From an uncultured Bacteroidota bacterium (GTDB lineage: Bacteria > Bacteroidota > Bacteroidia > Chitinophagales > Chitinophagaceae): 64,000 nucleotides of DNA. A program made the position numbers and the translations under genes. Within the stretch, counting starts at the first letter, position 1; the number at the start of each line of letters is the position of its first letter. Shown piece by piece: positions 1 to 64,000 of the stretch. A model generated the notes under the pieces. It was not told where the DNA came from. It saw nothing but the letters and a program-made list of their open reading frames with translations, and made no database searches. Location of the stretch: NCBI GenBank assembly GCA_903912435.1, contig CAIWHI010000271.1, positions 23,327-87,326 of the forward strand. The letters run 5' to 3'.

Positions 1-79
1 TCTAAGATCAAGTGCTTACCAAGAGGCTTGTTCATTTCATTAGGAATCCTATAACATTTTTTGATGTGTTATTTATCGA

Positions 80-171
80 TGGCGGAAGAGGAGGGATTCG
101 AACCCTCGGTACCCCTTACAGGGTACGACAAATTAGCAATCTGCTACCATAAGCCTCTCGGTCACCCTTCC
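80..171 (-). tRNA. tRNA-Ser(GCT)
   Basis: Cloverleaf with long variable arm, anticodon loop TTGCTAA, TTCGAA T-loop, ends GCCA. Confidence 0.92.
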
Positions 172-173
172 AA

Positions 174-335
174 TTATTTTACATTAATTCCATTAGATTT
201 TAAATATCTCACCAGAGCTCGCATATATGTTGTTTCCATAATAGCATGACATTTATTTTTTGTTTTAGCCACATAGCATTGTCCTGATGGACAACAAATA
301 GTTTTAGCAAGTTCTTTCAAAGATAATTCAATCAT
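174..335 (-). CDS. small hypothetical protein
   Basis: ORF MIELSLKELAK..., with AGGGAA upstream of the ATG. Confidence 0.4.
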   Translation of the reverse strand: MIELSLKELAKTICCPSGQCYVAKTKNKCHAIMETTYMRALVRYLKSNGINVK

Positions 336-371
336 AACATATTCCCTAAGGTGGATTATGATAAATAATAA

Positions 372-454
372 TGTAGCACGGAATCCGTTTTCACACTTTC
401 CAGGGTTTATCAATGTCGAAGGAGAAGTGATTGTCAGACATTGAACGTGCTACA
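372..454. ncRNA. candidate structured spacer RNA
   Basis: Nested inverted repeats TGTAGCACG/CGTGCTACA and CAATGTC/GACATTG; ATAAATA at 361 on + strand. Confidence 0.35.
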
Positions 455-458
455 CAAA

Positions 459-529
459 CTGTTCCTACAGGTATCGATCCTGTGTCTTTCGATTATCAAC
501 CGAATGCTCTTCCATTGAGCTAAGGAACC
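459..529 (-). tRNA. tRNA-Ile(GAT), atypical (ATCG T-loop, 1:72 mismatch, no CCA)
   Basis: GGTTCCT-TAGCTCAATGGAAGAGC-TTCGG TTGATAA TCGAA-ACAGG ATCGATA CCTGT. Confidence 0.75.
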
Positions 530-545
530 ATAGTTTCCGATCAAA

Positions 546-694
546 TGAAATAACCCTGGGTAACTAGTATCCAGCGCCGTTATTTCGTATGTGGCAGGTG
601 CGGTATCTGCCCTTAAACGGGTTGCCCATGCTCCTTTTGAGGATGATCAGTCCTCCCATAATGCTCGTCAGCATCACAGCTTTACTTACCACAA
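546..694 (-). ncRNA. candidate multibranch structured ncRNA in tRNA array
   Basis: Stems TGTGGTA/TGCCACA, TGATGCT/AGCATTA, GAGGA/TCCTC, GAAATAAC/GTTATTTC. Confidence 0.45.
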
Positions 695-713
695 TCTAGT
701 ATATTTTAAAATA

Positions 714-788
714 TGGTGGACCTCCGGGGAGTCGAACCCCGAATTTCGCCGTGCAAAGGCGACGTGTTCCCGCTAGCACTAGAGGCCC
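714..788 (-). tRNA. tRNA-Ala(TGC)
   Basis: Anticodon loop TTTGCAC, G3:U70 pair, ends ACCA. Confidence 0.93.
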
Positions 789-794
789 ATGTTA

Positions 795-868
795 TGCGCA
801 TGGAGGGACTTGAACCCCCAGAACCTGGTTTCTAAGACCAGTATGTTTACCAATTTCATCACACGCGC
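795..868 (-). tRNA. tRNA-Leu(TAG), short variable loop
   Basis: CTGGT CTTAGAA ACCAG; TTCAA T-loop; no encoded CCA. Confidence 0.85.
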
Positions 869-869
869 T

Positions 870-914
870 TATTTATTACTCTATCTTTATACCATCTTTC
901 TGGTATAGTGTCAA
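870..914 (-). promoter_or_regulatory. sigma70-like promoter with adjacent late-promoter motif
   Basis: TTGACA-17-TATAAA then TAATAAATA; near-identical copy at 2011-2054. Confidence 0.75.
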
Positions 915-946
915 TCTTTTTTATCTTCTTATTTAAGATGCTTATA

Positions 947-1025
947 AGCGCCTGACAGGATTCGAACCTGCATTCTCAATCCAGTTACCTCACTCACCGT
1001 TCGTAGCAGCGGGGGTTACAGGCGC
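947..1025 (-). tRNA. tRNA-like RNA, Arg(ACG) anticodon, no canonical D-arm
   Basis: Acceptor GCGCCTG/CAGGCGC, T-arm GCAGG TTCGAAT CCTGT, loop CTACGAA; D-loop-like AACTGGAT lies 3' of the anticodon arm. Confidence 0.7.
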
Positions 1026-1244
1026 ATCAGCTTTTAATTCTTGAAGCGTTTTCTTTTTGAAATGCTTCCTTGGATTGCCACACATTAAGCATGAACAGAA
1101 CTTCATGTTGTCTACATATTTGCCAGGTGGTTGTTGCTGCAACCCCCATTTGCATAACATTTGTGTGACTTTGACTTTCTTTCGTGCTCTATTTATACGA
1201 CGATGTGCTCTTTTAGTTTCTTTAAAGTTTTCGTCGTCGTACAT
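990..1244 (-). CDS. hypothetical basic protein with CSCxxCGNPR motif
   Basis: 84-aa ORF, AAAGGA RBS. Confidence 0.7.
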   Translation of the reverse strand: MYDDENFKETKRAHRRINRARKKVKVTQMLCKWGLQQQPPGKYVDNMKFCSCLMCGNPRKHFKKKTLQELKADAPVTPAATNGE

Positions 1245-1260
1245 GTTGGTCCTTTATGGA

Positions 1261-1335
1261 TGGAGCTGGCAGACGGGATCGAACCGACGACAACTTCGTT
1301 GGCAACGAAGAACTCTACCGCTGAGTTATGCCAGC
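1261..1335 (-). tRNA. tRNA-Gly(GCC)
   Basis: Loop TTGCCAA, ends TCCA. Confidence 0.94.
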
Positions 1336-1342
1336 ATTAACT

Positions 1343-1906
1343 TTAAACTACTTGCCAGTTCAAATTCGAATTGAAGAAGACCAAACCGGTAGTCCTAATA
1401 TAGCGCTCGGCCATAGTAGAAGCTTGACGCAGCTTATTGGTAGTATTCAAATCGAATAGGAACCCATACATTGCAAAAGTGTGAAACCAATATTCTGCAT
1501 TCTGCAGATTCACATGATGATGACCAGGTTGTCCTGGTAGACCATGAGTTACCACGACACGCTTGCACTTAAGGAATGCATCCATATAGTTAGAGATATA
1601 TCGCTGCTCTACATGTTCGAGGAACTCAACAGACCAACCCATATCATAAATCCTATTAGGAATAGGAGCCGGACCGGTCGTAAAATCGTGGATAATACAA
1701 GGAAAGCTCCTCTTGACTGTAAAGTCACCATCCACACCTTGAGCATCTAGGCCTTTAGATATCGCCAGATCTACCATTCCGCCGGGACCACATCCTACAT
1801 CTAGGTAGGACTTAACGCCAAAATTCTCAATCATTAAAGAAAGAGCGCCATCATCAATATGCGTCTCATTTTGGTGGCCACCCAGATGGGCAGGTAAAAC
1901 TGTCAT
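1343..1906 (-). CDS. class I SAM-dependent methyltransferase
   Basis: YLDVGCGPG motif I, EFLEHV motif. Confidence 0.85.
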   Translation of the reverse strand: MTVLPAHLGGHQNETHIDDGALSLMIENFGVKSYLDVGCGPGGMVDLAISKGLDAQGVDGDFTVKRSFPCIIHDFTTGPAPIPNRIYDMGWSVEFLEHVEQRYISNYMDAFLKCKRVVVTHGLPGQPGHHHVNLQNAEYWFHTFAMYGFLFDLNTTNKLRQASTMAERYIRTTGLVFFNSNLNWQVV

Positions 1907-1929
1907 ACTATATTCCTTTGTTTATAAAA

Positions 1930-2006
1930 TGGTAGCCGCCCTAGGGATCGAACCCAGAACCTTGGGAGTCAGAGTCCCACGCTCTAGCCAGTTGAGCTAG
2001 ACGGCT
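1930..2006 (-). tRNA. tRNA-Gln(CTG)
   Basis: TGGGA CTCTGAC TCCCA, CCA end. Confidence 0.92.
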
Positions 2007-2010
2007 ATAG

Positions 2011-2054
2011 ATTTATTACTCTACCTTTATACCATCCTTCTGGTATAGTGTAAA
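2011..2054 (-). promoter_or_regulatory. duplicated early promoter
   Basis: TTTACA-17-TATAAA, near-identical to 871-914. Confidence 0.65.
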
Positions 2055-2123
2055 ATATATCGTTCCTTCGATTATATAACCAGTCTTATTGACATTGCTG
2101 TTTATATAATCGAAGGCTCTGTG

Positions 2124-2196
2124 TACCCGGTGACGGGATTGAACCGCCGACAATCTCGGTGTAAACGAGGCGCTACTGCCGCTGAGCTAACCGGGC
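2124..2196 (-). tRNA. tRNA-Val(TAC)
   Basis: Loop TTTACAC, acceptor GCCCGGT/ACCGGGT. Confidence 0.92.
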
Positions 2197-2200
2197 ATAA

Positions 2201-2278
2201 TGGTCTGCGCGGAGAGATTTGAACTCCCGTTATTCTAGTACCCAAAACTAGTGCCATACCAGGCTAGGCGACGCGCAG
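2201..2278 (-). tRNA. tRNA-Pro(TGG)
   Basis: CTAGT TTTGGGT ACTAG, C1:G72, ends ACCA. Confidence 0.92.
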
Positions 2279-2869
2279 ATTATATTTTTCTATGAATCTT
2301 CTAACTTGTGTATGTGAAACATTCCACATTTTAGAAATCCTAGATATTTTTCCTCTTGTATCTGGCAACAATTTCCATTGTTCGATACGTTTATTAATTT
2401 CTACTTTATCTAAAAGCATTGCATTATTTTCTGATATTTTATTTTTTGATTCTGAACTATGAGACTTTCCTCTGAAACCACACGTTGGGTGTTTTTGTCC
2501 CCATTCGCCAAATTCTCTTTTCTTTTTCATCTCAATAGAATGAAGTTTTCTCTTCTCTTCATTCCATCGTAAACCTTCTTTGTTTATATAATCCCAACCA
2601 CCTTCGCCACCAATCTTAAGATTGTATGTGTTAACATTTTCCACCCAAGATTTATCTACAAAGATAGCTTCTTGTATAAACATTTCTTCTACAGAATCGC
2701 ATTCTTTGATTATTTTTCTTTCAAAGTTTTCAAAACCATATTTCGCGATTGCTTTCTTTAATAATCTACCACTACCAATATATTTGTCTTGTAGAGAGTC
2801 ACATATATGAGCTCCACGGTATTTTTTACCGTTTACCTTATTGGTAGTTTCATAGATTATATAATGCAT
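2264..2869 (-). CDS. GIY-YIG (Seg-like) homing endonuclease with NUMOD3
   Basis: YIIYETTNKVNGKKYRG...YIGSG...YNLKIGGEGG, GKSHSSESKNKIS; TATAAATA at 2891-2898. Confidence 0.9.
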   Translation of the reverse strand: MHYIIYETTNKVNGKKYRGAHICDSLQDKYIGSGRLLKKAIAKYGFENFERKIIKECDSVEEMFIQEAIFVDKSWVENVNTYNLKIGGEGGWDYINKEGLRWNEEKRKLHSIEMKKKREFGEWGQKHPTCGFRGKSHSSESKNKISENNAMLLDKVEINKRIEQWKLLPDTRGKISRISKMWNVSHTQVRRFIEKYNLRVA

Positions 2870-2920
2870 TTAGAACCTCCGTTTCATATTTATTTATAAA
2901 ACGTTAGTTCTTACCAGCCA

Positions 2921-2945
2921 CGCTACCAGACTGCGCTAATCTCCG
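2921..2945 (-). pseudogene. 5' fragment of a tRNA-Pro
   Basis: CGGAGAT-TAGCGCAGTCTGGTAGCG (acceptor 5' strand and D-arm), remainder absent. Confidence 0.65.
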
Positions 2946-2950
2946 ATTAT

Positions 2951-3029
2951 TGGTGCCGAAAGTAGGACTTGAACCTACGACCCTTCGCGTATGAAGCAGG
3001 CGCTCTAAACCAGGCTGAGCTACACACGG
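2951..3029 (-). pseudogene. chimeric tRNA (CAT-anticodon 5' half fused to unrelated 3' half)
   Basis: Acceptor strands CCGTGTG and TTTCGGC do not pair; anticodon stem CCTGC/GCGAA pairs only 2 bp. Confidence 0.7.
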
Positions 3030-3035
3030 TAGAAA

Positions 3036-3119
3036 TGGCGGAGGTACAAGGAATCGAACCCTCAACCTTGCGGTGGCGCGGTTTTCAAGACCGCTTGAGC
3101 ACCTTGCTCGCATACCTCC
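3036..3119 (-). tRNA. tRNA-Ser(TGA)
   Basis: GCGGT CTTGAAA ACCGC, long variable arm, GCCA. Confidence 0.9.
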
Positions 3120-3128
3120 TATTACGTG

Positions 3129-3150
3129 TAAACCACTCGGTCACTCTTCC
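3129..3150 (-). pseudogene. 5' fragment of tRNA-Ser
   Basis: GGAAGAGTGACCGAGTGGTTTA, then truncated. Confidence 0.6.
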
Positions 3151-3154
3151 AAAT

Positions 3155-3230
3155 TGGGGTGAATAACGGGTAACGCTCCCGTCTAGATGGTTTCACAGAC
3201 CACCGCTATGACCACATCAGCTAAAGTTGC
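3155..3230 (-). pseudogene. chimeric tRNA: foreign 5' part plus duplicated 3' 51 nt of tRNA-His
   Basis: 3155-3205 identical to 3330-3380; 5' GCAACTT cannot pair with the His acceptor. Confidence 0.75.
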
Positions 3231-3232
3231 GT

Positions 3233-3323
3233 TGGTACCTCTGCCGGGAGTCGAACCCAGATTGACCAATTATCTGTTGCTACGGGATATAAATCCGCTG
3301 TTTTACCGTTAAACTACAGAGGT
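3233..3323 (-). tRNA. tRNA with TAT anticodon (Ile) and long extra arm
   Basis: ACCTCTG/CAGAGGT ACCA, loop TTTATAT, about 21-nt extra region. Confidence 0.7.
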
Positions 3324-3329
3324 ATTGTT

Positions 3330-3405
3330 TGGGGTGAATAACGGGTAACGCTCCCGTCTAGATGGTTTCACAGACCACCGTCTACACTTGCTGACTCTAC
3401 TCACC
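3330..3405 (-). tRNA. tRNA-His(GTG), atypical T-loop
   Basis: G-1:C73, loop CTGTGAA, T-loop AGCGTTA. Confidence 0.8.
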
Positions 3406-3413
3406 ATAAACTT

Positions 3414-3562
3414 GAGGATGAATTTCACATCCATGTAGACGTTGTGTCCTCTGCCTAGGATCTCACCTAGACTCTTCGATAAGTCCTTTACGGACCGGAT
3501 CAGTATCGACTATCCTTATTTAAAAGGATCGGTCGACTCCCCTCTGACTTTCGTCAGTCGAT
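3414..3562 (-). ncRNA. candidate structured ncRNA (hairpin series)
   Basis: CTGAC-GAAA-GTCAG, GTCGAC..ATCCTT/AAGGAT..GTCGAT, GTCC/GGAC, CTAGG-TGAGAT-CCTAG, GGATG/CATCC. Confidence 0.45.
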
Positions 3563-3651
3563 TTATTTTAGATTATTTAGGCGAGCCAATAGGAAAAGCA
3601 GCGAAGCAATTCCTCCGACTACTAATCCACCTAAAAACCACACTACTGCCA

Positions 3652-4164
3652 TTAGAAGCGGTAGTCCACCCCTGCAGAGAACAGATGCAGCTGCTTATTG
3701 CTTGCATTCAAATCTCGCAGAGCACGAACTTCACGATAACGGAAGTCAAGGTCTACCGATTCAGAAAGTCCAACTCGTACACCAGCACCGACATTAGCGA
3801 CCGGAGTAGCAGCTCCACCCTTCAGAGAGCCAAGCTTATCAAAGCCATAACCAGCACCAACCAAGACGTAAGGAGTTACGGTCGAATTGGGAATACGGTA
3901 CTGGCCAATGACATTGCCTGTCAGCATATTACCATCGCCATGGGTCTTCCAAGCGTGGTCCACATCTACTTCAGCGCGGACATAAGAACCAAACTGGTAA
4001 CCTGCATTGACACCAAGATCGATGCGTGACTTCTCATCAGTTGACGAACCCAAAGATCCGCCGGCATAGAAGCCAGAACGATCGGCCTTAACTGGATCAG
4101 CTGCAAGCGCAGTACCCGTAAGGGCCAAGAAAGCGACAGCAGCCATAAGTGTATTCTTCATCAT
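3652..4164 (-). CDS. outer-membrane beta-barrel protein (Omp25/RopB-like)
   Basis: Signal peptide ..ALA-AD, SGFYAGGSLG, TPYVLVGAGY, C-terminal YRF BAM motif. Confidence 0.88.
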   Translation of the reverse strand: MMKNTLMAAVAFLALTGTALAADPVKADRSGFYAGGSLGSSTDEKSRIDLGVNAGYQFGSYVRAEVDVDHAWKTHGDGNMLTGNVIGQYRIPNSTVTPYVLVGAGYGFDKLGSLKGGAATPVANVGAGVRVGLSESVDLDFRYREVRALRDLNASNKQLHLFSAGVDYRF

Positions 4165-4193
4165 TTCATCCTTTGTTTTGTTTGTAGTCAAAT

Positions 4194-4282
4194 TGGTGAG
4201 GTGGGAAGGATTCGAACCTACAATGTTTCTAATGTAACGGGTTTACAGCCCGCCGCCCAACCACCGTCTGAGCAGCCACCCC
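4194..4282 (-). tRNA. tRNA-Tyr(GTA)
   Basis: GCGGG CTGTAAA CCCGT, long variable arm, ACCA. Confidence 0.9.
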
Positions 4283-4293
4283 ATTTATTTAAT

Positions 4294-4365
4294 TGGTCGC
4301 TTGGGGTAGAATCGAACTACCAGCTACCGGCTTATGAGACCAGAGCAATAACCATATTCCAAGCG
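4294..4365 (-). tRNA. tRNA-Met/Ile2(CAT) with shortened D-arm
   Basis: CGCTTGG/CCAAGCG, loop CTCATAA, D region only AATATGGTTATT. Confidence 0.75.
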
Positions 4366-4374
4366 TATAGATAT

Positions 4375-4451
4375 TGGAGCGGATAGTCGGATTCGAACCG
4401 ACGACGAACAGCTTGGAAGGCTGGCACTCTAAACCACTGAGTTATACCCGC
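4375..4451 (-). tRNA. tRNA-Gly(TCC)
   Basis: Loop CTTCCAA, TCCA end. Confidence 0.93.
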
Positions 4452-4545
4452 AATATATATTGGACTTCACGTTCTTAGTCCTAATTGTCTAATATTCTTC
4501 GACTAAACGACCCATGCATTGCACCGGGTAACTAGATCAAACTTA

Positions 4546-4621
4546 TGGTGCCGGTTGGAGGAATCGAACTCCCGACCTTCTCATTACAAGTGAGTTGCTC
4601 TACCAACTGAGCTAAACCGGC
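4546..4621 (-). tRNA. tRNA-Thr(TGT)
   Basis: Canonical cloverleaf, loop CTTGTAA. Confidence 0.95.
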
Positions 4622-5244
4622 TAATTTCTACCTTTATAATAACCTAATTCAATAAATTTGTCAAGCTCTTCTTTTTTAATTTTTTTATTTTCTTGACCAT
4701 TAGTAATCCAACAAGTCCCATATTGAGAATTCTTTTCACCAGTCTGATGCTTATGATTTTTTATTTTATTGATAGTATTAATACTGTGTTTTTTGCCAAG
4801 AAATGTTCCAGGTTTACCTTTTTGTGATTCTGATATTTTTTTTCGTATATTATCAGCATATCCAGGTATTTCTATTTTATTTTTCTCTTGTGTTTGCCGC
4901 CCTCTTTTTAAATCATCTTTCACGTTAGATGTTTTGCCGTTCATACCATATATATTTTTACCTGAACGATTGATATATCCAAATCCACCTTTACCACCAT
5001 CACAAAGATTGTAACTCTCTTCGGATAATACAACAAGTTCTTTTTCTTTAGCTATCATTTTTTCTTCATTATCAAATACATGAAGTATTTCTTTGGTAAA
5101 GTTTTGAATATTATACTTCTTAATAGCTCGTTTAATAAGCTTACCAGAGCCCATATAACCGTCTTCTAAATTTTCTGTTTTGTGCATTCCAATATAAAAT
5201 TTATTGTTAATTTTATTAGTAATTTTATAGATTGTATATAACAC
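4621..5244 (-). CDS. GIY-YIG (Seg-like) homing endonuclease
   Basis: YTIYKITNKINNKFYIG..YMGSG..YNLCDGGKGG; NUMOD-type C-terminus; TATAAATA at 5282-5289. Confidence 0.9.
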   Translation of the reverse strand: MLYTIYKITNKINNKFYIGMHKTENLEDGYMGSGKLIKRAIKKYNIQNFTKEILHVFDNEEKMIAKEKELVVLSEESYNLCDGGKGGFGYINRSGKNIYGMNGKTSNVKDDLKRGRQTQEKNKIEIPGYADNIRKKISESQKGKPGTFLGKKHSINTINKIKNHKHQTGEKNSQYGTCWITNGQENKKIKKEELDKFIELGYYKGRN

Positions 5245-5306
5245 GCTGCCCCCGTTTGTATAATAGTTTTATTGTCATTACTATTTATACAAACGGGGCG
5301 CTTATG

Positions 5307-5380
5307 CTCCTAGAGTAGGACTCGAACCAACCTGATGAACAGATTAACAGTCTGCTGACCCACCTTGGGTCCGTCTCGGA
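5307..5380 (-). tRNA. tRNA-Asn(GTT), mosaic
   Basis: GCAGA CTGTTAA TCTGT; one mismatch each in acceptor and T stems. Confidence 0.8.
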
Positions 5381-5389
5381 ATAAAATTA

Positions 5390-6040
5390 CTAACCTCGTT
5401 TTTTACCATTTTGTGGTTCAAATTCAGGCAGTAATTTCTTAAATCTTTGTACTAAGTTTGGTAAAGTTTTTTTATATCCTGTTTGGATAACAAACTCTTC
5501 AAACCCAACCTTCTTATATATCATATAGTATTCTCTATATAAGTCAAGTTCTTTTTTACGGCGTATTTCGTTTTCAACTTTTTTCTGTTGTTTGAGCTTT
5601 TTCTTTTCACCCAATCCTTTTTCAGCTAAAGTTTTCGAAACGCTTTCACGTATTTTATTTTTCAATTCAATTGATTTTGTTTTACCAAACTGTGAATTAT
5701 TTATTCCTGATTGAGACAGGCTTTGTATCTCGCTAAATTTTATTCTCAAAAATTCAAATCTTTTAGAAGTTATAACCCTCTGTTGATTTTCACTTTTACA
5801 AACCAACATCATCATAAAAGCTTTGATCATTTTATAATAATTTACAGTGCCTTCAGAATACATTTTTATCAAAAGCAAATGACAGATAAAATGTTCTCTT
5901 GCTGATAAATTTACAAGATTATTTTTATCATCTGTTCCACCTAAAGATTTTGGAACAATATGATGACATTCAACATAACCATTATACGGGTTATTTTTTC
6001 GATTGTCAATAATGTTGTAATAAATTTTAGAGTAATTCAT
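5390..6040 (-). CDS. HNH (Mob-like) homing endonuclease
   Basis: ECHHIVPKSLGGTDDKNNLVNLSAREHFICHLLL. Confidence 0.9.
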   Translation of the reverse strand: MNYSKIYYNIIDNRKNNPYNGYVECHHIVPKSLGGTDDKNNLVNLSAREHFICHLLLIKMYSEGTVNYYKMIKAFMMMLVCKSENQQRVITSKRFEFLRIKFSEIQSLSQSGINNSQFGKTKSIELKNKIRESVSKTLAEKGLGEKKKLKQQKKVENEIRRKKELDLYREYYMIYKKVGFEEFVIQTGYKKTLPNLVQRFKKLLPEFEPQNGKKRG

Positions 6041-6086
6041 ACTGTTAATCCTTTCAAAGTTATATATACAACCTTGAACTTTATGA

Positions 6087-6123
6087 TTAACAGCCGGGTG
6101 CTCTACCATTGAGCTATCTAGGA
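6087..6123 (-). pseudogene. 5' half of tRNA-Asn(GTT), truncated after the anticodon loop
   Basis: TCCTAGA TAGCTCAATGGTAGAGC ACCCGG CTGTTAA, then the HNH leader. Confidence 0.8.
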
Positions 6124-6132
6124 ATAAACATT

Positions 6133-6207
6133 TGGGGGACTAGGAGAATTTCGAAATCTCGACCTGATGGTTAAGAGCCACCTGCTCTGCCTCTGAGCTA
6201 CCAGTCC
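6133..6207 (-). tRNA. tRNA-Lys(CTT)
   Basis: GGTGG CTCTTAA CCATC, CCA end. Confidence 0.9.
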
Positions 6208-6225
6208 AATTCTATTTATTGGACG

Positions 6226-6429
6226 CTAAGCTTGCATAAAGTACTTACGGCGCGCCTGACGCTTAGAATTTACCGAAGTATGCAAAGCAATGTTAAAACC
6301 TTCATTTCGAAGGGTGCGAACCAATTCATAGGGGTTACCTGAATTGAAACGCGAAGCGATCTGCTTAGCAGTAAGTTCCGCGCCATCATTAAGGGCGGCC
6401 AACAGTCGAGTAGCTTTAGCTTGTGCCAT
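6226..6429 (-). CDS. small winged-HTH-like protein
   Basis: LLAALNDGAELTAKQIASRF..LRNEGF; TTGACA promoter at 6461-6489. Confidence 0.7.
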   Translation of the reverse strand: MAQAKATRLLAALNDGAELTAKQIASRFNSGNPYELVRTLRNEGFNIALHTSVNSKRQARRKYFMQA

Positions 6430-6497
6430 AGTGTTTCTTTCATTATCAATCAATAAAGTCATAATATACTGTATTCGGTAAAATGTCAACTACTATT

Positions 6498-6674
6498 TTA
6501 TAATTTGTCGATCATTCGGCCATTTTCATCTGCGCAGCGAACTCGATGGTCAGGATGCATTTTCTGCACACTCTGCATCTCGATTAAGATACGCTGAGGA
6601 GAAGAACTATCCGGCATTGTAACCGAGTTACGCCAGCCGCTTAGGTCTTGAAATTGAACATAAATGTTAGCCAT
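6498..6674 (-). CDS. hypothetical 58-aa protein (absent from ORF track)
   Basis: MANIYVQFQDLSGWRNS...DKL; AAGGAG RBS, coupled to upstream stop. Confidence 0.7.
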   Translation of the reverse strand: MANIYVQFQDLSGWRNSVTMPDSSSPQRILIEMQSVQKMHPDHRVRCADENGRMIDKL

Positions 6675-7108
6675 TAAAAATCTCCTTGTGCTACCTGAGC
6701 GCAGATAATGCCGGCTTCACGCCATACCTTAACTACACGATCACGATCTTCGAAAGCGATAGTAGGAATAAAGCCATCTGCTCGAATTTGTTCCAGCAGC
6801 TCGAGCTTAACCGTACTATCATCCCGATAGTCTTTTGTCTTCCTCATATAGAGGTTCTTGGGGTAGAAGAGATGCTTAATAAGCCATTGAATGGTAACAT
6901 CACGATACTCAGCTGGTCGCCCAGTGCAAAAGATAATGTTGTGCTTCGCTACCCATAGGGTTCGAATCAACTCAATCATCGGTGCAACTGGCTCGTCATT
7001 GATCATGTTGCTAAAGAACTGTGGCCAATCTTTTGGCTTATGTTCCAAGAACATCCTGCGATGCTCCATATTAGCGATAGTACCATCAATATCACAAATT
7101 ACGTCCAT
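6674..7108 (-). CDS. HAD-family 3'-phosphatase (PseT C-terminal domain-like)
   Basis: DIDGT, TGR, MR, FEDR..VVKVWR motifs. Confidence 0.88.
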   Translation of the reverse strand: MDVICDIDGTIANMEHRRMFLEHKPKDWPQFFSNMINDEPVAPMIELIRTLWVAKHNIIFCTGRPAEYRDVTIQWLIKHLFYPKNLYMRKTKDYRDDSTVKLELLEQIRADGFIPTIAFEDRDRVVKVWREAGIICAQVAQGDF

Positions 7109-7128
7109 TATCTCTCTCTCTTTGCAAT

Positions 7129-7204
7129 TGGAGGGCTCGGCCAGATTCGAACTGGCACCTCAAGGATTTGCAATCCCACGCATTAGCCATTTTGCTACGA
7201 ACCC
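7129..7204 (-). tRNA. tRNA-Cys(GCA)
   Basis: Loop TTGCAAA, U73, CCA. Confidence 0.92.
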
Positions 7205-7212
7205 ATTCTTAT

Positions 7213-7290
7213 TGGAGGATCACCTGGGAATCGAACCCAGCATCTTTGGTTTAAAAGACCAAGCCACACACCAGTGTGTGGATGTGATCC
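7213..7290 (-). tRNA. tRNA-Lys(TTT), extended D-stem
   Basis: TTGGT CTTTTAA ACCAA; D-arm CCACACA-CTGG-TGTGTGG. Confidence 0.82.
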
Positions 7291-7294
7291 AAAT

Positions 7295-7372
7295 TGGTCG
7301 CCCGTAGGGAACTCGAATCCCTATAACCCTACTTGAAAGGCAGGTGCTCTAGTCCAATTAAGCTAACGGGCG
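7295..7372 (-). tRNA. tRNA-Glu(TTC)
   Basis: Loop CTTTCAA, ACCA. Confidence 0.92.
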
Positions 7373-7380
7373 TTAAAACC

Positions 7381-7471
7381 ATTTAGAAAGATAAAGAAAC
7401 TAAAACATTAAGTCCATTATGTTTTAGACTTACGGAACGATGGACCGACACGCGTCTTTATCTTTCTAAAT
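7381..7471. ncRNA. candidate structured spacer RNA
   Basis: 17-bp terminal inverted repeat ATTTAGAAAGATAAAGA, inner stem CTAAAACAT/ATGTTTTAG. Confidence 0.45.
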
Positions 7472-7546
7472 GGTGCCACCTCACGGGATCGAACCATATT
7501 CTTCCGCTCTTCAGGCGGACGTGAGCACCAGCTTCACCAAAGCGGC
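7471..7546 (-). tRNA. tRNA-Phe(GAA)
   Basis: TCCGC CTGAAGA GCGGA, ACCA. Confidence 0.9.
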
Positions 7547-7560
7547 ACATTTAGAAATCA

Positions 7561-7621
7561 TATTTATATGTCAAAGAACAATCGATAAGCTTACTATATA
7601 CTATTTTTCAGTCTATGTCAA
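7561..7621 (-). promoter_or_regulatory. early (TTGACA-17-TATAGT) and late (TATAAATA) promoters driving the tRNA array
   Basis: -35 at 7616-7621, -10 at 7593-7598; TATAAATA at 7561-7568. Confidence 0.7.
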
Positions 7622-7906
7622 CATTTTTATTTCATAATTCAAAACAATATCCATTCCACTGGATGAATTAGAAAGAAGTTCACGCCGAAGCTTTTCTTTC
7701 GCCTTTTCTATCTCTTTAGCACCAGATGAAGAAGCATACACTTCCATCTCCCTGCTATCAAGTTCAATGCGATTGACCTGAATTACCCTAGCTTTTACCA
7801 AGTACTTATTCAAATTAGCTCGAGCCTTTAGCTCTTTGACCAGCTTAGGAAAGTAACCATGCGGCTGTGTTTCCCATATAAACTCAAGCTCTTCGCGATT
7901 AAGCAT
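7613..7906 (-). CDS. hypothetical protein
   Basis: ORF with AAGGG RBS; TTGACA-17-TATAAC promoter at 7935-7963. Confidence 0.65.
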   Translation of the reverse strand: MLNREELEFIWETQPHGYFPKLVKELKARANLNKYLVKARVIQVNRIELDSREMEVYASSSGAKEIEKAKEKLRRELLSNSSSGMDIVLNYEIKMLT

Positions 7907-7971
7907 CTGATATATTCCCTTGTTGTCAAGTACTGTTATACCATAGCTTAGATACTGTGTCAACCGCTATT

Positions 7972-8331
7972 TTAGCTAGCTGCTATGATATGCTTGCATG
8001 TCCTGCGAAAAGAATATCCGGTACATGTGCACGTCTTCAGCTTACCATTAATAGTCACAACGTAGCTCTTACCTTTGTCGCCCTGGACAATCAGCGTTTT
8101 GATAGCTGATACTGCCACGGGAGCCTGAGCTTCGTCATCGATAGACACAATCATACTCCGAGGAATAATCCGCATCTTAGAAGGAATCTCTCCTGCAGAG
8201 ATGCAAATCGCGTCGGACTCCACCCACTTAGGGGTGGGAAGCTTTTCGCCATAGTAAGTCATGAACTCTGGAATAGGGAAAAAATAACTTTCCCGCTTAT
8301 CCCAGAGAACGTTCTTACAAACGAGCTTCAT
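7972..8331 (-). CDS. SWIM zinc-finger protein
   Basis: C-terminal CTCTGYSFRRTCKH. Confidence 0.8.
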   Translation of the reverse strand: MKLVCKNVLWDKRESYFFPIPEFMTYYGEKLPTPKWVESDAICISAGEIPSKMRIIPRSMIVSIDDEAQAPVAVSAIKTLIVQGDKGKSYVVTINGKLKTCTCTGYSFRRTCKHIIAAS

Positions 8332-8458
8332 AGTCATCAATCCACGCAGCTTCGGTATCAAGCCATTCGTTAAATTCACGAGTGAGCTCGGCGACTTCCT
8401 CGTCGGACAGCTTCACGCCAGCCACCGATTCAGCCCATTCACGGTCTAGATCAACCAT
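8315..8458 (-). CDS. small acidic early protein (47 aa, absent from ORF track)
   Basis: MVDLDREWAESVAGVKLSDEEVAELTREFNEWLDTEAAWIDDYEARL; AAGGAG RBS. Confidence 0.7.
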   Translation of the reverse strand: MVDLDREWAESVAGVKLSDEEVAELTREFNEWLDTEAAWIDDYEARL

Positions 8459-8483
8459 TCACTTGCTCCTTCATTATGATTAA

Positions 8484-8642
8484 GTTATACACCAACCAGA
8501 AAATTAGGTAAACCAGCAAAAGTGAATAGCTGATATTCAACGATAGCTACCTAAGTTCAACTGAATGGCCACAACCATCGTGTTGTCACGAATACCATTA
8601 CCAAAGAATTACGTACACCAGCAAAAATGCATAGGAGCTATG
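8484..8642 (-). promoter_or_regulatory. tandem promoters (GTTTAC/GTGTAC -35), each with an upstream ATAG-N3-CTAT-like dyad
   Basis: GTTTAC..TATAAC at 8484-8513; dyads at 8524-8538 and 8630-8642. Confidence 0.55.
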
Positions 8643-8652
8643 ATTTATTGAA

Positions 8653-9090
8653 TTAGAACTCTAGTTCCATCTTGATGGCCGGGTTGCCATTAGCATAGTA
8701 ATTTTCTAGAATATCAATCTGCTTGAATCCAAAGTTTTCATACATATGTCGAGCTGGATTGTCCTCGGCCACCTCGAGGCTTATGCTCACATATCCACGG
8801 GAGAAGGACTTAGAAATAAGATCCTGCATCATGAGCGCACCGAAGCCCATCTTATGCATGGTTGGATCAACCGCTATGGAATATAGACGGATCTTACCCC
8901 AGTTAGTCCTGGTGAGCGCCAGGTAATAACCTACCACAATACCTTCAGCCTCTAAGACGCAGAAGGTGGGCATCCCAAGCTGTCTCCTGAAGATGCTCCG
9001 CTCAAAGGCTTCTTCACCAAACTGCGCCTCAATCAACATGATCTTATCGAGATCGCTTAGTTCGGCTATCCTTATCGTTGTGTGTATCAT
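8653..9090 (-). CDS. RimI-like GNAT acetyltransferase
   Basis: LYSIAVDPTMHKMGFG, LEVAEDNPARHMYENFGF..NYY. Confidence 0.88.
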   Translation of the reverse strand: MIHTTIRIAELSDLDKIMLIEAQFGEEAFERSIFRRQLGMPTFCVLEAEGIVVGYYLALTRTNWGKIRLYSIAVDPTMHKMGFGALMMQDLISKSFSRGYVSISLEVAEDNPARHMYENFGFKQIDILENYYANGNPAIKMELEF

Positions 9091-9547
9091 TTTGTAATTG
9101 CCTTAAGATCTTAAGATCATGCTCGTCTTTATACGGTGTTAGGTCTAAATCGTGCGGGATTTTAGTTAGCTTCTCATGCCCAATGTGCTTGTATTGCTGG
9201 ATTACGAAATGCTCATACTTGTCCCAGTCAATCCCATCCTTATGAATAGTCATTCTTTCTAAATGGGTAGCGATATGATGAGCTTTCTGATAATCAATGC
9301 CGAAGATGTCGATTATGGCTTTCTCACACTTCTCATGGATAAAGACATATGGCTCGGTGTCGACCTTTCCCATCATTTTCCTGTAGTGCCTATCGATGAA
9401 AATAGTCTTATCATCTTTTGAATAACCAGCTACATAAGGAATATCGCAGTCACGATTCACCTTATAATTTTGCTCGAACTCCTTAATAAACCTAGGGTCA
9501 GAAAGATATCGATGCACCGTGGCAGATGTTGTCTTAGGAAGTTTCAT
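9044..9547 (-). CDS. hypothetical protein
   Basis: 167-aa ORF overlapping both neighbours; HExxE motif. Confidence 0.7.
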   Translation of the reverse strand: MKLPKTTSATVHRYLSDPRFIKEFEQNYKVNRDCDIPYVAGYSKDDKTIFIDRHYRKMMGKVDTEPYVFIHEKCEKAIIDIFGIDYQKAHHIATHLERMTIHKDGIDWDKYEHFVIQQYKHIGHEKLTKIPHDLDLTPYKDEHDLKILRQLQNDTHNDKDSRTKRSR

Positions 9548-10214
9548 ATAATTTGCTCAGATCTTCAAGGGTTGCGATGGTATCGTCTCTTTTACATAAC
9601 ATGACATATTTATCTATATCTATTGACCATTCGCTTCCTGTCCACCATTGGAAGCCTTTCAGATAGCCCTTATAGACAGCCGATGAACCATATCCAGGAC
9701 CGATGTAAAGATGCTCCAGCCCTCTCTCCTTGGCTACCTGTACCTCATAACCGATGATGTGCTTACCGATGGACTTCTTTAGTTCTGAGTAATCCCATGC
9801 CGTTAAATTGGATTCCAGCGCGCCATCATATTCTGTAAACATGGTGAATGCATTGATTTTATCGGACTCACAGATCAACCAACTGGTCCTAGGATCATTA
9901 GGCATAAGGTTATAGATCTTTTTAAATCCCTTGTAATCTATGAATGTCTGATAAGCGGCTTCTACTTGATTTAGTTGTTCTTCTGTTAAGGTTTTAAGAT
10001 AAGTGAAATTGTATCCGGATACTTTCTGTGGCTTTTTATATTGTTCTAAGCATATACGAGTAGAGCGGCAGTTATACCACTTTCCCTCATTTATGGCCCA
10101 GCCCCGTTCTATTGCATTCACTTCTCTCGAATCTTGTAGATCTAGAATAGGCTTTACGAGCTGCAGGTCGAACTGTTCTTCCGACCCGTATATGTGTTCG
10201 TAACTGATCTTCAA
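9534..10214 (-). CDS. aminoacyl-tRNA-protein transferase-like (ATE1/Bpt family)
   Basis: ERGW..RSTRI N-part; WDY..SIGKHIIGYEVQVAKERGLEHLYIG...YK C-part matches the ATE_C pattern; TTG start inferred. Confidence 0.65.
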   Translation of the reverse strand: MKISYEHIYGSEEQFDLQLVKPILDLQDSREVNAIERGWAINEGKWYNCRSTRICLEQYKKPQKVSGYNFTYLKTLTEEQLNQVEAAYQTFIDYKGFKKIYNLMPNDPRTSWLICESDKINAFTMFTEYDGALESNLTAWDYSELKKSIGKHIIGYEVQVAKERGLEHLYIGPGYGSSAVYKGYLKGFQWWTGSEWSIDIDKYVMLCKRDDTIATLEDLSKLYETS

Positions 10215-10242
10215 TTTGATTCCCTCTTTGATTAGAGGGCAT

Positions 10243-10278
10243 AAAAAAACCCTCAGGCTATTTAGCCCGAGGGTTTTG
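10243..10278 (-). terminator. intrinsic terminator
   Basis: CCCTCGGGCTA-AA-TAGCCTGAGGG followed by T-tract. Confidence 0.75.
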
Positions 10279-10283
10279 AAAGT

Positions 10284-10358
10284 TGGCACCAGCACTAGGA
10301 TTCGAACCTAGACGAACAGTTTTGGAGACTGTCATGCTTGCCATTACATTATGCTGAT
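10284..10358 (-). tRNA. tRNA-Trp(CCA)
   Basis: ACAGT CTCCAAA ACTGT, GCCA. Confidence 0.93.
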
Positions 10359-10431
10359 ACACATTTTATTTATGTAGTATACCTCATGATTGTCATGATG
10401 TCAAGAACTTTTTCACCGTATCTTACTTTTT

Positions 10432-10650
10432 TTAGTCTTTCAGGCTTTCAAACACGCCAGTCAAGAAAGCCGTAACACTAACCAAAGAAGTAACAACATA
10501 AGCGATCATGTAAATAATTTCAAATACTCGCCAGAAAATGATCAGCATATTATTTGGATGAGTCTCGGCAAAATATGCATCTATACACATGAGAGCCATA
10601 ATGGCAGTCAAAACTGACATCAAAATAATGACGAACTTAGTTTTATTCAT
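10432..10650 (-). CDS. small membrane protein
   Basis: Two hydrophobic segments. Confidence 0.6.
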   Translation of the reverse strand: MNKTKFVIILMSVLTAIMALMCIDAYFAETHPNNMLIIFWRVFEIIYMIAYVVTSLVSVTAFLTGVFESLKD

Positions 10651-10907
10651 GGTGTATGTCCTTTAAAAATCTTCTTATACATTCGTTCTAAGAATGTTGG
10701 CTTTTTTGGATCTTTTGGTTCAAAAAACTTTGCTTCTGCTCCACAGATATAACCGCGCATGCTAGTAGCATAGAGATTTAAATCTCTTGAATCTTTTCCA
10801 GTGACAAGATAATTAAGTGAAAGCCTATATGCTTCTTGATGAAAGCACTTGGCAAATTCATTATTTCGCTTTTCGCGATACTTACAATCACTACAAAACT
10901 TGGTCAA
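10647..10907 (-). CDS. hypothetical Cys-rich protein
   Basis: CSDCKY..C..CGAEAKFFEP; TTG start after GGAG inferred. Confidence 0.6.
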   Translation of the reverse strand: MTKFCSDCKYREKRNNEFAKCFHQEAYRLSLNYLVTGKDSRDLNLYATSMRGYICGAEAKFFEPKDPKKPTFLERMYKKIFKGHTP

Positions 10908-11061
10908 AGTTCTTGCTCCATATTTTATTGTAGAAATATACTTTAGCCATATCATTTGGATAATACATAAACTTATTACGATTCGGTGCATCCAGCGAAT
11001 CAAACCAAAGCCAAAAAGCTTTGTTAAAACGATCCGAGGAAATCTCTTTAAATATTTCCAT
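10891..11061 (-). CDS. hypothetical 56-aa protein (absent from ORF track)
   Basis: MEIFKEISSDRFNKAFWLWFDSL... Confidence 0.55.
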   Translation of the reverse strand: MEIFKEISSDRFNKAFWLWFDSLDAPNRNKFMYYPNDMAKVYFYNKIWSKNFDQVL

Positions 11062-11064
11062 AAT

Positions 11065-11140
11065 TGGTACCCACTATGGGATTCGAACCCATCCTGTAAA
11101 GTTTTTAAGACTCATGCCTCTGCCGCTGGGCTAAGTGGGC
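11065..11140 (-). tRNA. tRNA-Leu(TAA), short variable loop
   Basis: Loop CTTAAAA, ACCA, 76 nt. Confidence 0.85.
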
Positions 11141-11152
11141 TTTAATTGTAAA

Positions 11153-11227
11153 TGGTGCGCCCGGCTGGAATCGAACCAACGACCAGACCGTTATGAGCGG
11201 TCAGCTCTACCATTAAGCTACAGGCGC
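11153..11227 (-). tRNA. tRNA-Met/Ile2(CAT)
   Basis: GACCG CTCATAA CGGTC, ACCA. Confidence 0.92.
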
Positions 11228-11428
11228 GCGCTTAGTATGAAAACGGATAATGGTGCTCAAGGCATCATCATATTCTTCGATGGCCATTAGATCATTATAT
11301 AACCGATTATATTCGGCCGAACCTTCTTCATAAGGATGAAGGCGCCATCGATCCCACATCTCAGTGATGATTGGAATCAATTCAGTCTTCTTTTCATGAA
11401 GGACCTTATAGAATTCTTGATCTTTCAT
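11213..11428 (-). CDS. hypothetical protein
   Basis: ORF with AAGGA RBS and TTGACA..TATAAT promoter at 11454-11481. Confidence 0.6.
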   Translation of the reverse strand: MKDQEFYKVLHEKKTELIPIITEMWDRWRLHPYEEGSAEYNRLYNDLMAIEEYDDALSTIIRFHTKRAPVA

Positions 11429-11490
11429 CTATATATCCTTTGTTGATAGGATCATTATACCAAGTGTGTGGCAAATGTCAACTAAAAAGC

Positions 11491-11709
11491 TTAAAACCCA
11501 AAATATTCTTTGAGAGTTTCCAGTGCCTCAAAATACCTCTTATAATCTTGAAGGTCTTGCTCTTGGTGGGGTTTCAAGCCACCGTTGTCACGAGCCCATT
11601 CCAAGTCTTCGATGCTATCCCGTAAGTCCATAAAAGCTGTATGAAGCTGGACGTTTACCAGTTCATCAAGGACGGATTCATCGATTGCAACTGTAACTTT
11701 TTTGATCAT
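11491..11709 (-). CDS. hypothetical protein
   Basis: 72-aa ORF coupled to upstream gene. Confidence 0.65.
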   Translation of the reverse strand: MIKKVTVAIDESVLDELVNVQLHTAFMDLRDSIEDLEWARDNGGLKPHQEQDLQDYKRYFEALETLKEYFGF

Positions 11710-12689
11710 TACTTCTTATCCCCTTTATTAAAACCAACATACCCCAAGAGACTGTCGATCCAGCTATTTCCAACCGTTACGACAGTGGAAGGCATGTAAG
11801 GCACCTGACCATTCCACTTGGTAAGAGCAGTAGCTTCGGCAGCCTTGATGTTGATATCAGCCTGAGCGTTCATATAAGGAACAGCAGGCATCATAGCAGC
11901 AGAGGACGCCGCCTTCTGAGTAGCAATAAACACTTCGTCTATGCTCTTCTGAATGGCATCGGTATATGATAGGGTTCCGGAATAACCAATGTAGTCGATG
12001 GTGATACCCTTCTCAGCAAAATGCTTGGTGATATCATTATGAAGATCATCCATAATAGCAGACGCCTGAGCATTACCATCAGCGAAACTCAACTTCATAA
12101 ACCGCTGGGCAAGTGCTGCCTGGACATAACCACGAACAACAGTATCCATAATATCGCTCAGACTCTTACCTTGCGAAGTGCTGGCAAACTGGCTGGCAAC
12201 ATCAGTGAACTGTTGATTCTTCGTTCCAAACCAATACAGGAAAGTGGCAGCATCCTCTTCCTTGACCATAGCACCGATAGAGATACCAGCGCCAATCGTG
12301 ATACCTTCCTTAGACTGGAACTGAAATCCTTCCTTCTTGGAACTAGTGCCACGGTCAGTAGCATCAACCCACTCACGCATATACGGAGTGCGGTCAACAA
12401 GAATCAAAAGCACAGATGGAACATAATAGTCCATTGTTCCCCAGTTCGCATTATGAACTAGAGTATGCGGAACCATAAACCGCTTCGTTGCAACCTTGGC
12501 ATCATCAAGAAACTTCTTAGAACCAAAGTTGGTCTGAGTATTCTTAGTATCACCAACAACAGGAATAGCGAATGCACTCTGGTTTGCCTGGATCATCACA
12601 TATTCAGGATTATCCTTGGTTTCATAATATGCATTTGCCTGGGTAGTAAAGGCGGTAAGCAGAGTCGCAGTCAACAGGATTTTACGCAT
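11709..12689 (-). CDS. SPFH/band-7-like exported or membrane protein
   Basis: Signal peptide; SKEGITIGAGISI, FAEKGITIDYIG, AIQKSID, KWNGQVP. Confidence 0.7.
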   Translation of the reverse strand: MRKILLTATLLTAFTTQANAYYETKDNPEYVMIQANQSAFAIPVVGDTKNTQTNFGSKKFLDDAKVATKRFMVPHTLVHNANWGTMDYYVPSVLLILVDRTPYMREWVDATDRGTSSKKEGFQFQSKEGITIGAGISIGAMVKEEDAATFLYWFGTKNQQFTDVASQFASTSQGKSLSDIMDTVVRGYVQAALAQRFMKLSFADGNAQASAIMDDLHNDITKHFAEKGITIDYIGYSGTLSYTDAIQKSIDEVFIATQKAASSAAMMPAVPYMNAQADINIKAAEATALTKWNGQVPYMPSTVVTVGNSWIDSLLGYVGFNKGDKK

Positions 12690-12981
12690 TGTTTTTATTT
12701 CCTTCTTCGTAAAGCCGCGCACGCCAATTACGCAAAGCATAGCTGGCTTTCAGTTCAGCCATTTTAAATTTTCTGTATTTTTCATCAGCATCGGCGGTTG
12801 CTTTAGCAAATGCAATTCCTTCTGCTGAATTCCGCATCAAGTTTTCACAAATCTCAGCATTTTTATCTGCTTCTTGTGCTTCTAGTGACAAACGTTCCAT
12901 TTTTTCATCCAGAATATAAGTCAATTCTTTCCAACCTTCGATGGTGGTTGGTTCATTGGGTAGCGAGATAAATTTTCTCAT
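12682..12981 (-). CDS. hypothetical protein
   Basis: 99-aa helical ORF. Confidence 0.6.
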   Translation of the reverse strand: MRKFISLPNEPTTIEGWKELTYILDEKMERLSLEAQEADKNAEICENLMRNSAEGIAFAKATADADEKYRKFKMAELKASYALRNWRARLYEEGNKNNA

Positions 12982-13034
12982 TTAAGTTATATTCCGAATA
13001 TCACCATGATTCCATTCGGTCATTATATAATCTC

Positions 13035-13289
13035 CTAATAAGACTTCAGCAGTTTAACAACAGGACCATACCAGATAGCGATAAGAGCAATCAAAAGCAC
13101 ACCGACAGACAAACCAGAACCATTGAACCAAGAAGAAACTACTTGAGTTCCGACATAAGCGGCATTGCTATCACTCAGTTGCTGAGCAGCCATAGGACCG
13201 CTAACCAAAGGACTAACAATTTCATGTGCGCGATTCATGGCAAAAAAGCCCAGAGTAGCACAAGCAGTAAGCAGGAGACGACTACGCAT
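13035..13289 (-). CDS. small membrane protein
   Basis: Hydrophobic segments, AAGGA RBS. Confidence 0.65.
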   Translation of the reverse strand: MRSRLLLTACATLGFFAMNRAHEIVSPLVSGPMAAQQLSDSNAAYVGTQVVSSWFNGSGLSVGVLLIALIAIWYGPVVKLLKSY

Positions 13290-13300
13290 TTAATAATTCC

Positions 13301-13729
13301 TTATGCATTTTTCAAGAAAAGATTAGCTTCTTCAACTGAATCGAAGAGCACAATATCACCCTGTTTGTCTCGGACATGATTGCCTGGCAAACCGTCGCGG
13401 GCGATGGCGAAATGGTCATAGATGTTAAATTTCTTTTTGCTAGTGGAAGACTGAAAGATCTGAAATCGATCTTTGATCATTGGGCTCTTATAACCCACGA
13501 TGTTCTGTTCGACGATCTTAACATCGGCCATCGAGGCCGGCTTATAAGCAATCCGACCAGCTTTCTTAGGAGCACGAGGCTTAGTCACCACCGGAACTTC
13601 CGGAGGAATAACCGCCGGCTCTGACTTAGTCACCTTAGTCACCTTGGTCTTCTTTTCTTTAGTGGGCTTTGCCGGCTTGGCCGGTGCCTTAGCATCCTTA
13701 GCTTTGCGATCATATACGCCACGAGGCAT
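13301..13729 (-). CDS. hypothetical Lys/Pro/Ala-rich protein
   Basis: AAGGAG RBS, histone-H1-like N-terminus. Confidence 0.7.
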   Translation of the reverse strand: MPRGVYDRKAKDAKAPAKPAKPTKEKKTKVTKVTKSEPAVIPPEVPVVTKPRAPKKAGRIAYKPASMADVKIVEQNIVGYKSPMIKDRFQIFQSSTSKKKFNIYDHFAIARDGLPGNHVRDKQGDIVLFDSVEEANLFLKNA

Positions 13730-13760
13730 ATCAGGCTCCTTCATTCATCATCATGGTCCC

Positions 13761-13855
13761 TTTATACCATCGCCTAAAAAAGACGTACATAAGCATTTTT
13801 GCATAGTAGCTATTCACTGGGGTCTATGTACCTTATTTTGCTAGGGTGGTATATT
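13761..13855. promoter_or_regulatory. divergent promoters (ATGTAC..GGTATAAA / ATGTAC..GGTATATT) around a GCATAG-TAG-CTATTC dyad
   Basis: Symmetric arrangement between divergent ORFs. Confidence 0.55.
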
Positions 13856-13884
13856 AAGACATAATGTGAATGAGGTGTAAATAT

Positions 13885-14367
13885 ATGTTAACTTACTATG
13901 ATATTCCGGACAAGTATGACCGAGACATGGTCATTGCGGCCGGCGAGTTCTTCCTATCAAAGTTGGTTAGCAAGCGCCTGATCAATAACCTAAACATCGA
14001 AGTCAACTTCGTCAAGGGAATGGTTAAGGCTTGCAAAATCGATGCTTGTATGAACTGGGAGGATCGTCTTACCAAGCCTCGTGAGTTCTCTATAGACATC
14101 GATGCCTCTATGCCTATTAAGAAAGCACTTACCACTTTAGCCCATGAACTGGTGCATGTTAAACAATATGCTATTGGCGAAATGTGTGATAAGAAAGGAG
14201 CTATTGTGGAATGGCTCGGTGTTAAGTATGATCAAGAAGAGCTTGACTATTGGGATCATCCTTGGGAAATCGATGCATTCGGTCGTGAAGCAGGTCTATA
14301 TGTAAGGTTTATGAAGTTCTACGGAGAGAAAAATGAAAAAGCAAAAAAGAAAAGTCGCAAAGCGTAA
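13885..14367 (+). CDS. HExxH zinc metallopeptidase-like protein
   Basis: TLAHELVHVKQY..YWDHPWEIDAF. Confidence 0.85.
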   Translation: MLTYYDIPDKYDRDMVIAAGEFFLSKLVSKRLINNLNIEVNFVKGMVKACKIDACMNWEDRLTKPREFSIDIDASMPIKKALTTLAHELVHVKQYAIGEMCDKKGAIVEWLGVKYDQEELDYWDHPWEIDAFGREAGLYVRFMKFYGEKNEKAKKKSRKA

Positions 14368-14485
14368 TCCGGTGGCCAGGGTCTTAAAAGATCCGCGTTA
14401 TAGGAAGAGGGTCGTTAAGCTTAAGACTGCTTATGACCGCAAAAAGAAAGGGGAGCTAATTGCTCCCCTTTTTGATATCTGCTAA
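14333..14485 (+). CDS. ArfA-like alternative ribosome rescue factor (50 aa, absent from ORF track)
   Basis: RNPVARVLKDPRYRKRVVKLKTAYDRKKK resembles the ArfA core; GGAG RBS. Confidence 0.65.
   Translation: MKKQKRKVAKRNPVARVLKDPRYRKRVVKLKTAYDRKKKGELIAPLFDIC
14447..14473. terminator. bidirectional intrinsic terminator inside the ArfA-like ORF
   Basis: AAAGGGGAGC-TAATT-GCTCCCCTTTTT. Confidence 0.8.
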
Positions 14486-14641
14486 AATTTTATCAATTTC
14501 CTCATAAAGAGGATTGAGCCGGGTATTCACCAGTTCCAAATATCGATTATGATCATAAGCTTTAAGTGAATCCGATATATCAATCTTTACTTCAATTAAT
14601 CTATCGATGAGTTTTAATAAATCATGATTCATCACATTCAA
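14456..14641 (-). CDS. hypothetical protein
   Basis: Short ORF following regA operon. Confidence 0.55.
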   Translation of the reverse strand: MNVMNHDLLKLIDRLIEVKIDISDSLKAYDHNRYLELVNTRLNPLYEEIDKILADIKKGSN

Positions 14642-14963
14642 TCACTTCTTCTTCACGCGATAAATGAAATATTATCGCCTTTGATTCTGGATTAATTTCT
14701 TGTTGAATATTAAGTAGTTTACGTAGTTTCATAAGCTTCTTAATAGCATTCGAGATGGTTTCTCTAGTTACTTTATCATTATTATCCATCTCTAGGTCGG
14801 TCAATGCGCCATGAAGGTTCTCATCGATGGATTCATCTACACTAATATAAGTTCCATCTGATAGCATCTCGGTTCGATAGTCTGGAAATAATGTATCAAT
14901 CACTATACGAAGCTGCTCGTTTTCAGGCAGCTTTTTCTTTTTCTTCTTCCATAATGAAAACAT
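14622..14963 (-). CDS. hypothetical protein
   Basis: 113-aa ORF. Confidence 0.65.
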   Translation of the reverse strand: MFSLWKKKKKKLPENEQLRIVIDTLFPDYRTEMLSDGTYISVDESIDENLHGALTDLEMDNNDKVTRETISNAIKKLMKLRKLLNIQQEINPESKAIIFHLSREEEVIECDES

Positions 14964-14966
14964 GAC

Positions 14967-15362
14967 TTATCTCTTTTTACCTAAGTTATATTTTGCTACC
15001 AGTTCCCATTGATCTTTATCTTTATGAGATATGATCTTAATCTGACTTATTGGTGCTCTGGTTTCAAAGTATTCATCGCAGCTTTCGATAATAACTAGGT
15101 TCCATTCTTCTAATAAGGCAGCGATGGTATTTCTTCTAGCAATATCTTCATCTGAGATATTAGTTGGCTTACCATCAAGAGCGAACATCTCCTTGAAGTG
15201 AACGATGTAGTACTTTCCCTTCTTGTGCAAGATGTGACAAGATTGAAATAGTTTATTCTCTTTTTTTGATGCTACGCCAATTCTGGTAAGCGTCTCTTTT
15301 ACTTTTAAGAAGTCTACCTCAGTTCTTAGGCTTACCTCTAAGAATGATTCGATAATAGACAT
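14967..15362 (-). CDS. regA: translational repressor RegA
   Basis: DFLKVKETLTRIGVAS..LFQSCHILHKKGKYYIVHFKE. Confidence 0.96.
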   Translation of the reverse strand: MSIIESFLEVSLRTEVDFLKVKETLTRIGVASKKENKLFQSCHILHKKGKYYIVHFKEMFALDGKPTNISDEDIARRNTIAALLEEWNLVIIESCDEYFETRAPISQIKIISHKDKDQWELVAKYNLGKKR

Positions 15363-15382
15363 AGCAATACTCCATTTTTATT

Positions 15383-15796
15383 CTATTTATTTTTGAAGTT
15401 TTTTAGATCTGGGTATACATACTTAGACAAAAACTCATCTTGTTGCTTTTTGTCAAGCACTTTCCAGAACTGCTTTGTCCTAATCATGTTATAGCCAATC
15501 TTAGAGCCGACATCTTTCAAGATCTGCTCTAGTTTCTTATCGGCTTCAGACTTCTTAAGCCAAGCTTTATACTTCAACTTTTTCTGAGGGATCGCCTGGT
15601 AATAGAAGTCGTATTGCATGTCCTTGTCGAGGAAGTGATAGAGATTCATCATTTCTGCTTCTTCGAAGGTTTCGATATGCGACGCAAAGTAACGGTTCGC
15701 TATCCAAGGAACGAATTCCTTGGAGTTCTCGCCGAAGTAGTTCTTTTTGTCCGTGATTGAGAAGATCATCTTCCATACGTCTACTGCCTCACTCAT
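15383..15796 (-). CDS. 62: clamp loader small subunit gp62
   Basis: Synteny 45-44-62-regA; PWIANRYF..MQYDFY. Confidence 0.85.
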   Translation of the reverse strand: MSEAVDVWKMIFSITDKKNYFGENSKEFVPWIANRYFASHIETFEEAEMMNLYHFLDKDMQYDFYYQAIPQKKLKYKAWLKKSEADKKLEQILKDVGSKIGYNMIRTKQFWKVLDKKQQDEFLSKYVYPDLKNFKNK

Positions 15797-16734
15797 ACGA
15801 ACTCACAGTTCATCATTACTTCGATGAAGAATGAGACCAGATTGATCTCTGGATCTGCAACAAAAGCGGCTTTGTATTGATATTCGGCGATCAGCTTTAT
15901 CAATGGCGGGACAGAGCGCTTAGTGAAATAAGTAGAAGCATGATCATAAATCGAACGAAAGATCGATGCCGTTTCAATATCTGAGTTCTCATGAACCCAC
16001 TTACGAACTTCATCAAACTGCTTATTCTTGCAGAATCCGATGACTGTGCTAATTGTTGCATCTTGGAAGTTAGTCAAAATACCACTATCGATAGCACCGG
16101 CAGCAGAATAACGCTGCAACTCATTAAGACAACGACGCCAATCGGGGAAGTGCTTTTGAATAACCGCACCAAGCACAGCACGCTCATAGCCGACTTTTTC
16201 CTTGATAAGGATTTCTTCGACGAGCTTAAGAAACTTAACAGCCAAATTGGCCATCTCTTTCTTAGAGATGCGAAGGTCAATGACAGCGCAACGAGAATGT
16301 AGCGGATCAATAATCTTATTCTTGTAATTACAAGTCAGAATAAATCCACAGTTCTTCGAGAACTCTTCCATAAAGTTACGAAGCGCTGGTTGAGTAGAGT
16401 TCGGATTAAGATAATCAGCCTCGTCGAGGATGACGTATTTCTTACCACCAGTAAAAGAGATGGACGAAGCAAAGTTCAAAATTTCATTTCGAAGCGTGTC
16501 AATATTACCATTCATAGAACCATTGATCATGATATAATCACAACCGAGTTGCTCTAACATGGCTCGAGCGACGGTTGTCTTACCGACACCTGCACTACCA
16601 GCCAAAATCAAGTTGGGAATATTCTTTTGATCTACAAAGGTCTGAAAAGTCTGTTTGAGTTCTACGGGTAGAATCACATCTTCAATTTTACGCGGTCGAT
16701 ATTTCTCGACCCACAGAAAGTTTTCAAGCATCAT
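15793..16734 (-). CDS. 44: clamp loader ATPase gp44
   Basis: WVEKYRP, GSAGVGKTT, LDEAD, SRC. Confidence 0.96.
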   Translation of the reverse strand: MMLENFLWVEKYRPRKIEDVILPVELKQTFQTFVDQKNIPNLILAGSAGVGKTTVARAMLEQLGCDYIMINGSMNGNIDTLRNEILNFASSISFTGGKKYVILDEADYLNPNSTQPALRNFMEEFSKNCGFILTCNYKNKIIDPLHSRCAVIDLRISKKEMANLAVKFLKLVEEILIKEKVGYERAVLGAVIQKHFPDWRRCLNELQRYSAAGAIDSGILTNFQDATISTVIGFCKNKQFDEVRKWVHENSDIETASIFRSIYDHASTYFTKRSVPPLIKLIAEYQYKAAFVADPEINLVSFFIEVMMNCEFV

Positions 16735-16798
16735 ATAACTCCATAATAAAAAAACGCTAGCCAGGAACTTTATTACTACTGGCTAGCGAAAATGTCAA

Positions 16799-17452
16799 CT
16801 AAAAAGTAGAAGTCGACTCAATAGCAATCCAGTAGGTTGCTTCATTACCAATGAACTGAGAGATGCCCTTAGAAGACAACTTAACATTGTAGTCACCCTC
16901 GATCATCTTTAGATTCTCAGACTTAAAGATTGCTCGGAATGTCTTATCAGTTTCACCGATCTCAATGTTATAGGTATCAGCGGAAGTATCCTTGGAATTG
17001 ACGGCTTGTAGCATAATTTTATCACCGTCACCAGCGATGGCAACTTCCGGAAGACCCAGGACTCCAAGAGCTTTGGTGATGCTCTGAATATCCTTACTGG
17101 ACACCTTGCATTCCACATCGATAGTCGGAAGCTTGATCTCCTTGTCAGGCGGAGTCAAGATCACCGATGCATCGGCGAAGTGATAGTTCATGGAATGACC
17201 ATTGCCCTTGATATGAACACTCGTTTCACCAAAGATAAGCTCCGGGTCATTTACCAAAGAAATACAGCTAATGAAACGATTGAGCTCATAAATGGCAAAC
17301 TTATGAGCAAAGGTATCAGGGATAGTGGCCTTGGCCATGATCGTCTTATTGGAAGACATAGTTGTCAAGACATGGCCTTCCTTAATGACAATGGACTTAT
17401 TGATATTAGCGAAGTTCTTCAGGATATTCAAAGTCTTTGCGTTTAGTTTCAT
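16799..17452 (-). CDS. 45: sliding clamp gp45
   Basis: MKLNAKTLNILKNFANINKSI..YWIAIE. Confidence 0.95.
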   Translation of the reverse strand: MKLNAKTLNILKNFANINKSIVIKEGHVLTTMSSNKTIMAKATIPDTFAHKFAIYELNRFISCISLVNDPELIFGETSVHIKGNGHSMNYHFADASVILTPPDKEIKLPTIDVECKVSSKDIQSITKALGVLGLPEVAIAGDGDKIMLQAVNSKDTSADTYNIEIGETDKTFRAIFKSENLKMIEGDYNVKLSSKGISQFIGNEATYWIAIESTSTF

Positions 17453-17467
17453 GATATAAATTCCTAA

Positions 17468-18313
17468 TTATTTCTTTTTCTTGAGAAGTGCGGGGTCAGC
17501 GGTAGCAGCTGCACCGATAGATGCAAGGTCAGCAAGTGATCCACCAAAGATGTAAGATCCAACATGCTGCATCTTCATCCATGGGCAATACCAAGTCTTC
17601 AAACCAATCTTAGAAAGGTAATGACAGAACCAATAGTCTTCAGAAAGATAACGCTTTGATTCCGGTTCGATTTCGGCTTGGAAATACATCATAATCTCAC
17701 GAGAACCATCAAAGTGTTCTGTGCGAACATGATCTGGCTTATAATGATATTGAGGATAAGCGGCGCGGAACTTTTCAAAAGTAGAACGGCGGATCATCAT
17801 AAATCCGGTTCCGACTTCAGATACTTCAATCGGCTCATCGATGCGGAAAGAACCACCGCCACCCTTTGGATTGAAAACATAGTCACCAACGAAACGCTCT
17901 AGGACATTAGGATCTTCATCGGCGATGCCCTTATCGACTGCCAACTTAATCTTTTCCCAGCTAATGCACTTCTTAGGGTATGGGCCGGCCAAGACATCAT
18001 AATCAGAATCTTCGCTTTGCAAAGCCAATAGAGCAAGGACGTCATGTGGATTGAATCCGATATCCGCGTCGATGAACATCATGTGAGTGCAATCAGAACG
18101 AAGGAACTCATCGACGCAATAGTTACGAGCTCGAGTAATCAAAGACTCATTAAACAAGAAATATGAGCGAAGAGTAATACCATTCGCTGTACAAATAGAA
18201 GCTAAGTCAGCAACAGACTTAGTAAACATGCCGGCACACATGCCACCATACATTGGAGCAGCCAAGAAGATACTACGCTTACGCATCTCTTCGATAGGGA
18301 CGGAAATTTCCAT
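17468..18313 (-). CDS. GT-A fold glycosyltransferase-like protein
   Basis: ESLITRARN, FIDAD, GTGFMMI, YLSEDYWFC. Confidence 0.75.
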   Translation of the reverse strand: MEISVPIEEMRKRSIFLAAPMYGGMCAGMFTKSVADLASICTANGITLRSYFLFNESLITRARNYCVDEFLRSDCTHMMFIDADIGFNPHDVLALLALQSEDSDYDVLAGPYPKKCISWEKIKLAVDKGIADEDPNVLERFVGDYVFNPKGGGGSFRIDEPIEVSEVGTGFMMIRRSTFEKFRAAYPQYHYKPDHVRTEHFDGSREIMMYFQAEIEPESKRYLSEDYWFCHYLSKIGLKTWYCPWMKMQHVGSYIFGGSLADLASIGAAATADPALLKKKK

Positions 18314-18316
18314 ACT

Positions 18317-18679
18317 TTATTCACCTTTTATTTTATAATGATCATTGTAGAGGGTTAACATGATGTAGTGCATAGCTTTCATCAAATCATCTTTGTTTTT
18401 ACCTTTTTTGGAACCGTAGCGCCAAAGGTATTTTTCTGCTGTATCTAGACAAGTGGTGGAAGCAGTGCCCCTGGCGATCCAGGCATCGAGACATTCAAGA
18501 TTTTCTTTTTTATAATGCTCACCATAAGTCCTATTGACATATTTAATCATGTCATTAAGGATGTCTAGTTCATTGTATTTATAATTATAAGTTGGTGGAG
18601 GTTTTATCGAATTAGCTGTTGGATTACCCATTATACAGAGTGCCGGATCGATATTTCCAATATTAATTACTTCAGACAT
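18317..18679 (-). CDS. DUF3310/gp1.7-like nucleotide kinase-like protein
   Basis: TYGEHY..KYLWRYGSKKG..DLMKAMHY. Confidence 0.7.
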   Translation of the reverse strand: MSEVINIGNIDPALCIMGNPTANSIKPPPTYNYKYNELDILNDMIKYVNRTYGEHYKKENLECLDAWIARGTASTTCLDTAEKYLWRYGSKKGKNKDDLMKAMHYIMLTLYNDHYKIKGE

Positions 18680-18690
18680 AATATATTCCC

Positions 18691-19890
18691 CTAGCTAAAA
18701 AAAGACGCAAGAGAAGAAGCTTCCTCACCCCTAAGCTCATGAGTCTTAGTATGATTATACTGATAAACTAATGAACTGTCAACATAATTACGCTTATTTT
18801 CAAGCACGGCTTTCACTTCTGTAGCCATATCGACTGCAGTTTGAAAGGGAACGTTCTGACAGATATGGTTATAGCTTTGAGAAGGCTTGAGAAGCTGGTA
18901 GTCTTCAGGCAGACCCATAATACTCATGGCTTCACGGTAAGTAATGTAACGATCTTCATAGGGATGAGTCAACATCTTCGGATAATGACCTACGAAAGCA
19001 CCAATATAATTCTTAGGGACGATAGTTCCACGGCGCATGATATTCTTACCATCATCAAGCTTATGGAACATGCGATCACACTTCTCTACTTCTTTATCGA
19101 GGCCTTGTTTTGCCATCCAAGCTCCAACTTGCTTGTAAGTATGTCCATGACCCTCGATCAAGCTTTTGGCATCGAAATAACGAACCGAAACATCTTCGGC
19201 TTGCAAAATATCGAAGTGCTGACGATGAGTAATACCACCATGCACTACTTCCAAAAGATAGCGATAATATGGATCGTTTGTCGGCGTGTTCTTATTAATG
19301 ACGTCCATCATGGAATTAGACTTAACATTAGTGATGACGTCTTCGATTCGAGTATAAGGACGACGGTAATATTCGAGAATCGGTGTTTTATCACCGCGCC
19401 AGAAGAAGTAGAAAGTTCGCTCACGAACCTGAGGAACACCATGAAGCAAACTCTTGGTGCGATATAGTGTCATAGTATAACCGTTTTTCTTACCAATCTC
19501 GATAAGCTGCTTACGAATCGGTTCACCAATCTTACCGGCAAGAGCTGGAGCATTCTCACCCCAAAATACTTTAGGCTTCATATCACCGAGAACATAATTC
19601 GCTGTCTCGATCATCCATCGATTATTTGGATTATGTTCACCGTAACCCATGGAAAATAAAGATAGGCCGGCGCATGGACAAACCGAAGAAACAATATCGA
19701 CTTGATGCGGATGACGACCACCCTCATCGATGACATGATAAGGAACTTCATGGTTCCAATAGTTTAATAGATGTGATTCATTTGCCTTAAATGCAGAGTA
19801 AGACATAATGTAGTCTGGTCGTGTACCAAATACTTTGGTAGAAGCAAGAGCTTCACCGCCAATTAGCGGAATAATAGTCGCATGTTTCAT
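18691..19890 (-). CDS. C5 DNA methyltransferase-like protein
   Basis: VCPCAGLS, GENAP, GVPQVRERTF, ITYREAMSIMGLP; divergent motif I (IPLIGG). Confidence 0.8.
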   Translation of the reverse strand: MKHATIIPLIGGEALASTKVFGTRPDYIMSYSAFKANESHLLNYWNHEVPYHVIDEGGRHPHQVDIVSSVCPCAGLSLFSMGYGEHNPNNRWMIETANYVLGDMKPKVFWGENAPALAGKIGEPIRKQLIEIGKKNGYTMTLYRTKSLLHGVPQVRERTFYFFWRGDKTPILEYYRRPYTRIEDVITNVKSNSMMDVINKNTPTNDPYYRYLLEVVHGGITHRQHFDILQAEDVSVRYFDAKSLIEGHGHTYKQVGAWMAKQGLDKEVEKCDRMFHKLDDGKNIMRRGTIVPKNYIGAFVGHYPKMLTHPYEDRYITYREAMSIMGLPEDYQLLKPSQSYNHICQNVPFQTAVDMATEVKAVLENKRNYVDSSLVYQYNHTKTHELRGEEASSLASFFS

Positions 19891-20981
19891 AAGAAATCCT
19901 CAAGTGTAACCGCATTTTGTATATTGGTATTTATATCTGGCTTCCTTATAGCATTCCATTCCCAACCTTGCCAATGTGGATAGAACTCGCGCGAAAGGTG
20001 AACCGATTTAGGTTTTTCCATATACTTAAAATCTAGTTCGCCATGCGTATTAATTAGATTCGATGTCCATCTAAAGAACTTTACTTTCTTTTTTTGATGC
20101 TTTATGGCTTCATCGATGAAAATGTTTCGAATCTGATTCCTTTCATGCCAATTGCCATAGAATGGTGCGCCTTCATACCAACCGGTTTTAGGAATGGAAC
20201 GCTTTGGATTCTCGATTGGCAATGGTTCATAAAGGCGAATAGTCGCTCCAGTCAGTTTGGAGACCCGCTGAGCCTCTTCAAAATAATCTTTTACAAGCTT
20301 ACGTGTAGCTTCTTCTGGGTCATGCTGCCTAGCCAGGTGATGACGGATGTCAATGTTACCGAAGTAGTATTCCAGCTCTTTAAACTTGTTACCAGATTCA
20401 TTAATGATAAAGCTATCCAAACCCATCTTTAATGCGCCATGCAGTGTTTTAAATGGAACAGAATTGACCATCCAACCGGGGCGATACATACAAATTGCAT
20501 GACTATCACCCATTGCAATCTTATCATAAAGCACTAGAGTATTAGGATTGACCATGACCGATTCCTTCTCCATTCGAAGGATATTATCCCAGTCTACTTC
20601 TGCCCAACGTGGATCAATTTCCTTGTTTTTTTCATTAGCCAAGTCTACCTTATGCTTAAGCTGAGCATGGTAGTCCGGAAAGTCAATAATCAAAGAAAAG
20701 ACTTTACCTTTGAACTTAGAAAAATTCACAAAGTTATCGACATGCGGAAATTCTTTTAGACCACCGAACAAGTTAAGATGGCCGCTCCAATCATTCCCAT
20801 GATAGACATAAAGAGCATCGAACTTATTGAAATCACTGTGGTACAAATTAAGAGACATATTAACAGTAACATCTACTCCAGCGCATTTAAGCTGATCGGC
20901 ATAAATGACGCCTTGACCGGCTCGATGTGATGATAAGTTCTTAGCTATAGGAATGAAGGGTGTGGCTAACAACGCGCGCAT
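19887..20981 (-). CDS. conserved hypothetical in base-modification cluster (SGNH-like)
   Basis: GDSH, FGNIDIRHH, KSVHL motifs. Confidence 0.65.
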   Translation of the reverse strand: MRALLATPFIPIAKNLSSHRAGQGVIYADQLKCAGVDVTVNMSLNLYHSDFNKFDALYVYHGNDWSGHLNLFGGLKEFPHVDNFVNFSKFKGKVFSLIIDFPDYHAQLKHKVDLANEKNKEIDPRWAEVDWDNILRMEKESVMVNPNTLVLYDKIAMGDSHAICMYRPGWMVNSVPFKTLHGALKMGLDSFIINESGNKFKELEYYFGNIDIRHHLARQHDPEEATRKLVKDYFEEAQRVSKLTGATIRLYEPLPIENPKRSIPKTGWYEGAPFYGNWHERNQIRNIFIDEAIKHQKKKVKFFRWTSNLINTHGELDFKYMEKPKSVHLSREFYPHWQGWEWNAIRKPDINTNIQNAVTLEDFL

Positions 20982-21864
20982 TAATATTTTTCTCCCAGTC
21001 GACGTTTGAATTTATCTTATCATAGATTGTCTCATCTGTCAACTGTGGTTCTTTACCGACGTTCCAGAATAAGATATTTTTGCCTGTATTTTTAGGAATG
21101 TACTTCCACACCTTAGCATCATAAGATCTAACTGCAGGAAATGGTGGGAGGTTCTTTTCCTTTTCATTGGTTTGAAACGGCAATGGTTCACTAATGACTT
21201 CAGCCCTTCCAAGTTCGCCTGCTTTCAAGTTCCTAGCTACTGCTACAGAATGAAATTTGGCATTTGGCCATGCAATTTGAAGAGCTCTGGATAACACACC
21301 GGTGGAGATAGCAACATAAACTTCATCTGGTGGATCAATCATAGAAGCAGCATGAACTATTCCTGCTGTAGCAAGTTCGTGTCTTAAACCAAGTGGAACA
21401 AAGAAACTATCATTCTTTTCTGCCCATTCCTTGGCGTATTTGTTCAGATTAGGCATAGCGGCGATCCTTTTGAAGATCGGCTTAGCACCTTGTTCAATAC
21501 AGCATGCTTGATGAAGTGAGATTGTTTGGCACGCCGGCATGAATAACACTACTTCTTTGTTTCGATGTCGAGCTACGTCTAAAATCGAGACACCGGCCAA
21601 TCCAACTCTTGGCTGTGAATAAACAATGGTTTTATGATTCGACTTAAATGCCAGTAAATCACCTGCTCTGGTTTTAGTACCAACGATAAGATCATCTCTG
21701 ACTACTCTAACACCCTCATGCTCAATAAGGACTGGATCTGGATTGTATGGTGTCCATCCTTCCGTAAGTGATAGGTAATACTTCTTAGCTTCTTCAAAAG
21801 TGCAACCTGGATAAAGATAAGCTTCTTTGTTAATTCCATCTATAACATGATTATCATGTGCCAT
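20941..21864 (-). CDS. fold-type II PLP-dependent enzyme (thymidine hypermodification)
   Basis: VRDDLIVGTKTR, VAISTGVLSRALQ, YDAKVW, LFWNVG. Confidence 0.8.
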   Translation of the reverse strand: MAHDNHVIDGINKEAYLYPGCTFEEAKKYYLSLTEGWTPYNPDPVLIEHEGVRVVRDDLIVGTKTRAGDLLAFKSNHKTIVYSQPRVGLAGVSILDVARHRNKEVVLFMPACQTISLHQACCIEQGAKPIFKRIAAMPNLNKYAKEWAEKNDSFFVPLGLRHELATAGIVHAASMIDPPDEVYVAISTGVLSRALQIAWPNAKFHSVAVARNLKAGELGRAEVISEPLPFQTNEKEKNLPPFPAVRSYDAKVWKYIPKNTGKNILFWNVGKEPQLTDETIYDKINSNVDWEKNINARVVSHTLHSYS

Positions 21865-22840
21865 TGTATTTTCCTGTTTTTAAAGACCAATTAGAAGGGT
21901 ACACCCATTCATATGGAATTTGTTTTGTTTGCTGTTTTACACCGTTTCTAATTGCCAGATGTTTATAATACATACAAAGTTTATCCTCAACATTGAGATA
22001 CTTTTGTTTCTTGATGGGATTAAGCGGATGCTCGACCAAATATTTCATATGCTGTACAAACTCATGTCCTGCTTTATTGGTCGGAATGTACTGTCCATTT
22101 TCATCGATCTGATATTGAGCTTTGCTCATATAATTTGGGCAGGCCATAACTTGGCTTAAACCATCAAAGAATCCAGTGCCACCATGAAGAAAGCTTTCAG
22201 GATCAACCCATTCTGGATGTGACATAGCAACGTGTCTAGCAGCATTTTTACATGGATACATTGCATTCTTGAAACCTTGGTCATCTACAAAGTGGGTATT
22301 CAATAGCTTAGCAAATTCCATCATAGTATAAGGTCTATTCTTAGAACCAAGCAAATTATGCATTGACTCTGCACATCGTGATGGTCCGGTCATCAACCAC
22401 TTTTTGACATCTGTTCCCTTAGGGTAATATATTTGAAATAAGTCGGACCTAGCATGCCTAACATTACTTTCCATTCGTTCTTTGAGAGCATTATTCTTCC
22501 ATGCCAAATAAGTCTGCCAATGTTCATTAGTAAATGAGAACAATACACAAGCATTTAATACAGTCAATGGATCTTTGATTTTAGAGACTTCATCAACAAA
22601 AGGACATTCATGCCAGTGAAGTCGGTGTGAAAATTGTTGATAATTGTCTTTTAGTAGTGAATCTTCTCGTTTATCATACGCAACACAAAAGTCAAAGAAC
22701 TTCGCAGTCCTTTGCTTTTGAGTCCAATTTTTCATCCAACTTTCTTTTGGTTTTTCTTTTTCGTCTAGTTCTACTGTAGCTAGATCGCTGTAAGTGATGT
22801 CGTGCAGATCTTCACCTAAAAAACTAATTAGTGATCCCAT
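21854..22840 (-). CDS. aGPT-Pplase2-like amino acid:DNA transferase paralog
   Basis: FSHRLHWHE, NVEDKLCMY; similar to neighbouring gene and cluster context. Confidence 0.6.
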   Translation of the reverse strand: MGSLISFLGEDLHDITYSDLATVELDEKEKPKESWMKNWTQKQRTAKFFDFCVAYDKREDSLLKDNYQQFSHRLHWHECPFVDEVSKIKDPLTVLNACVLFSFTNEHWQTYLAWKNNALKERMESNVRHARSDLFQIYYPKGTDVKKWLMTGPSRCAESMHNLLGSKNRPYTMMEFAKLLNTHFVDDQGFKNAMYPCKNAARHVAMSHPEWVDPESFLHGGTGFFDGLSQVMACPNYMSKAQYQIDENGQYIPTNKAGHEFVQHMKYLVEHPLNPIKKQKYLNVEDKLCMYYKHLAIRNGVKQQTKQIPYEWVYPSNWSLKTGKYNGT

Positions 22841-22921
22841 TTATTGTTCCATTATAAATATAAATATCTGTCACGGAGTTGGCGCTCCCACAGATTCTAT
22901 AACTAGTAAGGAGTTACAGCT

Positions 22922-23101
22922 GTGTTTATTTATTACGTTTACGCATATTTAAGAGAAGATAATACACCATATTATATTGGTAAAAGTCATAGGGCTTTTA
23001 CAAAACAATCTCATTCTACCGAAACTAAGAATAAAATGTCTTTAGCTAGGAAAAAATATTGGGAACAACACCATCTAAATAAATCTGTTTTACCATTTTA
23101 A
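22922..23101 (+). pseudogene. internally deleted GIY-YIG/NUMOD3 endonuclease remnant
   Basis: YYVYAYLREDNTPYYIGK joined directly to HSTETKNKMS; TATAAATA and AAGGAG upstream. Confidence 0.75.
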
Positions 23102-24239
23102 CATATTCTTTAGGTGAAATGTTAGCTTCTTTAATTATCTTATCATCAGATGGATGTGATTTTATGCCATTAAATGTTTTTACTAAACCAAGCTCTAACA
23201 TAGCCCTTTGTCGACCATATGGATGAATAAATTTACTAGAATTCCAAATTTCATCCATATTAAGATGATTATAATCATCACCTGGACGAATATAATTTTC
23301 CAAATATCTAATAAAGTCACAACAGACGTCCTCTGCATTATATGGAATCGACCCGGTATCTTCATAGATCTTCATCATAACACGATCTAAAAAGTCTTCT
23401 TTCTTCATTCGTGAAGTAGGATTAGCCAAATATGAAATGCATTCGACAGCATTGGTTCCATAATAGAACATCGACTCTTTGTTAACATATTGAGGGAACC
23501 AATCGGCAATATCAGCAATAACAGCTGCGTATTGAAACTTATAGGCATTCATGCCATTATCATTGTTCCACTTAAACATGAAGTCGCCTACTTCTCGTAG
23601 GTCTTTCTTTTGAGCTGAAGATTCCAGCCATTCTGCCATATCTCTGGCTAAGCGAGGAGCATATTCACAAAGGTAATAGTCTCCACCACGCTTATAGTCT
23701 TTAGTCGGCTTAGGAAAACTGGGGAACTGATATCCAATAGATGTATAGAAAGGGGCATTGTAGTTCTTAATAAACTTAGCCATTTCTTCAATCGTCTTGT
23801 AGTTATACAAGTGAATCAAAATGGTATTATGATACCCAGATGGCTTAGTAGAATAGTTAATCGCAGAACCGGTAACTCGATGTAAAATGAAAATGTAAAG
23901 CCATTCCGGCAATTTAAAATCGGAATGCTTACCAGTCCAATCATTGGCAACCATCTCACGCTGCCGAGTTACCTTGCCGACCTTCATTTTCTCCCAATAT
24001 GGATGCTTATCTGTCCAACCATAAAAGCAGTCATTAATGATTTGAGAGAAACCGGCATACTTCCTTTCGACTACGTCATAAAGTTCAACATGATGCATCA
24101 GGTCATCATTAACATTGCTTTCTAAATGTGAAAGCATCCCATAAGGAGGATTAGAAGAGACGTTACATTTTTCTTGTTGATCTGAAGCCATAGCGAAATA
24201 TCGCAAGAATTCATCATAGTATTCTGTAGTCTCAATCAT
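23046..24239 (-). CDS. aGPT-Pplase2-like amino acid:DNA transferase
   Basis: YDVVERKYAGFS, HRVTGS, NAEDVCCDFIRY; cluster context. Confidence 0.65.
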   Translation of the reverse strand: MIETTEYYDEFLRYFAMASDQQEKCNVSSNPPYGMLSHLESNVNDDLMHHVELYDVVERKYAGFSQIINDCFYGWTDKHPYWEKMKVGKVTRQREMVANDWTGKHSDFKLPEWLYIFILHRVTGSAINYSTKPSGYHNTILIHLYNYKTIEEMAKFIKNYNAPFYTSIGYQFPSFPKPTKDYKRGGDYYLCEYAPRLARDMAEWLESSAQKKDLREVGDFMFKWNNDNGMNAYKFQYAAVIADIADWFPQYVNKESMFYYGTNAVECISYLANPTSRMKKEDFLDRVMMKIYEDTGSIPYNAEDVCCDFIRYLENYIRPGDDYNHLNMDEIWNSSKFIHPYGRQRAMLELGLVKTFNGIKSHPSDDKIIKEANISPKEYVKMVKQIYLDGVVPNIFS

Positions 24240-24256
24240 TAATGTATTCTTTCAAC

Positions 24257-24715
24257 TTAAAGCATATATGCTTTGACACCGGCTTCTTTAAACATATCAG
24301 AAGTTAGCTTACCAGAGTCTTTCCATTTGTCGGCAATATTTTCTGGATAGCACATAAAGACTCGTTTAATGCCAACTTGAATAACGCCCTTAGCACACTC
24401 AGAGCAAACCGGCAAACCATAAACAAATAAATCTGCATCTTTCAAAGAAACACCATTCAATGTGGCATTATAAATGCAATTCATTTCGCCATGGATAGTG
24501 TATTTGTATTTAGTCTCTCGATCATTAAGGCGTTCAGAAGAATCATCAAAACGACGAGGAAAGCCATTATACCCCTGTGATAAGATCTGACCATGACTAC
24601 CAACTGCCACTGCTCCAATCTTGCTACTCGGATCTTTCGACCAAGTAGAGATATGACGAGCCATGTCAAGGTAGCGTAAGATCCAGCTAGATGATAAGTT
24701 CAAAGTGTCTTTCAT
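24257..24715 (-). CDS. dCMP deaminase
   Basis: SKDPSSKIGA, GYNGFP, HGEMN, PVCSEC. Confidence 0.93.
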   Translation of the reverse strand: MKDTLNLSSSWILRYLDMARHISTWSKDPSSKIGAVAVGSHGQILSQGYNGFPRRFDDSSERLNDRETKYKYTIHGEMNCIYNATLNGVSLKDADLFVYGLPVCSECAKGVIQVGIKRVFMCYPENIADKWKDSGKLTSDMFKEAGVKAYML

Positions 24716-25346
24716 AAACGTGAAGGCTCCCAGCATTCCAATAAATCAAACCGCGTTCCACTTTAAGTTCTTTGCAAAGCATATCAAGAACATGTGATTG
24801 CCAAAAGTAATCATTTTTATAACCAAAAACGACATCATTGCTTCGCATTTGAACGATAGCATTGAGCTTATCATTTCTAATAACATATTGCACTGCATTT
24901 GTGCACATGAAATCAGACATACCATCTTTATTATAATCGGTCCACATACTCGGCCGAGTATAGATCATAACAGCGCGCCGAGAATCATGATTCTTAGTGA
25001 GCTCTTTTACAACGTTATTATATTGATCTCCATTGCTTTGAGACCAGATACACCAACCATAATTTGAATTGATCAAACCGTAAGGAGTAGAAACCTGTTG
25101 CCAAATAGCTGGAGGACCACCAGGAATAGCATTGACATTAAGAGACTTGGAGTGATACCAAGCGATCTCACGATCGACATAAGACTGATTGACTTTACCG
25201 AAGATAGATGGTTCGTCGGCGATGAAGTTCGCATTGATAATCTCGAGCATTTTGACACCAGTCTTATCAGTGACATATTGCTCAATACTCTTAAGCTGTT
25301 GAAAGCGCTCTCTGATGCTACTGACAGTGAGATATGTGAACATCAA
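24687..25346 (-). CDS. thymidylate synthase family, probable dUMP hydroxymethylase
   Basis: NSNYG, DSRRA, DFMCT, MRSND, GSLHVYERHF. Confidence 0.9.
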   Translation of the reverse strand: MMFTYLTVSSIRERFQQLKSIEQYVTDKTGVKMLEIINANFIADEPSIFGKVNQSYVDREIAWYHSKSLNVNAIPGGPPAIWQQVSTPYGLINSNYGWCIWSQSNGDQYNNVVKELTKNHDSRRAVMIYTRPSMWTDYNKDGMSDFMCTNAVQYVIRNDKLNAIVQMRSNDVVFGYKNDYFWQSHVLDMLCKELKVERGLIYWNAGSLHVYERHFELII

Positions 25347-25690
25347 ACTTTCTTTCGATTCAAAAAGTCACGAGTGATATCTTGACCATCCATCTTACCA
25401 CGGGAATAAGTGACAAAGAAAGATGCATAATTGATCATATCTTTGGCTGAGTCTTCAAGTGATTCGAAGTTTGGTGTATAAGTCGGATCATTTTGCATTG
25501 CTTCCATAACCGACCGCATGCGAAGCATCTTAGCATGCATAATCTCAAGGATAGTTAAGCAACCAGATGGATAGTAATCCGCCTGTGTAATATTAGAAGT
25601 CGGATTCTGATAATCACGAGACTTTTTAGTTTGAAGGTCAATGCACTCTTGAAGCACAGTAACCGAGTAACGTTGTGTAGTTTGTGACAT
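25343..25690 (-). CDS. nucleotide-modification-associated protein (Nmad1-like)
   Basis: LQTKKSRDY..ESLEDSAKDMINY. Confidence 0.65.
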   Translation of the reverse strand: MSQTTQRYSVTVLQECIDLQTKKSRDYQNPTSNITQADYYPSGCLTILEIMHAKMLRMRSVMEAMQNDPTYTPNFESLEDSAKDMINYASFFVTYSRGKMDGQDITRDFLNRKKV

Positions 25691-26097
25691 TAAACGCTAA
25701 ACCTTTTAAGGTTGCTACGCTTAACGATATCTGAGTGATCAGGGGCAACCCAACCCTCTGGCTTAATAAGATCCGGAAGACCAAATGGATTAGGACGAGA
25801 AGCCTTAACACCAGGAGTCTTATTCATATTAGCTTCATGAACCAAGTCCCAAGCTTCACCGGAAGCGACATTGAAAGCGTCAAGAGTTCCAATAGCCACA
25901 ACACATAGATCGATAAGAGCATCGACTACATCTTCCTGATTAGTTGCGGACTTCAGTTCATCGAGTTCTTCTTGAAGAAACTTAATACGAAACTGTAGAT
26001 ATTCCTTGAGCATTTCAGGGCTAAGCTCATCGAATTTTGAAGTGAAACCGTAGTGATCATGTAGTTCGGCAATATCGGCAACCCAGTTTTCTGACAT
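25690..26097 (-). CDS. MazG-like all-alpha NTP pyrophosphatase
   Basis: LQEELDEL..DALID..VHEANMNK..KPEGW. Confidence 0.88.
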   Translation of the reverse strand: MSENWVADIAELHDHYGFTSKFDELSPEMLKEYLQFRIKFLQEELDELKSATNQEDVVDALIDLCVVAIGTLDAFNVASGEAWDLVHEANMNKTPGVKASRPNPFGLPDLIKPEGWVAPDHSDIVKRSNLKRFSV

Positions 26098-26107
26098 ATT
26101 ATTTTCC

Positions 26108-26656
26108 TTATGAAATCCAAATTGGAGGTGTGCGGTTTTTCCAAGAATGGATATGTGGCTTACCCATCTTATAATAGTTCCTGTAATTGTCAACAGGATC
26201 TTTGCTAATAATATACTTTTCGTCCATACAAGATGGCATAAGAGTCATATCATGTGCTTCTAGATTCTTTGGAGGAGAAGCTAACATATAACTAAGCTCA
26301 CCGAAGCACTTATGCACTTTACCATAGCGATAACTATATTCTTTACCCAAAGCAAAGAAATGCTCAACTAGCCAATCATAATTCATAATTGACTGCCGAC
26401 ACCAAACTGCTGATGGATGATTGATGTGAGTGGCTTGGTAGAGATGCTCATCACGTGCATCATCAAGGATGTAGCGCTTGACATTTCGATTAGTCTTAGA
26501 CTTTCCAATAATAAGACGACCATCCAAGACTCGATGTGCTGTCGACAAAAGCTGTGCAGATTCGAGAATCATTTTGACGACATGCTTATCGACCATATCC
26601 TGAGCTGCTTGCTTAGGATCGGTGTCTACGTAGAAGATGTTAATAAGAGCCTCCAT
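26108..26656 (-). CDS. pyrimidine dimer DNA glycosylase-like protein
   Basis: NIFYVD..DKHVVKMILESAQLLSTAH..HINHPSAVW. Confidence 0.82.
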   Translation of the reverse strand: MEALINIFYVDTDPKQAAQDMVDKHVVKMILESAQLLSTAHRVLDGRLIIGKSKTNRNVKRYILDDARDEHLYQATHINHPSAVWCRQSIMNYDWLVEHFFALGKEYSYRYGKVHKCFGELSYMLASPPKNLEAHDMTLMPSCMDEKYIISKDPVDNYRNYYKMGKPHIHSWKNRTPPIWIS

Positions 26657-26701
26657 TTTATAGATAGATAATAACACAGACAAAGATATTATAATGTTTC
26701 C

Positions 26702-26851
26702 ATAACCAAAAGTCATAAGATAGCAATAGGTTTAGCGCAAAAAGGCAGAGTCCATAAAAATGACACTTGCATTCATTGTGGTAATATTGCATCTGTTTTT
26801 AATATTAGTCGTTGGCATAACGATAACTGTAAATATTTATTATCTCAATAA
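26702..26851 (+). pseudogene. C-terminal remnant of a homing endonuclease
   Basis: Start-less frame encoding TCIHCG..SRWHNDNCK. Confidence 0.6.
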
Positions 26852-26865
26852 GTGTTCATAATAGC

Positions 26866-27357
26866 TCAAGTCCGGAGCAACGTTGGTTTCCACTTTTTGA
26901 AGGCTTGAGTTCGGTGAATTGGATTGGCTCTCGAATAAAATGGGATGCCATCCAAGTAGTCCATGCAGTGCTGGAAGGCTCGTGCTGTTAGACCAGTGAA
27001 AGTTTCTGTGCGGACTTCACCATTCGGCATAGCAAAACGAACTCGACAGTGCTGCGGCCTCTTTATCTTAACACGCATATCTGGAAATGTCAATGATGTT
27101 TCTTCAAGCATGACAATTGCTTCACTCGGTTGTACTATGCGAGGATTGAAACACGCATAATTCTGAGGAGACCCTCGCATCACAAACAATCTGTAAGGAA
27201 GACCCACTTGAATAGCAGTAAGGTAAATCGCATTGTGTTCGTACATGAACTTTACCATTTCTTGAGAAAGCTCAAGAGGATCGAATGGCGGTTCCTGAAA
27301 CTTAAATGGTTCGCTCTTTTGCTTTAGAAGAGGGTCATTATATTTTAATAGATTCAT
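26866..27357 (-). CDS. peptide deformylase-like protein with degenerate catalytic motifs
   Basis: PDF scaffold (DPLLKQKS, FNPRI, RP, GLTARAFQH) but AIYLTAIQ, ETSLT, HCMDY. Confidence 0.85.
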   Translation of the reverse strand: MNLLKYNDPLLKQKSEPFKFQEPPFDPLELSQEMVKFMYEHNAIYLTAIQVGLPYRLFVMRGSPQNYACFNPRIVQPSEAIVMLEETSLTFPDMRVKIKRPQHCRVRFAMPNGEVRTETFTGLTARAFQHCMDYLDGIPFYSRANPIHRTQAFKKWKPTLLRT

Positions 27358-27515
27358 TCTTTTTCTCTCAAGATCAGGTGATTATCTTCGCTGAGGTGCC
27401 ATTCTAAGTCGGTATCTTCATTCCAGCCAAGTTTAAAAACAAATTCAGGTGGAAAGGGGAGCAATAAATCATCCGAATCTAGATCTTGCTCAAAATTTAC
27501 AACATATGATTTCAT
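27354..27515 (-). CDS. small AbrB/MazE-like protein (absent from ORF track)
   Basis: DLLLPFPPEFVFKLGWNEDTDLEW; GAGG RBS. Confidence 0.65.
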   Translation of the reverse strand: MKSYVVNFEQDLDSDDLLLPFPPEFVFKLGWNEDTDLEWHLSEDNHLILREKE

Positions 27516-27516
27516 T

Positions 27517-29244
27517 TTATACCTCGATAGAAGAGAAGTTCTTATTCTTTACAAACTTGATGGTGTTATCGAACTTTTCAAAAAGCTGTTCTCTGTGAGA
27601 GATGATGAATACATTCGAGTCTTTAGAGATGTTATTGATGATCTTAAGCAGGTCATCTGCAGCATTTCCATCCAAACTTGAATCAAAAACTTCATCAAGA
27701 ATGAGCAAATTAGTGCTCAATGAGTTACGAAGCTTAGCAACGGCGCGCCATGTGAATAAGATGGCCAAGTCAATCTTTTGCTTTTCACCTTCAGAAAACG
27801 AGGAATAAGTGAAAGCATCACGATATCTTGACTTAATGGTTTCGTTGAACTGTTCATCTAGTTGGAACTCGCAAAACAAATCGAACTCAGCCAGATATTT
27901 GTTGATAAGCTTATTGATCACTGGAATATACTGATTGATGATCTTAGTTTTGATGCCGCCATCTTTAAGCATATTCGATGCAGCAGACAGAACATGTCTA
28001 TCTTCTTGTATTCTATTATAGTTTGAAGCAATTGTCAACCGCTCATTTTGAAGATCTTCCATCGTATCATCTGAGCTATCTTTAACCTTTTTAGTGGCCT
28101 GCTTTATCTCACTTGATAAAGTTTCAATTTGATTTTGGCAGTTAGATATTTCAGAATTAAGGACATACAACTTGGCTCGATCATCATTGATGATTTTTTG
28201 CATTTCAAAGATGGCTTGTAGTTTTTCATTAGTTTGATTGAACTTTGCAACCAACTTTTCCAGACCATCTTCAATTTCTTTTATTTGCTTGGAACGATTT
28301 TCCACTGAAGTGCACTTAAACTGCTCATCGATATTCTGACGACATGTTGGACATGTATCATGCTTACCAAAGAAAGCAATTTCTTTTTGTAGTTGATCAT
28401 TACGAACTTCTATTTGAGCTCGAATGGTCTTAAGTTCATCGAGCTTCTTTTGAACTACTTTGACATCTTCGATTTTGAATTCTATCTGTTCAATCTTATT
28501 CACGAGCTCATGTTGATCTTCATTCAGCTTCTTTAACTTCTTTTCAAAGTCTTTGATGCTTTGTTTCTTCTGCTTAACAAACTCATCATTTTTCTTACGA
28601 AGTTCTTCAAGATGCTGCTCGACCAGATCAATTTTTTGTTCGATGAAATCTTTTTGATATTCTGCTTCTAAAAGTTCTTGCTGATTAGTATCGATTTTCT
28701 TTTTCAATAAAGTATTCATGGTAGTGAATACTTCTAGATCGAGCAGATCTTCAATAATTTCCCTGCGTCTACCGGTTGGCAATTGCATAAAAGGAACAAA
28801 TGATGCAGCGCCTAGAATGACAACTTGACAAAAAGACTTATAGTTGATTCTAAGGATATGCTTTTCAAGGATTTCCTGATAGTCTCTATTATCTGCGCTC
28901 TGATTAACCAAGACTTCATTGCAATATACTTCGAAGATGTTTGGCTTCATACCACGAATGATCTTATATCGATTTGAATTTGCACGGAAGTAGAGTTCTA
29001 CAACCGCATCTTTTTTATTGATAGTATTAACCAACTGAGGTTTGTTGATATTCCTGAAAGTCTTGCCAGATAGAGCAAAAGTTAGTGCATCGAGAATAGT
29101 CGACTTACCGGCACCATTTACACCTACGATTAAAGTGGTGCCAGTATTTTGAAAGCTTACTTCAGTGAAAACATTTCCTGTAGAAAGGATATTTTTCCAT
29201 CTGATTTTTTCGAAGATAACTGAATAACTGACATTTAAACTCAC
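27517..29244 (-). CDS. 46: recombination ATPase gp46 (Rad50-like)
   Basis: WKNILSTGN, NGAGKST, CPTC hook, FSEGEK, LDE. Confidence 0.96.
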   Translation of the reverse strand: MSLNVSYSVIFEKIRWKNILSTGNVFTEVSFQNTGTTLIVGVNGAGKSTILDALTFALSGKTFRNINKPQLVNTINKKDAVVELYFRANSNRYKIIRGMKPNIFEVYCNEVLVNQSADNRDYQEILEKHILRINYKSFCQVVILGAASFVPFMQLPTGRRREIIEDLLDLEVFTTMNTLLKKKIDTNQQELLEAEYQKDFIEQKIDLVEQHLEELRKKNDEFVKQKKQSIKDFEKKLKKLNEDQHELVNKIEQIEFKIEDVKVVQKKLDELKTIRAQIEVRNDQLQKEIAFFGKHDTCPTCRQNIDEQFKCTSVENRSKQIKEIEDGLEKLVAKFNQTNEKLQAIFEMQKIINDDRAKLYVLNSEISNCQNQIETLSSEIKQATKKVKDSSDDTMEDLQNERLTIASNYNRIQEDRHVLSAASNMLKDGGIKTKIINQYIPVINKLINKYLAEFDLFCEFQLDEQFNETIKSRYRDAFTYSSFSEGEKQKIDLAILFTWRAVAKLRNSLSTNLLILDEVFDSSLDGNAADDLLKIINNISKDSNVFIISHREQLFEKFDNTIKFVKNKNFSSIEV

Positions 29245-30308
29245 TGTGCAAAACCTATTGCTTCATTGTATAAAGACACTATAGTTTGTTCAAGCTTTTC
29301 TTTATTGACATTATTAGTGTTCCATGACGATAAAGCGATGTATTTCTTAAAGATATCTATGGTTGATTCTGCTTCGAATGAGATATCAGAATCATCTTCA
29401 ATATTTAAGTTCAAGTGATCATCGACAATCTGCCAATCAATTAATCCAGCTTTTTCGACTTTGTTACAGAAAATATCGAACAAATAAGGATCATTTTTAT
29501 TCTTTACGATGATCTTACCATAGGTGCTTTTATATTTCTCAAAGTCAATACCATCTAGATCTTTGAAAGCTAAATTAGAATCATCATAAATAATCTTAGA
29601 GAACATTTTATATGGGTTTTCTATGAAGGTAAGTTCTAGCGTTTCCGTGTCGAAGACATGAAACCCTCTTTCATCGCCATAGTCTGACCAAGTAAATTGA
29701 CCATGACTACCAAGATAATAAATGCTACCATCAGTGGAGCGGTGGTGAAAATGGCCAGACATAGTAGTGTGAAAGCGATCAAATAAAGAGCGATCCTCCC
29801 CATGTGTAGCAATAGAACCCCTAAACATCTCAAAGCCTTTGATTTCAAGGTGGCCCATACAGACTTTGGCATTTGATCTTTTGATGGCTTCAACTGACTG
29901 ATCCCTATTTGTAACGTTAATCCATGGAACAAAAAGTATCGGCAAAGAATCAATAGTAACTTCTGTAGTTGTATCATATAACGGGAAGTTGTCACCATAT
30001 AATTCTCTCACAGCATTGACATCATTTGTGTTTTTATAATAGACGTCATGATTGCCGAGAATTTGATGATATTCGAGTTTACGATCGATAATCGGCTGAA
30101 TAAAATCTTCTCTGAGACGCTTGGCCGTTTGGATGTTGATATACTTACGACGATCTACCAAGTCACCAAGGTGCACGATAGTATTAATTCCTTGTTTGTT
30201 TATAGTGGGAAAAAATACATTTTCTAAAAAATTCTTGCTTGCATCGAGAAACACTGAGTTATCATTTCTGACTCCCCAGTGAGTATCCGCAATAATTGCT
30301 ATCTTCAT
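29241..30308 (-). CDS. 47: recombination nuclease gp47 (Mre11-like)
   Basis: DTHWG, GDLVDRRK, GNHD, SGHFH. Confidence 0.96.
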   Translation of the reverse strand: MKIAIIADTHWGVRNDNSVFLDASKNFLENVFFPTINKQGINTIVHLGDLVDRRKYINIQTAKRLREDFIQPIIDRKLEYHQILGNHDVYYKNTNDVNAVRELYGDNFPLYDTTTEVTIDSLPILFVPWINVTNRDQSVEAIKRSNAKVCMGHLEIKGFEMFRGSIATHGEDRSLFDRFHTTMSGHFHHRSTDGSIYYLGSHGQFTWSDYGDERGFHVFDTETLELTFIENPYKMFSKIIYDDSNLAFKDLDGIDFEKYKSTYGKIIVKNKNDPYLFDIFCNKVEKAGLIDWQIVDDHLNLNIEDDSDISFEAESTIDIFKKYIALSSWNTNNVNKEKLEQTIVSLYNEAIGFAQ

Positions 30309-30469
30309 TATTTTCTCTTTTTAGAGTTTTCTAGTAAAGCCTGTTCACAAAAATCTTTTATCATTTCGACTCTTTGTTGATAGGTATATCTTACATTCCT
30401 ATCAAAATCATTTAGCATCTTATCCACGGCATCGACTACCGCCTGTGGAAGCATGTTTTTGTTGATCAT
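30308..30469 (-). CDS. hypothetical 53-aa protein (absent from ORF track)
   Basis: ATGA overlap with gene 55, GAGG RBS. Confidence 0.55.
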   Translation of the reverse strand: MINKNMLPQAVVDAVDKMLNDFDRNVRYTYQQRVEMIKDFCEQALLENSKKRK

Positions 30470-30987
30470 GGTGTTTCCTCAATGAACTTTTCAAGTCCTA
30501 CATTAACATGTTTCTTGGTTTTTGTCAACTTATTTTCGAAGGACTCAATGATATGATTGCCAATATCATCATTGTTATGAACGTTCAAATCAAAATCTTC
30601 AAACCCTGAGTTTTCTAGTGATAAAAGAACGAACATATTTTGCATGTTTTTATGCTTGATATAGGTTTCCTTCTTTTCTTTTTGAATACGGCGAATGAAA
30701 GCATTCCATGCGATCTGAGTAAAATAAGCAAAAGCATTAACCGACTTTTCGGCATTAAAACCACCAACAGCTGCCAAGCAGTTTTCTAAACCATCCGAGA
30801 TCATTTCATCTTTATAGGAATATCCACTGAAATTTGGCTTTGTCGATAAGCGATTGCAAATCTGCTGAATACAAATGCCAATGTAAGCCGGTACCCTTGC
30901 CGTGGGATCGGTCTGGCGCTTGGCTTTATATTCGATGAGAGCTGCGCAGAAATCTTTATTATTCACGTAGTGTTTTTTAGTTGACAT
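30466..30987 (-). CDS. 55: late sigma factor gp55
   Basis: HYVNNKDF..NFSGYSYKDEMISDG..FAYFTQI. Confidence 0.96.
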   Translation of the reverse strand: MSTKKHYVNNKDFCAALIEYKAKRQTDPTARVPAYIGICIQQICNRLSTKPNFSGYSYKDEMISDGLENCLAAVGGFNAEKSVNAFAYFTQIAWNAFIRRIQKEKKETYIKHKNMQNMFVLLSLENSGFEDFDLNVHNNDDIGNHIIESFENKLTKTKKHVNVGLEKFIEETP

Positions 30988-31009
30988 TTTATAAATCCTC
31001 TAGTATAAT
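30981..31009 (+). promoter_or_regulatory. antisense consensus sigma70 promoter
   Basis: TTGACA-17-TATAAT overlapping the gene 55 start codon. Confidence 0.65.
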
Positions 31010-31036
31010 CAGCAATGGAGCAACAATAAATCTATA

Positions 31037-32485
31037 TCAGTTTAGAGAAACATTATAGATCTTGTATGGAAACTTCTCTTCATTATAGACTTTAATCCTT
31101 TCTATGAAATGAAGTATAGTATAATTCTTCTTAGACTTCCAAGTCAAATCATCAGCTATATCATAAAGAGTAGCCTCGGTTTTGGTAGCTGACTTTCGAA
31201 GGCCACGACCGATTGACTGAAGGTTTCGAACCCTGGACTTCGAAGGACTAGCAAATACAACGTTATGCAGATTACGAATGTTAATACCGGTCGATGTAGT
31301 TCCAAAAGAAGCAACCACAATAGCATCTTTTTGCTCTTCCAATAGTCTACGAATTTCCTCACGTTTCTCTCCATCAACTGAGCCAGAAATGAAATAGACT
31401 TGTCTATCGACCGCTTCCTTCTGAATCATATCATATAAGACTTTTCCATGTTTATCAACATATTGGAACAACAATAAAGTGTTGCCTTTTAGTGATAATA
31501 CGAGATTCTTGATGAACCGGTTTCTAGCTTCACTTCTAACTATTAGGTCGATTTCAGCTTGATAATCATTCTTAGAGTTAAGCTGTTTAATTGCATCCGG
31601 ATAACATAGCACTATTGCTTTGATCTTAAAATCTGCTAGATGTTTCTGCTCGATTAGATCAGCGGTAGTTATTACACGCTTAACAGGACCAAACAAACCT
31701 TCTAAAACTAATTTATGCGTTTGTGATCCATCGAGTGTACCGGTGAAACCAAAGCGGTGCTTGCAGTTTGCTAAGTTTGTCATGATCGATATCAGAGACT
31801 TAGATTTGAATAAATGTGCTTCGTCACCTATCACTACTTCAAATTGATCGAACCAGGCCTTGGGCATCTTATAAATTGACTGCCATGTGGAGCAAAATAT
31901 AAGACGATTAGAGTCTTTTTCTAGGCCTGACATAATCTTATGAATGGAGTCTTTAGGAAATCCATAGTCCTCAAAATCCGAAGCCATTTGATGCACCAGC
32001 GAAGTAGTCGGTACGATGATCAATGTTTTCTTGGCATACCAGCATGTGAGAAGATAGATAATTAGCGACTTACCCGAAGCCGTAGGTGAAAGTAGTAATC
32101 CTCTTCTCTTTCTGACTGCATGGAGAAATGCAGCGATCTGATATTCACGTGGTTGGTGTTTTGGATTTAATTTCTCTATGAACTCATTTGCTTCTACTAA
32201 AGATAACTCATAGTCTGCATCTATACCTTCATATTCTACGGCGTAGTTTCTAGACTTACAGAATGATTCCAGGTGATCACTGAGGCCACTATAAAGCAAA
32301 CAGGTAAGAGAATTAAGCAATCTAATCTTGCCATCCCACAGCCTATTCCTATAAGCTGGTGAGAACTTTGCACCTGGTACCTCGAATGTGAAGTAATCAG
32401 ATAGTTCTTGAATTATACCAGCATCGGCTACAATTCTATTGTAAGCCTCATTTACTTTTTGAATTTTAACCGTTTCAATTTCCAT
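31037..32485 (-). CDS. uvsW: UvsW helicase
   Basis: WDGKIRL, PTASGKS, DEAH, QSIGRGLR. Confidence 0.95.
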   Translation of the reverse strand: MEIETVKIQKVNEAYNRIVADAGIIQELSDYFTFEVPGAKFSPAYRNRLWDGKIRLLNSLTCLLYSGLSDHLESFCKSRNYAVEYEGIDADYELSLVEANEFIEKLNPKHQPREYQIAAFLHAVRKRRGLLLSPTASGKSLIIYLLTCWYAKKTLIIVPTTSLVHQMASDFEDYGFPKDSIHKIMSGLEKDSNRLIFCSTWQSIYKMPKAWFDQFEVVIGDEAHLFKSKSLISIMTNLANCKHRFGFTGTLDGSQTHKLVLEGLFGPVKRVITTADLIEQKHLADFKIKAIVLCYPDAIKQLNSKNDYQAEIDLIVRSEARNRFIKNLVLSLKGNTLLLFQYVDKHGKVLYDMIQKEAVDRQVYFISGSVDGEKREEIRRLLEEQKDAIVVASFGTTSTGINIRNLHNVVFASPSKSRVRNLQSIGRGLRKSATKTEATLYDIADDLTWKSKKNYTILHFIERIKVYNEEKFPYKIYNVSLN

Positions 32486-32919
32486 TAACCACCCATTATA
32501 AATTTCTGAAAGTCGATGGCGGACTTTATCAAGAACCCTCTATTTTGAAGTGAACGGATGATAGAATCTAAGAAGTCGACTTTTTCTTGAGCCATGCCTA
32601 TCTTAAGAGATAGCTCGATAATATCATTATCACCTTCCATATATGTCGGAAGATCTTGCTTAAGGATCATGCCACGAGCCGGAAGCTTCCAACCCTTTGC
32701 TTTGGTTTCTTCAGTAGGACCAGTAGTATAGAATTCAAACTTATCAAGCTTAAGTCTTTTCATATCCGCTTCTAAGCTTTTAAGAAGTGCACGTTCTCTA
32801 CAAAAGATGGTATAATATTTGTGATGCAATTTAGGAATCTTGAGTGCTTCATCGGCCAGTTCGGTCTTATCGATCCTAGTGTCTTTCTTCCACTCTTCAA
32901 AGAGCTCTTCAAATTTCAT
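32485..32919 (-). CDS. uvsY: recombination mediator UvsY
   Basis: WKKDTRID..IPKLHHKY..RGFLIKSAID; TTGACA-17-TATAAT at 32949-32977. Confidence 0.92.
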   Translation of the reverse strand: MKFEELFEEWKKDTRIDKTELADEALKIPKLHHKYYTIFCRERALLKSLEADMKRLKLDKFEFYTTGPTEETKAKGWKLPARGMILKQDLPTYMEGDNDIIELSLKIGMAQEKVDFLDSIIRSLQNRGFLIKSAIDFQKFIMGG

Positions 32920-32973
32920 TTCACGCCTCAAACTATCAAATAATCATTATTATAATGCGAGTTTGGGCAAATG

Positions 32974-33495
32974 TCAACTAATTTTTGAGATATCGAAGTT
33001 GATATAACGAAATACTGCGGTTGCTTCTACAAAGTTCACATCTTCCATAGTAGTATCAAAAGTAATACTGGATATTGATATCGGCATGGCATCTTTAAAC
33101 ACGATCTCGTAATTTGGATTTCTGTTTGAATTTAAAATGCTCAAGGATATATCAGATCTGATACCATTACCACCATAGATAGGTGCGCTTTGTAAACTAT
33201 AATAGTCAGATGGATTCAACCTGCCAAGACCACGTACCCAATTATGAATCTCTAGGTAGTTCTGTAAGTCTTCATCTACCTTGAATATGATTTCTAGTTC
33301 TTCATAGTTCAAGTGATCACCAGCAAATGGGATATTGATAATCGGGTTAGGTACATCCACTATCGGCAGAGCTAAGCCAGGTATATTGACTTTTTGAATG
33401 AAGAAGTTAACGTGCGGAGCTCTTTGTATAGTGAACTTAAAGTTTAGCGGCGATAAGAAGTTCTTATTCGTCGGTGTATCTGTTATAGCTGTCAT
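32974..33495 (-). CDS. 3: tail tube terminator gp3
   Basis: NFLSPLNFKF..VDEDLQNYLEIHNW. Confidence 0.88.
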   Translation of the reverse strand: MTAITDTPTNKNFLSPLNFKFTIQRAPHVNFFIQKVNIPGLALPIVDVPNPIINIPFAGDHLNYEELEIIFKVDEDLQNYLEIHNWVRGLGRLNPSDYYSLQSAPIYGGNGIRSDISLSILNSNRNPNYEIVFKDAMPISISSITFDTTMEDVNFVEATAVFRYINFDISKIS

Positions 33496-33542
33496 GGTTA
33501 TAATTATTCTCCACTTGCTTTAATTTGTATATATTTATGCAC

Positions 33543-33572
33543 AAAAAAGGGAGGGCCATTTCTGACCCTCCC
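33543..33572 (-). terminator. intrinsic terminator
   Basis: GGGAGGGTC-AGAAAT-GGCCCTCCC-TTTTTT. Confidence 0.8.
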
Positions 33573-33607
33573 CAGTCTTGTCGGATTAACTCCGATCTTT
33601 TTGTTAT

Positions 33608-34426
33608 TTAGCTCAAACACTCAATGCTAACAATGTTGTATTTCATTAAAGTTGTTCCATGTTGACTAGCTTTTGCAAGTGATGCATATGGTATATTGTT
33701 ATCTAAACCATATTGCTTCAATCCATTAATTTCTTGTTGAATGCCATCTTGAAAAGCAATTAAATATTTTTTCGAATGTGCCTTTTTATAGCTACTCACA
33801 TCAGCTCTTTTTAATCCCTTGAGTTTGCTAGATATTTTGCTTTTATGTTCATCAGACAACGGACCATTGGAAAATCTAGTGCCGTTACTCCATTGTTTTT
33901 TGAGACGAATAGAGCTTTGATGTTTCCATTCATTCGTGTGTATTGACCCCAACTTAGCTTGTCTCAGCTTCTCTCTGTGTTCTGCAGTAAATTTTATATT
34001 CTTGGATTTCTTTGCAGCAGAAATAGCAGCAGCTTTTTCAAGTGAACATGGACCAATTTTCTTGCCTTTTTTGGCGGCAGATATCTTTTGTCCGACGCTC
34101 CTAGAGGTATGTTCGTATTTGTGCCAAGTAGTGTTATTTTTTATATTCAAATTGTAGTAGCGTGGAAAATTAGAATGTGGTTTTATTTCAGATTCCTTAA
34201 TCATTTTGAGAAATCGCATTTCAGCATCGAGCATTTCTTCTCTCGTTGCAATGCTTGATACAAGCAATCTTCTTTTAAAATCATGAGGTCTGTTTTGGTA
34301 GGATCTTTTCATCCAAGGCGAAGAACAAACGTACCCGTCATCTACATCTCCCCAGTGCGCTCCAATATAATATCGTCTGTGCTTCTTGTCGTACCAAATG
34401 TATACAAACCCACTGTTGACTGTCAT
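33608..34426 (-). CDS. GIY-YIG (Seg-like) homing endonuclease with NUMOD3 repeats
   Basis: GFVYIWYD..YYIGAHWG..GYVCSS..YYNL. Confidence 0.9.
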   Translation of the reverse strand: MTVNSGFVYIWYDKKHRRYYIGAHWGDVDDGYVCSSPWMKRSYQNRPHDFKRRLLVSSIATREEMLDAEMRFLKMIKESEIKPHSNFPRYYNLNIKNNTTWHKYEHTSRSVGQKISAAKKGKKIGPCSLEKAAAISAAKKSKNIKFTAEHREKLRQAKLGSIHTNEWKHQSSIRLKKQWSNGTRFSNGPLSDEHKSKISSKLKGLKRADVSSYKKAHSKKYLIAFQDGIQQEINGLKQYGLDNNIPYASLAKASQHGTTLMKYNIVSIECLS

Positions 34427-34785
34427 TTTAAAATCCACACAGCTTCAATCTCTAGTAAGCCAGCTCTGGAGGGATGCGGATCATGAGCAACTTTACCATC
34501 CCACATTATAACTATGTGTTTGCATCCTCTTTCTGCTGGACCTGAAGCCAAATAATAACCAACAGGCTTTGGTGGAGTTTGCCATGGTCCTGTAAGCATA
34601 ATTGGTGTCATTCCGTGATCAATCATAAACTTTTCCCATGTATCGTACCAGTCGGAACCAGGTTCCTCCTTCACAAAATGAGGAACGTCATTTCTGTCTA
34701 GTTCTAATATCGATGCTGTTACGGCACGCACGCAGTCACCAACGTCGCCTCTGTCGTAAAAAAACTCTTGTTCTACTGGAATCAT
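34423..34785 (-). CDS. papain/C39-like small protein
   Basis: GDCVRA..HIVI..HDP; TATAAATA at 34832-34839. Confidence 0.55.
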   Translation of the reverse strand: MIPVEQEFFYDRGDVGDCVRAVTASILELDRNDVPHFVKEEPGSDWYDTWEKFMIDHGMTPIMLTGPWQTPPKPVGYYLASGPAERGCKHIVIMWDGKVAHDPHPSRAGLLEIEAVWILK

Positions 34786-34846
34786 AACATAATCCTTCGT
34801 GGTCTAGTTGTTCATCATTACTTAGCAGTAATATTTATAGTGTAAC

Positions 34847-34872
34847 AAAAAAGCGGCCCATTGGGCCGCTTT
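34847..34872 (-). terminator. terminator after gene 23
   Basis: GCGGCCCAATGGGCCGC-TTTTTT. Confidence 0.85.
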
Positions 34873-34888
34873 AATGCTTAGTGTGTCA

Positions 34889-36286
34889 TTAACCCATGAG
34901 GTTGTTTACGATCACCTTGCGGTAGTAAACGTTAGTATTAACTGAAAGAGCGCCACTGCCCTTTGTTAGGCCCTGAGCAAATGGGTTTGCCACGATGCCG
35001 TAACGAGTCTTGAAGCCAATCTTTGGCTGGAATGACTGCTGGTCAACAGCGCGGACCATCTGTAGAGGAACATATGGGCAATAGAACACGCCAGCATCGA
35101 ATGCTGAAGAGCCCTTATAGCCAACAGTTAGGTAGTTACCACCAACCGCATATGGGTCGATGTAAACCTTTAGGCGACCATTAAGAACACCAGCGAAGGT
35201 GTTGCCTGTATCGTCAACCTGTAGGTTGTTTGAGTTTAGAGCTGGAGCGTAGTCAAGAACACCGGCCATCTGCAGAGCTGATGCAACGTCAGAAGAGCAG
35301 ATAACGATGTTACCCTTACCACGACGTGTCTGCTTAGCAATCTGGTTAGCTTCACGCTCTAGCTGGAACATTAGACCCTTGAACTTTTCAACTGACCAAC
35401 GACCATTTGAGTCGGTGTCAAGATCGAAGATACCTGCAGTTGTTGTGTTGTCCTGTGCACCAAGTACGGCTGTAACATTGATTTCACGAACGATTTCACG
35501 ATTGATTTCTGCAAGGATTTCGGCTGAAAGGATGTTAGCAAGTTCTGTTTCAGCGTCTAGACCATGGATAGCCTTAAGATCCTGGGCTAGTTCCATTGTG
35601 TACTCTGCCTTTAGGGCGCGAGACTGAGCTGTAACAGTTACCTTCTCAATGCTGAAAGCCATCTGAGCGAAGTCGTTGTTGCCTGAAGCTGAGCCGTTAG
35701 CAAAGTTCAGAGCGCCAAGTGCTTCAGCAGTAGCTGTTGGCATTGCAAAGCCAGTGTTATATGCTGGTGTGGTGTTTGTTGTAAGAGCTGTTGTGTTAGA
35801 GTTACCAGGAATTGTACCTGTGAAGCTCTGACCAAAAGTTGTGTTACCATTCAGAACAGAAGAGAACGCAGTGTTTACTTCGTTGTAGAATGTTTCGTTA
35901 CCAGCCTGGTTGCTGTAGCGTGAACGCATTGCGAAGATCAAGCCTGTTGGGCCTGTCATTGGCTGCGTACCGCAGATGTCATATGCAATCAGGTTAGGCA
36001 TTGCACGACGTACTAGTGAGATAAGGACTGGATCGAATGTATCGATGCCACCTGAACCAGCTGTAGAGCTTGAACCGCCCATGAAGTTGGCTGCGGCATT
36101 TTCTAGACCGGCTTCGTTAAGCATTGTCTGATACTGACCCTGAGCAGCAGCTTCACGAAGTGCCTTCTGAGTGTTTTCAAGTACAACTGCTGTTACTGAA
36201 CGGCGGTGTGCGTCCTTGATTGGTGTTAGATCTGGGTGCTCCAATACTGGGCCCCACTTCTTTTGAATTTCTTCCTGAAGATACAT
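34889..36286 (-). CDS. 23: major capsid protein gp23
   Basis: DPVLISLVRRAMPNLIAYDICG, SRALKAEYT, FQPKIGFKTRYG; TATAAATA at 36325. Confidence 0.98.
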   Translation of the reverse strand: MYLQEEIQKKWGPVLEHPDLTPIKDAHRRSVTAVVLENTQKALREAAAQGQYQTMLNEAGLENAAANFMGGSSSTAGSGGIDTFDPVLISLVRRAMPNLIAYDICGTQPMTGPTGLIFAMRSRYSNQAGNETFYNEVNTAFSSVLNGNTTFGQSFTGTIPGNSNTTALTTNTTPAYNTGFAMPTATAEALGALNFANGSASGNNDFAQMAFSIEKVTVTAQSRALKAEYTMELAQDLKAIHGLDAETELANILSAEILAEINREIVREINVTAVLGAQDNTTTAGIFDLDTDSNGRWSVEKFKGLMFQLEREANQIAKQTRRGKGNIVICSSDVASALQMAGVLDYAPALNSNNLQVDDTGNTFAGVLNGRLKVYIDPYAVGGNYLTVGYKGSSAFDAGVFYCPYVPLQMVRAVDQQSFQPKIGFKTRYGIVANPFAQGLTKGSGALSVNTNVYYRKVIVNNLMG

Positions 36287-36337
36287 TACTGTTCCCTTTC
36301 TAAAGATCTTTGGGTGTTATTTTTTATTTATAAAAAA

Positions 36338-37429
36338 TTATTTCTTGGCAGTTCTGGAGATCGCCTTAACGAATGCGGCGACTTCTGGGTTTGTTGCGAT
36401 TGTTTGAGACTCTTCGCCTTCGAAGGTTTCTTCCTCAATGTTTGATACTGATTTCTTAACAGTGTTAGCGAAGTAAGTTTCTTTGATGTAGGAAAGCTTC
36501 CTCTTATAAGCATCGACATTACCGTCGAAATCCACGCCCTCAGCTAGAGCCTCGAACTTCTCTGACTGAGTTAGAGTTAAGCCCTCTGCCATTTCGGCAA
36601 AAGCTTCGTTCTTCTCGACTTCAACTACGACCTTCTTCAATGAAACATTTTCATTGATTGATTCGTCTAGCTTATTTTCCAGTTGCTCAACCTTGGCTGC
36701 TAACTGTTCGATAACGCTGATCTTTTCTTCAGGCACGTCGATATAGTGCTCTGTGAATAGACCCTTAAGTCCGTCGATGAACTCTTCCATGATCTCGTTA
36801 CGTAGAGTAGATTCGATAGCAACCTGGTTGTCTTCCATCCACTTTTCGACTACGTAGTCAAGGTAGCTATCAACCTGCTTTTCCAAAGTTTCAGCGATCT
36901 GCTGAACTTCTTCTTCTATGCGAGTCTGATATTCTTCTTCAATGCGAGCTACTTCCATTAAAGCGCGAGCTGTTACAGCTGCTTCAAAAATGGTAGTTGC
37001 TTTTTCTTTGAATTCTTCTGAAAGGTCCTGACCTTCAAACATTTCCTGCACATCTTCCTTAACAGAAAGAATCTTTGCAAGTGGGTTATTTTTGTCATAT
37101 AGGTGTACCATTGGGTCATTAGGAGCTGCGCCACCCTTTCCAACGGCACCAGATGCCTTCATGTTTAGTGAAGCTTTATTGCCCTTTTCATTTGCTGCAC
37201 CTGGTAGTGATGCTACTTCCTTGCCAACAAGGTTCATTGCATCATGGAACCACTTTTCCAGATCGGTCTTACGCATTGCATGCATAGCGCCGATTGTGTG
37301 CTGGATGTATTCGATCTTTGACTTCGGATCGTCTTTCACTGCGCGTGAACCCGGATGTAAAGTAGCCATAGCTACTGAATCTTCTTCCAGATTCTCTACC
37401 GGTGTTTCGTCAATTTGTTTTTTTGACAT
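36338..37429 (-). CDS. 22: prohead core scaffold gp22
   Basis: LSEEFKEKATTIFEAAV..VDSYLDYVVEKW; TATAAATA at 37460. Confidence 0.93.
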   Translation of the reverse strand: MSKKQIDETPVENLEEDSVAMATLHPGSRAVKDDPKSKIEYIQHTIGAMHAMRKTDLEKWFHDAMNLVGKEVASLPGAANEKGNKASLNMKASGAVGKGGAAPNDPMVHLYDKNNPLAKILSVKEDVQEMFEGQDLSEEFKEKATTIFEAAVTARALMEVARIEEEYQTRIEEEVQQIAETLEKQVDSYLDYVVEKWMEDNQVAIESTLRNEIMEEFIDGLKGLFTEHYIDVPEEKISVIEQLAAKVEQLENKLDESINENVSLKKVVVEVEKNEAFAEMAEGLTLTQSEKFEALAEGVDFDGNVDAYKRKLSYIKETYFANTVKKSVSNIEEETFEGEESQTIATNPEVAAFVKAISRTAKK

Positions 37430-37462
37430 CTATAAGGTCTCCCTATTCGTATTTGAAATTAT

Positions 37463-38143
37463 TTATAAAACTCTTGTCTTCGACGCGAGAGACCTTAAAT
37501 AGCCCTCGAATATACCGAATTTGCTCTGTTCGATCTCATCCATTGTCATTTTCTTAATGGCCTTCTTCATCTCGTGAAGTTTTTCTTCTTGCCATAAGCC
37601 CTTGACCGGATCATATACCCACTCAACGTTCTCCATGATACCCTTTACGAAGGCATCAGGAGCAGATGGATCTGCAACAATATCAGCTGCAGTAGCCAGA
37701 TGGAAGTCATCTTGAACTTCCATGATACCTTGCTTATTTGGCTTAAGTGATCCCATACCACGTGACGATACACCGAGATTTGAACCTGATTTTAAAAGAC
37801 CTATAGCAATATATCCCATTGGAGTAGCAGTAAGTTTTGCTTTACCAATAAAATTATTGCCGTCTTGTTTCAATTGGATGATCAGATGTGATACGCGATC
37901 AAGATTAATTTGTGGACCGGCTGGATGACCAAGTTCGCCATAACCGCGCTTTGTATTAACATGATCTTCTATGTAACGATTTACAGCAGCTTCCATTACT
38001 GGAAGTCTGTAGATACGACCGTTACGATTTGGAACTTCAGCTTGTAAAAAGATGCCATGAATATAATGATCCTTATCGCCATTTTCTCTGGCTTCGGTGA
38101 TATATTCTACGTCTTCGAATTTTGCTTCTGTAATCAGTTTCAT
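37463..38143 (-). CDS. 21: prohead protease gp21
   Basis: NRNGRIY, GELGHP, GVSSRGMGS, DIVADPSAPDA. Confidence 0.96.
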   Translation of the reverse strand: MKLITEAKFEDVEYITEARENGDKDHYIHGIFLQAEVPNRNGRIYRLPVMEAAVNRYIEDHVNTKRGYGELGHPAGPQINLDRVSHLIIQLKQDGNNFIGKAKLTATPMGYIAIGLLKSGSNLGVSSRGMGSLKPNKQGIMEVQDDFHLATAADIVADPSAPDAFVKGIMENVEWVYDPVKGLWQEEKLHEMKKAIKKMTMDEIEQSKFGIFEGYLRSLASKTRVL

Positions 38144-38153
38144 CTTAGTTACC

Positions 38154-38384
38154 TTATGGTGTTGATTGTGCTACCCATGCACCGCCAAAATACCAATAAA
38201 TTCTTGCACCAGCGGAACCAGTAGTATTGATATATAACGATCCTGTAACTGGTGTGCCTAATGGACTTGAAGAAACACCGGTTACGTGGTTTGTTGCGGG
38301 TGTCCCTGATCCAACTGCCATAGAAGCACTGGAAGAGCCAATTAACGAAGCAGCGCCGGTTGATACTGATGCTTTAACTGTCAT
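38154..38384 (-). CDS. hypothetical small virion protein
   Basis: GSLYINTT motif, GGAG RBS. Confidence 0.6.
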   Translation of the reverse strand: MTVKASVSTGAASLIGSSSASMAVGSGTPATNHVTGVSSSPLGTPVTGSLYINTTGSAGARIYWYFGGAWVAQSTP

Positions 38385-38385
38385 G

Positions 38386-38745
38386 TTAAACTCCAATACC
38401 CGGAGTTACATAAACTTGCGACGTTCCAGAAGCAGTTATGGCAGTGAAATATGAATTAGCTGGGAACGAAATAATTTCCAGAGTTCCAGGTAATACAGGA
38501 ACGCTATTGGCTGTTGTTGTTACTACTACAGCGTTGGTATTTGCGTTTAGAGTATTTGAGCCAACACCAACGAAAACTAAAACTGATCCTGAATTGAAAA
38601 TTCTATATTGACAAAAACTTAGATCATTAGCGCCTGTCTGAACTGCCTGGACGGCTGTTGGTGCTTGTGTGTTTGCAAGGAATGTTACAGTGTTGCCCAG
38701 AGGAACAAATGCCCCAGAAGTTATAGGTGTATAGATTCTTGACAT
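38386..38745 (-). CDS. hypothetical virion protein
   Basis: Beta-rich ORF in head cluster. Confidence 0.65.
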   Translation of the reverse strand: MSRIYTPITSGAFVPLGNTVTFLANTQAPTAVQAVQTGANDLSFCQYRIFNSGSVLVFVGVGSNTLNANTNAVVVTTTANSVPVLPGTLEIISFPANSYFTAITASGTSQVYVTPGIGV

Positions 38746-39821
38746 TAGATTCTCCCGTCACCAAATTGACTTGATGGCGCACCGAAACTATTTGGTGCCA
38801 TAGTCACACTCGAAATTCCACCATCAGAGGGTGCTGCTTGTTCGTCTTCTTCTTTGCCATGATCACCATAAACCATATAGTCATGGACGCTGTTGATCAT
38901 TTCTTTAGACTGAGCAATCTTTGCCTGGACCCATGGTTCAACATGAAGATTTTGTGGCATAGCCATCAAAATATGAAGAGCCTTATTTGCTAGAGCCTTA
39001 AGCTCTGCCTTTACCATTTCGATCTCTTCTTGAGTGTCATCGGAGCGTCCTTTTGGAAGGTCGGACACATCACCACCAAGAAAAGGCATAGCTAGATCTT
39101 CATTGCGCTGCTTAGCATAATAAGCCGCTAAAGCCATTTCTTTGCGCTTTTCTTTAGACTTACCGGCAAACTTTGGATTTGTTGACTGTTGGAAGTCCTT
39201 AATGATTTCACCAACGGAAGTTTTTTTAGTTAGAACTTCATCGAGCTCGACTTCTTCGACTTCTTCCTTGGCCATGCGAGCCAGTTTATCAGATGCTCTA
39301 TTTACACCTAAGAAACGATTGCTAAGCTTCTTATGCTCGGCTTCCTTTGACTTAGAAGAACTAAATGGATTTGCCGACTTCAGGCCTAGGCTCATTGCCC
39401 TGCCGGCAATGTCACCAGTAGCCTTTTTTGTATAGCTCGAAAGAGTACTTGGACCAAGTTCATTAATCTTCTTAGCAGACATGCATTCGGTCATACCATG
39501 AACAGGGCAACTAGTTCCCTTTGGGGTATTATTGCACTTAGCTTCTTCTGCTTCCTTAGCTTCATAAACCTTTTCGTCTTCGCCCTTATCATGACCCTTA
39601 TTAGTCTTCTTATTTGAGACTTTCTTCACGTTTGTGGCTTGATAGACATCATCTCCATTACCCACACGATCTTCATGCTTCTCAACAGAATGCTTAGCAA
39701 CCCAGTCCTGTTCGGCTGGAGCCTTTGGTTCGTAGTCTACGCGCGGACGATCACCAAGTTTTTCGGGTGCTACCTTAGACTTCTTTACGCCATTTAATAT
39801 ATCTTTAAGCTGCTTCGGCAT
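38745..39821 (-). CDS. putative prohead core or internal protein
   Basis: Charged protein with repeated (I/L/V)xE gp21-type cleavage motifs. Confidence 0.65.
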   Translation of the reverse strand: MPKQLKDILNGVKKSKVAPEKLGDRPRVDYEPKAPAEQDWVAKHSVEKHEDRVGNGDDVYQATNVKKVSNKKTNKGHDKGEDEKVYEAKEAEEAKCNNTPKGTSCPVHGMTECMSAKKINELGPSTLSSYTKKATGDIAGRAMSLGLKSANPFSSSKSKEAEHKKLSNRFLGVNRASDKLARMAKEEVEEVELDEVLTKKTSVGEIIKDFQQSTNPKFAGKSKEKRKEMALAAYYAKQRNEDLAMPFLGGDVSDLPKGRSDDTQEEIEMVKAELKALANKALHILMAMPQNLHVEPWVQAKIAQSKEMINSVHDYMVYGDHGKEEDEQAAPSDGGISSVTMAPNSFGAPSSQFGDGRI

Positions 39822-40023
39822 CGTTGTCTTCCTCTGTATCTTCGATTTCTTGTTCTGAACCATGCCCACTGAACATATGCTGTGCAACTTCGATCTTCTT
39901 TTGATCAATAGCATAAGCGAGTCTATCTCCAATTAGCGTCTGAAAAGTCTGCTCAAAATCGATAGGCTTTTGCTGAGAACTAAAGTTGAGTAGATCTGCT
40001 ACGCGGTATTCTATGTCTGTCAT
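39805..40023 (-). CDS. gp67-like prohead core protein
   Basis: Position after gene 20, KKIEVAQHMF, acidic tail. Confidence 0.65.
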   Translation of the reverse strand: MTDIEYRVADLLNFSSQQKPIDFEQTFQTLIGDRLAYAIDQKKIEVAQHMFSGHGSEQEIEDTEEDNDAEAA

Positions 40024-40035
40024 CTCGAATGATCC

Positions 40036-42612
40036 TTAATTATTTTTTGCTACTATTTGTATAGCCGATCTATATTTAGCTTCGTCCTGCATTGAACGAT
40101 TTTTCTTCTTACCTAACATCTTAATAGTGACTTTCGCTTCTCTAATCTTACTATTTTTATCATCTGTAGCAGGAGTAGAATCGGTATCTTCATCAGAAGC
40201 CAATGGTTGCACCTCTGGATCTCCTCCAATATCGGATCCTGGAGGATTTTCACCATCTTCATTTGGCATTAAACTTGTCGCCCATCTTGGATCAGTTGCT
40301 TCTTCATCTATCTGTTCATCCATCTTTTCAATCATATCTTCATCTTGATGGAGGATATTCTTTCTTGCCCATTCCTGAGAATAGTACTTACCAATCATAC
40401 CACCATTCATTAGTAACTGCATCAAGTTGATACGGTTCTCGACGATCTCCGTATCTTTTAGTTCTGTGAAGTAATTATCTTTGGCAAAATCATACTTAAC
40501 ATCTGGTGAGATATTTTGCCAATCTTCTATCGACATGATACCTTTAAGAACCAACTGCTTTTCAAGGATGCTAGTGAATAACGCTGCAAAGCGACCACGC
40601 AGTCTTGAAATGAAGCGAGCAAACTTAAGCTCATCTCTTGTTACTTCTGTAGCACGGCCAAGAGAAAATAGAGCATCTGAATTTAAGCGATTGACCGGAA
40701 CATTCAAAGTCTGATATAGCTTTTTCTGGAAGTATAGGACGTCATCCATCTCGCCTAGAGTTTGACCACCGGGAAGAGTAGTTACTTCCGTACCACGGCC
40801 ACCCTCACGACGAGGGAGCCAATAGTCTTCAAGCATGGTATTTTTGGTATATACGCCTGCATCTAAAAGATATGTGTGATGGCTGTGATATGTTTCATCC
40901 AAATCAACAGTAATACACCCAACATCAATTTTATCATTCATGTATTCTACGGATATAGCTTTATGGTTGCGTAATTTTTCCGCAAAATATTTCTTTGAAC
41001 CATATTTGCCTTTAATATTGTTTCTATTCAATCCAATATTACGACAATATTCACTGAGGTTTTCAATAACAAGTTGATTTCCAGTAGGAGCGGTGATTTT
41101 CCAGGTTTTTACAATTGGAACGCGTAATTTTGCTTTAGCACTTAGTTTTGCTTTCCATTGTGGAGTAAAATCTTCTGATTTGTTTGGTTTAAAATTATGT
41201 CTGGCTTGTTCTGCGTGGTATTTTAAATGATCATCACTATACAGCATTTCCTCTTTTAGATTATTTTCATTTTTCCAGCGAGAAACTTCTCTGTGGGTGA
41301 ATTCCCAGGATTTAGTGTCATTTTTGAATATTTGTTCATATTCTTCTCCACCATCATATATAGAAGCTTTTCTTCTATAACCAGGAATAATGGATTCCCC
41401 AATTAAATCTTTTGCTTCAATAAAACCTTTACCCCAAACAGGAAATTTATGATCTGGTGTGCAAATTACACTTTCCCCATTATCAAAAGTTACTTTAACA
41501 ACTTCCGAATTCTTTTTTGTAATACCTGCCCACGAAACAGGACCAGGAACAAACTTACCAGTTACTGGATCACAAGAATATACCCAATTTTGTTTACCAT
41601 TTTTATATTCGTCTATAAGAATTTCTAGTGTGACGGTTCTGCCATCCAATAACGGAATTTTAGTGTCTAATGAATAACACATAAACTTACGATCATCACG
41701 AACTTCGCCGGTAGCACCGTCATAGATAAGGCGATTCTTGTGCTTAACCATAATATCGCGGACGTATTGTTCTGCCTTCATTTTTGGCAAGTTACCAACG
41801 TCGATATACCAAATTCTTCTTTCTGGAGCGCGAGCTAGTCTATAGATGACCAATGCGTCTTCCAAAGTTCTAAGCTGATTGATGGCTTTGATGGCTTTAT
41901 GCAGGTACGATAGGACCATGGTCCCGTTTGTGTCTGTGAGCCCGGAGGTGATGTGTACGATAGAGTCCTTAGCTATCTTAAGTCCGGTAGTGGAAGGGCC
42001 CACGGTCTTATTACCGTAGTTAAAACCTTTCTCATTGAAGATGTAGTATTCATTCTGAATCTTTGGAACAATGGCTTCACCGCCATCACCACCAGCTACT
42101 TTCTTCTTTGTTACTTCTCGTACTTTACGAATTTTTCTAGGATCTACATAGCGTAGTTCTTTGACGCCGGCCTTTAGGTCTTTTTCATCGATGACTACAT
42201 GATAATATAGGCGACCATCTATGTACCAGCGACGATAGATCTCATAAGCCCTATTTTGAAAATTCAGGATGTTGAGAACGTTTTTGAACTCGTCTCTAAT
42301 TGCTTTCTTGATTTTGTCTGTGATATCTAAGTTGTCTAAAACGATGTTGACGATATCATCTTCATCGATGGACATTGTTTCATTGACAATTTCATCGACC
42401 GCTGCATCGATCTCTGGTTGCAAAGCCATTTCACGATACTTGGTAACCAATTCAGCCTCGGTTCTTACTGTTCCATCTAGATCAACGTAAGTACCATAAG
42501 CACCTCCGGCGGCTACGACGACGGCGCCATCATCCATCTCTTTTGGAGCGAACGATGGCGCCATCTGATCTTGTTCAATAGCTCTTTTAAATTCAAAGCC
42601 GAATAAACGCAT
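40036..42612 (-). CDS. 20: portal protein gp20 with intein
   Basis: WYIDGRLYYH, RAPERRIWYIDVGNLPK, MLEDYWLPRREGGRGTE. Confidence 0.96.
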   Translation of the reverse strand: MRLFGFEFKRAIEQDQMAPSFAPKEMDDGAVVVAAGGAYGTYVDLDGTVRTEAELVTKYREMALQPEIDAAVDEIVNETMSIDEDDIVNIVLDNLDITDKIKKAIRDEFKNVLNILNFQNRAYEIYRRWYIDGRLYYHVVIDEKDLKAGVKELRYVDPRKIRKVREVTKKKVAGGDGGEAIVPKIQNEYYIFNEKGFNYGNKTVGPSTTGLKIAKDSIVHITSGLTDTNGTMVLSYLHKAIKAINQLRTLEDALVIYRLARAPERRIWYIDVGNLPKMKAEQYVRDIMVKHKNRLIYDGATGEVRDDRKFMCYSLDTKIPLLDGRTVTLEILIDEYKNGKQNWVYSCDPVTGKFVPGPVSWAGITKKNSEVVKVTFDNGESVICTPDHKFPVWGKGFIEAKDLIGESIIPGYRRKASIYDGGEEYEQIFKNDTKSWEFTHREVSRWKNENNLKEEMLYSDDHLKYHAEQARHNFKPNKSEDFTPQWKAKLSAKAKLRVPIVKTWKITAPTGNQLVIENLSEYCRNIGLNRNNIKGKYGSKKYFAEKLRNHKAISVEYMNDKIDVGCITVDLDETYHSHHTYLLDAGVYTKNTMLEDYWLPRREGGRGTEVTTLPGGQTLGEMDDVLYFQKKLYQTLNVPVNRLNSDALFSLGRATEVTRDELKFARFISRLRGRFAALFTSILEKQLVLKGIMSIEDWQNISPDVKYDFAKDNYFTELKDTEIVENRINLMQLLMNGGMIGKYYSQEWARKNILHQDEDMIEKMDEQIDEEATDPRWATSLMPNEDGENPPGSDIGGDPEVQPLASDEDTDSTPATDDKNSKIREAKVTIKMLGKKKNRSMQDEAKYRSAIQIVAKNN
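40840..41679 (-). mobile_element. 280-aa intein in gp20
   Basis: KFM|CYSLDTKI..CTPDHKF..YTKN|TMLEDY. Confidence 0.92.
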
Positions 42613-42653
42613 TTAATTATTCCAAAATGGAGAGCGAACTCTCTTCAATAATA

Positions 42654-43310
42654 TTAGTATACTGTGGTAGCAGCACCAGCTCCGCCAGCAGCGCCGGTGT
42701 CGATAGTCGAAGTGCCGTTAACGAGTGGGAGCCAGTAGTCATAAGCAAATGTTACGCCAAATGTCTGGATCTGATTTGTAGAATCCCATGACATGTTCAT
42801 AGCATCTAGATCGATAGGGAATAGACCTACGAACTGATACTGCTTAATGATGGAATCCGCACCAGTAGATGCATTTGATCCGGCTGCACCATTTGGTCCA
42901 CCCTTAGCAAAGTGAGTAATAGTAGCATCTGCCTTGTAACTAAGACCAGGTGATGTCTGGTTATCACCGATTAGACGCTTATTACCTACGTGTGAGTTTA
43001 GACCATTCATCCATGATTCGAAAGAATTACGAACGACATAGTCTTCGTCATTCATTACTGTTACTGTCCAGTTAGCAAAGGTCCTGTCACCAGCTACCTT
43101 GATCTGACGACCAAAATAACCAACATTGATAGGATCTATTGTTGAAGCTGGAATAGTAGCAGCGCTGCAGGTAAATGCGAACTTAGGCTGGAACAAATTT
43201 GTTCCTGGGTTGATAGCAGTTGGTAGGTTCATGGTAACCTGGAAGAGCGTTGGACGCGCTCCTCCAAGTGTTAGACCTCTTGTCTTAAAGTCGTTTACGT
43301 TGAAAGCCAT
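42654..43310 (-). CDS. 19: tail tube gp19
   Basis: GGARPTLFQV, GRQIKVAGDRTFANW, FAYDYW. Confidence 0.95.
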   Translation of the reverse strand: MAFNVNDFKTRGLTLGGARPTLFQVTMNLPTAINPGTNLFQPKFAFTCSAATIPASTIDPINVGYFGRQIKVAGDRTFANWTVTVMNDEDYVVRNSFESWMNGLNSHVGNKRLIGDNQTSPGLSYKADATITHFAKGGPNGAAGSNASTGADSIIKQYQFVGLFPIDLDAMNMSWDSTNQIQTFGVTFAYDYWLPLVNGTSTIDTGAAGGAGAATTVY

Positions 43311-43338
43311 TTATTAAAACTCCCGTTTTATCTATTTA

Positions 43339-45483
43339 TTAGAACTGACCAACAATTGTTGAGAACTGGACTCCTGTTCCAACTGCAACGAAGTTCAGGT
43401 TAATATAGTTGATAGAACGAGCTGGCTTAATGTAGATATCGCCAATAAACTGGTTCGAGTCAATTACCTGAGCTGTGTTATTTGTTGTGTCGCAAACTAC
43501 TAGGAAGTCAGTAATACCACGGCGTGACTGCACGTCTCTTAGATAAGGATTGATCAAGTTCCTGAACTGTGCTCTTGTGAACTCGTCATTGAACTCGAAT
43601 AGTGAGTACTTAGCTACTAGAGAGATAGCCTTCTCGAGAGTAATGAACAAGCGACGAACATTGATACGATCGAAAGCTGATGGCTTAGAAGTAAGCGTCT
43701 TATCACCATAAAGGATTGTGCCCTGTCCTGGGAACGTTACGATTGGATTGACGTTATTCTTATAAAGCAGATCACGATCTGTCTGATTAGGATTGTAGCG
43801 AAGCTTCACTACGTTCTTAATCTGCCCGCGGTTGAAACCGGCTGGTGACCACCATGAATCATTTGTAAGATCTGTACGAGCGCAAAGACCAGCTACATCG
43901 CCATTTGTTGGTACATAGCGATATAGATCGTTATACTTGTCATATGTGTACTTGTAACCACTATCCATTACTGCGTAAGTAGAGTCAACAACTACGCTTC
44001 TCCAGTTAACAATAGCTGTAGCTTCCTGACCAGAGTTTGACTTAACAATACCATCATCTGGTGTGATGAATACCACGCAGTCCTTACGAACTTCGGCAAT
44101 GTTCTGGATTAGGTAGTTAGCTAGCAGGTAGTTGTTAGCTGTTAGACCATTTGTTGTTGCAGTTGTAGAACCACCGATTGGCTTACCCTGAAGAAGAAGT
44201 GAAATATCAACAACTTCCTTTGAGTTGAATAAGTCATAACCGGCTGTAACTGTAGCAAGTGAAGCATTTGCCTCTGTGAAACCAGAATAAGCATCCTGAC
44301 CGTAATTGAAGTCAAGAGTCATTGTAGCTGTGTTGGTTGAAGCAGTTACCGCATTTGCAGTGTTGCTATAACCAGCATATCTTTCGCTAGCTGTCCAGAT
44401 ATACTTTGAACCCTGATTAATTACTGTCTTATAATAGTTTGAAGCGCCTGTTTCTAGCTTTGCATCAGTAGCTCTTGAAACATTTGTGAAGCGTTCTAAA
44501 ACTGTACCAGGAGCATTTGTGAACAAACCATCCTGATCGATAACTACCACGTGCATTGTATCGACTGCGGTATTATTACCATAAGCCGCCACATAAGGTG
44601 AGTTTATTGGAGGAGTAGTTACGACTGTAGAATACTGCCAATTACGCTGCAGTGGAACAGAAGTGGTGTTACCATTCTGTGTGTTATTAGCTACGAAAGT
44701 AGTTGCAAGCCTGTAAGGATCTGAGAAGTTGATGGTTACATTAGCAACAGAAGCAGCAAGTGGATTTAGGTTAACTGCTGTAATCTTTAGAATCTGTGTA
44801 CCAATAGAAGAGTTACCAACCTTAACTAGATCACCAACTGTGAATGAACCAGCTACGATAGAAGCGTAGTTGTTAGCATCCGCACCGGTTGAGTTCGATG
44901 TGAATAGGATTGTAGCTGTATTAGAACCAGTTGCTAAAGAGAAGCTAGGTGTAACATTTGCCTGTGTATTTGAGAAGTATAGCGCTACGTTTGAGCTATA
45001 AGCATTTACGCTATCACAAACTGAAATACGAAGTGAGTTACCAAGGTCACCAGGGAAACGAGTCACATAAACTACACTTGGATCGAATACGCCTGTTTGG
45101 CCATCCTTATTAGCATAGTAGTCGCTAGAGCTCTTAACAGCATTAAATACTGCATTTGTTGAACCACCGGCTAGTGCAGCGGTGTTCGCCACAGAGTTGT
45201 AAGCGCCATTTGCGGCATCTGTAGTATTAGCAGTACGAACTACATAAAGTGAGTTACCATATGTTAGGAATGAAGCTGCTGTGAAAAACGTTTCTGGATT
45301 TAAAGATGTTGGCTTACCAAAGATAGATACCAAAGTATTTTCGTTATTAACAAGTGTTCTCTCACCGACTGGGCCCCAGCGGAAGTAGCCTGCAATAGCT
45401 CCTGATGAAGTTGCAACAGCAGGAACTACCGTTGTTAAGTCGACTTCATTGATGCTAACGCCCGGGCTTAATAGATATGCCAT
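43339..45483 (-). CDS. 18: tail sheath gp18
   Basis: SPGVSINEVD, WWSPAGFNRG, FDRINVRRLF; TATAAATA at 45530. Confidence 0.96.
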   Translation of the reverse strand: MAYLLSPGVSINEVDLTTVVPAVATSSGAIAGYFRWGPVGERTLVNNENTLVSIFGKPTSLNPETFFTAASFLTYGNSLYVVRTANTTDAANGAYNSVANTAALAGGSTNAVFNAVKSSSDYYANKDGQTGVFDPSVVYVTRFPGDLGNSLRISVCDSVNAYSSNVALYFSNTQANVTPSFSLATGSNTATILFTSNSTGADANNYASIVAGSFTVGDLVKVGNSSIGTQILKITAVNLNPLAASVANVTINFSDPYRLATTFVANNTQNGNTTSVPLQRNWQYSTVVTTPPINSPYVAAYGNNTAVDTMHVVVIDQDGLFTNAPGTVLERFTNVSRATDAKLETGASNYYKTVINQGSKYIWTASERYAGYSNTANAVTASTNTATMTLDFNYGQDAYSGFTEANASLATVTAGYDLFNSKEVVDISLLLQGKPIGGSTTATTNGLTANNYLLANYLIQNIAEVRKDCVVFITPDDGIVKSNSGQEATAIVNWRSVVVDSTYAVMDSGYKYTYDKYNDLYRYVPTNGDVAGLCARTDLTNDSWWSPAGFNRGQIKNVVKLRYNPNQTDRDLLYKNNVNPIVTFPGQGTILYGDKTLTSKPSAFDRINVRRLFITLEKAISLVAKYSLFEFNDEFTRAQFRNLINPYLRDVQSRRGITDFLVVCDTTNNTAQVIDSNQFIGDIYIKPARSINYINLNFVAVGTGVQFSTIVGQF

Positions 45484-45532
45484 AAGGTGTCTCCTTTATA
45501 AAGATGTGAATCAGGTCTTTTTCTTCAATTAT

Positions 45533-47287
45533 TTATAAAAAGCCAGATTCAGGATCTTGCATCCAATGCCTATTGGGAAGATCGATAATTTCTTCAACAG
45601 GAAAACCATCGTCAACAAAACCAAAAGGAGTGAGGGCTTCAGCGATCTCTTCGTCGGTCTTTTCTCTCAATCTCATCATGGTATTTATGTTAGTATAGTC
45701 TTTGAAGTAAGCTTGATCGGATAGCCAACCGAACAACACCAAACCCATGACCATATCATCGTGGTTACCAGGTTCGGCTTCATAGCTAGTTCCTTTTTTA
45801 GAGAAAGTAGCAAGCTCTTGGATAGTATAGAAGTCATTGATAATAAGTTGATTTTGCTCGATCATTAGTTTCAAGATGGAACAACCAGTGGCTTTAACAA
45901 TCTTAGTGGTATTAATACCCTTATCTACATTAGATCCAAAGCCAGAAGTGATCCTTTTGCCCATCCTGCCGGCTGATTCTGTAAAAAGCATATTGTCGTA
46001 TTCAAAGTCTAAGTGAAGCGCTTCGGCTACTTGCACTCCCATGTTATTGACTTCAACTAAGATAGAAGCTCCATTGTAAGACTTAGCGACCCTATGAGCT
46101 ACTTCTGCGTAGTCAAGCGGCGCTATCAGATTGTTTCTATAAGCACATACCTGCACATAGGGCATCACAGTAACATCTATGACAGAGAAGGCCGAGTAGT
46201 CTAAACCTCGCCCCTTGGAACTATCTACTATCATAACATAAGATCTTGTTTTATCCGGAGCTACGAACATGATCAAACCTTCATGCTCATAGATCGGTGA
46301 CTTACTAACAAGTTCCTTTAGTTTCCAACCGGCAATAAGTGTACCAGAAGAACCCATGAACTCAACTTCATATTCCTGCGCAAACTTCTCGGTATCGAAG
46401 TTCATTGCGGCAAGAGTATCACGTCTCCAGTTATCATCTCGACCAGGAACGTCATTCCAAGATACACGTATCGGATTGTAACCGTTATTTTCCTCACCTT
46501 CTTTATGAGCATTTGCCCATAACTTATAGAAGTGATTCAAACCATTTGGAGTAGAAACGAGGACGATCTTGGTTTCTGTACCAGAAGAAATAGTAGGGTA
46601 AACTGAGGTAAAGAATGTATCCCAATTTTCTACGAACGCGGCTTCGTCCATGAATAGAAGGTTAATAGAATAACCACGAATAGCATCAGATGAAGTGGCG
46701 GCCGCAATAACTCGAGAGTTATTTTCTAGAACAAATGAACCTTTATTCCACTCAATAACACCTTGTTGCAACCATTTTGGAAGATGCTGATAAGCTAGCT
46801 GCACACGACCAAGAATTTCTCGAGCAGTTTCGCCCTTATTGGCCAATAGACCTACAACTTTGGTCTCATTAAACAAAATATAATGGAGAATGAATGTGAC
46901 CACAGATGTAGTATTATGTGAAAGAATATCACCAGTCCACAAACGGTGATCATCACTACACACAGTTATATCAAACATGTTTTCTTTTTTTATCAAAAGT
47001 TGTTCGACCGATTTTACCTTTGATGGTCCTAAGCGTGTCATTATCAAAGTTGAATCTGGGACGCAATCTTTTACAAAAATTTCATTAAAATTCTGATCGA
47101 ATACTATGTGAGTATCCGCGCATAGTATTTTAGCACCATTTTCTGTTACAATTTCCCACACTTCGTATTCGATGGTTTTATGAATGGAAGAAATTGGTTG
47201 CCAATCGGAGTCTGTATCAATTTCCCAATCATCAACATCAAATGATTCTATAAATTTTCTTTCTACTTGGTCAGAAAGTTTAAACAT
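45533..47287 (-). CDS. 17: terminase large subunit gp17, C-terminal part preceded by C-intein
   Basis: ..ILSHN|TTSVVTF, MDEAAF, STPNGLNHF, GLDYSAF, HDDMV. Confidence 0.93.
   Translation of the reverse strand: MFKLSDQVERKFIESFDVDDWEIDTDSDWQPISSIHKTIEYEVWEIVTENGAKILCADTHIVFDQNFNEIFVKDCVPDSTLIMTRLGPSKVKSVEQLLIKKENMFDITVCSDDHRLWTGDILSHNTTSVVTFILHYILFNETKVVGLLANKGETAREILGRVQLAYQHLPKWLQQGVIEWNKGSFVLENNSRVIAAATSSDAIRGYSINLLFMDEAAFVENWDTFFTSVYPTISSGTETKIVLVSTPNGLNHFYKLWANAHKEGEENNGYNPIRVSWNDVPGRDDNWRRDTLAAMNFDTEKFAQEYEVEFMGSSGTLIAGWKLKELVSKSPIYEHEGLIMFVAPDKTRSYVMIVDSSKGRGLDYSAFSVIDVTVMPYVQVCAYRNNLIAPLDYAEVAHRVAKSYNGASILVEVNNMGVQVAEALHLDFEYDNMLFTESAGRMGKRITSGFGSNVDKGINTTKIVKATGCSILKLMIEQNQLIINDFYTIQELATFSKKGTSYEAEPGNHDDMVMGLVLFGWLSDQAYFKDYTNINTMMRLREKTDEEIAEALTPFGFVDDGFPVEEIIDLPNRHWMQDPESGFL
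46913..47287 (-). mobile_element. split intein C-fragment (125 aa)
   Basis: MFKLS..LCADTH..MFDITV..ILSHN. Confidence 0.9.
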
Positions 47288-48237
47288 TTTTCTACAATTT
47301 CCTCTGGTTGTTTTTTATAATCATTTTCATTTATGTGTAATATTTTATAACCACCTTTTTCTAAAATATTTTCACGAATTTCTTCTCTTGTTTTGTTACC
47401 TCTTCCGGTCACACCATGCCAATAAACACCATCGAATTCTATTATCTTTTTCTGAGAATTGTCTAGAAAATCAGGCAATATCAATTTTTCGAAGACAGTC
47501 CTGTATTCATGATTTTTACCAGTGATATCTTTTTCTTTATTATCATCCAGTTCTGCGAAATATATATTTTCTAGACTAGGCAATTTTTCAGATATTTCCC
47601 AAAACAGCTTCTGAGATATTTTCGAAAAATTTGTTTTTTTGAAATTTGTATTCCATTTTTCCTGTCGTGCCAACCATCTTTTATGCCCTTCTTTTTCACC
47701 AAATTTTTCAATGCATATATCCAATGAAAAAGTCCTTTGTCTTTTGGCTAATTCTTTTTCGGCATTTTCATAAGAATAATTTTTATCCAAATAATATTCT
47801 ATTTTTGTTGGGTCATTTTGGGGGTTGCTTTTTCTTGTTTTTTTGGCTGTCATTATGACAGAATTTCTTTTTTCTTCTTCGTGATATTTGAATTTTTTCG
47901 AAAATGGTGATAGTTTGCCATTATGATTATATCCTGGATTTTTTTCCCCACATACCAAACTACTCATTTTTTCTTTATATATTTCACATGCAGTTGGTTT
48001 ATTATAGTTGGTGCGGTATTCATCAGTGGTCATGTTATGTGAAATAAGATGACCTGATAAAGCGGCTGCATGGAATCCACAGATAGCACAGATCACATAA
48101 TCCACTCGCTCATTCATACCAATATATTTTTCTTTGCTTTTTTTAATATTGTTCCATATATCTCGACAAGGAATTGAGCACCAAAAATTATTTTTACGTT
48201 TTTGATTGAATTGTTTGTCGCATTGATTGCATTTCAT
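47263..48237 (-). CDS. free-standing Zn-finger plus Vsr/DUF559-like endonuclease
   Basis: CNQC..WCSIPC, CAICG..H..H, PDF..IIEFDGVYWHG..GYKILHI; TATAAATA at 48301-48308. Confidence 0.85.
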   Translation of the reverse strand: MKCNQCDKQFNQKRKNNFWCSIPCRDIWNNIKKSKEKYIGMNERVDYVICAICGFHAAALSGHLISHNMTTDEYRTNYNKPTACEIYKEKMSSLVCGEKNPGYNHNGKLSPFSKKFKYHEEEKRNSVIMTAKKTRKSNPQNDPTKIEYYLDKNYSYENAEKELAKRQRTFSLDICIEKFGEKEGHKRWLARQEKWNTNFKKTNFSKISQKLFWEISEKLPSLENIYFAELDDNKEKDITGKNHEYRTVFEKLILPDFLDNSQKKIIEFDGVYWHGVTGRGNKTREEIRENILEKGGYKILHINENDYKKQPEEIVEKCLNFLTK

Positions 48238-48580
48238 AGAACTCTCCTATCGTAGTTTCTAAAATTTGACCAGTTTTTTTATTTCTGATCCGTATAGGAG
48301 TATTTATACAAAAACATTTACCTGCTTGTCGAGCTGTAGCAATGATCGTATTTCTCTGCTCATGCATCGACTTGATCATTTTACGTTGGTAAAGATATGG
48401 CTTAAAATTTATTAAACCATCATTAACGTTAATGATTTTTACATAGTTTTCAGCAAAATAGATTGGGTCAGCAGCGCATCTTGCGTATTCTTTGACCATT
48501 TCCGGAGTCCAATTGACCTGAACTCCGGATCTTTTTAGATTAGGGTTACCATTGTAACTCTTATAATTGGTTATTTCCAT
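48194..48580 (-). CDS. 17: terminase large subunit gp17, N-terminal part with N-intein
   Basis: YNGNPNLK..DPIYFAENYVKI..ARQAGK|CFCINT. Confidence 0.93.
   Translation of the reverse strand: MEITNYKSYNGNPNLKRSGVQVNWTPEMVKEYARCAADPIYFAENYVKIINVNDGLINFKPYLYQRKMIKSMHEQRNTIIATARQAGKCFCINTPIRIRNKKTGQILETTIGEFYEMQSMRQTIQSKT
48197..48316 (-). mobile_element. split intein N-fragment (40 aa)
   Basis: CFCINTPIRIRNKKTGQILETTIGEFYE.. followed by stop. Confidence 0.88.
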
Positions 48581-48995
48581 TGTCACGAATTTCTTTCAAA
48601 GCTTTTTGTAGTTCAGCCGTAGATCCGACGAACAGGTTATTTGTTACACTTTTGGCTGCTTCATCTCTAGGAGCATCAGCTTTATCGAGTTCCCTGATCT
48701 TCTTTTGAATATCTAGAAGCTCCCTATTAGCCGCAACCATGGTATCCATGAGCTTGGCCAGCACTTCATAAGCACGTGGATTTTGTGATTGATCGGCAAG
48801 TATAGCTAATTTTGTTAAAGCTTCATTACCGTTTTCTACTACTTCTCTGATATTAGAACGCGCGAAAGCGAAGTCTTCCGAAGCAGAATCATTTTTTGCG
48901 AGAGAAACTATATTCGAAATAGTAGTCTCGTATTGCGTTATCATTGGTGTGTTGATCCCTAAAGCCTTATCAATGGGATCTTCATCTTCTTCCAT
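48561..48995 (-). CDS. 16: terminase small subunit gp16
   Basis: DFAFAR..PRAYEVL..NNLFVGSTAELQK. Confidence 0.93.
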   Translation of the reverse strand: MEEDEDPIDKALGINTPMITQYETTISNIVSLAKNDSASEDFAFARSNIREVVENGNEALTKLAILADQSQNPRAYEVLAKLMDTMVAANRELLDIQKKIRELDKADAPRDEAAKSVTNNLFVGSTAELQKALKEIRDNGNNQL

Positions 48996-48996
48996 T

Positions 48997-49824
48997 TTAG
49001 TATTCCGTCAGATTTGTTACATATCCAAATGAATCATTAGCTGTGATATTCGCTACTGGTATCGAAAGAGATGCGTTAGATGTTGGTGAACCATTGGCCA
49101 ATAAGCCTGGTTGCACTTCTATGTTTATGATCTTAGGTGTAACGCCGACTGCTTCAGGAAGCTGACCGGTTGGTACTTTGGGATCATACAAATTAGTATT
49201 TACAAATTTAATGATTTTCTGAGTTTTGATCGGACCGTAGATGTACCCCTTTAGAGTAAAATCTAGTACCCAGATCAGCGCCTGCCTATCTTTAAACTCA
49301 CCATCATAAGAGTCTTCGAGTGTTACTCTGTTTAAAATGATGGGAACATCCATGCTAATATTCATTTCAGGAATAAGCTGGGCAGTCACAGTCCAATCAG
49401 GCGTGAAATAAGGTAAGATTTGCTCAACAATCTTTGAACCATCTTCAGCATTCTTGACATAAATGTGAAGGACAAAACCAATATTATATGGAACTGGATT
49501 GTACTGGAAATTCGAATTAGAGTTATTAGCACCCTGAACCGTAGTCTTTCCTACTGTAGGAAGCTTTCTAGTACCATCATAGTCGAAATTGGTCATTTCA
49601 AATGACATGATGGGAAGCTGAATAGCAGCTGAACGATCAATATTTGGATCTTGTATGACACGAGCCAGCATCTTTTCTTTAGACCCATAAGTGATGGGTA
49701 CATGCATGACTTGAGTTGTCTTACCGGTAGAATTAGTCCTTGTTATATGAATATCATTGAACAATGAACCAAATAAGGTTACATACTTCCTGATAGTTGA
49801 GTAATAAAAGGTTGAGCCAAACAT
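48997..49824 (-). CDS. 15: tail sheath stabilizer gp15
   Basis: FGSLFNDI, VPITYG, LPIMSFE, EQILPYFTP. Confidence 0.94.
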   Translation of the reverse strand: MFGSTFYYSTIRKYVTLFGSLFNDIHITRTNSTGKTTQVMHVPITYGSKEKMLARVIQDPNIDRSAAIQLPIMSFEMTNFDYDGTRKLPTVGKTTVQGANNSNSNFQYNPVPYNIGFVLHIYVKNAEDGSKIVEQILPYFTPDWTVTAQLIPEMNISMDVPIILNRVTLEDSYDGEFKDRQALIWVLDFTLKGYIYGPIKTQKIIKFVNTNLYDPKVPTGQLPEAVGVTPKIINIEVQPGLLANGSPTSNASLSIPVANITANDSFGYVTNLTEY

Positions 49825-50567
49825 TATAGATCATTCTCCGCAAATGGATTCTGCTGAGAGAAGTCAATGAAACTACTTGACCCAGACGGGAAGTTATTTG
49901 AACCAGTAATAAGCGTATTATTTACAGCTGATGGATCTATCTTTTCGATATTCCAAGCATCTGTTACCAAGTAGTTATCATCTTCATCAGTTAGATAGTT
50001 AGCTAACTCGTCCATTAATGAATAGTCTAGGACATTGGTAGAAAGCTGCACTTCTGCTCTATCTATTTCAGCAATACCAGTGTTAATAATTTCATTGCTG
50101 TATTCAAATAGCTCACATGTCATTTCCCAAGTCTGCAGAGATCCAAGTTGATAGAACATCTCAAACTTGTTAACATATTTAATTTGGAAACACTTTTTAT
50201 TGAGTGGGAAGTAGATTAGATCTCCTTCATTTGGTCGTGGTGCACCAGTGTAAACACCAATTTCTTGATTGAATACTCGCTGTGCTGCAGAGAATACAAC
50301 CTGATCTCTAATTTCTACTCCAAACTTAGACATAAAGTTACCATCGCCAGAGAAACCATCGACTGACTTGATATACATTTCTATTAGATAAGTTTGATCA
50401 TAAACTGACTGATCATCTGCCGTATAGAGTTTATCGAAATTACCGATTTTCCTTGGGATATAATACATATCCTCACCATAGATTTGAATGGCTTCGATAA
50501 TAAGATCCTCTAAAAGGTCTTGTTCACCAGTAGACTGGGAGTTATTGAAGTGGAAATTGGTCGCCAT
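49824..50567 (-). CDS. 14: neck protein gp14
   Basis: YYIPR, SKFGVEIRD, RPNEGDLIYFP, CELFEYS. Confidence 0.94.
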   Translation of the reverse strand: MATNFHFNNSQSTGEQDLLEDLIIEAIQIYGEDMYYIPRKIGNFDKLYTADDQSVYDQTYLIEMYIKSVDGFSGDGNFMSKFGVEIRDQVVFSAAQRVFNQEIGVYTGAPRPNEGDLIYFPLNKKCFQIKYVNKFEMFYQLGSLQTWEMTCELFEYSNEIINTGIAEIDRAEVQLSTNVLDYSLMDELANYLTDEDDNYLVTDAWNIEKIDPSAVNNTLITGSNNFPSGSSSFIDFSQQNPFAENDL

Positions 50568-50570
50568 TTA

Positions 50571-51137
50571 TTAAGCTTTCTTCATTACCAAAGCCATTCT
50601 ACCGATTTTCTTTTCGGCTGGATCTTTAGTTGTAGTGTGTGCATGTATCTTATCACCTGACTTGATTTCTGTCTTAGTACCATCAGGATGTTCACCATGG
50701 ATCTTGACATCAGGATTATCACGCATGCGATTCCACACTTTAACCGCACCGCCGGAATGGCTTGTACCAACCAAAGTCCTATTATGTTTTGTTACCAAAG
50801 CATGATAGACATCGGTCATTTTAACCGGCGAATCTTTTCTAGAATGCGCAGTTAAGTACTTCAATCTAGTACTACCATCATGATCTTTGGTTGTTTCAGT
50901 ATTAGTTAGGACGTGATGAATTTTCTTATCGTGTGGATTCCAAGTATAATGGGTCATTCCACCACCTGGATTATGTGAAGCATATAAATGCATTCCACCA
51001 ACTTCACCTATCTTCTCAGCACCTTTTCTGAATTTGTGTGGTTCAGAAACGGTAGAATGACCCGATACTTCAGGAGATCTAACTTCAGCTTTATCTGCTT
51101 GCCAAGCTTCCTTTAAAAAGGACTTAAATGATAACAT
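50571..51137 (-). CDS. putative head-internal protein
   Basis: N-terminal MLSFKSFLKE resembles the T4 capsid-targeting sequence. Confidence 0.55.
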   Translation of the reverse strand: MLSFKSFLKEAWQADKAEVRSPEVSGHSTVSEPHKFRKGAEKIGEVGGMHLYASHNPGGGMTHYTWNPHDKKIHHVLTNTETTKDHDGSTRLKYLTAHSRKDSPVKMTDVYHALVTKHNRTLVGTSHSGGAVKVWNRMRDNPDVKIHGEHPDGTKTEIKSGDKIHAHTTTKDPAEKKIGRMALVMKKA

Positions 51138-51141
51138 AATT

Positions 51142-52155
51142 TTAACCAATCATATCTGTAATAGGCAATGAATAGCTGTAGATCATTTCTGTTTCGAGTT
51201 CTTTACGCTCTTCTGTTGCTTCATTGTAGATTTGCTGGCCATTAAAGGTGATTCCACCTGGCAATTGCATACCACTAAACTTCTTTAGATTAGAACCCCA
51301 TTGCTGCTTAATTAAGCATGTCGCATATCTTTGAAGCCAGCGATCATTCCATACCATAGTATAAACATTTGGATCTACTATCTGATAAGCTTCTAAGATG
51401 ATGAAGTCGCCTGGATTAATGATGTTCCAGTCCATATCAACATAGCATCTATTTTTATGACGATTATATCGAAGTGGCTGTTGGCCAACCAAAAGCTGCT
51501 CTAGGAACTGAACATGCTGCATGGCCATATAATATGGAACCATTGACACAGAAGTAAGAGTGTAGAGGTCATTTAACGCGATTTGATAGCGAATATTGAA
51601 CAAGTTGTTGGTATTAAGAGATTGACCAACCGGGAACATGTTGACTACACCGATGATGTTGTCTGGTAGCTTGATATATCCACCCTTAAGCGGGTTTAAC
51701 ACTGCTCCGGAACCAGTAGATGTGCTAATAGTGTAAGCTGGATCGGCAAAATAACCACTGGTTCCTGTACCACCTACAATGACATTTGTATAGAGGTTGG
51801 CTGTAGGAACATTAATAATAGTACCATAATTATCGGTTACCACCTGAATATTAAATGTCTGCCCGCCAGTATATTGTGGTTGCTGAAAGATAGAAACTGT
51901 ATCATTATTTGAATAACCTACACCACCACTTACTATCATGACTTCTGATAGATTGGTCGGTAAGTTATTAACACTTACTTGATGCTTATAATAGCTTTTA
52001 TCAGAACCATCAAAGTGATAATCCCAGAAGTATAGCAGTGCTTCATCGACACGATCATCCACTTGATCGGGATCGACGTTAATGTTAAGAACCGGCTTAC
52101 CCAATCTCCTTAGGCAATACTCTTTAAAATCTGTTCTTGAAAGAGGGGTGGCCAT
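51142..52155 (-). CDS. 13: neck protein gp13 with internal insertion
   Basis: YCLRRLGKPV..YHFDG..KQQWGSNLKKF..LPGG. Confidence 0.93.
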   Translation of the reverse strand: MATPLSRTDFKEYCLRRLGKPVLNINVDPDQVDDRVDEALLYFWDYHFDGSDKSYYKHQVSVNNLPTNLSEVMIVSGGVGYSNNDTVSIFQQPQYTGGQTFNIQVVTDNYGTIINVPTANLYTNVIVGGTGTSGYFADPAYTISTSTGSGAVLNPLKGGYIKLPDNIIGVVNMFPVGQSLNTNNLFNIRYQIALNDLYTLTSVSMVPYYMAMQHVQFLEQLLVGQQPLRYNRHKNRCYVDMDWNIINPGDFIILEAYQIVDPNVYTMVWNDRWLQRYATCLIKQQWGSNLKKFSGMQLPGGITFNGQQIYNEATEERKELETEMIYSYSLPITDMIG

Positions 52156-52168
52156 CTTTTAGTTCCTA

Positions 52169-52507
52169 TTAAACGAAATTCGGTGTTAACGTTACAAATT
52201 GAGGTGCTCTTTTACTAGAAATAGAATCTGCCAAGATCTTTTGTTGCGCTGTGATATCTACAGCAGATTCTAACCAAGACACTATCTGTTTTTTGGTTAG
52301 GTCTGTATATGGGATAAATGCTTTTGGATCGGGTGGTTCGAATCCAACAGCACCATATACGAAGTCAGTTAAGCCATCCGATGAAGTGGCGGTATATCTC
52401 CAATGAATAGTCTTAATGATATTTTCTAATTCACCATCTTTGACTTGAGCATCTACCGCAATGATAGTCCATTCATAATCGATTGTCAGTGTGGTTGTTT
52501 CGGACAT
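52169..52507 (-). CDS. hypothetical tail-fibre-associated protein
   Basis: IHWRY..FIPYTDLTKKQIVSW; TATAAATA at 52529. Confidence 0.7.
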   Translation of the reverse strand: MSETTTLTIDYEWTIIAVDAQVKDGELENIIKTIHWRYTATSSDGLTDFVYGAVGFEPPDPKAFIPYTDLTKKQIVSWLESAVDITAQQKILADSISSKRAPQFVTLTPNFV

Positions 52508-52538
52508 GATGTTTTTCCTTTATTACAATATTTATAGA

Positions 52539-52805
52539 TTAACCGCCACCGCCGGGGCCATCGCCAGCACCATATGTTCCTGAACCAGAACCGGTTCCAC
52601 CAGTTGGATCTGTTTGATACCCATAAAGAAAAAATCCAATACCAAGATTTGTGCTTGGGGCGATATATTGCTTACCATTGCTATCATATATTGCAGCACC
52701 ACGCATAGCGCCTAAACTAATTTGCCCGCTTCCACCAACATATGAAGTATATGGACCATTTGTTGTTCCGCCATTACGTAAATCCAAAAAACTAATTTGT
52801 GTCAT
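52539..52805 (-). CDS. small Gly-rich protein
   Basis: ORF coupled downstream of fibre gene. Confidence 0.55.
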   Translation of the reverse strand: MTQISFLDLRNGGTTNGPYTSYVGGSGQISLGAMRGAAIYDSNGKQYIAPSTNLGIGFFLYGYQTDPTGGTGSGSGTYGAGDGPGGGG

Positions 52806-52807
52806 TT

Positions 52808-55800
52808 TTAGTTACTCCCTAGTTTTGATTCTAGATCATTGACTTTTGCAGTTAGTTCTTTGATGGCTTCGATTAGCAGAGGCACAAGCTTTTCATATTG
52901 CACAGTCATATAGTTTTGACCAGAAATAGAATTTCCTTCACCATCCGTATCGAAAGGTGCTGGTTTGATGACCTGTGGCATAACCACCTTTACTTCCTGG
53001 GCAAGAACACCAACTTGCTGCGAACGATCAGTATATCCATAAGATTCTGCTAGATCATTGCTGTTGTATGTCACACCTGAAAGTGTATTGATTTTTGCTA
53101 AAGCATCAGGAATAGGTGCGATATTTTCTTTCAGTCTTGCATCAGAGAAGTAAGCGATGATATTATCTGAAGCAACAATCTGACCGATGGTTGATTGTGG
53201 TGCTGCCGATCCTACACCTAAAGAAAATGATACTCTGGCTTTACCATTAACATCCAAGTTATATGATGGATCAGTATTCGTCCCCATATTAACACCGACA
53301 TTACCACCAAGTGGATTTAGATTGATAGCGTATCTAGTTGTACTCCCATTATATCCGGACTGAATCCACTGAGTATAAGTTCCAGTTGATTGACCAAATG
53401 CAAGATAATTTCCACCATTTCCACCAACAGCAAATGATGAACCGGTTACAATAGCAGAAGAATTGGTATTTGCTGCCGATACCGAAGACCCGGAAATGAT
53501 TGAACCAGTAAATGTTGCGCCCGAAAGAGCAGCATAAGATGATAATGCAGAAGAAGTAATATAACCGGAAGGATTTGTAGAATTATATGGTGTATAACCA
53601 AGACCAGTAGTTACTTGTGATGATGTTAAAGAACCACCATATGTTCCTGTAATACTTGCTGCCGACCCGCTTACGTTAATACCCCAAGTTCCAGAAGCAC
53701 CTGATCCGGATGGTGTTGGTGGTGTATAACCAAGACCAGTAGTTACTTGTGATGATGTTAAAGAACCACCATAAGTTCCTGTAATACTTGATGCTGACCC
53801 GCTTACGCTAATACCCCAAGTTCCAGAAGCACCTGATCCTGTTAGTGTTGGTGCATAAGAATTATAGTTGGATGAATCAAGCAAATTTTTCCAAGTTGCA
53901 TAGCTTCCTGATGTTATCGTTGAACCATAATATGCATTACTGCCATCATAATTCATCCAGAAACCACCCCAACCACCGCTAGTGTCTCTATTAGAAATCT
54001 TATAGAAATAACCATAGCTATTTGTTGGTATTCCAGAAGCAGAACTGGATATCATAGCAGAATAACCTATTGGATAACCTGCCCACGTAGTTGTTGTTGC
54101 TGGTGTTTGTATCGCAGCACCACCAGTATAACCATTATATGTTGTGGTGTTGTAACCATTAATCGCAGCGCCATTTGTAGCATTGGCGAAACCAAGACCG
54201 GTCACATAGGATTGTGTTGCTGCTTGCGCTCCATTGATCAATACGTTTGATGGAAGAGACACATAAGCAGCAGAAATCGCAAGATTTGCCCAGGTAGTTC
54301 CATTCCAGTAACCTATAGTGGCTGTGTTAGCTGATGTTTCTGGTCTAATGGTGAAATAATGGGAAAAGTCACTCGCGCCAACGGTGAATGTATCAATATT
54401 ATTGGCTGATGCTTGAACTGCCAATCTAGATGATGGGGAGGTTGTTCCAATACCAAAGTTGCCGGTAGATGTGATGCGCATACGTTCCGATTGGTTAGTG
54501 TAGAACGTCAGACCGGCATACCCAGCCAACGAAACAAAACTGCTGCCAGGAGCGCCAATGCCGTAATTGGGTATGGCACTTAGACCCGAAGGAGTGAAGT
54601 AGCTGGAATCAACTGTGGTAGCAAAGCCAGTGGTTGAATATGTTTCTCCAACGACGTGAAGTGCGGAGGCCGGGGAGGTTGTTCCAATACCAAAATTACC
54701 ATTAGCAACGAGAGCAACCTGTGGAAGCCCAGAACCGTTACCCCAGTATTGATTATTTGCAACATATCCGATATATGCAACATTACTCCCAGCAATAATC
54801 TGAGCATAGGGAGAACCATTGTTTTCATATAGATTAAAATCTAAGTATGAATAACCAGTATGTGTGGTTAATTGTAATTGTGAAACAGCAAGAAGACCAG
54901 CGGATTCGTTATCAATTAAAACACCGGTCGTTCCATTCTGGTCTTTTCTGAAAACACCACTCCAATTTCCTGGAAACCCATATTCATTCCCAATCGAATT
55001 AACAAAAATGCCACTGGATGATCTTATGCCTCCGGATACATCTAGTTTAACTGCTGGTGTTGAAGTTCCAATGCCGAGATTACCATTAGCAACTGAATAA
55101 GTTGCAGTTCCAATGGTTAGAGTATTTGTTGAAAATACCGGTGATGCTAATGGTGCATAAATTGCAGCTGCATTTGCGACAGCATTAGCATATGCGGTTG
55201 CAGCATTACCTGTTATTGCTGTATTTAAAGTAGTAACATTTGCATTTAGCATCGCCGCAGAATTAGCAATAGCATTAGCATAAGCAGTGGCCGAGTTACC
55301 GGTAATCTGAGACTGAAGAGTGCTTACGTTTGCATTTAGCATCGCCGCAGAATTAGCAATAGCATTTGAGTAAGCAGTATTAATGGCCGAATTTACGTTT
55401 GTACCACCAATGATAACGGAAACCGCATTAACTGTATTAGCGTTTAAGTTCCAAAGGTTTGTTGCTCCACCAAGTAAAATATTGTTGGTCGAAGGAAGAA
55501 GTGCCACATTTGACTGCAATGAAGAAGTAGCATTATTCCAAAGGAATGAAGCAACATTATTACCGATATAGATACCACCACCATCTGCAGCCAAAGCTGT
55601 AGAAGTATTGGCAAGATAGAAAGCTTTATCGGTTGTAGTGATAACTGTTGAATTTACGAATGTGGTAGAACCGGAAAGAGTAAGGTTACCAGACACGGTA
55701 AGATTACCACCAATATTAGCTGAACCGGTGACATTAATAGCTGTAGTGTTGACCTGACCAGTGAAAACTGCTCCTGCAAGAGGTGCATAAAGAGCCGCTG

Positions 55801-56158
55801 AGTTTGCAACAGCATTTGCATATGCCGTAGTTGCATTACCGGTAATCATCGTAGCAATGCTTGTGCCATTGATCGACACCGCACCAGCTGTAATGGTTGT
55901 GTTTACGCTAGTATTTCCTACAAAAAGTGTAGTAGTATTCGCAACCACATTGGCACCGATATTGACTGTAGTCGAAGCCAATACGTTTGCTGTGTTTACT
56001 GTGGTAGAGTTCGCATAAAAAGCGCCAGATGCGATAGTGTAGGAGGTAGCATTAACTGAAGTAGCATTTAGAGCAGCTGCATTGACTACTGTCGAATTAG
56101 CAGTGAAGCTTCCGTTAACAGTTATACCATTCTTTACGATAAAATTATTATAAGGCAT
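52808..56158 (-). CDS. tail fibre with C-terminal intramolecular chaperone (peptidase S74)
   Basis: GNFGIGTTSP repeats, SDARLKENI..GVLAQEV..YEKLVPLLIEAIKEL. Confidence 0.9.
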   Translation of the reverse strand: MPYNNFIVKNGITVNGSFTANSTVVNAAALNATSVNATSYTIASGAFYANSTTVNTANVLASTTVNIGANVVANTTTLFVGNTSVNTTITAGAVSINGTSIATMITGNATTAYANAVANSAALYAPLAGAVFTGQVNTTAINVTGSANIGGNLTVSGNLTLSGSTTFVNSTVITTTDKAFYLANTSTALAADGGGIYIGNNVASFLWNNATSSLQSNVALLPSTNNILLGGATNLWNLNANTVNAVSVIIGGTNVNSAINTAYSNAIANSAAMLNANVSTLQSQITGNSATAYANAIANSAAMLNANVTTLNTAITGNAATAYANAVANAAAIYAPLASPVFSTNTLTIGTATYSVANGNLGIGTSTPAVKLDVSGGIRSSSGIFVNSIGNEYGFPGNWSGVFRKDQNGTTGVLIDNESAGLLAVSQLQLTTHTGYSYLDFNLYENNGSPYAQIIAGSNVAYIGYVANNQYWGNGSGLPQVALVANGNFGIGTTSPASALHVVGETYSTTGFATTVDSSYFTPSGLSAIPNYGIGAPGSSFVSLAGYAGLTFYTNQSERMRITSTGNFGIGTTSPSSRLAVQASANNIDTFTVGASDFSHYFTIRPETSANTATIGYWNGTTWANLAISAAYVSLPSNVLINGAQAATQSYVTGLGFANATNGAAINGYNTTTYNGYTGGAAIQTPATTTTWAGYPIGYSAMISSSASGIPTNSYGYFYKISNRDTSGGWGGFWMNYDGSNAYYGSTITSGSYATWKNLLDSSNYNSYAPTLTGSGASGTWGISVSGSASSITGTYGGSLTSSQVTTGLGYTPPTPSGSGASGTWGINVSGSAASITGTYGGSLTSSQVTTGLGYTPYNSTNPSGYITSSALSSYAALSGATFTGSIISGSSVSAANTNSSAIVTGSSFAVGGNGGNYLAFGQSTGTYTQWIQSGYNGSTTRYAINLNPLGGNVGVNMGTNTDPSYNLDVNGKARVSFSLGVGSAAPQSTIGQIVASDNIIAYFSDARLKENIAPIPDALAKINTLSGVTYNSNDLAESYGYTDRSQQVGVLAQEVKVVMPQVIKPAPFDTDGEGNSISGQNYMTVQYEKLVPLLIEAIKELTAKVNDLESKLGSN
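53589..53838. repeat. 132-bp (44-aa) tandem duplication
   Basis: GSGASGTWGI.VSGSA.SITGTYGGSLTSSQVTTGLGYTP present twice. Confidence 0.85.
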
Positions 56159-56187
56159 CCTCGGTTCCCTTTCCCCGGAGTTTTAAC

Positions 56188-56227
56188 TATTTATATAGTT
56201 GACACACCTGAAAACCGATGGTATAAT
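56188..56227. promoter_or_regulatory. late promoter (-) back-to-back with antisense sigma70 promoter (+)
   Basis: TATAAATA at 56188-56195 (-); TTGACA-17-TATAAT at 56199-56227 (+). Confidence 0.7.
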
Positions 56228-56245
56228 CCTACTAAGGCTACAATG

Positions 56246-57961
56246 TTAAGACAGCATAACTTCTTCTAGTTCTTCATACTTGATTCTAGCTGGTTTATGA
56301 ACTTGAATGAGCAAACGAGTTGTTAAAGCAACATTGTTGTAGGTATTCAAAGCAAAATCAAGTTCTTCTTGAGTTATGGTTTTCTCATCAATTCGTTTCT
56401 GCCAAGGTCCAGTAAACTCAAACTGAGTATCAAGCACACTGATATCAATGTCATGTTCAAAGGCAAGATAGCTTACACCTTGTTTAGACTTTGCTCTATT
56501 TAAAAGACTGACCCTATCGAATAGATGAAATAAACCAACTGTGATTGGGCGTCTATGAGTTGGATCATCAAAGGCAGTATCACAACGCCAATGAGGAACA
56601 ACGATTTCCCATATTGCTCCATGACAAGAAATACGATACATTTCTTTCAAGACGTTTATTAAGTCTTCACCAGTATTACCAAGGTGTTCTAGAACGTCCT
56701 TTGCTACGATATGACAAAACTCATCATCCTGCCAGGGTAACGGTTTATTGAGATCAACCACTTCATCTGGTTTCGCTGATTCTAGAATATCCACATTGAG
56801 GAATCCAGGAAGTTTTTGGAACCCACATCCCATATGAAGTTTTCTTGGTTCACGATCACAATTTGGCATTTCGTTATATTTCAGATTAAACTTTATTTCC
56901 AAAGAACCATAAAGTTCTTCAAATGTCTTATCCCACTTGTTCGGTTCTTTTTGGCGGAATAACTTAACACTCTCGTAATAAGGAGATGTGATAGAACTGG
57001 GAGCGCCAAGAGTCCAGGTATGATATGGAAGGATTGGAACGATAACCCAAGTTTCTTTACCCATAGCAGCGGACAAATGGGCGATTGAAGTGCAACTTGT
57101 AATGACTAAATCCATATTAGCGATAGCAGCGGCAGTATCTTCCCAGGATAATAGAAGATATTGCAGGTCTGTTATGTTCTTTGGAAGTGGAACGGTGTTA
57201 TCATCTCTCTGAAGAGAATATACTTCAAGTTCTTGATACTTCGCTATATTGCTAATGAACTCTACTGGGAATTTACGAAACTGCTGGTGTTCGAACTTAG
57301 GATTGCCTGCCCAACGAATGCCAACCTTGATCTTATCGCTTTTAATAATCGAAGACCATATATTGACTGATTCTTCTAGTGGAAAGATATAAGGTTTGTT
57401 TGGAAAATTATCGAATGTCTTGTGACCAGATATCCAGCCGGCAGAGAAACCAGGAACCCAGAAATCGTGCTGGACCTTGTGTGCTTCGTTTCTCAGAATG
57501 ACCTGATCTACACCAGGAACTCTTGATAAAAGCGAAACAAGTTCAGGAGCGCAGGCAACCGTTACTTTCTCGAATCCAATATTCTTAAGTGACTGGGCAA
57601 AACGAACATGGATCATTTCATCACCATAACCACCTTCTAGTGATAGGATGATTGACTTACCATTTGGATCATGTTCTTCTGGATTGAAGATTGGGGCATC
57701 TGTTTTTAAAGGTGATCCACCATAGACATTAAGATGCCTGCCAGATTCTAATGCCTGACACCCTTCTAAGTATTTGCCTTGCTGAATTAGATACCAACCA
57801 CGATTGAATTGATGACGTAACCAAATTTCTTCATGTGATTGCTTATCGTCTGTGCGTTCTAGATTGCCATAACCTAGTTTTTCAAGTTTTTCGGATAGTT
57901 CCCAACCCTTATCAAACTCACCAACAAGCATATGTTTTAATTGGCGATCAATGTCATGCAT
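56246..57961 (-). CDS. GT9-like glycosyltransferase fused to SAM methyltransferase
   Basis: EGGYGDEMIHVRF, VGIRWAGNP, DTAAAIANMDLVIT; LHMGCG..DVLEHLG..DDPTH. Confidence 0.85.
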   Translation of the reverse strand: MHDIDRQLKHMLVGEFDKGWELSEKLEKLGYGNLERTDDKQSHEEIWLRHQFNRGWYLIQQGKYLEGCQALESGRHLNVYGGSPLKTDAPIFNPEEHDPNGKSIILSLEGGYGDEMIHVRFAQSLKNIGFEKVTVACAPELVSLLSRVPGVDQVILRNEAHKVQHDFWVPGFSAGWISGHKTFDNFPNKPYIFPLEESVNIWSSIIKSDKIKVGIRWAGNPKFEHQQFRKFPVEFISNIAKYQELEVYSLQRDDNTVPLPKNITDLQYLLLSWEDTAAAIANMDLVITSCTSIAHLSAAMGKETWVIVPILPYHTWTLGAPSSITSPYYESVKLFRQKEPNKWDKTFEELYGSLEIKFNLKYNEMPNCDREPRKLHMGCGFQKLPGFLNVDILESAKPDEVVDLNKPLPWQDDEFCHIVAKDVLEHLGNTGEDLINVLKEMYRISCHGAIWEIVVPHWRCDTAFDDPTHRRPITVGLFHLFDRVSLLNRAKSKQGVSYLAFEHDIDISVLDTQFEFTGPWQKRIDEKTITQEELDFALNTYNNVALTTRLLIQVHKPARIKYEELEEVMLS

Positions 57962-57997
57962 ATTTTAGACCCCATAATGTAATATAACTAAGACTAT

Positions 57998-60259
57998 TTA
58001 TGTTGTGATAGCAGCGAATGCTCTACCGCCCAGAGAACCAGTTATAGCAGACCAATTAGTTGTGGTTGCGATTTGAACCGGTGATGATCTAGCAGCAGTT
58101 GCAGATGCGTCTCCAAGAGGTATTTTACTGGTATCATCATAACCCCAAGTGAACAATCTATTACTTGCATCTATTGCTGCTGCGGAAGGAAATCCACCAG
58201 CGCCTGCTTCTGATGCATAAACCGCAATCCAAGAAGAAGTTCCAATGTGAACTGGTGATGATTTAGAAACTGTAGTTCCATCTCCTAGTTGTCCATAAGG
58301 ATTATTTCCCCAAGTATAAAGAGCGCCAGTTGATAAAATCCCAGCGGACCACGCCCCAAACATAGAAATAGCGGTCCAAGAAGAAGTTCCGACTTGCACA
58401 GGAGAAGATGTAGCAGTTGTGCTTCCACTACCAAGCTCCCCAATACCATTTTCTCCCCAAGTGAATAATCTATTTTTGATATCGATAGCGCCAGTTGATG
58501 CAGTATAGAAACCACTATGTGATCCCGCAGAAACAATCAACCATGAAGATGTTCCAATCTGAACAGGAGAATATCTGGTTATGTAAGTTCCATCCCCAAG
58601 ATTTCCATTCGGTGAGTAACTAAGATTTCCATTATATCCCCAACCAAAAAGAGCGCCAGTCTTTAATATTCCCATATTATAATAATAACCGGAAGAAATT
58701 GAAGACCAACTCGATGTTCCAATTTGAACTGGTGAGTTACTATATGCTGTGCCTAGATAATTTAATCCAAGTTCACCATAGGTATTATCGCCCCAAGAAT
58801 ATAGTTTGTTTGCCGAAGTAGTTGCAACTTTAAATTGATAACCTGCTGCTATCGCATTCCAACTTATAGAAATTGAAGCGCCGATCTGAACTGGTGATGA
58901 ATAATTAAGCAAGCTACCATCGCCTATAGCACCACCAGCACCTTGACCCCAAGTATAAAGAGCGCCGGTTGTTACTTGTCTTGCCATTGAGGTTTGATAA
59001 CCTGCTGATATTGCGTTCCAACTTGAGGTTCCGATATGAACAGGTGATGATTTAGATGTTGTTGTCCCATCACCTAATTGACCAGAAGCATTATTTCCCC
59101 AGGCATAAAGAGCACCAGTTGAAGTTATACCTAATGCGTGTTGATCACCTGCTGCAATAGAAGACCAGCTAGATGTTCCAATATGAACAGGTGAAGATTT
59201 TGAAACAATCGTGTTATCACCTAGTTGACCAAAACCATTTGTCCCCCATGTATAAAGTGCTGTATTAATAGTGCCACCATTATAAATTGTGGCGACAGAA
59301 AAAGATTTACCAGCAGAAATTTTTTGCCAATTTGATGTTCCAACTTGGATCGGTGATGACTTAGAAACAGTCGTTCCATCGCCTAACTGCCCAGCACTAT
59401 TATCACCCCAAGTAAATAGAGTGCCATAGCCGCCAAGTGTGCCTACGGTTCCCATGGTATGATTAAATCCAGCCGATACATTAGTCCAACTAGACGTTCC
59501 AACATGGATCGGTGATGACTTAGAAACAGTCGTTCCATCGCCTAACTGCCCAGCACTATTATCACCCCATGCATATAAAGTTCCACTAGCACCGTTGTTA
59601 ATAAAACCCAAAGCCATAGAATGCGAATAACCAGCAGAAACCAATATCCAAGAAGATGCCCCAATATGAACAGGAGAAGACTTAGAAACAGTAGTTCCAT
59701 CACCTAATTGACCAACCGTATTATCACCCCAAGCGAATAAAGCTCCATCAGAACGAATTGCTACTACGTGAGAAGCACCTGCTGCAATTGAAACCCAACT
59801 CAAAGCACCAACTGGTTGTGGTAAATAATTTGTGAGAGCATTTCCTTGTTGCCCATAGCTATTATCACCCCAAGCAAATAACAAACCATCAGAACGAATA
59901 CCGGCGCTTGCAAGATATCCAGCAGAAACGACTGTCCAAGAAGATGTTCCGATTTGAATAGGCGATGATTGTGATGTTAATGTTCCATTTCCAAGTTCAC
60001 CATAGCTATTATCGCCCCAAGCAAATAGCAAACCATCAGAACGAATTGCTAGGGTATGTTCAAACCCCATCGCCACTTGTTTCCAGGATAGCGAACCAAT
60101 ATGAGTTGGCAATGATCTGTTAGTTACAGTTCCATCACCAATTACACCGCCAGTCCCTAAACCTTGGACATTTTGCCCACCCCAAGCATAAAGTTGTTTA
60201 GATGCTGCTGGTGTTCCTGGTGTGCCTTTTTTTAATAATAAAGAACTTGCTACTAACAT
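57998..60259 (-). CDS. RCC1/BLIP-II repeat beta-propeller protein
   Basis: About 14 repeats of LxxWGxNxxGQLGDGT..SSPVxIGTSSW. Confidence 0.92.
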   Translation of the reverse strand: MLVASSLLLKKGTPGTPAASKQLYAWGGQNVQGLGTGGVIGDGTVTNRSLPTHIGSLSWKQVAMGFEHTLAIRSDGLLFAWGDNSYGELGNGTLTSQSSPIQIGTSSWTVVSAGYLASAGIRSDGLLFAWGDNSYGQQGNALTNYLPQPVGALSWVSIAAGASHVVAIRSDGALFAWGDNTVGQLGDGTTVSKSSPVHIGASSWILVSAGYSHSMALGFINNGASGTLYAWGDNSAGQLGDGTTVSKSSPIHVGTSSWTNVSAGFNHTMGTVGTLGGYGTLFTWGDNSAGQLGDGTTVSKSSPIQVGTSNWQKISAGKSFSVATIYNGGTINTALYTWGTNGFGQLGDNTIVSKSSPVHIGTSSWSSIAAGDQHALGITSTGALYAWGNNASGQLGDGTTTSKSSPVHIGTSSWNAISAGYQTSMARQVTTGALYTWGQGAGGAIGDGSLLNYSSPVQIGASISISWNAIAAGYQFKVATTSANKLYSWGDNTYGELGLNYLGTAYSNSPVQIGTSSWSSISSGYYYNMGILKTGALFGWGYNGNLSYSPNGNLGDGTYITRYSPVQIGTSSWLIVSAGSHSGFYTASTGAIDIKNRLFTWGENGIGELGSGSTTATSSPVQVGTSSWTAISMFGAWSAGILSTGALYTWGNNPYGQLGDGTTVSKSSPVHIGTSSWIAVYASEAGAGGFPSAAAIDASNRLFTWGYDDTSKIPLGDASATAARSSPVQIATTTNWSAITGSLGGRAFAAITT

Positions 60260-60262
60260 ATT

Positions 60263-60760
60263 TTAATTCTGAATCGTTGGTTGTGTCGGATAAGTTACGA
60301 TAGTTCTTATAGTCACATCAACATTATTGAAGGTGTCTGGTAAGTCTCTGAGTGCTTGTCTATATTCCGCCCACTGAGATATAAAGTTCGCTGACTTAAT
60401 CTTTTGAACATCAGAAAGTTGTGTCCAGTCAGATTGAGAAAGTAACACGTCTCTGGTTGCTCTCACATTAGCTAAGAAAGCATCCTTAAAACTCGTTACC
60501 GGAGCAGGATTTTCTATTTGAGAAATGACAGGTGTTTCAATGACTACATTGTTCTCAAAGCTGTAAGTATTATCGCTAATGAACTGAGTGGCAGCATCAA
60601 AAGAAACATTTGCCTGCTGGATTGTATACCAGCCTAGCGAATTCAATAGAGCTTCATTGCCTTCCGCTTTATAGAGTCCACTCACATTTCCCCAATTTTC
60701 AGGAAGAGTATAGTGTCTTTCGATTATCTGGTTATCAACTACAAGAGCAAATTTTGACAT
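60263..60760 (-). CDS. tail fibre assembly chaperone-like protein
   Basis: RDVLLSQSDWTQL..WAEYRQALRDLP. Confidence 0.85.
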   Translation of the reverse strand: MSKFALVVDNQIIERHYTLPENWGNVSGLYKAEGNEALLNSLGWYTIQQANVSFDAATQFISDNTYSFENNVVIETPVISQIENPAPVTSFKDAFLANVRATRDVLLSQSDWTQLSDVQKIKSANFISQWAEYRQALRDLPDTFNNVDVTIRTIVTYPTQPTIQN

Positions 60761-60770
60761 GATAAATTCC

Positions 60771-63700
60771 TTATCTTACATCGATCATAGACTGAACACC
60801 ATACCAAGTCGTTCCACCATTTTCAGTTACGAAAGTGAATATATCGGTGTTTGAACTTACCGTTGGTGCTGAACCAGAAGGCCACTTGGGAGAACTAGAC
60901 CAAGTAAAGGTATTTACACCACCATTAGCAAGACGAATAACCATAGCATAAACCGTGTTAGCAGGAACACTAGTAAAGGTTATTGTTGTAGCAGAACCAT
61001 TCGCTGTAGCAATGAAGTAGTTTCCAGAAGCACAGTTCACACTGATAGCATTTGTTGAAGCGATGGTTTGGGCGATGACACCATAGTTACCACCGATTTG
61101 AAGCATTGTGGCAGGAACAGTATTACCGATGCCAACATTGCCAGTGTTGGAAATAGTCATTGTAGCAGTTGTTGCTACGTTGCCATTGTAGAATGTTATA
61201 CCATCCGCTGGTCCGACAGATATTCTTCCCATACCTGTAACATAGTCCATAACGATACCATGAGAGAAAGTATTGTTATAAGAGCCAAGAGAAATAAATC
61301 CATTAGATGCCTGGATGTTATTGCCAAGAATAAACGAAGAGAACGTGACGTTGGATGAGAACGTCTGAGTATTAGACCAAGAATATTGGGCAGCAGTGTT
61401 AACACCAGCAGAAGCAGCAGCCCAATAAACATTACCTGTAGCGCCAGAAGATGTTAGAACATACCCCGCTGTGCCATTCGAACCGTTTGCTGTGATTGTG
61501 TTTGAGAAAGTAATACCATTGCTGAAAGTATACATTCCTGTAATGGTAAACGCAGCAGAAGTATTAACCACATTTGCCGGTAACTGCGCAAAAGGCAATG
61601 TTCCAGTTGTGATATTTGTTGCATTGGTATAATAAGAACCCGGTTGTGAGTTTAGGTTCGTCGCGTTCGATGCTGTTCCTGTAACATTACCGGTGAACAA
61701 TGATGCAGTGACATTAGCGGCATTTAGTGATCCACCAATAACCACATTACCTGAAACGTTTGCTGTTCCTGTAACTTTTAAAGTAGCATCCGGCGCAGTA
61801 TTACCGATACCAACGTTACCACCTGGTGTGATTCTCATTTTTTCATTAGCAGCAAGAAGGCCACCACTAAAGAAGTTTATATATCCATTACCCGCAGAAC
61901 CGATTGATAAATTAGTATTTGAAGAATAAACATATGCATCGGAAGGACCATTAATAGTCCAAGCAACTGTGCTAAAAGTATTACTATTGATACCAACATC
62001 GATATAGTTATTGCTTACTAAACCAAGAGAATCATAAGCAATAAAGTCAGCTGATCCATTACCAGCTATGGAGAAGTTAGCAATACTAAGTTCCGTCGAA
62101 GTATTTGCATTTCCCTGAGCTTGAAGGAGACTTGCATCACCTGCAACTGTAGAATAACCAATAGCTATATTTGCTGTTGAGTTACCAACAAAATATGATG
62201 TAGTATTAACATAAACATTAGCACCAATATAGATCGCGCTGCTAAAGAAGTTATTAACACCAGTAAAGTTTAAATTGCCTGAAAGTACTCTTGAATCGGT
62301 ATTCTGAACATAAGAAGCTGCAGCAATAGTTCCAAGATAATTGGAATTGTTTGCAGTTAGAGTAAGAACATTTGCTGACAGACCAGCGGTAGTTTGATAG
62401 ATACCAGCTGCATTTGAAGCAGCATTAGCAATTGCATTGGCATAAGCAGTTGCAGCATTACCTGTTATCCATGAAGCTACGTTAGCCAAAGTACCAGAAG
62501 AGTTGCCAAGGAATCCGGCAGCATTTGAAGTCAAGACTAAAACATTTGAAGAAAGACCAGCGGTAGTTTGATAGATTCCTGCAGCATTTGCGACAGCATT
62601 AGCATAAGCAGTAGCTGCATTACCGGTAATTTGTGTTTGAATAGTAGCAAGTGACAACCCACCAAAATTGGTTGAGTTGTTAGAAGTACCAGAAAATGAA
62701 GTAGAATTGATGGTTACATTTACAGTTGCATTACCAACATAAATTGGATTTTTGGTGAAGGTTCCACTACTACCTATTTCCAAGTAGGTATTGACGGCTG
62801 GAGCTCCAAAAGTAAAACCTTCTAGATTTGAACCACCGCTTAAAAAGTCTAGTGTGTTGTTTGTGTAAACATATTTCGTTGGTGAAGATGTATTACGTCC
62901 GATTCTCCAATTTGTGTCAGCAGCACCGTTAAATTGAATCGAACCTGCGCCATTAACAACACTGATATTATTGCCCGTAAATGAGATATTTGCGGAGAAT
63001 GTCTGTGTGTTAGACCAAGTATATTGTGCTGCTGTATTAACTGAAGCAGCACCTGGAGAAGACCAGAATGCGCCGGTTCCATTTGAAGTCAATACCTGAT
63101 TTAGTGTTCCAATAGAACCATTTGCTATCAAAGCACCGATTGTTATATTGGCATTGAATACCGCAGGAGTTGAAACAGAAAATGAACTGGTTATGCTATT
63201 AGCAAAAATAGACCAGACAGCTCGAGTGCCATTTGTTGTATTTGTAGTATAAAATACGAAGTTGTCATCATTTTGCTGAGCAAAATAAACATTACTGCCG
63301 CCGGCAAGTGGAGTAAATGTAATCTTTTGTCCATTTAAAGTAGAAGCAAAACCAGCATTAGTAAAGAAGCCAGATGAGTTCGCAACAACACCAGTACCAA
63401 CACTTAAGGTAGTCACATTTACAGTATTGGCTAAGACACTAGAAGTAAATGTGATGGTGTTTGAGAAAGTATATTGGGCAGCAGTGTTAACACCACCACT
63501 TGTAACAGTAGACCAATAAACATTTCCGGTAGCACCAGATGATGTAAGTACTTGTCCTGAAGTTCCATTTGAACCATTTGCAGTAATCGTATTAGAGAAT
63601 GTTATACCATTACTGTGGGTATGCATTCCGGTAATTGTATAAGCACCGGAAGTATTAACATAAGAAGTCGATACTACTCCACCAAGATATGTTGAATTGT

Positions 63701-64000
63701 TGGCTGTTAGAGTAGCTACATTGGCAGATAATCCAGCGGTAGTTTGATAAAGTGCAGCTGCATTAGCTACCGCGTTTGAGTATGCTGTAGCTGCTGAACC
63801 TAGTGGGTCAGAAGCAGCTGCAGCATTTGCATAAGCAATAGCCGCGTTACCGGTAATTTGTGTTTGAATTGTAGTAAGAGATAAACCACCAAAATTGGTT
63901 GAGTTGTTAGAAGTACCAGAAAAGCTTGTTGCATTTATAGTTACCGAAACACTATTATTACCAACAAATAGTGTAGTGGTATTTGCATTTACACCATTCG
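60771..64000 (-). CDS. long tail fibre-like protein (5' end beyond window)
   Basis: Asn/Thr-rich repeats (ANGSNGTSGQVLTS, NTAAQYTWSN, ITGNAATAYANA); frame stays open past 63626. Confidence 0.85.
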   Translation of the reverse strand, partial: NGVNANTTTLFVGNNSVSVTINATSFSGTSNNSTNFGGLSLTTIQTQITGNAAIAYANAAAASDPLGSAATAYSNAVANAAALYQTTAGLSANVATLTANNSTYLGGVVSTSYVNTSGAYTITGMHTHSNGITFSNTITANGSNGTSGQVLTSSGATGNVYWSTVTSGGVNTAAQYTFSNTITFTSSVLANTVNVTTLSVGTGVVANSSGFFTNAGFASTLNGQKITFTPLAGGSNVYFAQQNDDNFVFYTTNTTNGTRAVWSIFANSITSSFSVSTPAVFNANITIGALIANGSIGTLNQVLTSNGTGAFWSSPGAASVNTAAQYTWSNTQTFSANISFTGNNISVVNGAGSIQFNGAADTNWRIGRNTSSPTKYVYTNNTLDFLSGGSNLEGFTFGAPAVNTYLEIGSSGTFTKNPIYVGNATVNVTINSTSFSGTSNNSTNFGGLSLATIQTQITGNAATAYANAVANAAGIYQTTAGLSSNVLVLTSNAAGFLGNSSGTLANVASWITGNAATAYANAIANAASNAAGIYQTTAGLSANVLTLTANNSNYLGTIAAASYVQNTDSRVLSGNLNFTGVNNFFSSAIYIGANVYVNTTSYFVGNSTANIAIGYSTVAGDASLLQAQGNANTSTELSIANFSIAGNGSADFIAYDSLGLVSNNYIDVGINSNTFSTVAWTINGPSDAYVYSSNTNLSIGSAGNGYINFFSGGLLAANEKMRITPGGNVGIGNTAPDATLKVTGTANVSGNVVIGGSLNAANVTASLFTGNVTGTASNATNLNSQPGSYYTNATNITTGTLPFAQLPANVVNTSAAFTITGMYTFSNGITFSNTITANGSNGTAGYVLTSSGATGNVYWAAASAGVNTAAQYSWSNTQTFSSNVTFSSFILGNNIQASNGFISLGSYNNTFSHGIVMDYVTGMGRISVGPADGITFYNGNVATTATMTISNTGNVGIGNTVPATMLQIGGNYGVIAQTIASTNAISVNCASGNYFIATANGSATTITFTSVPANTVYAMVIRLANGGVNTFTWSSSPKWPSGSAPTVSSNTDIFTFVTENGGTTWYGVQSMIDVR

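Follow-up and report, generated by a model that had tools for sequence, protein, structure and literature searches.

The window, that is, the whole 64,000-nt stretch of DNA analysed here, belongs to a 132-kb contig of a binned assembly and encodes T4-like head, portal, terminase and tail-sheath proteins; judged by these proteins, its source is a myovirus. The left end of the window is a minus-strand tRNA array, in which 23 genes called by ARAGORN are mixed with homing endonucleases and broken tRNA pieces. The gene under study and its parts are given below, with single bases in tRNA numbering.

947–1025, minus strand: swapped-core tRNA-Arg(ACG) gene, 79 nt to the discriminator base, without encoded CCA
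1019–1025, minus strand: 5′ strand of the acceptor stem (positions 1–7), with 7 of 7 Watson–Crick pairs to 948–954
1017–1018, minus strand: U8 (1018) and an A (1017) that probably corresponds to canonical A21
1012–1016, minus strand: 5-nt linker, corresponding to canonical 22–26; its second and third bases (1015 and 1014) belong to covarying pairs
995–1011, minus strand: anticodon arm, with ACG at 1004–1002 and three G-C plus two G-U pairs
987–994, minus strand: positions 44–45, a short linker and the relocated D-stem strand (equivalent to 9–13); 989 and 988 pair with 1014 and 1015
980–986, minus strand: relocated D-loop with A14, A15, G18, G19 and A20; G-G-A at 982–980, A20 being 980
972–979, minus strand: connector ending in A46 and U48, the latter the predicted Levitt partner of A15
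955–971, minus strand: canonical T arm, by Rfam alignment and sequence pairing
948–954, minus strand: 3′ strand of the acceptor stem, with discriminator U73 at 947
990–1244, minus strand: 84-aa ORF (PHROG 4499, function unassigned), whose last 36 bases cross the 5′ half of the tRNA gene

The window gene has a 7-bp acceptor stem with a discriminator base, a T arm of 5 bp with the T-loop consensus, and an anticodon arm with 5 bp, a 7-nt loop, U33 and a purine at 37, all as in canonical tRNAs, and it carries the bacterial tRNA-Arg identity set A20, C35 and G or U36. Just 7 nt separate the 5′ acceptor strand from the anticodon stem, which leaves no room for a D arm there, and no D arm (10–25) was found between the acceptor and anticodon arms. 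The layout given in a preliminary description of this DNA (7-bp acceptor, T arm, and a short linker running straight into the anticodon arm) proved accurate by sequence pairing. With the Rfam tRNA model (RF00005) the gene reached 29.3 bits, just over the gathering score of 29, and the alignment covered the acceptor and T arm only; no Rfam family besides tRNA matched the gene. ARAGORN did not call it, and none of its 23 calls in the window was an Arg gene, in agreement with the earlier statement that the window holds no canonical Arg tRNA; beyond the window the contig does have one canonical Arg gene, with anticodon UCU, and a canonical Arg(ACG) gene is absent from the whole contig. CGU, CGC and CGA together make up 51% of the 1063 Arg codons in the long ORFs of the contig. 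Single-sequence folding of the gene gave a z-score of −1.78 with the T arm absent from the minimum-energy fold, a weak result that was not used as support.

The rest of the array contained several further elements. The promoter consensus scan returned nothing above chance. A 44-nt repeat (871–914 and 2011–2054, 93% alike) lies upstream of minus-strand tRNA genes and shows, by eye, promoter-like hexamers that the scan did not list. Inside the array, positions 375–451 gave a sub-threshold match to the Rfam CyVA-1 RNA (35.1 bits against a cut-off of 41.4), and about 170 nt between two tRNA genes (535–700), GC-richer than the spacers and without an ORF or tRNA call, may be a structured RNA. At 2895–3035 (minus strand), a chimeric-looking Met/Pro-like tRNA is followed by a lone 5′ tRNA half that ends just before the homing endonuclease ORF at 2264–2869. 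Two identical 52-nt copies (3154–3205 and 3329–3380), neither of them called by ARAGORN, correspond to the 3′ portion of a tRNA gene resembling His(GUG), and a tRNA-like gene at 4297–4365 (minus strand; anticodon CAU, short or odd D arm, Rfam 33.5 bits) was also missed by that program.

To collect relatives, viral contigs, metagenomes and genomes were scanned with sequence patterns, and the matches were parsed by one descriptor comprising the acceptor, anticodon and T stems, a linker of 4–6 nt and a downstream D-loop motif; pairing of the surrogate D stem was never required. The member filter demanded U13, A14, G18-G19, A46 and the U8-A step, so that the invariance of these bases among relatives, including the U8-A of the window gene, is not independent evidence; it also required 7/5 acceptor/T stems, a feature of which the relatives are no test. 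The first scan of viral contigs revealed 63 loci, with the same layout in all 63, and the collection reached at least 270 distinct sequences, from phages and including one false match, so the homologs that the preliminary description had proposed as a check do exist. Among the matches listed, at least 139 members are Arg (ACG 67, UCU 47, UCG 16, CCU 8, CCG 1) and at least 128 are Ile-type (UAU 67, GAU 45, CAU 16), Arg and Ile making up 267 of 270, with one Trp member and one with anticodon UAC. The Arg identity proposed earlier thus stands for the window gene, by its identity set, and does not extend to the family as a whole. These proportions reflect the search patterns and not nature: the scan for N-C-A/C anticodons used one spacer length and gave one match, the Trp member, so that other isotypes may be missed, and the non-Arg scans were confined to the longer D-loop forms. 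Median identity was 61% over aligned columns in a set of 200 members, and gene length ranged from 74 to 92 nt. Among the matches listed, 96 of the 139 Arg members have an encoded CCA and 43 do not; of the 128 Ile-type members, 107 are without it.

The cultured carriers include Xanthomonas phage Xoo-sp13, Rhizobium phage RHph_I1_18, Stenotrophomonas phage DLP6, Microbacterium phage Pumpernickel, E. coli phage phi92, a Kuravirus and Streptomyces phage Mildred21. Their swapped genes mostly have no annotation; two are entered as 'tRNA-OTHER' and one is misnamed as Phe. Mildred21 (locus L791) holds four swapped genes (5704–5780, 18380–18454, 23368–23443 and 26858–26934), for Ile(GAU) and Arg(UCU), (UCG) and (ACG); its annotation names the swapped Arg(UCG) gene tRNA-Phe(gaa), enters one gene as tRNA-OTHER and leaves two out. 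Of 86 long loci, 2 had an ARAGORN call overlapping a member, and both calls were wrong. In genome contigs, where a loose pattern gave 119 listed loci (of about 1200 estimated), members were found in 3, each within a tRNA cluster or a phage-like contig. A Sinorhizobium meliloti plasmid of 1.67 Mb carries, next to a canonical Arg(UCU) gene, what by eye is a swapped Arg(ACG)-like gene, missed by the descriptor (L793, about 3995–4080). Eight loci with a swapped Arg(ACG) gene (L066, L323, L339, L350, L356, L358, L392 and L425) show a further hairpin, placed after the relocated D-loop and before position 46.

Several candidates resembling the family were set apart from it. The one false match among the 270 (L874) is a class II Tyr gene, and a T5-like partial match (H19) was rejected for its normal 5′ D arm. 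In T5-like phages, an unannotated tRNA-like element (L067, 1465–1545) combines a D arm on the 5′ side with a very short anticodon arm, and its T arm is preceded by the same D-loop-like connector. Within the window, a tRNA-Ile(UAU) gene at 3233–3323 (minus strand) has, besides a normal D arm, a long variable arm with a 7-nt loop similar to an Ile(GAU) anticodon loop. The loci collected contained 74 such long-variable-arm Ile(UAU) genes, with the hairpin stem compensated in 8 of 71, under patterns that selected partly for the motif. They were rejected as members or intermediates, the motif pairing with 23–24 in 0 of 71 and forming its own hairpin.

Covariation between the linker and the relocated strand was assessed in the 258 members with a 5-nt linker, the 12 with other linker lengths being left out. 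The pair columns were unfixed by the search patterns, except in one scan that fixed the first linker base. The alignment was anchored on the stems and the D-loop, whose register was set to the 3′-most motif, a rule blind to pairing; a MAFFT alignment of 40 chosen members, which placed gaps inside the relocated strand, was set aside. The results showed that, among the matches listed, the five proposed pairs were Watson–Crick in 34, 258, 255, 170 and 18 of 258 members, the strong ones being 23:12 (258) and 24:11 (255), with 25:10 at 170. Of the 5-bp surrogate stem proposed in the preliminary description, two pairs therefore held strongly and a third in part, while the outer two fell away. In the set of 200, all four pair types occurred at both strong pairs (147/27/13/13 and 122/42/23/11), and parsimony counted 37 and 37 changes at the two sides of one pair with 37 for both jointly, and 43 and 41 with 43 jointly at the other, against 68–70 for off-register controls; the tree was built without the tested columns, and with sequences this short it is rough and the counts approximate. 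The first parse gave the strong pairs in 194 and 192 of 200, and re-registering six Ile members from an earlier look-alike motif raised this to 200 and 198. The register rule was fixed after the results of the first parse had been seen; the 58 members found afterwards serve as a check, and in them the strong pairs hold in 58 and 57. In a blind ranking of 2556 column pairs, 24:11 came fifth and 23:12 tenth, among the acceptor, anticodon and T pairs, and the next non-stem signal was 35 with 20. Covariation in the aligned genes thus shows the pairs 12–23, 11–24 and, in part, 10–25, and the stem that the earlier description had left to this check covaries at two to three pairs. Its placement of the D-loop and the 5′ strand of the D stem on the 3′ side of the anticodon arm is strongly supported.

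These counts bear on two other readings of the gene. It might be a working tRNA without any D arm, like mitochondrial tRNA-Ser(AGY), in which the long segment is a loose or hairpin variable region and the bases resembling a D-loop do not serve as one. Such a tRNA would account for the empty D-arm site, for a surrogate helix of just 2–3 pairs that adds under 1 kcal/mol in a nearest-neighbour model, and for the extra hairpin in the long segment of about ten members. However, the long segment self-folds no more than shuffled sequences (31% of 170 short members versus 34%) and pairs with the linker in 258 of 258 members among the matches listed, and position 20 tracks the amino acid and 15 tracks 48, as in a real D-loop, all of which makes a D-armless tRNA highly improbable. 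The second reading is decay: the family may work while the window copy is decaying or has been sacrificed to the ORF that overlaps it; alternatively, recombination in tRNA arrays may have left the family as a whole as a pseudogene. Indeed, the window copy ends without CCA, its anticodon stem includes two G-U pairs, C faces A at 25:10, an ORF overlaps it, and its array holds homing endonucleases and broken tRNA pieces. Yet every family-defining position of the copy is intact, it is 90% like its nearest relative over aligned columns, and CCA is missing from two other genes of its array, Leu(UAG) and Ile(GAU), as well. For the family, the dozens of coupled changes exclude neutral decay, and on this comparative evidence its members are not decayed genes; the decayed pseudogene without homologs or covariation, which the preliminary description had named as its refuting alternative, is not what was found. 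Decay or sacrifice in either form appears very unlikely.

The relocated strand was then placed on the canonical numbering. Counted from the anticodon stem, the linker corresponds to 22–26 and the A before it to 21; counted back from the D-loop, the relocated strand corresponds to 13, 12, 11, 10 and 9, the last being A in 169 of 200 members. The best reading of the gene order is 1–8, 21–45, a short linker, 9–20, a short linker and 46–76, which would amount to an exchange of two adjacent blocks. In the tRNA core, U8, A14 and A21 come together, 45 lies by 10–25 and 46 by 13–22, and 15 pairs with 48. Canonical tRNAs from the same loci have U13 mostly with A46 (147/242) and C13 with G46 (373/450), and the family has U13 with A46, both required by the filter; in a scan that left the D-loop and connector free, A46 was present in all 65 members listed and U48 in 63. 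A15 occurs with U48 in 251 of 252 cases among the matches listed, a figure partly fixed by the patterns, and of the six G15 members among them four have C48 and two G48.

The block order also raises the possibility that the transcript is cut and rejoined into canonical order, as for the circularly permuted tRNA genes of red algae and archaea, which are known to exist (PMC3978253, PMC3218864). An internal block swap would require three cuts and joins, against one circularisation for those genes; no joints were seen in four sequencing runs for a phi92-like copy (weak, being contigs only), and linker lengths vary freely among members. We regard restoration of the cloverleaf by processing as exceedingly improbable.

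We then compared the identity bases of the family with those of canonical tRNAs from the same loci. A20 was present in 138 of 139 Arg members among the matches listed, where four scans required it, and in 64 of 65 Arg members of the scan with a free D-loop, which is the unbiased figure; the retention of A20 as an ArgRS determinant, claimed in the preliminary description, therefore holds where the search left the base free. Ile-type members have U20 in 121 of 128 and A73 in 128 of 128 among the matches listed, both unfixed by the patterns. The canonical tRNAs gave A20 in 96 of 100 for Arg, and U20 in 38 of 42 and A73 in 42 of 42 for Ile. The determinants of tRNA-Arg include A20, and the Ile and Arg identity bases agree with Table 1 of PMC9976931. 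U73, the discriminator of the window gene, occurs in 62 of 139 Arg members, and its anticodon loop is common to 63 of 64 swapped ACG members, both among the matches listed. The single Trp member has G73 and A1-U72, which are bacterial Trp determinants. Conservation across the gene sequences shows the G18-G19 motif, A15 with U48, A20 in Arg members, and U20 with A73 in Ile members.

Co-occurrence with canonical genes was examined in 58 de-duplicated loci with at least ten ARAGORN tRNAs (of 86; the 28 with fewer were dropped). The results revealed a canonical Arg(ACG) gene in 0 of 20 long loci with a swapped ACG gene compared with 17 of 38 without one, and a canonical Ile(GAU) gene in 5 of 19 loci with a swapped GAU gene compared with 28 of 39 without; these loci are related and partial, so that p-values overstate the contrast. 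The differences for UCU (2/8 versus 28/50) and UAU (1/20 versus 9/38) were not significant. Pooled, a same-anticodon ARAGORN call accompanied 8 of 67 swapped genes, at least four of these calls being truly canonical by eye. DLP6, whose locus is shorter than 5 kb and lies outside the 58-locus set, has both swapped and canonical Arg(ACG) genes; Mildred21 has both forms of Ile(GAU), and a canonical Arg(CCU) gene along with its swapped UCU, UCG and ACG genes; the phi92 array includes a swapped UCU gene, and no Arg gene is annotated there. This mutual avoidance of swapped and canonical genes with the same anticodon fits a gene that does the canonical gene's job. Ordinary decoding is indicated by the standard anticodon loops, the several synonymous anticodons and the fact that the swapped gene mostly replaces a missing canonical one.

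On the same grounds, the evasion of host tRNA nucleases or non-ribosomal chemistry suggested in the preliminary description found no support, and with standard anticodon loops an escape from anticodon nucleases is not evident. A related reading keeps the fold and the charging and assigns the RNA an off-ribosome job, either supplying an amino acid to a phage enzyme or acting as a decoy for host defence enzymes that cut or modify tRNA. It draws on departures from canonical tRNAs in the core and T stem: a purine at 11 in 145 of 200 members versus a pyrimidine in 714 of 794 canonical tRNAs, a 10–25 pair that is often A with C, and G49-U65 in 79 of 127 Arg members versus 3 of 100 canonical Arg tRNAs. 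These departures at 11–24, 10–25 and, in Arg members, 49–65 could mean weaker ribosomal use. The retention of both forms in DLP6 (ACG) and Mildred21 (Ile GAU) and the near restriction to Arg and Ile among the matches listed point the same way. Against this, five Arg and three Ile-type anticodons and Trp are in use, whereas a donor needs no synonymous anticodons; the same-anticodon canonical gene is mostly replaced; and no partner gene was evident in the annotated neighbourhoods examined. An off-ribosome job is accordingly unlikely. The abundance of homing endonucleases in the array leads to the guess that the unusual form lets the gene escape them.

Taken together, these results are best explained by a conserved phage family with a relocated D-loop and D-stem strand, in which the window gene is probably a working tRNA-Arg with a predicted L shape, charged by ArgRS and reading CGU, CGC and CGA. 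The relocated D-loop and its D-stem strand would pair back with the strand before the anticodon arm, and the three new backbone links (8 to 21, 45 to 9/10 and 20 to 46) would join bases that are already near in space; for that reason, going by general knowledge of the tRNA core, the same core can presumably form. The RNA would be cut from the phage tRNA transcript, receive CCA from a host enzyme, undergo editing of A34 to inosine, be charged by the host arginyl-tRNA synthetase and then be used on the ribosome. The family may have originated in one rearrangement and spread by single-base anticodon changes (UAU-UCU, CAU-CCU, CCU-CCA and UAU-UAC), with position 20 changing to match the new anticodon. 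A broader proposal, which we consider possible and slightly more doubtful than probable, is that this is a second natural tRNA wiring. On this view, phages of hundreds of lineages, among them E. coli phi92 and phages of Streptomyces and Xanthomonas, would translate with non-cloverleaf tRNAs that reach the L shape by an internal strand swap. These tRNAs would have a single origin, would have been extended by anticodon change to Arg, Ile, Trp and perhaps further amino acids, and would be favoured because they are overlooked by host or selfish enzymes whose target is the normal tRNA or its gene.

To our knowledge, cloverleaf order has been treated as universal for full-length elongator tRNAs. The layout was undescribed in the literature searched, a scope mostly outside subscription papers, and supplements of RNA-motif surveys could hold the family. 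The main-text parts of a paper on an Anabaena tRNA operon (PMC8421152) name no such tRNA, and the word phage is absent from PMC7609411. By its comparative sequence evidence, the swapped-core tRNA is a real, well-supported structural variant, apparently not in print and likely functional in translation. If it is functional, the textbook cloverleaf is not the sole way to build a tRNA. A natural, widespread family with the contacts kept and the strands reordered would set the demands of ribosome and synthetases (shape and identity bases) apart from the threading of the chain, and with phage phi92 this question can be tested in E. coli. Inventories of phage tRNAs are in error for Arg and Ile where swapped genes are unannotated, entered as tRNA-OTHER or misnamed, and these errors bear on analyses of codon usage and anti-defence. 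The swapped scaffold could also be a tRNA body that host modification and decay enzymes handle differently.

Compared with known systems, the family resembles canonical class I tRNA-Arg(ACG) and tRNA-Ile (RF00005) in its 7-bp acceptor, its 5-bp anticodon and T stems with 7-nt loops, its D-loop motif, A15/U48, A20 (Arg), U20 and A73 (Ile), and its place in tRNA arrays. It differs from them in having no D arm between 9 and 26, a D-loop 3′ of the anticodon arm and a purine at 11, and in D-stem strands that enclose the anticodon arm, so that a three-way and not a four-way junction results. The usual D-arm site is likewise empty in D-armless mitochondrial tRNA-Ser(AGY) and in armless tRNAs. D-armless mitochondrial tRNAs have lost the D-loop and are short, whereas the family, found in phages of bacteria, keeps a D-loop, G18-G19, a covarying stem and a full length of 74–92 nt. 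The tRNA-like domains of tmRNA, YrlA Y RNA and plant-virus tRNA-like structures also attain an L-like shape, predicted for the family, through other strand connections, but these are parts of larger RNAs and have no decoding anticodon arm or free 7-bp acceptor. Unlike class II tRNAs, the family has no 5′ D arm, and a variable-region hairpin is not above shuffles in the 170 short members. An unusual order of tRNA parts in the gene is shared with the circularly permuted tRNA genes of Cyanidioschyzon and Thermofilum (PMC3978253, PMC3218864), in which the ends are moved and processing restores the cloverleaf; the family, in contrast, has its acceptor strands at the normal ends and two inner blocks exchanged, and it is predicted to stay so in the mature RNA. 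Like the allo-tRNAs and selC* tRNAs (PMC5389517), it consists of non-standard tRNAs of bacteria and phages obtained by sequence mining; those tRNAs keep the cloverleaf order and have 8/4 or 9/3 acceptor/T branches, whereas in the window copy the 7/5 branch is normal and the strand order is changed.

Follow-up and report, generated by a model that had tools for sequence, protein, structure and literature searches.

The window analysed here, a stretch of 64,000 nucleotides, comes from a T4-like phage contig of 132 kb (C271), with Pfam matches to regA, gp62, gp44, gp45, UvsW, UvsY and gp23 and 25 tRNA genes predicted by ARAGORN. The source runs in which the contig occurs are lake and freshwater metagenomes, and the best matches of its clamp-loader genes are only 56-59% identical. 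The contig was assigned to a bacterial bin (G000) of 1,039 contigs, the longest of which after the phage contig measures 29 kb. The phage contig was probably co-binned, meaning that the bin need not represent the host. ARAGORN reported no tmRNA in the contig or in the rest of the bin, and the ArfA family (PF03889) had no match in the bin, which is 78% complete. Nearly all genes of the window lie on the minus strand, with a gene for an HExxH protein and a short ArfA-like ORF forming a small plus-strand island that converges with the end of the replication operon. The features of this region are the following, L166 being a related locus whose regA is 90% identical:

13847..13883, plus strand: likely promoter region of the two-gene plus-strand unit, a conserved block that contains TGGTATATT, an extended -10-like element, as well as the ribosome-binding site that serves the HExxH gene
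13885..14367, plus strand: gene for a putative HExxH (SprT-like) metallopeptidase (phrog_10499, E 1.7e-30; SprT-like clusters in the Atlas)
14323..14326, plus strand: Shine-Dalgarno-like GGAG, 6 nt 5' of the ATG of the next ORF, seen in the sequence and kept in L166
14333..14485, plus strand: ArfA-like ORF of 50 aa, 19 of them Lys or Arg (phrog_20887 at E 1e-7, ArfA profile matches, substitution pattern)
14445..14473, both strands: bidirectional intrinsic-terminator-like hairpin (fold, consensus scan, compensatory changes)
14456..14641, minus strand: 61-aa ORF that closes the convergent gp45-gp44-gp62-regA run, with its stop inside the hairpin loop
14622..14963, minus strand: conserved 113-aa gene downstream of regA, used as the marker of syntenic loci in the locus comparison
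14909..14934, plus strand: second terminator-like hairpin, antisense within the 113-aa gene (consensus scan; conserved in L166)
14967..15362, minus strand: regA translational repressor of the T4-like core (PF01818, E 4e-43)

The block at 13847..13883 is almost identical in L166. A scan with the consensus promoter returned a site with 9 of 12 matches at 13838-13865, although such sites occur at chance level in the window as a whole (8 sites versus 10 in shuffled sequences). The longest reading frame of the HExxH gene begins at 13870 and its stop codon occupies 14365-14367; no PDB relative of its product was found. SprT-like HExxH proteins are widespread in T4-like phages, and in this clade the gene would be co-transcribed with the ArfA-like gene, which it adjoins on the upstream side in the 16 loci used for the tree. 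When 80 regA loci and 80 HExxH loci were compared, an ArfA-like gene was present, within the flanks that were fetched, in L166 only. On the opposite strand, the 61-aa ORF is 51% identical in L166 and stops at the same position there. The location of its stop codon within the hairpin loop places that codon inside its own predicted transcript and identifies the hairpin as bidirectional.

Elsewhere in the window, a minus-strand tRNA-like gene with a CAT anticodon (4297-4365; Rfam, 33.5 bits) was missed by ARAGORN, and the minus-strand tRNA at 3233-3323, called as Ile, has a rare UAU anticodon and an unusually long body (91 nt). GIY-YIG and HNH homing-endonuclease-like genes (2267-2869, 4624-5244 and 5393-6109, minus strand) lie within the tRNA cluster. 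A peptide deformylase gene is found at 26869-27357 (minus strand), and at 18694-24239 (minus strand) a C5 cytosine methylase and, after it, four large ORFs devoid of Pfam matches possibly form a DNA-modification cluster.

The earlier note on this DNA had proposed that the unannotated 50-aa ORF at 14333-14485 is a gene, and this is borne out: the sequence is as quoted there, the GGAG site is in place and, over 29 codons compared with five relatives, third positions account for 17-20 changes and the other two for 5-8. DNA reads from four runs confirmed the presence of the locus, and wherever they covered the ORF and the hairpin, no change was seen. The ORF is very short, runs against the prevailing gene orientation of the window and overlaps both neighbours, its first 35 nt being shared with the end of the HExxH gene, and these are the features that could be expected of a spurious reading frame, the real element then being the terminator of the minus-strand operon alone. 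Given the third-position bias, the 2,407 homologous proteins described below and the conservation of the ribosome-binding site and of synteny, such a reading is extremely improbable, and comparative sequence evidence identifies the ORF as a real gene.

The relationship of its product to ArfA, the RF2-dependent alternative ribosome-rescue factor of E. coli (YhdL; PF03889; PDB 5MGP, 5MDV, 5U4I, 5H5U and 7OJ0), depends on how the search is made. The protein on its own has no Pfam match at E <= 10, either to PF03889 or to PF23876 (DUF7230), and no NCBIfam match; a word-index search with the single sequence gave nothing useful, and a single-sequence PDB search returned only two matches, both of them ArfA, at E of about 1. 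Against PHROGs it matched phrog_20887, a family of undescribed function, at E 1e-7. A profile of 14 metagenomic relatives matched 2,407 proteins and reached ArfA in the PDB at E 0.002. With 17 phage-only relatives the value was 2e-4, the best six matches being all ArfA and the next non-ArfA entry standing at E 0.088, and with two SAR11 sequences added to the profile it was 2e-6, which is partly circular. ArfA was the only significant PDB family for all three profiles. One match, P0003, was a false match to a repeat protein and was dropped.

Measured against the Pfam cut-offs (25.5 bits for ArfA, 27 bits for DUF7230), the family occupies an intermediate position. DUF7230 was matched by nine of 14 members and ArfA by two of 14, mostly below cut-off; the closest phage relatives score 12-19 bits for ArfA, and one close relative (L257) passes the DUF7230 cut-off with 32 bits. 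Two Pelagibacteraceae proteins retrieved by the family-profile search combine the NxIA..L core with a KGKGS loop and pass the ArfA cut-off at 25.6 and 25.8 bits. Homologues in the Caulobacter phage Cr30 and in the pelagiphage HTVC027P (gp30) also have a full KGKGS-type loop. Through these SAR11, Cr30 and HTVC027P sequences the family runs, at the level of sequence, continuously into true ArfA. A tree of 46 family cores (33 columns, two rows skipped) branches with poor support, and consequently gives no donor or direction of transfer.

It could also be argued that the protein, small, basic and of the DUF7230 type, binds nucleic acid or the ribosome in another role, and that its likeness to ArfA reflects no more than composition or remote ancestry. 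The sequence is short and rich in Lys and Arg with a single-sequence E near 1, the Atlas names of its relatives are confined to "hypothetical" and DUF7230 clusters, and the AlphaFold model is of low confidence (pLDDT 65, pTM 0.24, one helix at 13-18) with 0 Foldseek matches in the PDB, for which reason neither the model nor the Foldseek result was used as evidence. This explanation is nevertheless very unlikely, considering that ArfA is the sole significant PDB family for three profiles, that the sequences grade into cut-off-passing KGKGS ArfA in SAR11 and into the full-loop forms of Cr30 and HTVC027P, and that the stop-less layout described below is a hallmark of arfA and brfA. The ArfA identity proposed in the earlier note, which had suggested a profile search as its check, is thus upheld as ancestry (E 0.002 and 2e-4 with profiles, the latter from phage sequences only and to solved ArfA structures) but not as membership of ArfA proper, given the failure of the single sequence to match Pfam or NCBIfam and the loss of the KGKGS, KH and Ala18 features. 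With several defining tests of ArfA failed, the protein is not filed as a member of that family; on these comparisons it derives from ArfA, occupies a place between ArfA and DUF7230, and probably acts in the manner of ArfA.

The core of the phage protein reads N12-P-V-A-R-V-L-K-D-P-R-Y23-R-K-R-V27 ... Y34-D-R36-K, and in the alignment from the single-sequence PDB search positions N14, L19 (as V), L20, D22, P23, F25 (as Y), R26, R28, V29, K31, K33, Y39, R41 and K42 of E. coli ArfA are kept or conservatively replaced. Its likeness to ArfA comprises the N..(A)..LL.DP.(F/Y)R.RV.K.K ... Y.RK core, a predicted helix at 13-18 and a basic C-terminal part. In ArfA, P23 was reported to stack on A1492/A1493 and L19, L24 and F25 to bind RF2 (PMC5378476), with Q27-E30 adding a beta-strand to RF2 (PMC8012679). 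Among the positions facing RF2 and the decoding centre, V17, P21, Y23, R24, R26 and V27 of the phage protein are kept or conservative, whereas L24 of ArfA corresponds to Arg22, a position occupied by Leu in several relatives. According to the available text of PMC5378476 and PMC8012679, truncation of ArfA at Met40 kills activity and truncation at Asn47 does not. In the phage protein the basic C-terminal segment would be long enough to fill the mRNA channel (past ArfA Met40, as far as Asn47), with R36-K39 and 13-14 codons following Tyr34 on the predicted truncated mRNA.

The differences from ArfA are equally well defined. Besides a short N-terminus, the phage protein has lost the GKG of the KGKGS channel-binding loop through a three-residue gap at G35-K36-G37; GKG is kept in only one of the 147 family loci examined. 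It lacks the C-terminal KH motif, which is present in seven of the 147 loci and in the cellular loci L396 and L398, and it has Arg16 in place of the small residue at ArfA Ala18, an invariant Ala standing one position earlier. These losses are what could be expected of an ArfA-derived inhibitor or decoy that plugs the empty mRNA channel, perhaps binding RF2, yet fails to open RF2 and so competes with tmRNA, ArfA and ArfB, the stop-less mRNA serving to limit toxicity or to time expression to saturated trans-translation. In agreement with this, the available text of PMC8012679 describes ArfA(A18T) as binding and recruiting RF2 without activating it. On the other hand, a SAR11 ArfA that passes the Pfam cut-off (in L250) has Lys at the Ala18 position, and KGKGS, which binds the empty mRNA channel, has no single essential residue in the account given in PMC6299226.

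Further evidence against an inhibitor comes from cellular relatives. Matches to the family profile were found in 28 of 401 sampled genomes from the class of an alphaproteobacterial MAG (G001; loci L392-L419), with housekeeping neighbours in the 10 loci scanned and SmpB in 5/5 genomes checked. This set holds both KGKGS-type and short-loop forms; among its 25 scorable loci the short loop occurs in 18, an internal terminator is called by the strict detector in four and a terminator after the stop in none. A short-loop form with an internal terminator among chromosomal housekeeping genes makes little sense for an inhibitor of rescue, and a feedback triggered by failing rescue suits a rescuer, so that the decoy reading is regarded as distinctly unlikely. 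In the available part of a survey of 15,259 genomes, arfA was recorded in 0 of 2,376 alphaproteobacterial genomes (PMC11633108).

The earlier note had also described a strong hairpin with a U-tract inside the ORF, shortly before TAA, and this proved correct. A G+C core at 14450-14468 is extended by A/U pairs to a 12-bp stem spanning 14445-14473, with a folding energy of -22.3 kcal/mol (z = -4.95); none of 200 dinucleotide shuffles was equally stable, and none of 20,000 synonymous recodings of codons 34 to stop folded as well. On the plus strand, a U5 tract (14469-14473) is followed by 9 nt and then by TAA (14483-14485), so the predicted 3' end, at about 14473-14476, falls 7-10 nt short of the stop codon. 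The product of such an mRNA would comprise residues 1-47 or 1-48, only D48-I49-C50 being encoded beyond the predicted end. In L166 two compensatory pair changes preserve the stem, and the stop is shifted further beyond it. The consensus terminator scan called the hairpin in a single orientation, that of the minus strand, whose U-tract is the stronger of the two (7 versus 6 U of 8). Rfam gave nothing above threshold at the locus, and a sub-threshold match to sraA (E 0.12) was taken as chance.

The hydrophobic tail pointed out in the earlier note is not supported as a degradation signal. The hairpin and U-tract themselves encode the residues LIAPLF, and a product of 47-48 residues would retain them, missing only the last 2-3 residues of the full-length form; the long hydrophobic destabilising tail of E. 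coli ArfA has no counterpart in the phage protein. The greater tail hydrophobicity of family members with internal terminators (+0.62 versus -0.64) was likewise set aside as independent evidence, being a consequence of U-rich and G/C-stem codons.

Whether the position of the hairpin reflects design or accident was addressed across the family with one fixed detector, a terminator being sought within 200 nt of the conserved Tyr. From 232 loci, 147 distinct ones were kept after removal of 14 lacking a regular core, seven at contig edges and duplicates. Internal terminators were found in 20, one overlapped the stop, two followed it and 124 had none, "none" not being the same as absence, since the strict detector misses bulged hairpins visible by folding (L254/L256, L403, L407 and L408). 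The terminator therefore precedes the stop in 20 of the 23 terminator-bearing loci. For ordinary genes the figure is 4 of 174 across 160 other phage loci, and 1 of 11 within C271. Hairpin starts peak just downstream of the conserved Tyr: the first 60 nt hold 22 of them (147 loci), and none of 29 other bins holds more than four. The fraction 20/147 is inflated by the second search set, for which terminator-bearing relatives served as seeds, and the loci, falling into 30 clusters, cannot be counted as independent; the first, unseeded set of 69 loci contained four internal, one overlapping and three after-stop terminators, and 61 with none. Most predicted 3' ends lie 12-21 codons after the Tyr, near the length of mature E. 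coli ArfA, given as 52-55 aa in PMC6299226.

In the loci linked to the HExxH gene, an internal hairpin is present in 11 of 16, in five lineages and with unrelated hairpin sequences (L254 and L256 being scored here from the fold rather than the detector), and the other five, whose stop is ordinary or included, group in a single supported clade (96/91). The layout also occurs where no convergent operon has to be terminated. The phages phiM12 and phiN3 have an internal terminator followed by a same-strand gene, as does the tandem clade L254/L256/L260/L332/L333/L338, in which L260, L332 and L333 have U7-U8 tracts in the direction of the ArfA-like gene. The chromosomal genes of Alphaproteobacteria (four internal terminators in 25 loci, as given above) provide further non-convergent cases.

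Several relatives depart from this pattern or deserve separate mention. In the tandem clade the internal terminator overlaps, at about 1590-1680, a sigma-70-type promoter of the following gene, its 3' arm serving also as the -35 box (TTGAC) and its U-tract as the spacer. A syntenic relative (L047:1516-1671) has no Y.RK, its RVIK strand frame entering the hairpin directly, and is possibly decayed or minimal. In L052 (about 1500-2080) an ArfA-like N-terminus is in frame with a 160-codon phage regulator-like region, as a fusion or by read-through. The Agrobacterium phage Atu_ph07 (L420:800-950) keeps the phiM12 hairpin with the U-tract gone, and in L421-L423 and L004 (phiM9, ORM_20, AF3 and IC12) the homologues overlap convergent genes, with no clear terminator. 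The homologues in these cultured rhizobial phages (L420, L421-L423, L004) are unannotated or mis-framed. The ArfA-like ORF of Cr30 (KF301602.1, 11130-11249, minus strand; L434), with its full KGKGS and ordinary stop, is unannotated too and lies two genes upstream of an RNA ligase.

A more serious competitor is that the protein is an ArfA-like rescuer with a hairpin that exists mainly for the convergent operon, read-through being high and the 50-aa protein made from a stop-bearing mRNA under little tmRNA control. The stronger minus-strand U-tract in five of seven convergent loci (equal in one, weaker in one), the plus-strand tract of only U5 and the minus-strand ORF that ends in the hairpin loop all favour it, and at this locus the convergent operon gives the hairpin a sufficient other job. 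In addition, the conserved second plus-strand hairpin at 14909-14934, 430 nt downstream, could end read-through transcripts, stop codon included, most family members have ordinary stops, and the full-length and truncated products differ by just 2-3 residues. In those bacteria that couple transcription to translation, a trailing ribosome can suppress an intrinsic terminator that lies within an ORF. Against this, in all seven convergent loci examined the stop of the opposite gene lies inside its own predicted transcript and that of the ArfA-like gene outside; internal terminators with U7-U8 tracts exist in the non-convergent L260, L332 and L333; and a terminator before the stop is almost never seen in ordinary genes. 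Leaky read-through is accordingly rated as unlikely. The recurrence of a terminator-like hairpin before the stop in relatives, non-convergent ones included, is established by the counts above (20/23 versus 4/174), and the alternative offered by the earlier note itself, that the hairpin does no more than end the convergent operon, is unlikely to account for the layout in full: the stop-less layout is likely more than convergent-operon termination. The switch is optional in the family all the same, as indicated by the 124 of 147 loci with no detected terminator and by the ordinary stops of the Acinetobacter phage Acj9, HTVC027P and Cr30.

The reading preferred here, to which a probability of roughly 55% is given, is that the gene product is a rescue factor of the ArfA type that recruits RF2 and is kept low by trans-translation in the host. 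In this model, host RNA polymerase would transcribe the HExxH and arfA-like pair and mostly stop at the hairpin, which would also stop the convergent replication operon. The hairpin being placed in the reading frame, the mRNA would likely end 7-10 nt 5' of the stop codon, ribosomes would stall at codon 47-48, and tmRNA-SmpB would tag the chain for proteolysis. Should stop-less ribosomes pile up during infection, the chain could come off untagged in another way, after which the basic C-terminal part would enter the empty mRNA channel while Tyr23 and residues 24-28 (Phe25 and Arg26-Glu30 in ArfA) engage RF2, freeing stalled ribosomes for phage mRNA. Some read-through would probably supply a basal level of almost identical protein, with accumulation occurring mainly when host tmRNA is overloaded. 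The tie to cleavage of RNA by host or phage that the earlier note had suggested, or to a specific host nuclease, found nothing in its favour at this locus.

Such a circuit has precedents. As described in the available text of PMC8012679 and PMC6881298, an internal stem-loop in arfA and brfA yields a non-stop mRNA whose product is tmRNA-tagged and accumulates only when trans-translation fails. The phage gene resembles arfA in the stem-loop placed in the ORF before the stop and in predicted mature length, and differs from it in losing 2-3 codons instead of 17-18, in being phage-encoded and in sharing its terminator with a convergent operon, in addition to the Arg residues at the Ala18 and Leu24 positions and the sub-cut-off Pfam score. 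By analogy, BrfA (YqkK) of Bacillus subtilis is the closest match for the regulatory design, with an intrinsic terminator in the ORF, nine codons lost and control by trans-translation (PMC6881298). At the protein level BrfA gave no match in any PDB search, with the single sequence or the three profiles; in the available part of PMC6881298 its homology to ArfA is limited to KH, a motif that the phage protein lacks. ArfT of Francisella, to judge from its description, is comparable as a 40-aa RF-dependent factor in which a degenerate KGKGS-like segment still works, and differs in having no internal terminator and in being served by either RF1 or RF2, as far as the accessible text of PMC6299226 goes.

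Among phage proteins, HTVC027P_gp30 is likewise phage-encoded and has a related core (hhalign probability 84%, E 7e-6, 22 columns), in contrast to which its loop is canonical (KKGRGSF), its stop ordinary and its ORF free of an internal terminator. It has been annotated as ArfA in print, on Pfam annotation and expression timing only in the available part of PMC12753301, whose supplementary table enters the protein as hypothetical, with raw fragment counts of 0-66 per sample. DUF7230/PHROG 20887 is also among the closest known families, the window protein itself matching only phrog_20887. No paper on a stop-less phage arfA or on DUF7230 was found in the open-access literature. A phage ArfA annotation is known, and what appears to be new is that a phage carries a short-loop relative of ArfA whose internal terminator is of the brfA style and has seemingly been re-invented repeatedly.

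In broader terms, it is tentatively proposed, at slightly under even odds, that the short-loop NP(I/V)A...Y.RK family (DUF7230/PHROG 20887; more than 2,400 protein clusters) may be an unrecognised branch of ArfA, wide in phages and Alphaproteobacteria, in which the stop-less switch would have been re-invented repeatedly in T4-like phages, in several cases from a convergent operon's terminator or from the -35 box of the promoter that follows, the phage sensing the trans-translation capacity of its host and supplying a rescue factor once stalled ribosomes build up in the infected cell. If so, DUF7230 would acquire a function and ArfA would extend to Alphaproteobacteria, with gene 363 of the Sinorhizobium phage phiM12 offering the same layout in a cultured system. 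Phages would then carry a ribosome-rescue factor that senses host tmRNA through negative feedback. This would add a new level at which host translation is controlled, and it may be relevant where RNA-cleaving defences make stop-less messages.
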